From Actinomycetota bacterium (GTDB taxonomy: Bacteria; Actinomycetota; UBA4738; HRBIN12), in contig JBGPKY010000003.1 of the NCBI GenBank assembly GCA_041486205.1, positions 1 to 36,473 of the forward strand: DNA of 36,473 bases, read 5' to 3'. Positions 1 through 36,473 of the stretch are shown in pieces. Position 1 is the stretch's first letter. Every line of letters begins with the position of its first letter. The notes below the pieces were generated by a model that saw nothing but the letters and a program-made list of their open reading frames with translations, was not told the origin of the DNA and ran no database searches. The translations under genes were made by a program, and so were the position numbers.

Positions 1-783
1 GAAGGCCTCGTCGGCCCGCTCGTGATCTTCGCGATAGGCGGGGTGTTCTTCCTCCAGGACGTCGGCGCGATCGAGAGCGACGCCGCGTTGTGGCCGGTGA
101 TCCTGATCGCCGCCGGCGCCGGGCTGATGCTTTCGGCGATCCCGCGTCGCGGGCGCGAGGCGTTCACTTCGACGGAGCAGGTTCCGCTCGACGGTGCGAC
201 CGAGGCCCGCATCCGGCTGAACCACGGCGCGGGGCGGCTGACGCTGCGATCCTCCCTCGCCGGCGACAACCTGATCGAGGGGACGTTCAACGGCGGGATC
301 GACAAGAAGGTCCAACGGAACGGCGATCGCCTCGAGGTCACGTTTTCCTCGCGCGGGCATCGCCTTGGCAAAGCTTGGCGCCGCGGGGGAGGGGGACCGC
401 TCGACTGGACCGTAGGCGTTAGCCGGCTGGTTCCCATCTCGCTCTCGTTGCGCACCGGTGCGAGCTCGGCCGAAGTGGACCTCACCGACCTCAAGGTCAC
501 CGACCTCGAACTGGAGACCGGCGCGAGTCGCACCGACCTCACGCTGCCCTCGACCGGACGGCTGACGGCCCGAGTGAAGGCCGGCGCGGCAAAGGTGCGT
601 GTGATCGTTCCGACGAGGATGGCCGCCCAGATCGAGGTGCATGGCGGGCTGACGAGCGTGAGGGTCGACCAGGCGCGCTTCCCGCAGGCGGGGGGTTTCT
701 ACCGCTCGCCGGATTTCGACGACGCCGAGCACCGCGTAGAGCTTTCCATCGACGCCGGCGCCGCCGACGTCGAGGTCCAGTAG
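1..783 (+). CDS. Membrane protein with N-terminal TM hairpin and C-terminal beta-rich LiaF/'toast-rack' (DUF2154-like) domain; 5' end lies outside the window
   Basis: Frame is open from base 1 (EGLVGPLVIFAIGGVFFL...LWPVILIAAGAGLM). It is followed by repeated 'L.L..GAG/GAS...DL' beta-units typical of this family. Confidence 0.65.
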   Translation, partial: EGLVGPLVIFAIGGVFFLQDVGAIESDAALWPVILIAAGAGLMLSAIPRRGREAFTSTEQVPLDGATEARIRLNHGAGRLTLRSSLAGDNLIEGTFNGGIDKKVQRNGDRLEVTFSSRGHRLGKAWRRGGGGPLDWTVGVSRLVPISLSLRTGASSAEVDLTDLKVTDLELETGASRTDLTLPSTGRLTARVKAGAAKVRVIVPTRMAAQIEVHGGLTSVRVDQARFPQAGGFYRSPDFDDAEHRVELSIDAGAADVEVQ

Positions 784-784
784 A

Positions 785-824
785 GCGGAGGGGCGGACCG
801 CAGGCCCGCCCCCTTCCGCCTTGT
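785..824 (+). terminator. GC-rich stem-loop, probable intrinsic terminator
   Basis: GCGGA/TCCGC and GGGGCGG/CCGCCCC arms directly after the stop at 783, between convergent genes; only a weak T tail. Confidence 0.45.
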
Positions 825-924
825 GGTGCAGTCGCTCAGGCCACTCGCTCGGTCTCCTTCAGGCGCGTTACGACCGGCTCCACCTCGACGGTGAAGGGCT
901 GGGAAGGGAGCGGGAGGGAGGGTG

Positions 925-2256
925 TCAGCGCGAGATGCCGGCGCGGCGGAGGGCGTCGGCGCGGGCCTCGTACGTCAGCCGCTCGAGCGCCTCGGAGAAG
1001 CTGGCTTCGCGCGCGTCGGGATCGGTCAGGCGCGTCGCGGCCACTGGGATCCTCGCGAGGTCGGCCTCGAACCTAGCCCGCGCGGAAGCGATCGAGCGCG
1101 CGGGTTCGGTCCTCTTCCCGTCCAGCATCACTGGAACGAGGAGCGGCTCCATGCCTGCTAGGACGGGCTCGTCGCGGAGGCCGATGACGTCCGCCGCTAC
1201 GCTGCGGAACACCTGCTTGCGTCCCGGAGCGGATGCCTTGGCCGCCGAGAGTTTCAGCATCGGACGGCCGTCGTACTCGACGAGCTTGTATGCCGAATCC
1301 AGGTACGGCGAGTCGGCAGCTACGCCCATCCGGGTTCCGATGCCGAAGGCGTCGATCGGCGCGCCGGCGCTGACGAGCCTGTCGACGTCCATCTCGTCCA
1401 AGCCGCCGCTCGCGAATATGCGAACGCGCTCCATGCCGGCTCCGTCGAGGATCCGGCGGGCTTCGCGGGACAGCGAGTCGAGGTCCCCGCTGTCGAGCCG
1501 GATGCCGAGGTGGTCTTCGAGGTGGAGCTCCCCGATCACGTCGATCGCCGTTCGGACGCCGTTCAACGTGTCGAAGGTGTCGACGAGGAACGTGGTCTGC
1601 TTCGGGAAGTCCTTCGCGAAAGCGCGGAACGCGTCGGCCTCCGTCGGGAAGGACTCTATGTAGGAATGCGCCATCGTTCCGGCCGCGCGCAGGCCGTAGG
1701 CACGAGCGGCCTCGACGTTGCTCGTCGCGACGAACCCGACCATCGCGGTGCACCGCGCCACCGCCATCGCCGCGTCGAGACCTTGGGTTCGCCGCAGCGA
1801 GAAGTCGACAAGATCTCGGTCGCGCGCGGCCAAACGGCACCTCGCCGCCTTCGACGCGATGTTCGTTTGGAACGTGACGAGGTTCAAGAGATGGGGCTCC
1901 ACCAGTTGCGCGACGGCGATCGGCGCGGTGATCTCTAGCAGCGGCTCGTGCGCGTAGACGATCCTTCCCTCTGGGGCCGCCCAGACCTCGCCCTCGAAAC
2001 GCAGCCGGCGGAAGGCCTCCAGCGTGTCGGCGTCGAACCCGAGCTCGCCGGACAGGTACGCGAGGTCCGCCTCGGTGAAGGCGAACGACTCTAGGAAGTC
2101 CAGGCAGGGCTCCAGGCCCGCTGCGACCAGGAAACCGCGGTTGGGAGGGAGCGCTCGGATGTAGAGAGAGAAGGTCGCCGGCTGGTCCATGCCGCGCCGG
2201 AGATAGCTCGCGGCCATGTTCAGCTCGTAAAGGTCGGTGAGGAGGGCCTCCGGCAT
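925..2256 (-). CDS. pncB: Nicotinate phosphoribosyltransferase (PncB2-like)
   Basis: Motifs ALLTDLYELNM, DFSLRR, TSNV, GTMAHS, LVDTFD, GIRLDSGD, ASGGLDE and PGRKQVFR. Start trimmed to ATG 2256 (MPEALL). Confidence 0.93.
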   Translation of the reverse strand: MPEALLTDLYELNMAASYLRRGMDQPATFSLYIRALPPNRGFLVAAGLEPCLDFLESFAFTEADLAYLSGELGFDADTLEAFRRLRFEGEVWAAPEGRIVYAHEPLLEITAPIAVAQLVEPHLLNLVTFQTNIASKAARCRLAARDRDLVDFSLRRTQGLDAAMAVARCTAMVGFVATSNVEAARAYGLRAAGTMAHSYIESFPTEADAFRAFAKDFPKQTTFLVDTFDTLNGVRTAIDVIGELHLEDHLGIRLDSGDLDSLSREARRILDGAGMERVRIFASGGLDEMDVDRLVSAGAPIDAFGIGTRMGVAADSPYLDSAYKLVEYDGRPMLKLSAAKASAPGRKQVFRSVAADVIGLRDEPVLAGMEPLLVPVMLDGKRTEPARSIASARARFEADLARIPVAATRLTDPDAREASFSEALERLTYEARADALRRAGISR

Positions 2257-2302
2257 GGCTGCAAGGCTACGCGACCCGAAGCCGTCGGGCCCCAGGTGCG
2301 CA

Positions 2303-2339
2303 GGGACGTTCGGCCCCGGAACCTCGTGCCGGTCGTCCG
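2303..2339. promoter_or_regulatory. DosR/DevR-like binding sites in the pncB-hydrogenase divergent promoter
   Basis: GGGACGTTCGGCCC at 2303-2316, identical to the copy at 9343-9356, and a weaker GTGCCGGTCGTCCG at 2326-2339. -10-like hexamers: TACAGT 2368-2373 (+) and TAGCCT 2269-2264 (-). Confidence 0.65.
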
Positions 2340-2387
2340 TGAAGAAGACCGGCGGCTTCCGAGAGGCTACAGTCGGGAGGCAGAGCG

Positions 2388-3500
2388 ATGAGGTACCTGG
2401 ACCGTCGGGGTTTCGCGGGGCTCCTCGCCCTCTTGGTTGAGCGTGGCCACGAGCTGATCGGCCCGACCGTGAGGGACGGCGCCATCGTCCTCGATCGCAT
2501 CGATGGCGTCGCCGAGCTGCCTCGGGGAGTCCGCGAGATACAGGGACCGGGTAGCTATCGGCTAGAGCGAACGGACGACGACCGCCTGTTCGCGTGGGCG
2601 CACGGCCCCGATTCCGGCAAGTCGTTCCTCTTCCCGTCGCGCGAGGTGGTTCTGAACACGTCACGAGCGAACGGCAACCTCACGGTGGAGCCGCCAGCGC
2701 TGCCGAGCACGAAGTACGCGTTCGTCGGCCTGCGTTCGTGTGACCTGCACGCGATCGAGGTGCAGGATCGAGTGTTCATGATCGCCGATCCCGCTTATCG
2801 CGCTCGCCGCGAGTCCGCCGTCTTCATCGGCCTGAATTGCGAGTTCCCGGGAAAGACCTGCTTCTGCTCCTCGATGGGAACCGGACCTCGGTGTTCGTTC
2901 GGCTACGACCTCGCGCTGACGGAACTCGACGACGGCTTCACGATCGAGGCAGGCACGCCGCTCGGGGAGGAGTTGCTGACGGCGCTCGCATCGCGCGAGG
3001 CCACGATGGATGAAGATCGCGCTTCCCTCGCGGTTACCGAACGAGCGGTTGCCGACATGGGGCGCACGGTCGACATCTCCGACATGCCCAACCTGCTCTA
3101 CCGCAACCGTGAACATCCGCGGTGGGACGACGTCGCCGCGCGATGCCTCGCGTGCACGAACTGCACGATGGTCTGTCCCACCTGCTTCTGCCACGACGTG
3201 GTCGACTCCATCTCGATCACAGGCACCGAGTCGACGCGAACGCGCGAGTGGGCGAGCTGCTTCAGCGAGGAGTTCTCCCACATGGCCGCGGGCGAGGTTC
3301 GCCATAGCGTGCGGTCGCGGTACCGACAATGGCTCACGCACAAGTTCGCTTCGTGGATCGACCAGTTCGGGACGTCGGGTTGCGTGGGCTGCGGCCGGTG
3401 CATCACCTGGTGTCCGGTCGGCATCGACGTGACGCAGGAGATCAATGCCATCCGAGCCACCGACGGCGAGGTCCGGCTCGCGGAGGCAGTGACGGCATGA
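2388..3500 (+). CDS. hyhB: Group 3b [NiFe]-hydrogenase (sulfhydrogenase) beta subunit, 4Fe-4S protein (HydB/HyhB, AsrA-like)
   Basis: GLRSCDL, CFCSSMGTGP, CLACTNCTMVCPTCFC, RYRQWLTHK and CVGCGRCITWCP; GGAGG RBS at 2376-2380. Confidence 0.9.
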   Translation: MRYLDRRGFAGLLALLVERGHELIGPTVRDGAIVLDRIDGVAELPRGVREIQGPGSYRLERTDDDRLFAWAHGPDSGKSFLFPSREVVLNTSRANGNLTVEPPALPSTKYAFVGLRSCDLHAIEVQDRVFMIADPAYRARRESAVFIGLNCEFPGKTCFCSSMGTGPRCSFGYDLALTELDDGFTIEAGTPLGEELLTALASREATMDEDRASLAVTERAVADMGRTVDISDMPNLLYRNREHPRWDDVAARCLACTNCTMVCPTCFCHDVVDSISITGTESTRTREWASCFSEEFSHMAAGEVRHSVRSRYRQWLTHKFASWIDQFGTSGCVGCGRCITWCPVGIDVTQEINAIRATDGEVRLAEAVTA

Positions 3501-4369
3501 GCATGGCCGCCGTCTCCGAGGCGGAGATCGCAGGCGGCGTCCGGCGCAAGGTGGCGACCATCCGTCGCGTGGCGATCGAGGCGTACGAGACCTTCACCTA
3601 TTGGGCAGTCCTGGAGGATCCGATCGTGCGGCGCGCCTACCGATTCGAGCCCGGGCAGATCAACATGCTCGGCCTGTTCGGGGTCGGTGAGATCCCGGTG
3701 AGCGTTTCCTCGGACCCGGCGCGGCCGCTGATACTCGGCCACACCATCAGGGCGTGCGGTCGGGTGACGAACGCGTTCAAGGATCTGAAGCGGGGCGACG
3801 AGATCACCATCCGCGGGCCGTTCGGTCGTCCGTGGCCTATCGCGCAAGCCCGGGGCGGGGATCTCCTCATCGTCGCCGGTGGCCTCGGCATGGCGCCGCT
3901 GCGCTCCGCCGTCTATACGGCGATCCGCCACCGCGGCTCGTTCCGCCGGTTGATCGTGCTGGTCGGAGCCCGCGGGCCCGAGCACATCCTGTACCCGTAC
4001 GAGATGGACATGTGGGCGAACTGGCTGAGGTCTCGCGGTATCGAGCTGCTGCTCACGGTCGATATCGCGGACGATTCCTGGCCCTACGACGAAGGCGTGG
4101 TCACGACGCTCTTCCCAAAGGCCCACATCGACCCGCGCGTGACGACGGTCTTCACCTGCGGGCCGGAAATCATGATGCGCTTCGCCATCCGGGACCTTCT
4201 CGCCCGCGGCGTTCCCGAACGGAGGATATGGCTTTCGATGGAGCGGAACATGCAGTGCGGCGTGAAGCTCTGCGGTCACTGTCAGCTCGGCCCGAAGTTC
4301 GTCTGCGCGGATGGGCCGGTGTTCCGCTACGACGAGATCGGCCCTCTCATGGAGGTGAGCGAGCTGTGA
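3497..4369 (+). CDS. hyhG: Group 3b hydrogenase gamma subunit, FAD/NAD(P)-binding with 2Fe-2S (HydG/HyhG)
   Basis: FEPGQ, RGPFG, AGGLGMAPLR, CGPEIMM and ERNMQCGVKLCGHC...CADGPVF; ATGA overlap with the upstream stop. Confidence 0.9.
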   Translation: MSMAAVSEAEIAGGVRRKVATIRRVAIEAYETFTYWAVLEDPIVRRAYRFEPGQINMLGLFGVGEIPVSVSSDPARPLILGHTIRACGRVTNAFKDLKRGDEITIRGPFGRPWPIAQARGGDLLIVAGGLGMAPLRSAVYTAIRHRGSFRRLIVLVGARGPEHILYPYEMDMWANWLRSRGIELLLTVDIADDSWPYDEGVVTTLFPKAHIDPRVTTVFTCGPEIMMRFAIRDLLARGVPERRIWLSMERNMQCGVKLCGHCQLGPKFVCADGPVFRYDEIGPLMEVSEL

Positions 4370-5166
4370 GCGAGGTCGCCGTGGCGAAGCCGCGGGTTGC
4401 CGTCTTCAAGATGGCGAGTTGCGACGGCTGTCAGCTGCAGCTGCTGGATGCGGAGGAGGCACTGCTCGAGCTCGCCGGTGCCATCGACATCGTCAACTTC
4501 GCGGAGGCGACCTCGCACGTCGAGCCCGGCCCGTACGACGTCACGCTGGTCGAGGGTTCGATCTCTACCCCCGAGCAGGTCGAACAGGTTAAGGAGATCC
4601 GCGAGCAAACCGCCGTGCTCATCACGATCGGCGCGTGCGCGACCTCGGGCGGCATCCAGGCGCTCCGCAACACGCGCGACCTGGACGGGTTCATACGGAC
4701 CGTCTACCCGACACCGGAGTACGTGAACTCACTCGAGACCTCCACGCCGATCGCCGAGCACGTTCGCGTCGACTACGAGCTGACCGGCTGTCCGGTCGAT
4801 CGCGGCCAGTTGCTGGGCGCGATCGCCTCCCTGCTCGCCGGCGCGGCTCCTCGCGTGTCCACGTCTCCGGTGTGCATCGAGTGCAAGCGCCGAGGCTACG
4901 TCTGCGTGATCGTCGCGAAGGGGGAACCGTGCCTCGGTCCGGTCACGCGAACCGGTTGTGGTGCTCTCTGTCCCGCGTTCGACCGAGGGTGCTACGGCTG
5001 CTTCGGACCCTCGCAGCCTCCGAACACCGCCTCGTTGGGCCGGCGGTTCATTGACCTCGGCCTCTCGCCTAAGGAGGCGGCCGACAAGTTCCGGTTCATC
5101 ACCGGGTGGGCGCCCCCGTTCCGTAAGGCGGCCGACGCGCTTGAGGAGGAGGTGGCCTCGGCGTGA
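4366..5166 (+). CDS. hyhS: Group 3b hydrogenase small (delta) subunit (HydD/HyhS)
   Basis: SCDGC, VEGS, IGACATSGG, GCP, CIEC and PCLGPVTRTGCGALCP...CYGC; GTGA overlap start; no Tat peptide. Confidence 0.9.
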   Translation: MSEVAVAKPRVAVFKMASCDGCQLQLLDAEEALLELAGAIDIVNFAEATSHVEPGPYDVTLVEGSISTPEQVEQVKEIREQTAVLITIGACATSGGIQALRNTRDLDGFIRTVYPTPEYVNSLETSTPIAEHVRVDYELTGCPVDRGQLLGAIASLLAGAAPRVSTSPVCIECKRRGYVCVIVAKGEPCLGPVTRTGCGALCPAFDRGCYGCFGPSQPPNTASLGRRFIDLGLSPKEAADKFRFITGWAPPFRKAADALEEEVASA

Positions 5167-6455
5167 CCCATCGGTCGGTCGAGGTTCCCGTGATCGCCCG
5201 CGTCGAAGGCGAGGGCGCGCTGCACCTCACGCTCGAGGGACGTGAGATCGTCGACCTTCGGCTCGAGATCTACGAGCCGCCGCGGTTCTTCGAGGCGTTC
5301 CTGGCCGGCCGTCACTACAGCGAGGTCCCCGACATCGTGCCGAGGATCTGCGGCATCTGCCCGGTCGCCTACCAGATGAGCGCGGTGCACGGCCTCGAGC
5401 GGCTGTTCGGCGTCGAGGTCTCGCCTGGGACGCACGAGTTGCGCCGGCTCCTGTACTGCGCCGAATGGATCGAGAGCCACGTGCTGCACATCTTCCTGCT
5501 CGCCGCGCCGGACTTCCTCGGCTATGAGAGCGCGCTCGCGATGGCGAAGGACCACAAGGACCTCGTCGAGCTGGCGCTTTCGATCAAGCGGGTCGGCAAC
5601 GACCTGCTCGCCGCGGTGGGCGGCCGGGAGATCCATCCGGTCTCCCCGCGGGTTGGCGGTTTCTCGAAGGCCCCCCGCAAGCGCGACCTCGATCCGTTCC
5701 TGCCCCGACTCGAAGCCGCCCTCGCGCAGATGCCCGGCATCGCCGACCTCGTCGCGTCGTTCCCGAGGCCAGCCTTCCCGCGCCCGGCCGAGATGGTCGC
5801 GATGACGAACCCCGAGGAGTACCCGATGAACGAGGGTGGCCTCGAGTCCACGAACGGCCGCGTGTTCGATGCGGTGACTTTCGAGCAGGTCTCCCGCGAG
5901 CTGCACGTCGAGCATTCGAACGCGCTTCACTCGGTGATGGCCGACACCGGCACGCCGTACTTCGTCGGCCCGCTCGCGAGGATCAACCTGAACGCCGACC
6001 GCCTCACGCCGGTCGCGCGCGAGTGCGCGAGGCGAGCGGGACTCGTGCTCCCGGAGTCCGACCCGTTCTTCTCGATGGCCGCGCGGGTCGCCGAAACGGC
6101 GGTCGCCCTCGAGGGATCCGTTCGGATCATCACGAACTACGAGCCGCCCGAGCCGCCGCAAGTGGAGGTGACGCCGCGAGCCGGCCGCGCGACGTGGGTG
6201 ACGGAGGCGCCGCGTGGGACCCTGTACCACCGCTACGACGTCGGCGACGACGGCATCATCCGCGAAGCGAAGATCGTCCCGCCCACCTCGCAGAACCTGC
6301 GGCATATGGAAGAAGACCTGCGCGCGTTCGTCCCCGGCGTCCTCGACAGCTCCGACGAACAGCTGACGCGCCTGTGCGAGATGGTCATCCGCAACTATGA
6401 CCCTTGCATCTCCTGCGCGACGCACTTCCTGCGGCTCGACATAGAGCGGCGATGA
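5163..6455 (+). CDS. hyhL: Group 3b [NiFe]-hydrogenase large (alpha) subunit (HydA/HyhL)
   Basis: RVEGEG, L1 RICGICP, EAPRG and L2 RNYDPCISCATH, followed by a short cleavable tail FLRLDIERR. Confidence 0.95.
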   Translation: MTHRSVEVPVIARVEGEGALHLTLEGREIVDLRLEIYEPPRFFEAFLAGRHYSEVPDIVPRICGICPVAYQMSAVHGLERLFGVEVSPGTHELRRLLYCAEWIESHVLHIFLLAAPDFLGYESALAMAKDHKDLVELALSIKRVGNDLLAAVGGREIHPVSPRVGGFSKAPRKRDLDPFLPRLEAALAQMPGIADLVASFPRPAFPRPAEMVAMTNPEEYPMNEGGLESTNGRVFDAVTFEQVSRELHVEHSNALHSVMADTGTPYFVGPLARINLNADRLTPVARECARRAGLVLPESDPFFSMAARVAETAVALEGSVRIITNYEPPEPPQVEVTPRAGRATWVTEAPRGTLYHRYDVGDDGIIREAKIVPPTSQNLRHMEEDLRAFVPGVLDSSDEQLTRLCEMVIRNYDPCISCATHFLRLDIERR

Positions 6456-6462
6456 GTCGCCG

Positions 6463-6948
6463 ATGGCTTCGGTTCGCGTTATCGCCTGCGGCAGTGAGGA
6501 TCTCGGCGACGACGCTGCGGGCTTGCTCGCGGTGCGCGACGCGCGATCGATGCTCGAGGTGCTCCCAGGGGTAGAGGTGATCGAGGCGGGACTCGGCCTG
6601 CGCATCCTCGACCTTCTGGACGGCGTCGACGCGGCGCTCGTGGTCGACGCCGTCCGCTCACCCGGCGGCGAGCGCCATCCCGGCGAGCTCGTCCGCATAG
6701 AAGCGGGCCCCGACGGATTGACCGCGGACATCGGTTCCTCGCTTTCCTCGCATGGGTTCGGCGTGGGGGAGGCGGTTGGTCTGGCGGCCGCGCTCGGGCG
6801 CATCCCTCGGGTTGTGTTCCTCGGGGTTGAGGCGGCCGGAGCCGAAGCGGGGCAACCACTTTCGGCTGCCGTCTCCGCGGCCTTCCCGGACCTGGTACGA
6901 GGGATCGTCGCCGAGGCCAAGAGCCTCATGGACACACTAGGGTCCTGA
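6463..6948 (+). CDS. Hydrogenase maturation endopeptidase (HyaD/HybD/HycI family)
   Basis: G....GDDAAG, VVDAV and SSHG motifs; directly downstream of the large subunit. Confidence 0.88.
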   Translation: MASVRVIACGSEDLGDDAAGLLAVRDARSMLEVLPGVEVIEAGLGLRILDLLDGVDAALVVDAVRSPGGERHPGELVRIEAGPDGLTADIGSSLSSHGFGVGEAVGLAAALGRIPRVVFLGVEAAGAEAGQPLSAAVSAAFPDLVRGIVAEAKSLMDTLGS

Positions 6949-6996
6949 GGCCGTTTCCCTAAGGCCGGTCCCACATCAGTGCGGGACCGTGGGCCT
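6940..6996 (+). promoter_or_regulatory. Degenerate DosR-like boxes upstream of the HybA-like gene
   Basis: GGGTCCTGAGGCCG (6940-6953), a GGTCCC half-site ending at 6972, and GGGACCGTGGGCCT (6983-6996). Confidence 0.45.
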
Positions 6997-7063
6997 ATAT
7001 CGATCCGGCCTCTCCGAACGAATCTATGAGCATAGGGATGAAGGCATCCGAGCGGAGGCGACG

Positions 7064-8056
7064 ATGTCCGCGGTAGCTGCCGGAACGGATCGCAGGGACG
7101 AACCCAGCGACCCGAGCCGGAGGAGGTTCCTCAAAGGTCTCGTCGTAACGGCCGGTGCGGCGAGCGTCGCCGCGACCATCCCGCAGCCGCGCAAGCGAGA
7201 GAGCCCGCTCGGCAGGCAACTCGCGGAGGAACACGCGAACGATCCCGCCCTCTTGATCGACCTGACGCGGTGCGTCGGCTGCGGCCGCTGCGTGAACGCA
7301 TGCAAGACGGACAATGGCCTTGCCTGGCGCGAGGACCAGCCGGCCCGCGGCCCCGACGCCGAGCTCGCGTCGAGCAACTGGACCGCGGTGAAGACGGAGT
7401 CGGTCCGCGGCCGCGACGGCCAGACCCGCTTCGTGAAGTCGCAGTGCATGCACTGTCTCGAGCCGGCGTGTGCTTCGGCGTGCTTCGTAAAGGCCCTGAA
7501 GAAGTCTCCGACTGGAGCCGTGACCTACGACGGCGACCTGTGCGTGGGGTGTCGCTACTGCCTCATGGCGTGTCCTTTCAGCGTACCGACGTTCGAATGG
7601 GACAAGACCTTCGGCCGCGTTGAGAAGTGCGACTTCTGCGTAGAGCGCACCTCGCAGGGCAAGCCCACCGCCTGCGCCGAGGTGTGCCCGGTCGGGACCC
7701 TGACGTTCGGCAAGAGAGGGGAACTGCTCCAGGAGGCCTGGCGGCGGATCGGTTCGCAGACCTACAAGTACGTCCCGCACGTCTACGGCGAGACCGAGGT
7801 CGGTGGAACGTCGATGCTGTACATCTCCGACGTGCCGTTCGAAGAGCTCGGGTTCCGCACCGGCTTGCCCACCACGCCACTTCCCCGATACACGTGGGAG
7901 ATCACGCGACTGCTCCCGCCTGTTGCGGCCGGGTTGGGCGCGACCATCATCTCGCTGTACCTGCGACGGAGGAAGCTGCTCCTCGAAGCGGAGGAAGCCG
8001 AAGGAGCCGCGAAAGCTGAAGGGAACGCTGCGACGAACGAGGGGGTGAGGGTGTGA
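7064..8056 (+). CDS. HybA/HmcB-like Tat-exported 4x[4Fe-4S] electron-transfer protein with C-terminal membrane anchor
   Basis: Tat motif SRRRFLK. Cys motifs CVGCGRCVNAC, CMHCLEPACASAC, CVGCRYCLMACP and KCDFC...PTACAEVCP. YGETEVGGTS and a C-terminal TM helix followed by RRRK. GGAGG RBS before ATG 7064. Confidence 0.85.
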   Translation: MSAVAAGTDRRDEPSDPSRRRFLKGLVVTAGAASVAATIPQPRKRESPLGRQLAEEHANDPALLIDLTRCVGCGRCVNACKTDNGLAWREDQPARGPDAELASSNWTAVKTESVRGRDGQTRFVKSQCMHCLEPACASACFVKALKKSPTGAVTYDGDLCVGCRYCLMACPFSVPTFEWDKTFGRVEKCDFCVERTSQGKPTACAEVCPVGTLTFGKRGELLQEAWRRIGSQTYKYVPHVYGETEVGGTSMLYISDVPFEELGFRTGLPTTPLPRYTWEITRLLPPVAAGLGATIISLYLRRRKLLLEAEEAEGAAKAEGNAATNEGVRV

Positions 8057-9297
8057 ACGCGCATCCGACGCCCTACGACAAGACGCGGCAGCGGTGGACC
8101 TTTCACTGGACACCGTTCCGCATGTTCTTGGCCGTGCTCCTCGTGATCGGGCTGTTCCTCATCGCCTACCGGCTCGTGTTCGGCCTCGGCCGGCCGACGA
8201 ACCTCACCGACCGTTGGCCGTGGGCGCTCTGGACGTGGTGGAAGCTGACCGGCGTCGCACTGGCCGGGGCCGGGTACTCCACCGCGCTCATGGTCCACTT
8301 CATGGGGAGGAAGCGCTGGCACGACATCGAACGCGGCGCTTTCGTCGTGTCGCTGCTCGGCTACCTGATGGTGTGCAGCGCCCTCATCCTGGATCTCGGG
8401 CAGTGGTACAACGCATGGCACCCGCTCTATTCCTGGGGCGTCCACTCGGTGATGTTCGAGTTGTACTACTGCATCAGCGCGTACACGGTCGTGCAGGTCG
8501 TCGAGTTCCTGTACATATTCGAAGAGCGGATCCCGTTCCCGCTACTGCACAGAGTCCTGAAGAAGATCTACGCACCGCTGCTCATCCTCGGCGCGATCCT
8601 TCCGGTGTTCCACCAGTCGGCGCTCTGCTCGCTCTACGTGATCGCGAAAGGCCGCGAGGACCCGCTGTGGTGGTCGATGCTCCTGCCGGTGTTCGCGGTC
8701 TTCACCTCCTTCTACATCGGTTCCTCGGTGGTGACGATCGAGAACTTCGTCGCGGAGAAGACCTACGGACGGCCCGTGCACATGCGGATCCTCGGCGAGA
8801 TGGTTCGGCTTTCGGGCGGGGTCATGTTCGTCTACCTCGCGCTGAAGGTCAGCGACTACTGGGTCCGCGGCGTGCTGCCGGAGCTGTTCAGCGGCAGCCT
8901 CCTCGGCAACATCGCGCTCGTCGAGCTCGGCCTCGGCGTCGTACTGCCGATGTTGATGTTCATGACGCCGTCGGTGCGTGCGTCGCGTCAGGGCATCGTG
9001 ACGGCCTCGGCGTTCGCGATCGGCGGTGTCGTGCTGAACCGATACGACATCGTGATCACCGGGATGGCGGCGTCGACGGGCCAGGGCTTCTACAGGCCGG
9101 CGTGGATGGAGGTCGGGTTCGTGATCGGCCTCGCGGCCGCCGTCGCGCTCGCGTATCTGTTCCTCGTGGAGAACTTCCCCGTCTACACTGAAGAAGATGT
9201 CGCTGTAGCCGCCGCCAGGCGGGCCGAGGAAGAGGCCCGCTTGCGCGCGAAAGCTGCCGTGATCGAGGCACGTCAGCGGGTCCTCATCGGGCGATAG
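8053..9297 (+). CDS. NrfD/PsrC-family (HybB/HmcC-like) integral membrane quinone-interacting subunit
   Basis: About 10 hydrophobic helices; TNLTDRWPW, LILDLG, SVMFE, HQSAL, NRYD and YRPAWME motifs of HybB/NrfD; GTGA overlap with the HybA-like gene. Confidence 0.85.
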   Translation: MNAHPTPYDKTRQRWTFHWTPFRMFLAVLLVIGLFLIAYRLVFGLGRPTNLTDRWPWALWTWWKLTGVALAGAGYSTALMVHFMGRKRWHDIERGAFVVSLLGYLMVCSALILDLGQWYNAWHPLYSWGVHSVMFELYYCISAYTVVQVVEFLYIFEERIPFPLLHRVLKKIYAPLLILGAILPVFHQSALCSLYVIAKGREDPLWWSMLLPVFAVFTSFYIGSSVVTIENFVAEKTYGRPVHMRILGEMVRLSGGVMFVYLALKVSDYWVRGVLPELFSGSLLGNIALVELGLGVVLPMLMFMTPSVRASRQGIVTASAFAIGGVVLNRYDIVITGMAASTGQGFYRPAWMEVGFVIGLAAAVALAYLFLVENFPVYTEEDVAVAAARRAEEEARLRAKAAVIEARQRVLIGR

Positions 9298-9342
9298 ACG
9301 CGTGCGCGATCGAGGGCGGCGCGAGCATCTAGGTAGACGGCT

Positions 9343-9380
9343 GGGACGTTCGGCCCGCGTTCCCTAGGGTCGTGTGACCC
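9343..9380 (+). promoter_or_regulatory. Tandem DosR/DevR-like boxes upstream of hypF
   Basis: GGGACGTTCGGCCC (9343-9356) and palindromic GGGTC-GTGT-GACCC (9367-9380). Confidence 0.65.
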
Positions 9381-9407
9381 GCCCCTGTTGCTCCGGACCC
9401 GGCCACG

Positions 9408-11717
9408 ATGGCATACATAGGGATGGATCGGAGGTCGGCGGTGGCCAGGGTCGCGTCCGGACGTGCGCGAGCGACGACCGCTCGCGAGATCGAGGTCCGG
9501 GGAGTGGTCCAGGGCGTCGGTTTCCGGCCTTTCATCTGGCGACTCGCGGGCGGCCTTAGGGTCACGGGATGGGTCCGCAACGACGCCGGCGTCGTGAGGA
9601 TCCACGCAGAAGCGGAGCCGGCCGTACTCGAACGGTTCTGCGCGGCGATCACGGACGAGGCGCCGCCCCTCGCTCGGATCGAGGAAGTCCGGTGGACTCC
9701 AGTTCCATCCGAGGGGTTCGACGGGTTCGCGGTCGCGGAGAGCGGGGTAGGCGAGGGCGGTGAACGGCTCGTCTCGCCCGATGTCGCCACGTGCGAGGCT
9801 TGCCTGAGCGAGCTGTTCGATCCGCGAGACCGCCGCTTCCGGTATGCGTTCATCAACTGCACGGATTGCGGGCCCCGGTTCACGATCATCGAACGGCTCC
9901 CGTACGACCGCGAACGAACCAGCATGAGTGTGTTCCCGATGTGCGAGGACTGCGCGCGCGAGTATCTGGATCCCGGTGACCGGAGGTTCCACGCGGAGCC
10001 GGTCGCTTGTCCCGCCTGCGGACCGAAGCTGTCCTTGCTCGGGTCCGGTTGGTCGCCGGCCCGGGGAGACCCGGTGGGCGAAGCCGCGTCCCGGCTGGCT
10101 CGTGGCGAGATCGTCGCCCTCAAAGGGCTCGGCGGATTCCACCTCGCGTGCGACGCGACGAACGAAGATGCGGTTTCGGAACTCCGCCGGCGGAAGGCCC
10201 GCCCTGATAAGCCGTTCGCGGTGATGGCCGCCGATGTGGAGGCTTCACGGGGGCTGTTCGAGATGACCGCAGCCGAAGTCGCCTTGCTCGAGTCAAGGAC
10301 GGCGCCGATCGTGTTGGTGCGGGATCTCGGACGGCTCGCCCCGTCAGTGGCGCCGGCGCATCGCCGGCAGGGTGCGATGTTGCCGTCGACGCCCTTGCAC
10401 CATCTGCTGCTGCGCGAAGCCGACCGACCGCTGGTCATGACGAGCGGGAACCGCAGCGACGAGCCGATCTGCATCTCCAACGACGACGCGCGGGAGCGAC
10501 TATCGAGGGTCGCGGACGCGTTCCTCGTCCACGACCGTGAGATCGTCTCGCGCTACGACGACAGCGTGACGCGCGTGTGGCGGGACGCGCCGGTGCTGAT
10601 GCGCAGGGCGCGGAGCTACGCGCCCTCGCCCATCGGGCTCGGCGTGTCGGTCGCTCCGACGCTCGGTGTCGGAGCGGAGCTGCACGGGGCGTTCTGCCTG
10701 GCGAGCGGTGACCGCGCCTTCCTCTCCCAGCACGTCGGCGATCTCGACTCCGAAGAAGCGATGCGCGCGTATACCGATGCGCTGCAACGGTATCGGGAGA
10801 TATTCGGTCTCGAACCGGAGGTCGTCGCGCACGACCTGCATCCGGACTTCCTGACGACGCGGTTCGCGGAGTCCCTCGGGTTACCCTCGGTCGCCGTCCA
10901 ACACCACCACGCACACGTTGCTGCGGTTATGGCGGAGCATAGGTTGGAGGGCTCGGTGATCGGTGTCGCGTTCGACGGGTTCGGGCTCGGTGAGGACGGA
11001 ACCGGGTGGGGCGGTGAGTTCTTCGCCTGTGACGCGTCGCACGCTGAGCGACTCGGCCACCTTCGGCTTGTGCGGCAGCCGGGGGGAGACGCGGCCGTGC
11101 GCGAACCGGTTCGGATGGCGATCGCGCACGCGGCCGACGCGGGTTGCCTCGACGCAACTTCCGTTCTGTTGGGAGACGACGCGAGGGACGTCGACGCCGT
11201 CACCGGCCAGATCGCGTCGGGGCTCGCCTCGCCGATGACGAGTTCCATGGGACGGTTGTTCGATGCCGTAGCGGCCCTTGCGGGCGTATGCCGCCGGGCC
11301 ACCTACGAAGGGCAACCTGCGATTTTGCTCGAGCAGGCGGCCGCAGCCGACGCACGCGGATACCCGTTCGAGCTCGCCCGCGAGCAGGGGCGAGTCGTAG
11401 TCGACACGCGCCCGATCGTGGGGGCGGTCGTGGCCGACCTTACGGCGGGGGTCTCCGCGGGTGTCGTCGCCGGCCGGTTCCATGCGACGATCGCGGTCGT
11501 GGCTTTCGATGTGTGCCGGGAGATCCGAGAGGGAACGGGGCTCCGCCGCGTGTGTCTAGGCGGTGGCGTGTTCATGAACGACCTGCTGCTCACCGACCTG
11601 GTCACCCGACTGGATGCGAGCGGGTTCGAGGTGTTTGTGCCGCGCGAGGTTCCGGTCGGTGACGGCGGGATCGCGCTCGGGCAGGTACTGGTCGCGCACG
11701 GGCGGAGGGGGGGATAG
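9408..11717 (+). CDS. hypF: Carbamoyltransferase HypF
   Basis: Acylphosphatase VQGVGFRPF, zinc fingers CxxC...CTDCGPRF and CxxC...CPACGP, KGLGGFHL, QHHHAH, SSMGRLFD and DGGIALGQ. The true start may be slightly downstream. Confidence 0.95.
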   Translation: MAYIGMDRRSAVARVASGRARATTAREIEVRGVVQGVGFRPFIWRLAGGLRVTGWVRNDAGVVRIHAEAEPAVLERFCAAITDEAPPLARIEEVRWTPVPSEGFDGFAVAESGVGEGGERLVSPDVATCEACLSELFDPRDRRFRYAFINCTDCGPRFTIIERLPYDRERTSMSVFPMCEDCAREYLDPGDRRFHAEPVACPACGPKLSLLGSGWSPARGDPVGEAASRLARGEIVALKGLGGFHLACDATNEDAVSELRRRKARPDKPFAVMAADVEASRGLFEMTAAEVALLESRTAPIVLVRDLGRLAPSVAPAHRRQGAMLPSTPLHHLLLREADRPLVMTSGNRSDEPICISNDDARERLSRVADAFLVHDREIVSRYDDSVTRVWRDAPVLMRRARSYAPSPIGLGVSVAPTLGVGAELHGAFCLASGDRAFLSQHVGDLDSEEAMRAYTDALQRYREIFGLEPEVVAHDLHPDFLTTRFAESLGLPSVAVQHHHAHVAAVMAEHRLEGSVIGVAFDGFGLGEDGTGWGGEFFACDASHAERLGHLRLVRQPGGDAAVREPVRMAIAHAADAGCLDATSVLLGDDARDVDAVTGQIASGLASPMTSSMGRLFDAVAALAGVCRRATYEGQPAILLEQAAAADARGYPFELAREQGRVVVDTRPIVGAVVADLTAGVSAGVVAGRFHATIAVVAFDVCREIREGTGLRRVCLGGGVFMNDLLLTDLVTRLDASGFEVFVPREVPVGDGGIALGQVLVAHGRRGG

Positions 11718-11721
11718 CGGG

Positions 11722-11991
11722 ATGTGCCTCGGCGTTCCGGGCAAGGTGATCGAGGTCTTCGAGGAGGAAGGCCTGCGGATGGGAACCGCCGACTTCGGGG
11801 GGATCAAGCGGAAGGTCTGCCTCGAATACGCGCCGGAGGTTGAGGTTGGGCGCTTCGTCGTGATCCACGTCGGGTTCGCCATCTCCATCGTCGACGAAGA
11901 GGAGGCTGCCCGCTCCTACGCCTTGCTGGAGGAGATGGGGAACCTCGAGGGCATCGACCTGCCGCAGGACCCGGAGGGGGTGCGCGGGTGA
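11722..11991 (+). CDS. hypC: Hydrogenase assembly chaperone HypC
   Basis: N-terminal MCLGVPG and VIHVGFAI. Confidence 0.95.
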
Positions 11992-13091
11992 AGTTCCTCG
12001 ATGAGTACCGCGACGAACGGATCGCCCGCGCCCTGTTGGAGGACATCGCACGAGCGGCCACGCGGCCTTGGGTGCTGATGGAGGTCTGCGGCGGGCAGAC
12101 CCACACCCTGATCCGCCAGGGGATCGACCAGTTGCTGCCGTCGAACGTCGAGCTGGTCCACGGACCCGGTTGCCCCGTGTGCGTCACGCCGCTCGCGCTC
12201 ATCGACGACGCCATAGCTACCGCGAAACGGCCCGACGCGATCCTGTGTTCGTTCGGAGACATGCTCCGTGTGCCTGGTTCCGAGGAGGACCTTTTCATGG
12301 CGCGCGCGGCGGGCGGCGACGTGCGCGTCGTCTACTCGCCTCTCGACGCGCTGGAGATCGCTCGGCGGAACCCGGACAAGACGATCGTGTTCTTCGCGGT
12401 CGGCTTCGAGACGACCGCGCCTGCGAACGCGATGGCGGTTCGGCAGGCGAAGCAGCTCGGTATCGCGAACTTCGCGCTGCTCGTGGCGCACGTCCTGGTG
12501 CCGCCGGCGATCATGGCGATCCTCGTGTCGCCGGGGAACCGCGTACAGGGGTTCCTCGCGCCCGGCCACGTATGCGCGGTGCAGGGCTGGCGTGAGTACG
12601 AGCCGATCGCGCGCGGATTCGGCGTGCCACTCGTCGTAACGGGCTTCGAGCCGATCGACCTGCTCGAAGGCATCCTCATGGCGGTGAAACAGCTCGAGGA
12701 GGGCCGCGCGGAGGTGCAGAACCAATACGTGCGAGCCGTGCAGCGGGACGGCAACGCTCCCGCACAGGCGGTCGTCGCCGAGGTGTTCGAGACGTGCGAT
12801 CGCGCCTGGCGCGGGATCGGCGTGATCGAGAAGAGCGGGCTTCGCCTGCGTGAGGCCTACCGAGCCCACGACGCCGAACTCCTCTTCCCGCGCGAAGGTG
12901 TCCCAGCGAGCGAGTCCGAGATCTGCATCGCCGGACTCGTTCTCCGGGGTCGCGCGAAACCGAGTGAGTGTCCGGCCTACGGCACGCTTTGCACGCCCGA
13001 GAAGCCGCTCGGCGCCCCGATGGTGTCCTCCGAAGGCGCCTGCGCTGCATACTTCTTGGCCGGACGAGAACGCGTGGAGGCTGCGACGTGA
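11988..13091 (+). CDS. hypD: Hydrogenase formation protein HypD
   Basis: [25 protein letters not shown] and [14 protein letters not shown]. Confidence 0.96.
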
Positions 13092-14155
13092 ACGCCGGGG
13101 AACGCGAGTTCCAGATGGTCTGCCCGGTCCCGCTTCCGCCTGGCGAGACGATCCTGTTGGGCCACGGCAGCGGCGGGAAGCTCACCGCGCAACTGATCCG
13201 CGAGCTGTTCGTCCCGGTCCTGTCCGGAAGCGACGGCGACGCATCGCAGCTCTCCCGCCTCGGTGACGCGGCCGTGGTCGAGGTGAACGGCGTCAGGCTC
13301 GCGTTCAGCACGGACTCGTTCGTGGTCCAGCCGGCGTTCTTCCCCGGGTCGAACATCGGCGAGCTGGCGATCAACGGAACCGTGAACGATCTCGCGATGA
13401 TGGGCGCCAAGCCGCTGTACCTCTCGGCCGCGCTGATCCTCGAGGAAGGGCTGCCGATGGCGACGCTCGGCATCGTCACGGCGTCGATGGCGGAGGCGTG
13501 CAAGCTGGCAGGCGTCGCCCTGGTTACAGGCGACACGAAGGTCGTCGAACGCGGCAGCGCCGATGGGCTGTTCATCACGACCTCGGGGATCGGCGTCGTG
13601 CCCGAAGGGGTCGAGGTCGGCCCCGCTCGCGCGCGACCCGGCGACGTCGTCCTCGTTTCCGCTCCGGTCGGCTCGCACGGGGTCGCCGTGATGTCGCGAC
13701 GCGCCGGGATCGAGTTCGAGTCCGAGCTCGTCTCAGATACCGCGCCGCTCACCGGTCTCGTCGAGGCGATGCTTGCCGCCGGGGATGTCCGGTGCCTGCG
13801 CGACGCGACCCGCGGAGGTCTCGCGAGTGTGCTGAACGAACTGGCCGAAGCCTCCCGCGTATCGATCACTGCGGTCGAGAGCGACGTTCCGGTGCTCCCC
13901 GCCGTCCGCGCCGCTTGCGAGATGCTCGGTCTCGACCCTCTCTACGTCGCGAACGAAGGGGTCTGCGTCGCCATAGTCTCTCCGGAGGACGCCGACAACG
14001 TCCTCGCCGCCGCGCGCGCGAACCCCCTCGGCGCGAACGCCGCCACGATCGGTACGGTTGGCGACGGCTCTCCGAAGGTGTCGCTGAAGACCGGCCTCGG
14101 CGTGACGCGGCCGCTGCTGCTCCTCACCGGCGACCAGCTCCCGCGGATCTGCTGA
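13088..14155 (+). CDS. hypE: Hydrogenase expression/formation protein HypE
   Basis: HGSGG, GTVNDLA, GDTKVV, RDATRGG, ANEG and C-terminal PRIC; GTGA overlap with the hypD stop. Confidence 0.95.
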
Positions 14156-14216
14156 GCTTGTCCAACCCGCGCACGAAGGGGTAGCGTGCCGATGCCCGAC
14201 AACGAGGGGTCCGAAC

Positions 14217-15236
14217 GTGACCGAGCGCGAGTTCCGGATCGACCAGAGTGAGCTCAGCCCCGAGGACGAGTACACCGAGTTCTCCGACTACGACCTTCCC
14301 CCATACGTCGGATCGACTTCGTTCCAGAAACTGCCGTGGTGCCCCGACGACCAGAGCTTCGAAGCGAGCGGCGCGGAGGTTGCGATCGTCGGCGCCCCGA
14401 TCGACGACGGCGCTTCGAACCGCGCCGGCGCTCGCTACGGACCGCGCGCGATCCGACAAGCGACGTACCACTCCGGCGACCTGTGGTCGATCCAGCTGGA
14501 GACCGAGGTCCTTTCGAAGATCAAGGCCGTCGACGCGGGCGACGCGCCCGTGGTGGCGTCGCGGCTCTCGCGGGGCCTCCGCGTGATCCACGAGAAGGTG
14601 TGGCGTGTCGCGCGCACCGGTGCCATCCCGATCGTCCTCGGGGGCGATCACTCCGTCACGTACCCCTCGGCCGCCGCCGTGGCGCGGGCGCGCGACCCTC
14701 GGAAGGTCGGCGTCGTGCACTTCGACGCACATGCCGACACGGGCAACGACGTGTGGGGCTCGCTCGTCTCGCACGGCACGCCTATGCGCCGGCTGATCGA
14801 AGAGGGTTGGGTGGCGGGCCCCAACTTCGTACAGATCGGGCTGCGTGGCTACTGGCCCGAGCGCGACACCTTCGAGTGGATGAAGGAGCGGGGCTTGCGC
14901 TGGCACAGGATGGTCGAGATCGAGGAGCGAGGAGCCGAGGCCGTGATCGCCGACGCGATCGCCGAAGCGCTCGACGGCCCGGACTGCATCTACCTCTCGA
15001 TCGACGTCGACGTCGTCGACCCTGGGAGCGCGCCGGGGACCGGGACGCCGGAGCCGGGTGGCATGCTGCCGCGAGAGTTGCTGCGCGCCGTCCGCCAGAT
15101 CGTGGGCAGCGTCGACCTCGTCGGCATGGACGTCGTCGAAGTCTCGCCGCCCTACGACCATGCGGACGTGACCGCGGCCCTCGCGCATCGCTGCGTCCTG
15201 GAGGCCCTTTCGGCCCTCGCGGCCAAGAAGGGTTGA
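14217..15236 (+). CDS. speB: Agmatinase/ureohydrolase family protein
   Basis: GARYGP, GGDHS, DAHAD, SHGTP and SIDVDVVDP..APGTGTPEPGG. Candidate own promoter TTGTCC-N18-TAGCGT at 14158-14187. Exact substrate uncertain. Confidence 0.85.
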   Translation: MTEREFRIDQSELSPEDEYTEFSDYDLPPYVGSTSFQKLPWCPDDQSFEASGAEVAIVGAPIDDGASNRAGARYGPRAIRQATYHSGDLWSIQLETEVLSKIKAVDAGDAPVVASRLSRGLRVIHEKVWRVARTGAIPIVLGGDHSVTYPSAAAVARARDPRKVGVVHFDAHADTGNDVWGSLVSHGTPMRRLIEEGWVAGPNFVQIGLRGYWPERDTFEWMKERGLRWHRMVEIEERGAEAVIADAIAEALDGPDCIYLSIDVDVVDPGSAPGTGTPEPGGMLPRELLRAVRQIVGSVDLVGMDVVEVSPPYDHADVTAALAHRCVLEALSALAAKKG

Positions 15237-15255
15237 ACCGCCGTAGTCTGACCGC

Positions 15256-15600
15256 ATGGTCACGCGCGAACGATTCGAGGGGCTCGTCGCCGATGCGCTC
15301 GACGGCTTGCCCCCGTGGGTATTGGAACGGATGGAGAACGTCGAGGTGGTCGTGATCGAGGTCCCGCCGCCCGACCAGCCGAACCTCCTCGGCCTCTACC
15401 ACGGCATCCCACTGACCAAGCGCGGCGCGGGCTACGCGGGCGTGTTGCCCGACACCATCACGCTGTACCGCAGCACGATCCAGCGTAGCGCCCGCGACGA
15501 GGAGCAGCTGCGTGCTCTCATCACGCACACCGTCGAGCATGAGATCGCGCACTTCTTCGGGATCTCCGACGACCGCCTCCGCGACATGGACCGGTACTGA
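15256..15600 (+). CDS. Zinicin-like metallopeptidase (DUF1025)
   Basis: LLGLYHGIPL, PDTITLYR and HEIAHFFGI (HExxH). Confidence 0.88.
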   Translation: MVTRERFEGLVADALDGLPPWVLERMENVEVVVIEVPPPDQPNLLGLYHGIPLTKRGAGYAGVLPDTITLYRSTIQRSARDEEQLRALITHTVEHEIAHFFGISDDRLRDMDRY

Positions 15601-15601
15601 G

Positions 15602-16057
15602 ATGGCGACCGACCTCGATAAGGAACTGATGCGCGCGGCGATCGAGGAGGGACAGTCTGCCGCGCACTGGGGCGACGTGCCGGTCGGCGCCGTCGTTGCG
15701 ATCGGCGACAAGATCGTCGGGAAGGGACGAAACGTCCGCGAGCGTCAGCAGGATCCGACCGGCCATGCCGAGATCCGCGCACTCCGGGCGGCGAGCGAGA
15801 CGATCGGGAACTGGCACCTGGAAGGCTGCACGCTCTACGTCACGCTCGAACCCTGCGCCATGTGCGCCGGCGCGATGGTGCTAGCGCGGATCGAGCGCCT
15901 GGTCTTCGGCGCGAAAGACCCGAAGGCCGGGTTCGCGGGGTCGCTCGGCGATCTGGTTCGGGATCCACGGCTGAACCACGAGGTCGAGGTGGAGTCCGGC
16001 GTTCTCGCCGGAGCGTGCGGCGACTTGCTGAAGGACTTCTTCAAGGGACGGCGCTAG
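15602..16057 (+). CDS. tadA: tRNA adenosine(34) deaminase TadA
   Basis: DVPVGAV, DPTGHAE, TLEPCAMCAGA, DPKAG and LNH; adjacent to tRNA-Ser genes. Confidence 0.93.
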   Translation: MATDLDKELMRAAIEEGQSAAHWGDVPVGAVVAIGDKIVGKGRNVRERQQDPTGHAEIRALRAASETIGNWHLEGCTLYVTLEPCAMCAGAMVLARIERLVFGAKDPKAGFAGSLGDLVRDPRLNHEVEVESGVLAGACGDLLKDFFKGRR

Positions 16058-16065
16058 GGCTTCGC

Positions 16066-16458
16066 TCAGCCCTCGCGAGTGCGCTTGCGCATCTCGGTGC
16101 GGATCTGCTCGCAGACCTCGGGCATCTCGTCGGCCATCTCCGAGAAGTCGCGGGCATGCATCACGATCGCCCGAAGGGGCGTGCTCGCGACGACCGAGGC
16201 GGTCCGGCGGTCGTGTTCGAGGAGCGCGATCTCGCCGAAGAAGTCCCCGGCCCCTAGATCGGCCAGGCGTTCGCCGTCACGTGTGACCGTCGCGGTTCCC
16301 TCCTCGATCACGAAGAACTCGTAGGGGAACTCGCCCTGCTCGACGAGATGCTTCCCCAGACCAACGTCGATCTCGTCTGTCCACCGCGCGATCCGATCGC
16401 GTTCCTTGTTCGACAACCCTGCGAACAGCGGGACCTTCTTGAGTCGGTCGGCGTCCAT
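16066..16458 (-). CDS. Stand-alone cyclic-nucleotide-binding domain protein
   Basis: LKKVPLF, FFVIEEG and GDFFGEIALL...RTASV; no HTH; AGGAGG RBS before ATG 16458. Confidence 0.85.
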   Translation of the reverse strand: MDADRLKKVPLFAGLSNKERDRIARWTDEIDVGLGKHLVEQGEFPYEFFVIEEGTATVTRDGERLADLGAGDFFGEIALLEHDRRTASVVASTPLRAIVMHARDFSEMADEMPEVCEQIRTEMRKRTREG

Positions 16459-16537
16459 CTCCCCCTCCTGCGCCCGATGTCCGGGCATCCTGCCACACGC
16501 GGCCGCGCGGCGGGAGGCCCTTGCTAAACTCGGCGGC

Positions 16538-16627
16538 GGAGGCGTGCCGGAGCGGACGAACGGGACCGCCTCGAAAGCGGTTAGGGGCCTAAACCGCCCC
16601 TCGCGTGTTCGAATCACGCCGCCTCCG
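16538..16627 (+). tRNA. tRNA-Ser (anticodon CGA)
   Basis: Acceptor GGAGGCG/CGCCTCC+G, anticodon arm ACCGC-CTCGAAA-GCGGT, long variable arm, T-arm GCGTG-TTCGAAT-CACGC; CCA not encoded. Extended -10 TGcTAAACT at 16522-16530. Confidence 0.95.
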
Positions 16628-16637
16628 CGCTTCGCTG

Positions 16638-16673
16638 AACGGCCGCCTCTTCATCGGGCGGCCGTTTCGCTTG
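16638..16673 (+). terminator. Stem-loop terminator after tRNA-Ser(CGA)
   Basis: Perfect 10-bp stem AACGGCCGCC/GGCGGCCGTT with a T-containing tail. Confidence 0.6.
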
Positions 16674-16689
16674 TCCGTAGAATCTCCCC

Positions 16690-16776
16690 GGAGGCCTGCC
16701 CGAGCGGACGAAGGGGCACGCCTGGAGAGCGTGTAGGGGGGCAACCCCCTCGCGGGTTCGAATCCCGCGGCCTCCG
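16690..16776 (+). tRNA. tRNA-Ser (anticodon GGA)
   Basis: Acceptor GGAGGCC/GGCCTCC+G, anticodon arm CACGC-CTGGAGA-GCGTG, variable arm AGGGGG-GCAA-CCCCCT, T-arm GCGGG-TTCGAAT-CCCGC; -10 TAGAAT at 16678-16683. Confidence 0.95.
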
Positions 16777-16780
16777 CTCC

Positions 16781-17683
16781 TCACAGCTGTTTCGAGTAGC
16801 GCGTGTACGAGCGCCGAACGCTCATGCCGACCTTCTCGTACAGGCCGAGCGCGCCCGTGCGAGAGTCGGTGTTCAGGCTGCACACCGTCTTCCCGCGAGC
16901 GTGGAAGCCGCCGAAAGCTTGTTGAAGGAGCGAGCGGGCGATGCCTCGGTGGCGGTGCGTCGCCTTCGTAGCGAGCTGCTGCACCCATCCCTCACCGGGG
17001 ACGTCGAAGCAGAGCGCGGCGCCGACGATCTCATCGCCGTCGAAGGCGAGCGGAGAGCCCTCCGCGACGAACGACGGGCGATCGACCACCTGCGTCCGCC
17101 AGTCCTCGTACGACCACGGCTCCTCGCGGTCGGGCCATTCGTTGAAGGCGTCGTCGATCAGGCGGAAGGCCTCCTCGTCGTCGCGGCCGGGCTCGAACAT
17201 CCGGAGCCGGATGCCATCGGGCAGGACCGGCTCGGGCGGAGGTCGCTCGTCGAGGTGGATCTCGAGGATCCAGGACGTGAATCTCGGCGCGTAGCCGTTC
17301 CGGTTGAACAACTCGATCGCGGCGGTGTTCGCGTCGGTCACGGTCTGGCCGATGATGGTCGCGCCGAGCTCGCGGGCCCGCTCCTCGGTCCACGCGAGTA
17401 TCCGCGTTCCGATCCCGCGACCTCGGTAGGGTGGGTGGACGTCCGCATACGAGCGGCCGTGCCAGAAATCGGCGAAGGCGACGAGCGCGTCGCCGTCGAA
17501 GACGAGCACGGTGTCGAGCGAAGGATCCGATCCGGAACGGCGGAAATCCACGACGACGTCCTCTCGGTCGATCTCTGCGACCCCGTCGGCGTCCAGCTCG
17601 CAGGCGACGACGAGCGCCGTGATCGCATCGACGTCGCCGATCGTCGCGGGTCGCGAGGTGAGCCCGGTCGGAAGCTCGGTCAA
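16781..17683 (-). CDS. Tandem-GNAT acetyltransferase (MshD-like architecture)
   Basis: Two acetyl-CoA motifs VHPPYRGRGIG and HRHRGIA, plus ALGLYEKVGM. Start is TTG 17683 (TTGA overlap, GGAG RBS) or GTG 17695. Confidence 0.8.
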   Translation of the reverse strand: MTELPTGLTSRPATIGDVDAITALVVACELDADGVAEIDREDVVVDFRRSGSDPSLDTVLVFDGDALVAFADFWHGRSYADVHPPYRGRGIGTRILAWTEERARELGATIIGQTVTDANTAAIELFNRNGYAPRFTSWILEIHLDERPPPEPVLPDGIRLRMFEPGRDDEEAFRLIDDAFNEWPDREEPWSYEDWRTQVVDRPSFVAEGSPLAFDGDEIVGAALCFDVPGEGWVQQLATKATHRHRGIARSLLQQAFGGFHARGKTVCSLNTDSRTGALGLYEKVGMSVRRSYTRYSKQL

Positions 17684-18393
17684 GTCGGTCTCCACCCCGG
17701 ACAAACCTGCGGCGCAACGGCTCCCGGTACCTCCTTCAGAGACTCCAGCGCGTCGCGTACGTCGTCGAACGTCGTCCAGCCGATGAACGGTACCCCGTCG
17801 CGTTCGCAGATCGGAACCAGGTCGTCCTTCGCGAAGACGACATCCGAGTACAGAGCGCCGTATCTGTCCGACTGCCCCTCGCCGACGAATGCGACCGGTC
17901 CGTGCCGGTCGCGTGCGCGGAGCGCGGCAAGCATCTTGCAGGTGCCGCAGCCGACGCATTCCGGATGACCGCTCGGATGCCGAAGGATCCAGACGCCGTT
18001 GCCGTACGCGAGTTCGTTCGTGATCACCTCGAGGCGCTCGAGGCCCGCTGCTTCCAAGATCGGCCGGATGTAGAACCCGAAGCCGTCCGAGACGAGGGTG
18101 AGCGGTAGCTCCCGTTCCTCCGCCCATGCGACGAAGGGCTCGAACGTCGGGTCGAGCGGGCACTCGGCGACGGCTTTCTCGATCATCTGCTCCCGTGTGG
18201 CGGCGAGCATCGCCGCTTGGTGGGCGGCGGCGTCCCGCAAGCTCATCTCGTGGCTGTCGACCATCTCCCCGTACCACTCCCAGGGATACCCGCCGATGCG
18301 CTCATCGCCGAACGCCCGCAGTAGGACCACGGAGACATCGGCGACGCACGCCGTCCCGTCGAAGTCGACGACGATCGAGCCGATCGGAAGCAT
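17680..18393 (-). CDS. HAD-IB family phosphatase (MtnX-like)
   Basis: DFDGT motif I, VSDG motif II, CVGCGTCK and GEGQSD...VVFAK. Confidence 0.82.
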   Translation of the reverse strand: MLPIGSIVVDFDGTACVADVSVVLLRAFGDERIGGYPWEWYGEMVDSHEMSLRDAAAHQAAMLAATREQMIEKAVAECPLDPTFEPFVAWAEERELPLTLVSDGFGFYIRPILEAAGLERLEVITNELAYGNGVWILRHPSGHPECVGCGTCKMLAALRARDRHGPVAFVGEGQSDRYGALYSDVVFAKDDLVPICERDGVPFIGWTTFDDVRDALESLKEVPGAVAPQVCPGWRPT

Positions 18394-18399
18394 CGAGGG

Positions 18400-19887
18400 T
18401 CAGCCCGCCGAGCGGTCCGCCCAGCGCTCGACGAAGCGGACGAGCGCCCGCGTGGGCGAGCCCGTCGCGCCTTCGGGCCACAGGTCGGTCTCGTGTTCGG
18501 CCCAGGCGGAGCTGCCGGTGTCCAGGTGAAGCCATGGCACGCCGTCCGCGACGAAATCCCGCAGGAACAACCCGGCCATCATGGCGCTGTCGATGCCGTG
18601 GTCGCCCACGTTCTTCACGTCGGCGATGTCGGAATCGATCAGCTTGCGATACGGCGTCCACAGCGGGATCTCCCATCCCGGCTCGCCGGCCTCGGCACCG
18701 GCCTCGATCAGCTCGGCGGTGAGCGCTCGGTCGGTTCCCATCACCGCCCACAGGTCGGCGCCCAAGCCGCTGCCGTCGGTCAGCGTGGCCGAGTCGAGGA
18801 TCACGGCCGGGTCCTTCTCGGAGAGGTAGGCGAGCACGTCGGCCAGGAGCACGCGGCCCTCGCCGTCCGTGTCGAGCACCTCTGACGTCCTTCCACCGCG
18901 ATGGCGAACGACGTCGCCCGGCCGGATCGCGCCGGCCCCGGGCATGTTCTCGGCGAAGGGCACGACGGCGATCAGGTTCACGCGGAGCTCCAGCTCGGCG
19001 ACCGCGCGAACCACCGCGAGCGCAGCCGCGGCTCCAGCCATGTCGGACTTCATCCACTCCAAGTCGCGATGCTTCAGTACGAGCCCGCCGGAGTCGAACG
19101 TGATGCCCTTGCCGCTTATGGCGATCGGCTGCGAACCCTCGGCGCCTCGCGAGTACGTGAGCTCAACCATCTGCGGCTCGTGTGCGCTCCCCATGCCGAC
19201 GCCGAGGACGCCTCCGAAGCCGCCGCGTTCGAGGTTGGCCTTGGTCCAGACCTTGCAGCGCACGCCGTGGTCGGCCGCCATCTGCCGGGCCGCCTCGGCG
19301 AGGATCTCCGGCGTCGCGTCGGCCGCCGGCGTGTTCACCAGGTCGCGCACCCAGTTCGTCGCCGCTCCGATGATCGCGCCACGGCGAAGGCCCTCGCCCG
19401 CGTCTTCGGCGACGAGCTCTCGGACGGTCGCGACCTTCGATGGCTCGCCGCCGTCCTTCTTGTACCTTTCGAACCGGTACGCCCCGAGTAGGAACCCCTC
19501 GGTGAAGGCCCGCGCGGAGTCCGCCACCGACGGGCCGAGCTGCGGGATGGTGCTTGCGACCGAACGGTGTTCCACCGACGCGGTGCCCGTCCGCATCCCC
19601 GCCTCGCGAACGGCATCCGTTCCGGCGTCCGCCCCCGCCCCCACGCCGAGCAGTAGCACGTTACGCGCGCCGATAGACCCGCAACCCGGGACCGCCAGCG
19701 AATCGCCGGCGGCTCCCTTGGACCCGTTGCCGCGCAAGATGTTCAGGAGGTCGATGCCCATCGCATCCGCCACGTCCGCGACACCCGGTCCGGGCGCGGG
19801 ACCATCTAAGACCGGCAGTACGAGTAGATCCACCTTCTCCGAGACGGCGGGTCTCTCGGAGACCTCGAACCGCTGGCCGCCGCTCAC
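18400..19887 (-). CDS. M17 leucyl aminopeptidase family protein
   Basis: RDLVNTP, GKGITFDSGG, MKSDMAG, TDGEGR and WLHLD; GTGA overlap with the upstream stop. Confidence 0.88.
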   Translation of the reverse strand: MSGGQRFEVSERPAVSEKVDLLVLPVLDGPAPGPGVADVADAMGIDLLNILRGNGSKGAAGDSLAVPGCGSIGARNVLLLGVGAGADAGTDAVREAGMRTGTASVEHRSVASTIPQLGPSVADSARAFTEGFLLGAYRFERYKKDGGEPSKVATVRELVAEDAGEGLRRGAIIGAATNWVRDLVNTPAADATPEILAEAARQMAADHGVRCKVWTKANLERGGFGGVLGVGMGSAHEPQMVELTYSRGAEGSQPIAISGKGITFDSGGLVLKHRDLEWMKSDMAGAAAALAVVRAVAELELRVNLIAVVPFAENMPGAGAIRPGDVVRHRGGRTSEVLDTDGEGRVLLADVLAYLSEKDPAVILDSATLTDGSGLGADLWAVMGTDRALTAELIEAGAEAGEPGWEIPLWTPYRKLIDSDIADVKNVGDHGIDSAMMAGLFLRDFVADGVPWLHLDTGSSAWAEHETDLWPEGATGSPTRALVRFVERWADRSAG

Positions 19888-20912
19888 GTGGCCAGGCCTC
19901 GCCACGCAGCCGCAGCCGCGTCGCAGTCCGTCGCCGAGACGTCCTGGTGCGTCACGAATCGAACCTTCCCGCCGACGGTGTTCACGAGCACGCCGGCGCC
20001 CGCGAGACGCGCGGCGGCCTCGTCGGCCGTCAGGCCGAGCGGGGCGGGATCGGCGAACAGGATGTTCGTGCGAACGCGGGCGAGGTCGATCGCCTCCGGC
20101 GTCGCGTCGGCGATGGCTTCAGCGAGCCGCCTCGCGTTCTCGTGGTCCTCGTGCAGCCGCTTCGGGCTCTTCTCCAGCGCGACCAGGCCGGCGGCCGCGG
20201 TGATCCCCGCTTGCCGCCAAGAGATGCCGAACAGGATCTTCGTCTTGCGAGCCTCATCGATGAAGTCCGCCGAACCGCAGAGCATGGAACCGATCGGCGC
20301 GCCGAGCCCCTTCGAGAGGCAGAACATCATGGCGTCGACCTCGGTTGCGTACTCGGCGACGGGCGTCCCCGTAGCGACGCTCGCGTTGAACACGCGCGAG
20401 GCGTCCATGTAGAGCGGCAGTCCGGCGTCGTTCACGACCTTCCGAACAGCGCGAAGTTCATCGATCGGCCACGGCGTTCCGCCTCCGACCTGGTGCGTGT
20501 TCTCGACCGATACGAGATCGACCACCGGTCCGCGGTCGGGGTCGGGCTCCAGCGAAGCGACGACTGCCTCGGCCGTCATCACGCCGTCGTCGGTCGGCAC
20601 CTGACGGAACGCGATGCCGGACAGGAGCGACGAGGTTGCGACCTCGATGCCGCAGACGTGCGAGTTCGCGGCGCATGAGATGAAATGCCCGGGCCGCGCG
20701 TGGATGTGCATCGCCACCTGGTTGCACATGGTTCCGGTGACGAGGTAGATGGCGGCTTCCTTCCCCGTCAGCTCGGCTGCCTTCTCCTGCAATCGGTTCA
20801 CGGTGGGGTCGTCGTCGTATTCGGCGTCGCCGACCTCTGCCTCGGCCATGGCGCGGCGCATCGCAGGGGTCGGCCGGGTGACGGTGTCGGATCGGAGATC
20901 GATGGGTCGCAC
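19884..20912 (-). CDS. Low-specificity L-threonine aldolase family PLP enzyme (LtaE-like, divergent)
   Basis: [30 protein letters not shown] and [12 protein letters not shown] (PLP lysine). Confidence 0.87.
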
Positions 20913-20937
20913 GGTCGCCCATTATGCCGGTTCGTGG

Positions 20938-20965
20938 CGGGTCGTTCGGCCTTGCAAACGACCCG
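20938..20965. promoter_or_regulatory. Candidate operator (inverted repeat) in the divergent promoter region
   Basis: CGGGTCGTT-N10-AACGACCCG. It overlaps TTGCAA-N18-GACGAT (+) and lies upstream of CATAAT (-, 20926-20921). Confidence 0.4.
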
Positions 20966-21047
20966 GCGTCCGGGGGACGATTGGCCGGGCCGCGGGTGAG
21001 CGCGGCCGGTCTGTCACCGTTCCGCCGGAAGCTCAGGGGGGATAGGC

Positions 21048-22685
21048 ATGAAGAAGTGGCTGCTCGGCGTCGTGGTCCTGTTCCTCGTTTCCTCCGCCTG
21101 CTCCAGCGGCGTCGACACCGGAAGCAAGACCGGCGGGTTCCTCCGGCTCGCGGCGAGCGACTTCATCGACTCGATGAACCCCTACGTCGGGCAGAACGAC
21201 GACGCCTACAGCGCCTACCAGTACATCTACCCTTACCTGGTCCAGTTCGAATCGAAGACCCTCGACTACGTCCCGGACTTCGCAACGAGCTGGGAAACGT
21301 CGAAGGATCAGCTCACCTGGACCTTCCACTTGGCCGAGGGCGCCAAGTGGTCGGACGGCCAGCCGTTGACCTCGGCCGACGTCGCCTGGTCCTACAACAC
21401 CGACATCAAGTTCCAGGACGGGCCGACCGCGGGCAGCGCAGGCTCGATCGCGCACCTGACCAAGGTCACGACCCCCGACGATCACACGGCCGTCCTGCAC
21501 TACTCGCAGCCGGTGCCGATGGTCCTCGCGAACGCGCAGCAGGTCGCGATCCTTCCCGAACACATCTGGGGACAGTACGCGGCCGGAGACGGCAAGGCGT
21601 TGAAGACCTTCTCGAACCTTCCGGCCACCGGGCAGCCCGTGGTGTCGGGCGGGCCGTTCATGGTCACGGAGTTCAAACCGGATGAGGTCGCGATCTTCGA
21701 GAAGAACCCGAACTACTACGGGACGCCCGCGATCATCGACCGGTTCGCCTTGACGTACTTCTCGAACGAAGACGCCGAGATCACCGCGATAAAGACCGGC
21801 CAGCTCGACGCGATCGAGAGCGTGCCGGTGACCTCCGTCCAGACGCTGCAGGACGCCGGCGTCAACGTCTTCAAAGGACCCGGCCTCACGGAGCGGGACT
21901 TCATCATCAACTCGAACCCGAACAGGACCACGCATCGCGAGCTGCTGGATCCGAAGGTTCGGGAGGCCTTCGAGTACGCGATCGACCGTCAGAAGATCGT
22001 GGCCACCGCCTGGCTCGGGTACGCGGACCCGGCGGCGGCGGTCGTGCCGCCGGCGACGGGCGACTGGCACGACGCGTCCATCCAGCCGCTGCCGTTCGAC
22101 CTCGCCAAGGCGAACGCGCTGCTCGACGAGGCGGGCTACAAGAAGGGCTCGGACGGCATCCGGATCGGCCTCGACGGCCCGATGGCCTACGACGTGCTCT
22201 TCCCGGGAAGCGAGCGCGGCGCCGGCGACCGCGCGTTCCAGATCATCCAGAGCGACTTCCTCCAGATCGGCGTGAAGCTAACGCAGCGGCCGATGGGTGG
22301 TGGAGCCGTCTTCTCGCTCATGGCCGACGACAACTACAAGACGTTCGATCTAGCGATGTGGAACTGGACGCCGCCGATCGACCCGGACTTCGTTCTCTCG
22401 GTGTTGACGTGCAAGCAGTACGGCAACTGGAGCGACAGCGGCTACTGCAACCCCGCCTACGACAACCTCTACGCCGCGCAGGGCAGCGAGATGGATCCGC
22501 AGAAGCGACTGCAGATCGTGTACGAGATGCAGAAGATGATCTACAACGACCGGCCGTACATAATGCTAACCTACGGCCAGACCATCGACGCTTGGACGCC
22601 GAAGTGGGACGGGTTCGTCCAGTCGGTGCAGGGCCTGTTCCCGTTCATCTCGAAGGAAAGCCTGACGCAGGTGCACCAGGTCTAG
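21048..22685 (+). CDS. ABC transporter substrate-binding lipoprotein, family 5 (OppA/DppA-like)
   Basis: Lipobox-like VSSAC; ATSW..S.D.LTWTFHL..GAKWSDGQPLTSADV, GPF, NPNY and VREAF.YAIDR. Confidence 0.92.
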   Translation: MKKWLLGVVVLFLVSSACSSGVDTGSKTGGFLRLAASDFIDSMNPYVGQNDDAYSAYQYIYPYLVQFESKTLDYVPDFATSWETSKDQLTWTFHLAEGAKWSDGQPLTSADVAWSYNTDIKFQDGPTAGSAGSIAHLTKVTTPDDHTAVLHYSQPVPMVLANAQQVAILPEHIWGQYAAGDGKALKTFSNLPATGQPVVSGGPFMVTEFKPDEVAIFEKNPNYYGTPAIIDRFALTYFSNEDAEITAIKTGQLDAIESVPVTSVQTLQDAGVNVFKGPGLTERDFIINSNPNRTTHRELLDPKVREAFEYAIDRQKIVATAWLGYADPAAAVVPPATGDWHDASIQPLPFDLAKANALLDEAGYKKGSDGIRIGLDGPMAYDVLFPGSERGAGDRAFQIIQSDFLQIGVKLTQRPMGGGAVFSLMADDNYKTFDLAMWNWTPPIDPDFVLSVLTCKQYGNWSDSGYCNPAYDNLYAAQGSEMDPQKRLQIVYEMQKMIYNDRPYIMLTYGQTIDAWTPKWDGFVQSVQGLFPFISKESLTQVHQV

Positions 22686-22699
22686 GCCGAGAGCCATCG

Positions 22700-23662
22700 A
22701 TGCGCGGGGCCGACTACGTCATCAAGCGAACGGCGTTCGCGCTGATCACGATCTTCGTCGCCATCACCCTGAACTTCGTCCTGTTCCGCGCGCTTCCGGG
22801 AAGCGCGGTCTCCGACCTCGCGCGCGTGCCACACGCCACGCCGCAGCTCAAGGCGGCTCTGACGAAAGAGTTCGGCCTGGACAAGCCGATGTGGGAGCAG
22901 TACCTGCTGTACCTGAAGGAGCTCACACACGGGAACTTCGGCGTTTCGTACGTGAACCAGCAGCCTGTCTGGAACAACCTGCGGACCGCGCTCGGGAACA
23001 CGATCCCGATGGTCCTGCTCGGAACGTTGATCGCGATGGTGCTCGGGATCTTCACGGGCGTCGTGTCGGCGTGGCGGCGGGGGACCGCGGTCGACCACGC
23101 CAGCACGAACCTCGCGATCGCCTTCTACGCCGTTCCGACGCAATGGCTCGGACTGGTGCTGATCATCGTGTTCGCGAAGTACCTGCCGACCTACGGCCGC
23201 ACGAACGTCTACCTCCTCGCGCCCACGTTCTGGCAGCACCTGAAGGACGTGATGATCCACATGCTGATGCCATCGACCACGCTTGCGCTCACCCTGTACG
23301 GCGAGTACACGCTGATCGTTCGCTCGGCCATGCTCGAAACGCTAGGAGAGGACTACGTGCTGACCGCGCGCGCGAAGGGCCTGACGGGATGGGCGGTCGT
23401 GAGGGACCACGCGTTCCGCAACGCGATGCTGCCTACGGTCACGTTGATGGCGCTTTCGCTCGGCTACGTCGTCGCCGGGGCGATCCTCGTGGAGGCCGTC
23501 TTCTCGTGGCCGGGGATCGGGCGCGCCGTCTACGAATCGGTGTTCAACAACGACTACCCGATGCTGCAGGGAGCGTTCCTGATCCTCACGCTTTCGGTCG
23601 TGTTCTTCAACTTCGTGGCCGATCTCCTGTACTTCCGGCTCGATCCGAGGATCACGGCATGA
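22700..23662 (+). CDS. Peptide ABC transporter permease (OppB/DppB-like)
   Basis: FGLDKP..EQY, EAA loop DYVLTARAKGL, HAFRNA, VEAVFSWPGIG and LDPRI. Confidence 0.92.
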   Translation: MRGADYVIKRTAFALITIFVAITLNFVLFRALPGSAVSDLARVPHATPQLKAALTKEFGLDKPMWEQYLLYLKELTHGNFGVSYVNQQPVWNNLRTALGNTIPMVLLGTLIAMVLGIFTGVVSAWRRGTAVDHASTNLAIAFYAVPTQWLGLVLIIVFAKYLPTYGRTNVYLLAPTFWQHLKDVMIHMLMPSTTLALTLYGEYTLIVRSAMLETLGEDYVLTARAKGLTGWAVVRDHAFRNAMLPTVTLMALSLGYVVAGAILVEAVFSWPGIGRAVYESVFNNDYPMLQGAFLILTLSVVFFNFVADLLYFRLDPRITA

Positions 23663-24615
23663 GCCGCCTCTTCATCGAGCCCGGCCTCGCCGATGCTGAG
23701 CCGTCCAAACGCGCTCGCGGATCGCTGCTCTGGGACGTCGTTCGCGAGCGGCCGTCTGCGGCGATCGGGGCGGCGCTCCTCGGAACCTTCGTCCTCATCG
23801 CGGTGTTCGCGCGACTGATCGAGCCGTACGGGATCCATCAGCAGGTGGGGCCCGTGTTCCAGCGGCCGTCCGCCCACCACTGGCTCGGCCTGGACGATGG
23901 GGGGGTCGACATGGTCAGCCTGCTCATCGAGGGAGCGCGTATCTCGCTGACGGTTGGTTTCGCGGCGGCGCTCGTCGCGACGTTCATCGGCGGCGGCATC
24001 GGGGTCCTCGCCGGCTACTTCGGAGGCTGGACGGATGTCGTCTTGATGCGGATCACCGACTACTTCTTGGTCGTTCCAGACGTGCCCCTGATGATCGTCG
24101 TCGCGGCGATCTGGGGGCCGAGCTTGTTCCACATCATCGTGGTGATCGGGATCCTCCTGTGGACGACGACGGCGCGCATCATCCGCGCGCAGGTGAAGAG
24201 CGTGCGCGAGCGTGTCTACGTGAAGCGCGCTCGCTCGCTCGGGGCCGGGAACTTCCGGCTGATATTCCGCCACGTTCTGCCGCAGGTCGCCCCGCTCATG
24301 ATCGCGAACGTAGTGCTCACGATCGCGGTCGCGATCTTCGACGAGACCGCGTTGGCGTTCCTAGGCCTCGGCGACCCGACGAGCACGTCGTGGGGAACGA
24401 TCATCGAGCACGCGTTCCTTCGAACCGCGATGAGCCGCGGCGCGTGGTGGGCGATCGTGCCGCCGGGCGTGTGCGTCGCGCTCGTGGTGATGGGCTGCTA
24501 CCTGCTCGGGCAGGCGATCGAGGACGCGCTCAACCCGCGTCTTCGCGTCGCGCACCTTTCCGTGAAGACCTTCCGGCTGAGGCCTCTCGCTGGCCGTAGC
24601 GAGGAGGCGGTTTGA
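23659..24615 (+). CDS. Peptide ABC transporter permease (OppC/DppC-like)
   Basis: HWLGLDDGG.D, GARISL.VG, YVKRARSLGA, RHVLP and LAFLGLG...SWG. Confidence 0.92.
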   Translation: MSRLFIEPGLADAEPSKRARGSLLWDVVRERPSAAIGAALLGTFVLIAVFARLIEPYGIHQQVGPVFQRPSAHHWLGLDDGGVDMVSLLIEGARISLTVGFAAALVATFIGGGIGVLAGYFGGWTDVVLMRITDYFLVVPDVPLMIVVAAIWGPSLFHIIVVIGILLWTTTARIIRAQVKSVRERVYVKRARSLGAGNFRLIFRHVLPQVAPLMIANVVLTIAVAIFDETALAFLGLGDPTSTSWGTIIEHAFLRTAMSRGAWWAIVPPGVCVALVVMGCYLLGQAIEDALNPRLRVAHLSVKTFRLRPLAGRSEEAV

Positions 24616-25586
24616 GCTCGCCCCTGCTCGAGGTCCGCGACCTCCACGTGTGGTTCGACCTCCCGCGTCACCGCGAGCTGCACGCGGTGCAGGGAGTGAG
24701 TTTCGAGCTCGAAGCAGGCGACCGCCTCGGACTCGTCGGGGAATCCGGCTGCGGCAAGACCACTGCGATCCTCGCGGTGATGGGGCTGCTGCCGCCTTCG
24801 GCATCGGTTGCCGGCAGCGTGCTGCTCGACGGTGAGAACGTGCTCGTCGGCGGCGAGGACTCCGTTCGCCCGCACCGCTGGGTCGACGTAGCGATGGTGT
24901 TCCAGGGCGCGATGAACGCGCTGAACCCGGTGAAGACCGTTGCATCGCAGATCGCCGAGCCGATGGAGCTGCACGGCACCGCGTCGGGTGCCGACGCTCG
25001 CCGGCGTGCCGGCGATCTGCTGGAGATGGTCGGGATCGGGGCGGAGGCCGGCGAGCGCTACCCCCACGAGTTCTCCGGCGTGATGCGACAGCGGGCGGCG
25101 ATCGCGATGGCTCTGGCTTGCGGGCCGAAGCTCCTGCTGGCCGACGAACCGACGACCGCGCTCGACGTGATGGTGCAGGCCCAGATCCTAGAATTGCTTG
25201 TCGCGCTGACCAAGGATCTGGGCCTGACCCTCGTCCTGGTGACGCACGACCTACCTGTGGTCGCTCAGGTGTGCGATCGAGCGGCCGTCATGTACGCGGG
25301 CGAGATCGTCGAATCTGGACCGATGGACGCGTTGTTCCACGAGCCGCGCCATCCGTACACCCGGCTGCTGTTCGCGGCGACTCCGGACCTATACGGCGAG
25401 GACGAGGTCCTCTCGATCCCGGGGGCGCCGCCGCGGCTGGACGAGCCCCTCGTCGGATGCCCATTCCGGCCCCGTTGCGACCGAGCGTTCGATCGGTGCG
25501 TGACTGAGCACCCGTCGCCGAAGCCCGTCGCCGAACGCCACATGGCCGCTTGCCACCTGAACGACGTCCCGGCGGCGTCGGCATGA
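24612..25586 (+). CDS. Peptide ABC transporter ATP-binding subunit (OppD-like)
   Basis: GESGCGKT, signature FSGVMRQR (atypical), ADEPTTALD, HPYT and C-terminal GCPF.PRC...C...ACH. Confidence 0.92.
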   Translation: MSSPLLEVRDLHVWFDLPRHRELHAVQGVSFELEAGDRLGLVGESGCGKTTAILAVMGLLPPSASVAGSVLLDGENVLVGGEDSVRPHRWVDVAMVFQGAMNALNPVKTVASQIAEPMELHGTASGADARRRAGDLLEMVGIGAEAGERYPHEFSGVMRQRAAIAMALACGPKLLLADEPTTALDVMVQAQILELLVALTKDLGLTLVLVTHDLPVVAQVCDRAAVMYAGEIVESGPMDALFHEPRHPYTRLLFAATPDLYGEDEVLSIPGAPPRLDEPLVGCPFRPRCDRAFDRCVTEHPSPKPVAERHMAACHLNDVPAASA

Positions 25587-26644
25587 GCGGCCGCGACGAC
25601 GGTTCGGCGCTCCTCGAGGTCCAGGGTCTCGTGGTGACGTATCCGGTCCGCCGCGGCATCGTGGGCGCGCTCCGGCGCCGTCCTCGGCGCTACGTGCACG
25701 CGGTCGACGGTGTCTCGCTCACTGTTCGAACGGGCGAGATGCTCGCGCTCGTCGGAGAGTCTGGTTGCGGGAAGACGACGACGGCGCAGGCGATCCTCGG
25801 GATGGTTCCCACGGTATCCGGCGAGATCATGTTCCGGGGAGAAGACGTCACGGCGCTCGGGCCGCGGGCGATGCGGCCCATCCGCCGCAAGATGCAGCTG
25901 GTGTACCAGGACCCTTACGAGTCGCTCGACCCACGCTTCCGGGTACGCGCGACGGTCGCCGAGCCGCTCCGCATCCACCGCGTAGGAGGATCGAAGGACG
26001 ACCGCGACCGCAGGGTCGTCGACGCACTGCAGCGCGCCGAGATGCAACCGCCCGAGCTGTACGCCGACCGTTACCCGCACGAGCTATCCGGCGGCCAGCG
26101 TCAGCGCGTGGCGATCGCGGCGAGCCTCGTCCTCGATCCGGAGCTGCTCGTCGCCGACGAGCCGGTCTCGATGCTCGACGTCTCGGTCCGCGCCGGCGTG
26201 CTTTCGCTCATCGACGGGCTGCGCAGACGCGGGGACGTCGGGGTGCTGATGATCACGCACGACCTCTCGACGGCGGCGCACTTCGCCGACCGGATCGCCG
26301 TGATGTACCTCGGACGGATCGTGGAAGAGGGACCGGCGCGCGAGATCGTCCGCGACCCGCGACATCCGTATACCAAGGCGTTGTTGTCGGTGGTCCCCAA
26401 ACGTGACCCGCGCGACCGAACGACGCCCCAGATCCTGTCGGGCGAGACGCCGAACCCCGTCGACGTGCCCTCGGGGTGCCGGTTCCACCCGCGGTGCCCG
26501 GTGGCGGAGGACCGGTGCCGCTCGATCGATCCTCGGCTCGCCCCGGTGGAGCCCGGCCGAGGGGACCACAGCGCCGCGTGCGTGCTTGTCAGCGGCGAGG
26601 GGGAGGTCCGTATGATGGCGGGAGATTCCTCGGGAGGCACGTGA
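25583..26644 (+). CDS. Peptide ABC transporter ATP-binding subunit (OppF-like)
   Basis: AVDGVS, GESGCGKTT, LSGGQRQR, ADEPVSMLD, HPYT and GCRFHPRCP. Confidence 0.92.
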   Translation: MSGRDDGSALLEVQGLVVTYPVRRGIVGALRRRPRRYVHAVDGVSLTVRTGEMLALVGESGCGKTTTAQAILGMVPTVSGEIMFRGEDVTALGPRAMRPIRRKMQLVYQDPYESLDPRFRVRATVAEPLRIHRVGGSKDDRDRRVVDALQRAEMQPPELYADRYPHELSGGQRQRVAIAASLVLDPELLVADEPVSMLDVSVRAGVLSLIDGLRRRGDVGVLMITHDLSTAAHFADRIAVMYLGRIVEEGPAREIVRDPRHPYTKALLSVVPKRDPRDRTTPQILSGETPNPVDVPSGCRFHPRCPVAEDRCRSIDPRLAPVEPGRGDHSAACVLVSGEGEVRMMAGDSSGGT

Positions 26645-27975
26645 TGGACCTCGAAGCCCGCTTCCGCGAAACACACGCGAGATCCGCCGACCTGTTCGCT
26701 CGCGCGTCCGAACTGTTGCCCGGCGGGGTCGGCAGCAGCGCCCGCAGCGCCCGCGCCGGCTGGTTGCCCTACCCGCCGTTCATCGCGAACGGCAACGGCT
26801 CGCACGTGTCCGATGCTGACGGCATCGACTATGTCGACTACCTCATGGGCCTCGGCCCGATGCTGTTCGGTCATCGCCCGCCGGAGATCACGGCCGCGGT
26901 CGTGGACGCAGTGCAGAAGATCGGCACGGTGTTCGGTCTTCCGTACGAGCTGGAAGCCATCGCGGCGCAGAAGGTTTGCGATGCCGTGCCGGGCGTCGAC
27001 ATGATCCGTTTCGCGAGCAGCGGCAGCGAGGCCGTGGGAACCGCTGTGCGGCTAGCGCGCGCCGTGACCGGGCGGAAGTACATCCTTCGGTTCGAAGGCA
27101 TGTATCACGGCTGGATGGACACGGTGTACTGGAGCAACCACCCGGACCCCTCGACGGCTGGCCCCGCCGACCGGCCGGTCACTGTCCCTGCCGGCCGCGG
27201 CATGCTGCCCGAAATGGGCGAGTCGCTGATCGTGTTGTCCTGGAACGATCCCGACTCGGTGAAGCAGCTGATGGCCGAGCGGGGCGACGAGATCGCTGCC
27301 GTCATCACCGAGCCGGTGATGCTGAACACAGGCTGCATCCTTCCCGAGCCCGGCTACCTCGAACTGCTGCGCCAACTGGCGACGGAGCACGGGTCGTTGC
27401 TGATCTTCGACGAGGTCATCACCGGGTTCCGCTTCGCGCGCGGGGGCGCGCAGGAGTTCTACGGGGTTCTCCCCGACCTCACGACGATGGCCAAGGGCCT
27501 CGGCGGTGGGTTCCCCGTTGCGGCGATCGGCGGCAAGCGCGATGTCATGGAAGCGATCGCCGACGGCCGTTACTCGCATTCGGGCACCTACAACTCGAAC
27601 GTGATCCAGATGGCTGCGGTCTCGGCGACGATGGACCTGCTCACGCCCGAGCGCTACGCGGCCGCGCGCGCGCTCGGCGGCGAGCTGATGGAGGGGCTGC
27701 AACGGCTGGCGAGCGATGCCGGCATTCCCGCGCGAGTCGTCGGTCTCGGCACGGTGTTCCAGATCTGGTTCGCCGAGGAGCCGATCCGCAACTGGCGCGA
27801 CGCTGCGCGCTTCGCGAACGAGGAGCGCTTCACCCGGTGGTGGCGGGAGATGATGGGTCGCGGGGTGCTCTTCCACCCGGCGCCCTTCGAGAACCTGTTC
27901 GTCTCGTTCGCGCACACCCGCGGGGACGTCGACCGGACCCTTCACGCCGCCGAGCAAGCGATGGGTGCGCTGTGA
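26644..27975 (+). CDS. Class III aminotransferase, glutamate-1-semialdehyde aminomutase-like (probably not HemL)
   Basis: PGGV, YVDY.MG.GP, SGSEA, FEGMYHG, FDEVITGFR, AKGLGGGFP and HSGTY; GGAGG RBS and TGATG overlap. Confidence 0.85.
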   Translation: MDLEARFRETHARSADLFARASELLPGGVGSSARSARAGWLPYPPFIANGNGSHVSDADGIDYVDYLMGLGPMLFGHRPPEITAAVVDAVQKIGTVFGLPYELEAIAAQKVCDAVPGVDMIRFASSGSEAVGTAVRLARAVTGRKYILRFEGMYHGWMDTVYWSNHPDPSTAGPADRPVTVPAGRGMLPEMGESLIVLSWNDPDSVKQLMAERGDEIAAVITEPVMLNTGCILPEPGYLELLRQLATEHGSLLIFDEVITGFRFARGGAQEFYGVLPDLTTMAKGLGGGFPVAAIGGKRDVMEAIADGRYSHSGTYNSNVIQMAAVSATMDLLTPERYAAARALGGELMEGLQRLASDAGIPARVVGLGTVFQIWFAEEPIRNWRDAARFANEERFTRWWREMMGRGVLFHPAPFENLFVSFAHTRGDVDRTLHAAEQAMGAL

Positions 27976-29444
27976 CCGACGACGTCTTCGTCGGCTTCGA
28001 CCTCGGGACCTCGAGCCTCAAGGGCGTGGTCGTGTCGCCGGCCGGCGGGATCCTTGCAAGCGCGCGGGCGGGGTACGAGACGCGCAGGAACGCACCGGGT
28101 CGCGCCGAGCAAGATCCCGCTGACTGGCTCCGAGCGACCGCAGAGGTCGTGCGAGCCCTGGCTGGAACCGTTGCGCCGGAAGGCTGGGTAGGGATCGGGC
28201 TCACGGGCATGATCCCAACGCTTGTGCTTGCCGACGACGATGGAGCCGCGATCGGCTCCGCGTTCACGTGGGAGGACGACCGCGCGCACGAGGAGGGCAC
28301 GGCCTTCCGCGCCGAACACGGCGACGACGCCATCTACGCTTCAACCGGCCAATGGGTCGATGGACGCTATCTGCTTCCGATGTGGAGATGGATCCGGAAG
28401 AACGAACGCGAACGCGCCGCGCGCGCAACGCGCGTGCTTTCGGCGAAAGACTTCTTGTTCCGCTGGCTGACCGGCGAGACAGCGACCGATCCCAGCACCG
28501 CGACCGGGTTCGGTTGCTTCGACCTCGAGAGCGGCGCGTGGTCGTCGGATCTGGCCGGCGATGTCGCGCTTCGGCTGCCGGAGGTCCGGCCTGCCACCGC
28601 GACTTCGCCCCTCGCTTCGAGGGCGGCGGACGAGCTGGGTCTTCCCGCCGAGCTACCGGTCGTCCTCGGTGCTGCCGATTCCGTCGCCGGTGCCCTCGCG
28701 CTCGGCGTGATCGAACCCGGCGACTGCGCGTATCTGTGGGGAACCAGCACGGTCATCCTCGGAGTGAGCCGCGAGCCGTTGCGTGATCCGGCGCACCGGT
28801 TCCTCGTCACCCCGCTTGCGCTCGGTGACGCGTGGGGACTCGAGATGGACCTCGTCAGCACTGGCAGCGCGATCGCCTGGGCCGCAACGGTTCTAGGGAT
28901 GAGTGGTGAGGACGAGGTCCTTCACGCGGCCGAACGCTCGGCGCCGGGCGCCAACGGCGTCGCGTTCTTGCCGTTCCTGGGGTCTGGGGAGCAGGGCGCG
29001 TTGTGGGACCAGGGTCTGCGCGGGACGATCTCGGGGCTCACGCTCTCGCACGGCGGCCAGGACGTGGCGCGCGCGCTCCTCGAGGGCATCGCGCTGGAGA
29101 GCCGGCGCTGCCTCGACGTTCTCGGTGACGCCGGCCTCGCGCCGGGCGAGCTCCGCGCCACCGGCGGGGCTGCCGCGTCGACGTTCTTCGGTCAGCTCCT
29201 CGCCGACGCCGCGAGCCGGCCGGTGACGCGCCCGGTGGTCGGCGCTTCGGCTCCCGCGTACGGCGCCGCACTGCTCGCCGCAGCCGCGATCCGGGGCGCC
29301 GATCCTGCGCCGCTCGCCCGCAGTCGCGAAGTCGACCGCGTCGAACCCGACCCGAACGCCGCCCCCGTCTGGGAAACACTCGCGCGCCGCCACGGGTCGC
29401 TCCTGGAAGCGATCCGCCCGCTGGGCGAGGGCGGGCGAGCTTAG
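27972..29444 (+). CDS. FGGY-family carbohydrate kinase (xylulokinase-like)
   Basis: GFDLGTSSLK, EQDP..W, W.D.RA, KDFL...LTG, GAADS, GTS, FLPFL and ALLEGIA; GTGA overlap. Confidence 0.87.
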   Translation: MTDDVFVGFDLGTSSLKGVVVSPAGGILASARAGYETRRNAPGRAEQDPADWLRATAEVVRALAGTVAPEGWVGIGLTGMIPTLVLADDDGAAIGSAFTWEDDRAHEEGTAFRAEHGDDAIYASTGQWVDGRYLLPMWRWIRKNERERAARATRVLSAKDFLFRWLTGETATDPSTATGFGCFDLESGAWSSDLAGDVALRLPEVRPATATSPLASRAADELGLPAELPVVLGAADSVAGALALGVIEPGDCAYLWGTSTVILGVSREPLRDPAHRFLVTPLALGDAWGLEMDLVSTGSAIAWAATVLGMSGEDEVLHAAERSAPGANGVAFLPFLGSGEQGALWDQGLRGTISGLTLSHGGQDVARALLEGIALESRRCLDVLGDAGLAPGELRATGGAAASTFFGQLLADAASRPVTRPVVGASAPAYGAALLAAAAIRGADPAPLARSREVDRVEPDPNAAPVWETLARRHGSLLEAIRPLGEGGRA

Positions 29445-29481
29445 GCCCGGTCGCACCGCGCCCTCCGGATCGGGGAGTCTT

Positions 29482-29515
29482 CTCATCGTCCTCTTATCGT
29501 CCGGATGCCTAACCT
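29482..29515 (+). promoter_or_regulatory. 11-bp-period direct repeat (putative OmpR-family binding site) and -10 box
   Basis: CTCATCGTCCT-CTTATCGTCC followed by TAACCT at 29510-29515. Confidence 0.65.
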
Positions 29516-29558
29516 GGGTGGTGGGCAAGGGGACGACTTCGGTACCGGAGGATGCCCG

Positions 29559-30230
29559 ATGAGGATCCTCGTCGTGGAGGACGAGCTCAAAGTGGCGAAC
29601 GCCATCCGCAAGGGCCTCGAGCGGCACGCGTACGCCGTCGACCTCTCGGGAGCGGGCACCGATGCCCTCTCGATGGCGACCGAATACGACTACGACGCGA
29701 TCGTCCTGGACCTGATGCTACCGGGGATGGACGGCCTCGCCGTCTGCGAAGAGCTTCGAGCCCGCGAGCGCTGGCCGCCGATCCTGATGCTGACGGCCAG
29801 GGGCGCCATCAGGGACCGCACACGCGGCCTCGACGCCGGCGCTGACGATTACTTGGTCAAACCGTTCGCTTTCGGTGAGCTCCTGGCCCGGTTGCGCGCG
29901 CTGATCAGAGGGCGGTCGGGCGCCCGACCCTCGATCCTCGAGGTGGGAGGCGTCCTGCTCGATCCGGCGCGCCACACGACCTGTCGCGATGGGCGCGCGG
30001 TGGAGCTGACCGCCAGGGAGTTCGCGTTGCTCGAGTTCCTGATGCGCCATGCCGGCGAGGTCATGGGCCGGACCCAGATCCTCGAACACGTCTGGGACTA
30101 CAACTACGACGGGGTCTCCAACGTGGTGAACGTCTACGTGGGGTACCTGCGCAAGAAGCTGGAGGAACCGTTCGGCCGGCCCTTGATCCGCGCGGTTCGT
30201 GGAGTGGGCTACGTGCTGGAGGCGGGATGA
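29559..30230 (+). CDS. OmpR/PhoB-family response regulator (CusR/TcrX/MprA-like)
   Basis: MRILVVEDE, LDLMLPGMDG, LTA, GADDYLVKPF, LTAREF and VYVGYLRKKL...VRGVGY. Confidence 0.95.
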   Translation: MRILVVEDELKVANAIRKGLERHAYAVDLSGAGTDALSMATEYDYDAIVLDLMLPGMDGLAVCEELRARERWPPILMLTARGAIRDRTRGLDAGADDYLVKPFAFGELLARLRALIRGRSGARPSILEVGGVLLDPARHTTCRDGRAVELTAREFALLEFLMRHAGEVMGRTQILEHVWDYNYDGVSNVVNVYVGYLRKKLEEPFGRPLIRAVRGVGYVLEAG

Positions 30231-31630
30231 GCCTTCCGATCCGAAGCCGCTTGACGCTGTTGTACGTGGGAGTCCTGGCCGTGATCCTTGCCGCCTTCGG
30301 GACCTTCTTGTTCCTGCGGTTGAGGACCGACCTGCTGCGTGCGCTGGACGACTCGCTCAGCTCTCGCGCCGCGCAGATCTCGCTCGGCTATCGAGGGCCG
30401 GGTCAGGCGAACTTCCAGGACGTGAGCGACTCCTCGCTCGGCGGCCTGGCCCCCGGAGAGTCGGCGGCCCAGATCCTGTCGCCGTCGGGAACCGTTCAAG
30501 ATTCCACGGGCGATCCCGTCGCCGAGCGCGCGCTGGTCGGCCCCGCCTCGCTCTCCCAGGTGGCTCGCAGGCAGCGGGTTCGCGAGAGCGTGAGCCTCGG
30601 TTCCGACTCGGAGCGCTTCCGGGTCCTGGCGATATCGCTGTCCGGACGCCCCGGCTCCGACGTCCTGGTTGTCGCCACCTCGCTGGAGGAGGTGGACGCC
30701 TCCGTCCACCGGCTTCTCGTCTTGATCCTCGCCGGGATCCCCCTCGCCCTCCTGGCCGCGGGGCTTGGCGGCTGGCTGCTCGCCGGGAGAGCCCTTCGGC
30801 CCGTCGCCCGGATGACCGGCGAGGCGCACGCGATAGGAGCGAACCGACTCGAGGAGCGGATCGCCGTTCCGACGACCGCAGACGAGCTCCAGCGCTTGGC
30901 GCTCACGTTGAACGCGATGCTCGACCGGCTCCAAGGCGCTGTGGTGAGGCAGCGGAGGTTCGTGGCCGATGCGTCGCACGATCTTCGTACCCCCCTCACC
31001 GTCATGCTCTCGGAGATAGACGTCGGGATCGACGCCGCCCGCCTCACCCCCGAAGAGGCCCGCACCCTGCTCCTGAGCAATCGTGAAGAGGTCGAGCGGA
31101 TGGCCCGCATAGTCGACGATCTGCTCACGCTAGCTTCGCTTGAAGACGGCCACCTCCAACTCGTCGACGCCCCGATCGAGCTTCGCGATCTGCTGGTCGA
31201 GGTGGTCGACGAGCTACGTCCACTCGCAACCGCCGCCGATATCCGCGTCGAGGTGGAGGGCGACGCCGTGCAGGTCGCGGGCGACCGGGAGCGATTGAAG
31301 CAGGTCGTCGCGAACCTCGTGGACAACGCCGTGCGGTATGCGGGTCAGTCCGCGGATGTGCGCGCCTCGACATGGGAAGCCTCCGGCGAGGCCGGATTCA
31401 CCATCTCCGACACCGGGCCGGGCATACCCGCCGACGCGATCTCGCATGTCTTCGATCGTTTCTTCCGAGTTGATGCCGCGAGATCCTCGGCGCAGAGCGG
31501 AAGCGGGCTGGGGCTTGCCATCTGCAGAGATCTGGTTCTCGCGCACGGCGGCCGTATCTGGGTGGAGAGTCGCGAGGGGGCCGGAAGCTCTTTCTGGGTC
31601 GCCCTGCCGGCTCGTTCGCCGCGTCGCTGA
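30227..31630 (+). CDS. HAMP-domain sensor histidine kinase
   Basis: Two TM helices, HAMP (LRPV...DEL), H-box ASHDLRTPL, N-box NLVDNA, DTGPGI, FDRF and GSGLGLAI. Confidence 0.94.
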   Translation: MSLPIRSRLTLLYVGVLAVILAAFGTFLFLRLRTDLLRALDDSLSSRAAQISLGYRGPGQANFQDVSDSSLGGLAPGESAAQILSPSGTVQDSTGDPVAERALVGPASLSQVARRQRVRESVSLGSDSERFRVLAISLSGRPGSDVLVVATSLEEVDASVHRLLVLILAGIPLALLAAGLGGWLLAGRALRPVARMTGEAHAIGANRLEERIAVPTTADELQRLALTLNAMLDRLQGAVVRQRRFVADASHDLRTPLTVMLSEIDVGIDAARLTPEEARTLLLSNREEVERMARIVDDLLTLASLEDGHLQLVDAPIELRDLLVEVVDELRPLATAADIRVEVEGDAVQVAGDRERLKQVVANLVDNAVRYAGQSADVRASTWEASGEAGFTISDTGPGIPADAISHVFDRFFRVDAARSSAQSGSGLGLAICRDLVLAHGGRIWVESREGAGSSFWVALPARSPRR

Positions 31631-31632
31631 GA

Positions 31633-31665
31633 CTCACCGTCCTCTTATCGCTCCCCTCCTACGCT
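31633..31665 (+). promoter_or_regulatory. Second copy of the direct-repeat site plus -10 box
   Basis: CTCACCGTCCT-CTTATCG followed by TACGCT at 31660-31665. Confidence 0.6.
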
Positions 31666-31699
31666 TAGCGGCGATCGATGGAGGAAGGAGGTGAAGAAC

Positions 31700-32113
31700 A
31701 TGAAGAAGAAGCTACTGATCGGCGCGGTGGTTCCGCTCGTCGCCTCGCTGGGTCTGTGGGCCGGTCTCGCTAACGCATCCGCAGCCCACGCTCCGACCCA
31801 CCGACCGACGTCGGGCGAGGTCACGACCGGAGTGGATACCGACAACCTTCAGGTCGGGGACCAGACCACGCCGGACAAGGCCGCCCTGCACGCGTCGAAC
31901 GCGTCCGAGGATCCGGCCGGCTCAGACACGGACAACGTCCAGTCCGGAGACCAGACCGCACCGGACAACGCCGGTGAGACTTCCGAGGACCCAAGCTCCG
32001 AGGGCGAAGCCACGACCCCGGAGAACGACGGCGTTGACTGCCAGCAGGATGGGAACTCCGACGGCGTGAACGCTGCCGGCTCCGGCCCGGGCTGCGACGG
32101 CTCGGGGGCGTGA
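31700..32113 (+). CDS. Secreted acidic low-complexity protein with two internal DTDNxQxGDQTxPD repeats
   Basis: AGGAGGT RBS; Sec signal MKKKLLIGAVV...ANASA; D/E/S/G/T-rich mature region with two C-terminal Cys. Confidence 0.75.
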   Translation: MKKKLLIGAVVPLVASLGLWAGLANASAAHAPTHRPTSGEVTTGVDTDNLQVGDQTTPDKAALHASNASEDPAGSDTDNVQSGDQTAPDNAGETSEDPSSEGEATTPENDGVDCQQDGNSDGVNAAGSGPGCDGSGA

Positions 32114-32180
32114 ACCATGTGTGAAACGGTGACTGCCAGGGGTGGATAAGGTCGCCGAGGCCTCTGCCGAGGTCGCCGCG

Positions 32181-32226
32181 AAAAGACCGGACCGAGCCGC
32201 GTGTTGCGCGGCCTCGGTCCGGTCTT
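32181..32226. terminator. Long hairpin, probable bidirectional terminator
   Basis: AAGACCGGACCGAG/CTCGGTCCGGTCTT arms with an inner CCGCG/CGCGG stem, between convergent genes; A-run at 32181 gives a U tail on the minus strand. Confidence 0.7.
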
Positions 32227-32272
32227 CGGCGTGACCCAGACCTTCAGAGCGAGCGTCTGGAGCTGCTCGGTG

Positions 32273-33001
32273 CTAGCCGGTAACGCTCACGAGCTGCGCA
32301 AGCTCGTCGCCGGTGAGCGACTTCTCGAGCGCGATGCCGATGCCCGGTGCGTAGATCTTCTGGTCGTACGCGCCGGGTTCGACTTGGGTTGCCTCGAGCG
32401 AGGTGAGCACGTTGTGAACCTTCCCGTAGGGAACGGTGACCGTGCCCGTCGTGTCGACGATCCAGGCGGTGTCCTGGGCCTGCCCGGACAGGCACTCTTG
32501 CCGGTAGGCGTCCGGGACCTGGGAGTTCGCCTCCATGATGATCCCGGGCTCCGCGTCGTTGACGCCGGCCTCCCAAGATCCGGATGTGTCCACCTTCCCG
32601 TTCGGCAGGTACGCCTTGGTGTCCTCGCCCACGTACCACACGTTGCCCTGGTTGTCCTGTGCGTACCAGTCGGACGTCTTCTCGAGAAGGGTGCTGCCGT
32701 GTTTGGCCACGTCCGTGATGACCGTGGCTGTGATGCCCTCGACGACCTTCGTTTGGTTGGTGACGGTGACGGTGTCCGTCTGGGTCTGCCCGTCCTTGAT
32801 GCCGGTGTAGACCAGCACCCTGCCGACCGGCAATGGGAAGTACTGGTTGTCGATCACGCTGACGAAGTTCGCCGGGTCGAGTACCGGCTCGTACCCCGAG
32901 CATCCGGACGGGCTCGGGGCCGCGCCGGCTTGAGTGATCGACGTCATGATCAGGCCGCCGAGCGCCATCGCTGCGAGCGTCGCGATCACCTTCTTAACCA
33001 T
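32273..33001 (-). CDS. Secreted hypothetical protein, beta-rich
   Basis: AAAGGAGG RBS and signal peptide MVKKVIATLAAMALGG...AGA; globular domain with IDNQYFPL, DWYAQD..GNVWYVGE, GSWEAGV and YAPGIG segments. Confidence 0.78.
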   Translation of the reverse strand: MVKKVIATLAAMALGGLIMTSITQAGAAPSPSGCSGYEPVLDPANFVSVIDNQYFPLPVGRVLVYTGIKDGQTQTDTVTVTNQTKVVEGITATVITDVAKHGSTLLEKTSDWYAQDNQGNVWYVGEDTKAYLPNGKVDTSGSWEAGVNDAEPGIIMEANSQVPDAYRQECLSGQAQDTAWIVDTTGTVTVPYGKVHNVLTSLEATQVEPGAYDQKIYAPGIGIALEKSLTGDELAQLVSVTG

Positions 33002-33034
33002 GGGATCCTCCTTTCCTGTATGTGATCCCGGGCA

Positions 33035-33067
33035 ACGATGCATCCGTGCACGTGAGAGGACGATGAA
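33035..33067 (-). promoter_or_regulatory. Third copy of the direct-repeat site (minus strand) plus -10-like box
   Basis: Minus strand TTCATCGTCCT-CTCAC (33067-33052) followed by CATCGT (33040-33035). Confidence 0.55.
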
Positions 33068-33102
33068 GGAAGCCTGTCCGAGGCCCGGCGTATACTCGCC
33101 GA

Positions 33103-33379
33103 GGTGACCGTGCTAGGCGGGGAGCCAGCGGTGCCCTGTACTCGCAATCCGCTTCAGCGAGGCTGAATCCCCGCCCGCGGCCCGATGGGTCCGAGGCAGC
33201 TCCCGGTACGGAGCGTCGATGGTCGGGTCCCACGCGACACCAACCTGCGAACCCCGTCAGGTCCGGAAGGAAGCAGCGGTAAGCGGGCCCTGGTGGGTGC
33301 CGTGGGGACGCCTGGCCGGAGCTACCGGCCGGTGACGCGCTCGGGTCCACCCCGGGTCAACGGCGGGTGCGCGGTCACC
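33103..33379 (+). ncRNA. ffs: Signal recognition particle RNA, large (Alu-containing, Bacillus scRNA-type)
   Basis: 5' CCGTGCTAGGCGGGGAG..AGCGGTGCCCTGTA...GCAATCCGCT Alu pattern; helix 8 core GTCAGGTCCGGAAGGAAGCAGC; ends pair (GGTGACCGTGC/GCGCGGTCACC); -10 TATACT at 33091-33096; upstream of dnaX. Confidence 0.92.
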
Positions 33380-33441
33380 ACTATGATTCCCGCGCGCCTT
33401 TCCCCGTGCGGGGCGGACGCGGTGAGGGGGAGCAGGCGCGC

Positions 33442-35154
33442 GTGGCGGACGAGAAGCAGTACCAGTCTCTATACCGGAGGTACCGCCCGCAGGGCCCGAA
33501 CGAGGTCCTCGGCCAGGAGCATGTGATCCGAGCGCTCATTGGCGCGGTCCGCGACGGCAAGCTCGCGCACGCGTTCCTCTTCTGCGGGCCACGGGGGACC
33601 GGCAAGACGTCCACGGCTCGCATCCTCGCGAAGATGGTCAACTGCGAGAAGGGCCCGACCGCCGAGCCGTGCGGAACGTGCGACCAGTGCGTGTCCATCC
33701 GGGACGGACAGCATCTCGACGTAGTCGAGATCGACGCCGCATCGCACGGCGGCGTCGACGATGCGCGTGACCTTCGCGAGAAGGCGCCGACCGCCCCCGT
33801 CCAAGGCCGCGAGAAGGTCTACATCATCGATGAGGCGCAACGTCTCTCCCGCGAGGCGTTCGACGCGCTGCTGAAGGTCTTCGAGGAACCGCCGCTCGGC
33901 GTTCGTTTCGTCCTTGCCACCACCGAGCCGCACAAGATGCCGGCAACCATCATCGGTCGCTGCCAGCGGTTCGACTTCCGCCGTCTCCCTGCGGAGGCCA
34001 TCGCGGACCTGTTGCAGCGCATCGCGAAGGAAGAGGGCATGTCGCTATCGGCCGAGGCCGCCCAAGCGATCGCGCGCCAGTCGGAAGGCTCGGCGCGCGA
34101 CGCCCTCTCGCTGCTCGACCAGGCGAGCGTGCTCGGCGGCACCGAGATCGGCGAAGGGATCGTCGCTTCGCTCATCGGCGCGCCGCGCGGTGAAGTCCAG
34201 CTGGCGCTCGCGGACGCTGTTGCAGTGGGCGACGCCAAAGGAGTCTTCGAGCTCGTCAACGGCCTCGTGCAGGAAGGTCAAGACCTGCGCCACGTCACGT
34301 CCGAGATGCTCACGCACTTCCGCAACCTCCTCCTCGCTCGTACGGCGCCGGACCAGCCCGCCCTCCTCGACGTCCCCGAGGGCGAGATCGAGCGCATCCG
34401 CGCGCAAGCGACCAAGCTCTCGCCCGCTGAGATCTCCCGCGTGATCGCGCTCCTCCTTGCCGCTCAGTCCGATATGCGCTGGACGACCTCCCCCCGCCTC
34501 ACCCTGGAGCTCGCCCTGGTCCGCGCCACGGTTCCCGAGACTGACGCCCAGCCTCACGCGCTCGTCTCCCGCCTCGAACGCCTGGAGCGCCTTGCGGGCA
34601 TCACGGCCGGAGCCGAGGCCGGTGTCGCGGAGGCCGGCCCTGCGCCTCGGTCGGGATCGCCCGCACGCGAGTCGAAACCCGAGAGCGTCGATGCCGGCGG
34701 CCCGGAGCCCGCCGAAGCTGTAGCTCCGGCGGCACCACCGGCTCCACCGTCTCCACCGGCTCCTGTGCTGGGGGCTGGAACATCCGCGGTCGACGTCACG
34801 ATGTTCAGGCACTCGTGGTCAGCGCTGGTGCAGCACCTGCGCTCGACGGGAAAGGCCGTCCTCCCGTCCTTCCTCGAGGTGGCGACGCCGGCGGCGTACG
34901 ACGGCCAGACACTCGAGCTGGTCTTCCCCCCCGATAGGAAGTTCGGCGTCTCGAAGGTGGAGGAGCGTGAACAGGAGCTCCGAGCCGCGCTCCAAGAGAT
35001 GTTCGGGGTCGCGCCGAAGATCCGCTGCGTCGTGAGGGAGTCGGTCGCCGGGCCGGGCGAGCCGGACGAGGACGATCCGCCGCCGTCGGACGAGGAAGCC
35101 CTCGCGAAACTGCGGGCCGAACTCGGCGTGCAGCCGACGACCGAGGGCGCGTAG
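33442..35154 (+). CDS. dnaX: DNA polymerase III subunit gamma/tau
   Basis: SLYRRYRP, GPRGTGKTS, zinc module C...PCGTCDQC, EIDAASH, IIDEA, GRCQRF and GSARDA; Pro/Ala-rich linker. -10 TATGAT at 33382-33387. Confidence 0.95.
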   Translation: MADEKQYQSLYRRYRPQGPNEVLGQEHVIRALIGAVRDGKLAHAFLFCGPRGTGKTSTARILAKMVNCEKGPTAEPCGTCDQCVSIRDGQHLDVVEIDAASHGGVDDARDLREKAPTAPVQGREKVYIIDEAQRLSREAFDALLKVFEEPPLGVRFVLATTEPHKMPATIIGRCQRFDFRRLPAEAIADLLQRIAKEEGMSLSAEAAQAIARQSEGSARDALSLLDQASVLGGTEIGEGIVASLIGAPRGEVQLALADAVAVGDAKGVFELVNGLVQEGQDLRHVTSEMLTHFRNLLLARTAPDQPALLDVPEGEIERIRAQATKLSPAEISRVIALLLAAQSDMRWTTSPRLTLELALVRATVPETDAQPHALVSRLERLERLAGITAGAEAGVAEAGPAPRSGSPARESKPESVDAGGPEPAEAVAPAAPPAPPSPPAPVLGAGTSAVDVTMFRHSWSALVQHLRSTGKAVLPSFLEVATPAAYDGQTLELVFPPDRKFGVSKVEEREQELRAALQEMFGVAPKIRCVVRESVAGPGEPDEDDPPPSDEEALAKLRAELGVQPTTEGA

Positions 35155-35748
35155 ATGTACGAGGGCCCGATCCAGGATCTGATCGACGAGCTTTCCCGCC
35201 TTCCCGGGATCGGTCCGAAGTCCGCGCAGCGACTAGCGTTCTATCTGGTGAAAGCGCCGCCCGAGGAGGCGAAGCGCCTCTCCGAAGCCATCACGCAGGC
35301 GAAGGAACGCATCTCCTTCTGCAAGGAGTGCGGCAACGTGGCCGAGGGTGACCTCTGCCGGATCTGCCGCGACCAGTCGCGCGATCTCACCGTCCTATGC
35401 GTCGTCGAGGAGCCCAAGGACGCCGCGACGATCGAGAAAGCGGGCGTGGTGAAGGGCCGGTACCACATCCTCGGCGGCGCGATCAGCCCGCTCGACGGCA
35501 TCGGTCCCGAGGATCTCCGCGTGCAGGAGCTGCTGGATCGCGTCGAGCGCGACGGCGTGATCGAGGTGATCATCGCGACGAACCCGAACCTCGAGGGGAA
35601 CGCGACCGCCATGTACGTCGCCGCCCTGCTGAAGCCGGCCGGCGTCAAAGTCACGCGCCTCGCCAGCGGCCTCCCGGTGGGCGGCGACCTCGAGTACGCC
35701 GACGAGGTGACGCTCAGCCAAGCCCTCGAAGGCCGCCGCGAGATGTAG
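35155..35748 (+). CDS. recR: Recombination mediator RecR
   Basis: [13 protein letters not shown], CxxC...Cxx[13 protein letters not shown] and [13 protein letters not shown]. Confidence 0.97.
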
Positions 35749-35773
35749 GCGTCCGCTCGCGCGGGCGACTCGC

Positions 35774-36472
35774 CTATGCGATCGCGCGACGGCGCGCGCG
35801 GCGCCACGCGAACCATCCGATCACGAGCAGGACGCCGATCGGGATCAGGTAGCCGAGGCCGACCGTAACGGCGAACACCACGCCGAGGAAGCCGGCGATC
35901 GCGTGCGCCCACGCGCTGGCGAGGCTCGGGTTCTTCACGTTCGTTGCGTTCGTGGTCGCGACCGGAACTCCCGCCTCACGAAGGTTGAACTTGATCGTCG
36001 ACATGTCGGTCTCGTTCTTCAACACGCGAAGCTCGCCCTTCAGCGACTCGATCTTGAACTGCACGTCCATGATCGAACTCGTGTAGCGGAGGATCTGGTC
36101 GGGGGTCGTTGCCTTGTCGAGCAGTCCGTTCAGGATCCGCTGGTCGTCCTGCCACACGCGAAGCCGCGCGTTCAGATCGACGAAGTCAGCGGTGACGTTC
36201 TTGCCTGTGACCGACTGCGACTCGATCCGAACGCCGAGCGCGGCGAGGTCGCTCATCGCGAGCTCGAAGCGAGCGACCGGCACGCGGATGACGAGCGTGC
36301 CCGACTTCCCACCTGAGGTCGAGGACGACTGCACGTAGCCCTTGTAGTGCGCCGCGATGACACCGGCCTCGCCGAACTTGTCGTCGAACATCCCGCGACC
36401 GACCACGACCGAGAGCTGCCCGGTCTTGACGATCCGCGTGAGGTCGGTCGGCGTTGTGATGCCGGCGAGCTG
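35774..36472 (-). CDS. DUF4349-domain protein (5' end outside the window)
   Basis: Frame is open to the window edge (…TRIVKTGQLSVVV); IRVP...F, NVTADFVDLNARL, coiled coil and a C-terminal TM followed by WRRARRR. Confidence 0.8.
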   Translation of the reverse strand, partial: QLAGITTPTDLTRIVKTGQLSVVVGRGMFDDKFGEAGVIAAHYKGYVQSSSTSGGKSGTLVIRVPVARFELAMSDLAALGVRIESQSVTGKNVTADFVDLNARLRVWQDDQRILNGLLDKATTPDQILRYTSSIMDVQFKIESLKGELRVLKNETDMSTIKFNLREAGVPVATTNATNVKNPSLASAWAHAIAGFLGVVFAVTVGLGYLIPIGVLLVIGWFAWRRARRRAIA

Positions 36473-36473
36473 C

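Follow-up and report, generated by a model that had tools for sequence, protein, structure and literature searches.

Genes of the locus

The window analysed here, a stretch of 36,473 nucleotides, carries between positions 2388 and 14155 a single tightly packed string of genes, all on the forward strand: hyhBGSL, a protease gene, genes for a HybA-like and a HybB-like protein, and hypFCDE. The first gene, hyhB (2388–3500), encodes the Fe-S subunit of a group 3b hydrogenase (HydB/AsrA-like; Pfam Fer4_22, E 1.7e-32) and matches the NCBIfam model sulfhyd_HydB at 3.4e-45, under the equivalog cut-off. It is followed by hyhG (about 3503–4369, with an ATG start at 3503), encoding the FAD/NAD(P)-binding subunit with a 2Fe-2S site (NAD_binding_1 and DHODB_Fe-S_bind; NCBIfam PRK08345, 1.7e-58), and by hyhS (about 4375–5166), encoding a small subunit without a signal peptide (Oxidored_q6). 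The match of hyhS to HydD (3.1e-54) begins at residue 212 of a long open frame; its 5′ boundary at 4375 is the start of this homology, the start codon not being fixed. The [NiFe] large subunit gene of group 3b type, hyhL, lies at 5163–6455 (ShyA, 2.9e-71), and the hydrogenase maturation endopeptidase gene at 6463–6948 (Pfam HycI; TIGR00072 at 8.2e-23, over its cut-off). A HybA/HmcB/FdnH-like protein is encoded at 7064–8056, from ATG 7064 with GTG 6989 as an alternative start, and a HybB/HmcC-like membrane subunit of the NrfD family at 8053–9297 (Pfam NrfD, 2.1e-10, above cut-off). The string closes with hypF (9408–11717), hypC (11722–11991), hypD (11988–13091) and hypE (13088–14155), all identified by Pfam, where hypD overlaps its neighbours start to stop and hypE likewise overlaps hypD. 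Every gene called in the initial annotation sits where it had been placed.

From hyhB to hypE the intergenic gaps are 8, 5, -4, 7, 115, -4, 110, 4, -4 and -4 bases. Terminator-like sites are no more numerous than chance would give (six, with 4.5 expected), and every one of them is intragenic. The hyh, hybAB and hyp genes are probably co-transcribed; a search for RNA runs containing positions 5200–9400 of the window found none. Bridging contigs from other runs, and the identical junction in eight further assemblies, rule out an assembly artefact as the origin of this arrangement. The protease-hybA junction is bridged in X3 (6268–7099), the hybA-hybB junction likewise in X3 (7463–8318), and the hybB-hypF junction in X2 (8852–9855) as well as in X1 and X3. 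The bridging contigs belong to sediment metagenome runs that were sequenced separately; one of these runs may stem from the sample that yielded the window.

All four subunits of a group 3b enzyme are present, namely Fe-S (B), flavin/NAD(P) (G), small (S) and large (L), and their lengths are ordinary. The best solved relatives of HyhL are the alpha subunits of sulfhydrogenase I and of the cytosolic NiFe enzyme of T. kodakarensis (E 2e-65); the match to sulfhydrogenase I alpha covers residues 6–425, the full length, and ranks ahead of the Mvh, Hox and Frh types. Both CxxC pairs are carried, in the motifs RICGIC and DPCISCATH. The subunit order B, G, S, L, then protease, is that of Pyrococcus sulfhydrogenase I and mycobacterial Hyh, from which the sole difference here is the hybAB insert ahead of hypF. 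No hydrophobic segment was found in the Hyh subunits by a 19-residue scan at a threshold of 1.5, and a relaxed whole-genome scan for Tat-type RR motifs flagged only position 7118 on the window's contig; both scans agree with the initial annotation that none of the four subunits has a Tat peptide. Judged by its sequence, Hyh is a cytoplasmic NAD(P)-linked group 3b [NiFe]-hydrogenase with nothing unusual in it.

The HybA-like and HybB-like proteins

The HybA-like protein carries a Tat signal, SRRRFLKG followed by a hydrophobic stretch, and the RRxFL motif is found in all nine hyh-linked copies whose N-terminus was read. It contains exactly 16 cysteines in four ferredoxin ([4Fe-4S]) motifs, and the 16 are invariant across 19 HybA sequences. 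At the C-terminal end, residues 283–300 form a tail of 18 hydrophobic residues (mean Kyte-Doolittle value 1.71) followed by RRRK, which the cruder 19-residue scan at threshold 1.5 left unflagged; the tail is hydrophobic in 17 of 17 aligned HybA sequences. We infer that the protein faces outside, at the outer face of the membrane. Its top NCBIfam match is HmcB (3.6e-79, 266 bits, cut-off 420), followed by HybA (1.9e-64, 217.8 bits, cut-off 263), both under their cut-offs. The nearest solved structure by sequence, over nearly the whole length, is FdnH of E. coli formate dehydrogenase-N (PDB 1kqf chain B), which a profile of the 19 HybA relatives matches at 2.2e-55. The partners of FdnH are FdnG and a cytochrome b, not an NrfD subunit, and unlike the E. 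coli system the window's genome shows no FdnG-like Tat enzyme.

The HybB-like protein matches the NCBIfam models HybB (1.6e-63, 215.4 bits, cut-off 450) and HmcC (2.1e-52, cut-off 550), in both cases under the cut-off, and has no match among solved structures at E 0.001. A hydrophobicity scan gave nine peak windows with two overlapping pairs, and hence about seven distinct hydrophobic segments. A review (PMC8076601) lists 25 residues in the quinone site and proton path of E. coli HybB; 14 of them are identical here: R89, S95, Y99, Y141, E148, E155, H184, S186, E291, R329, D109, S129, E133 and S190. Asp58, tied in the review to quinone binding, is replaced by Lys together with a one-residue deletion, and S105 by Ala; the Asp58 to Lys change also occurs in the hydrogenase-linked HybB copy of one relative (G133). 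Coupling of the HybB-like protein to quinone appears likely.

A close known counterpart is the HybA/HybB arm of E. coli Hyd-2 (hybOABCDEFG), which likewise consists of a Tat-signal 16-Cys Fe-S protein and an NrfD-type subunit, and whose models rank first or second among the NCBIfam matches of the window's pair, below the equivalog cut-offs. The window differs in lacking HybO and HybC, in a HybB identity of 26%, and in the Lys at the place of Asp58. HmcB/HmcC of the Desulfovibrio Hmc complex is a similar kind of two-protein module from periplasm to quinone, but the window holds no cytochrome c or HmcDEF-like gene.

Distribution and origin of the insert

Among 223 genomes of the family, the locus has the order LiaF-like, NAPRTase, hyhBGSL, protease, insert where present, hypFCDE, agmatinase, zincin. 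Thirteen genomes have an insert between the protease gene and hypF, whereas all four HybB-less genomes examined run hyhBGSL-protease-hypFCDE. The insert is of three kinds: a Hyd-2-like small and large subunit with hybAB, hybAB alone, or both in tandem. In G009, G089 and G133 it consists of small subunit, large subunit and hybAB, a HybAB module with its dimer as in E. coli Hyd-2, although the order small, large, A, B differs from the O, A, B, C of E. coli. In G162 a hybAB copy is followed by the small and large subunits and then by a second hybAB. The hybAB-alone state occurs in at least eight genomes of three genera, several of them from related bacteria of soil and sediment. The window's gene order recurs in G160, G161, G163 and G164, and hyh-protease-hybAB is also found in G030, HR12/G158, G162 and G034 (in G034 from two contigs joined through a 141-base exact overlap), so that an order first noticed in one contig is conserved in relatives; its absence from them, which the initial annotation named as an argument against a novel complex, was not observed. 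The two hybB pieces of HR12 share 83% identity over 497 bases and represent two genes or two strains rather than a single one. In G165 no overlap was found between the hyh contig and the contig with hydrogenase and hybAB.

In the tree of HybA and HybB, every outgroup and basal row, and also the sister of the window's clade, has a catalytic subunit linked to it. Six hyh-linked hybAB-alone copies form one clade (support 100/99), sister to hydrogenase-linked copies. A single clade of all eight hyh-linked copies is rejected by the AU test (p 6e-11, for a group named after the tree was seen). In the nearest non-actinobacterial relatives, the pair follows a Tat [FeFe]-hydrogenase or formate dehydrogenase in five of five loci examined. 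Since relatives keep the dimer and hybAB at the same slot and the hybAB-only clade is sister to hydrogenase-linked copies, the comparison indicates that the pair is what remains of a Hyd-2-type uptake cassette after loss of the catalytic dimer. The trees of hyh, hyp and hybAB disagree in places, which points to movement of the cassette between relatives.

A catalytic partner of HybAB is absent from the window, as had been noted at the outset, and none was found in the rest of the assembly, a MAG of 346 contigs with an estimated completeness of 96%. PF00374 has one match above cut-off in this genome, hyhL, with NuoD as a weak second, and tblastn with the small and large subunits of the relatives gave just weak matches, in hyhL and on the nuo contig C126. 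No group 1 hydrogenase, [FeFe]-hydrogenase or Tat molybdopterin enzyme of the bis-PGD type was found in the MAG; the molybdopterin models match NuoG and one FdhD-linked enzyme, which lacks a Tat signal. A single NrfD gene and a single Fer4_11 gene are present. Elsewhere in the genome, Tat motifs occur in solute-binding lipoproteins, a phosphodiesterase and two Rieske proteins. A Tat sulfite-oxidase-like protein on contig C67 was considered, by its co-occurrence, as a candidate partner and set aside as uninformative, its relatives being multi-copy, 27–47% identical, and present in four of five orphan-bearing genomes. All genomes compared are MAGs, so absence here means "not found in the assembly".

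The fragmented state of the MAG leaves room for an exported uptake hydrogenase that is present in the organism and missing from the assembly, which together with Hyh would cycle H2, and the relatives G030 and G162 do carry a Hyd-2-like enzyme. Nevertheless, Pfam and tblastn returned no exported hydrogenase, and the same blank was met in G160, G163, G034 and G158. Moreover, every Hyd-2-like dimer in the relatives has its own adjoining hybAB. Five of the 13 HybB-bearing genomes show only hyhL, namely the window's own genome (G000, 96% complete), G160 (88%), G163 (87%), G034 (64%) and G158 (66%); in G161 (95%) the sole extra hydrogenase is accompanied by a membrane/HdrD-like pair of its own. An uptake enzyme encoded elsewhere, as the initial annotation had suggested, is therefore very unlikely.

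Maintenance and possible role of hybAB

The values of dN/dS among G160, G161 and G163, a rough measure in a 68% G+C genome, are 0.13–0.23 for hybA and 0.10–0.28 for hybB, beside 0.11–0.15 for hyhL, 0.15–0.25 for hyhB, 0.24 for the protease and 0.11–0.17 for hypF. More distant pairs give higher values (hybB of G000-G160, 0.50). The hyh-linked frames are intact except in G164, where the whole locus was returned as broken tblastn pieces, which we read as assembly errors. Recurrence of the hybAB-only state across several species, together with a dN/dS like that of the neighbouring genes, marks hybAB as a maintained gene pair under purifying selection and not a decaying relic. A functionless remnant, not yet decayed or kept merely through its position inside an essential operon, would fit the origin by loss of catalytic genes, the lack of a partner in the assembly and the changed quinone-site Asp. 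It is nonetheless very unlikely in view of the intact frames, the retained 16 cysteines, Tat motif and proton-path residues, and a dN/dS as low as that of the neighbours for G160-G161, both without the dimer. Thus, of the earlier idea of a relic of a group 1 hydrogenase, the origin is borne out by the relatives' cassette and the tree, and the decay is not.

The initial annotation had also raised a hybrid linking an NAD(P)H/H2 module to menaquinone. Here Hyh or its HyhSL core would dock on HybAB, for instance riding out on the Tat signal of HybA, and one catalytic gene set would supply two enzymes, an NAD(P)-linked one in the cytoplasm and an H2:menaquinone oxidoreductase facing outward. Such docking could account for the adjacency of hybAB to the hyh protease gene in so many genomes, for the hybAB-only state having arisen or been kept at least twice, for its persistence under selection where no other hydrogenase was found, and for the extra hybAB copy of G162, which precedes Hyd-2-like genes that have their own. 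However, with a Tat signal in all hyh-linked HybA seen, and a putative tail anchor, HybA would be directed outward while Hyh, with neither signal nor hydrophobic segment and with subunits of ordinary length, stays in the cytoplasm, which makes the hybrid topologically unlikely. Transfer across the membrane is also hard to reconcile with the NrfD family, described in the review as without a redox cofactor for it (PMC8076601). Within the family, hybAB is missing from 52 of 65 [NiFe] carriers, the hydrogenase class not being typed for each. A complex prediction of HyhS (11-row alignment) with the periplasmic domain of HybA (residues 45–280, 19-row alignment) scored 0.01 against a mark of 0.32; run without controls, it counts neither way. 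A physical hybrid finds no support in these observations and is highly improbable. More improbable still is a form in which HybAB is the dedicated membrane arm of the 3b enzyme, with part of the HyhSL core exported through HybA's Tat signal as an outward H2:menaquinone oxidoreductase; if true, the steps from NAD(P)H to H2 inside and from H2 to menaquinone outside would make up an internal H2 cycle run by a single set of catalytic genes.

The explanation that we favour, and hold to be fairly probable, is a hybAB pair derived from Hyd-2, left without its dimer and still working, that resides in the hyh-hyp operon and does not touch Hyh. The conserved hyhBGSL-protease-hypFCDE operon would host the pair between the protease gene and hypF. 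HybA would be exported via Tat, with its tail keeping it at the outer face, and its four [4Fe-4S] clusters would form the electron path between an extracytoplasmic redox partner and the quinone site of HybB; the proton path proposed for HybB has most of its residues retained. HybAB would share a transcript with hyh and hyp but have no contact with Hyh, and any link between them would be at most shared regulation and the redox state of the cell. Such a module presupposes an extracytoplasmic partner, or a soluble acceptor or donor, which presumably exists. As no partner was found, the argument for a working module is made from selection and motifs.

A full-text literature search found no report of hybAB inside a group 3b operon. 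To our knowledge, NrfD-type modules have been described as arms of catalytic enzymes; here such an arm appears to be kept under selection in several actinobacterial species without a known enzyme, inside the operon of a cytoplasmic hydrogenase. Matches to hybA and hybB alone are consequently insufficient to infer H2 uptake in annotation. Identification of the electron-exchange partner would extend the known activities of a widespread lineage of soil and sediment by a quinone-linked one, and would show how respiratory modules are reused after the loss of their catalytic partner.

The hydrogenase gene string and its HybA/HybB-like pair

The window is the entire contig C3 of a metagenome-assembled genome (MAG, G000) of 2.74 Mb in 346 contigs, 96% complete with 4% contamination. 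Eleven genes lie on the forward strand at 2388–14155, separated by 8, 5, −4, 7, 115, −4, 110, 4, −4 and −4 bases. By Pfam and NCBIfam they are the group 3b [NiFe]-hydrogenase genes hyhB, hyhG, hyhS and hyhL, a maturation protease, a Fer4_11 protein (HybA-like; NCBIfam HmcB first at 266 bits, HybA next at 218 bits), an NrfD protein (HybB-like; HybB first at 215 bits, HmcC next at 179 bits), and hypF, hypC, hypD and hypE. Terminator-like sites number 6 in the string against 4.5 expected by chance, all within genes. Among solved structures, HyhL is closest to two alpha subunits, that of sulfhydrogenase I and that of the cytosolic hydrogenase of T. kodakarensis (full-length match, E 2e-65), and it contains RICGIC and DPCISCATH motifs. 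A hydrophobicity scan detected no hydrophobic segment in any Hyh subunit, and a motif scan detected no RR motif with a hydrophobic stretch in them. The HybA-like protein carries SRRRFLKG followed by a hydrophobic stretch. The arrangement described in the initial annotation is borne out. All three junctions are spanned by contigs X1–X3, which come from sediment metagenome runs that may include the source sample: protease–hybA (X3, 6268–7099), hybA–hybB (X3, 7463–8318) and hybB–hypF (X2, 8852–9855, plus X1 and X3).

The HybA-like protein contains exactly 16 cysteines in four ferredoxin motifs and has an 18-residue hydrophobic tail with RRRK after it. A profile built from 19 relatives matched FdnH (1kqf_B) at E 2.2e-55; all 16 cysteines are invariant across 19 HybA sequences, and each of the nine hyh-linked copies read carries the Tat motif. 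For E. coli HybB, a review lists 25 residues of the quinone site and proton paths and gives mutant support for R89, Y99, E148 and H184 (PMC8076601). The window's HybB is identical at 14 of the 25, including these four. The position of D58 is Lys (residue 64, 8242–8244), beside a one-residue deletion. Both changes extend to all eight rows of one clade, among them hydrogenase-linked copies from relatives G133 and G162 (G162b), and other actinobacterial HybB copies keep the Asp.

The slot between protease and hypF in related genomes

Of 223 genomes in the family, 13, from 5 of 33 genera, carry HybB-like genes at E ≤ 1e-20. A [NiFe] large subunit was found in 65 of the 223, and 52 of these carriers are without hybAB. 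The syntenic locus consists of a LiaF-like gene, NAPRTase (opposite strand), hyhBGSL, protease, a variable slot, hypFCDE, agmatinase and a zincin. The slot is empty in the four HybB-less genomes inspected (G230, G018, G005, G013), and holds a Hyd-2-like small and large subunit with hybAB in G009, G089 and G133. The survey of hyhL with hybA/hybB synteny proposed initially, run here in the family, found the window's order, hybAB alone, in G160, G161, G163 and G164, where the broken tblastn pieces of the G164 locus are read as assembly frameshifts. G034 also has hybAB alone, on two contigs joined by an exact 141-base overlap. In G030 and HR12/G158 the contig ends after hybAB; the G030 contig also carries a further, separate set of small subunit, large subunit and hybAB genes. 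The G162 slot holds two hybAB pairs, one on each side of the genes for the small and the large subunit. Outside Actinomycetota, the nearest hybAB relatives follow a catalytic enzyme in 5 of 5 loci inspected; it is a Tat [FeFe]-hydrogenase in L022, L023 and L044 and a formate dehydrogenase in L027 and L038.

Several features of these loci were seen in passing. In hybAB-alone genomes of genus g31, a second protease-like gene lies between hybB and hypF (L063:11280–11813, also L064, L062 and L061); its N-terminal Gly-Asn...Asp-Glu-Gly motif and one His are altered relative to the G089 homologue, and its centre is nearly identical across species. The window's genome has no such gene. Two hybB sequences occur in the HR12 bin (L021 end, L042 start), with 83% identity across 497 bases; one follows hyh and the other precedes hypF.

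Search for catalytic partners in the genome

The initial annotation saw no catalytic partner in the window, and this now extends to the MAG. A PF00374 profile search found hyhL and one weak match, NuoD, with no further [NiFe] large subunit; small and large subunit sequences from the Hyd-2-like hydrogenase of a relative gave only weak tblastn matches, to hyhL and the nuo contig C126. No [FeFe]-hydrogenase was found in the MAG, which has one NrfD gene and one Fer4_11 gene. Its molybdopterin matches are NuoG inside a nuo cluster and one FdhD-linked enzyme that lacks both a Tat signal and an N-terminal Fe4S4 domain, and whose active-site codon, for Sec or Cys in formate dehydrogenases, is an in-frame TGA. 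The remaining proteins with Tat-like motifs are solute-binding lipoproteins, a phosphodiesterase, a sulfite-oxidase-like protein and two Rieske proteins. The FdhD-linked enzyme is split over two contig ends (L057:1719–2404 and L005:2–1657; contigs C98 and C285), which bear slightly differing versions of one stretch. Two NuoD-type genes on separate contigs (L003:1074–2264, L056:855–2258) may represent either a second complex I or a strain duplication.

hyhL is the only [NiFe] large subunit found in 5 of the 13 HybB genomes: G000 (96% complete), G160 (88%), G163 (87%), G034 (64%) and G158 (66%). G161 (95% complete) has a second hydrogenase, of the Isp type, whose small and large subunit genes enclose an HdrD-like gene and a membrane ORF, so that it has its own anchor. 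Next to this locus (L069:1772–9182) are genes for DsrE-like and glycine-cleavage-H-like proteins and for a lipoate ligase. In G034 a molybdopterin oxidoreductase with a Tat signal (TRRQFLKG; L010:337–2700, reverse strand) lies some 3 kb downstream of hybAB, with genes for a peptidase, a luciferase-like protein and agmatinase in between; the contig stops before any B or C subunit, and the window's genome has no counterpart.

Ancestry and proposed working of the pair

The HybB tree has 34 rows (3 of 37 dropped, <300 residues). The concatenated HybA+HybB tree has 21: all actinobacterial copies (less the broken G164 copy and three fragments), one Acidobacteriota row and, as outgroup, four Bacillota rows. 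In the latter, the window groups with G034, G163, G162a, G160 and G161 (100/99). The sister is hydrogenase-linked G162b plus G133 (97/92; joint support 100/100), and a second hyh-linked clade, G030a plus HR12 (100/100), joins weakly (81/76). An AU test rejects monophyly of all eight hyh-linked copies (p-AU 6e-11), a group named after the tree was seen. All basal rows and outgroups are linked to a catalytic subunit. On the simplest reading of these sequences, the pair would descend from a hydrogenase-linked module, and its orphan state would have arisen or been kept at least twice. In the tree of the hyp genes genus g31 is recovered; in that of the hyh genes G165 falls with the window. Relatives have therefore exchanged the cassette and its flanks by recombination, and no order of events is claimed. 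The Hyh proteins of G165 (L070, genus g31) are the closest to the window's (81% over 1320 columns) and its hyp genes group with g31, a mismatch that suggests either hyh exchange between genera or a binning problem.

Among G160, G161 and G163, three genomes without a Hyd-2-like dimer, Nei-Gojobori dN/dS is 0.13–0.23 for hybA, 0.10–0.28 for hybB, 0.11–0.15 for hyhL, 0.15–0.25 for hyhB, 0.24 for the protease and 0.11–0.17 for hypF; values for more distant pairs are higher and less reliable (hybB, G000–G160: 0.50).

A full-text literature search found no description of hybAB inside a group 3b operon. The pair is proposed to work like the HybA/HybB arm of hydrogenase-2 or HmcB/HmcC, yet it fails the equivalog cut-offs and lacks the defining neighbourhood. 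HybA would be exported and anchored by its tail, its clusters may link something at the outer face to a putative quinone site in HybB, and hybAB would be co-expressed with Hyh on a probable common transcript. According to PMC8076601, NrfD subunits have no cofactor for passing electrons across the membrane. Since Hyh is cytoplasmic, the pair would not reach it. With Hyh probably out of reach and 52 of 65 [NiFe] carriers having no hybAB, the pair is therefore most likely a retained and reused quinone module, co-expressed with Hyh and serving a putative extracytoplasmic partner or a soluble acceptor or donor.
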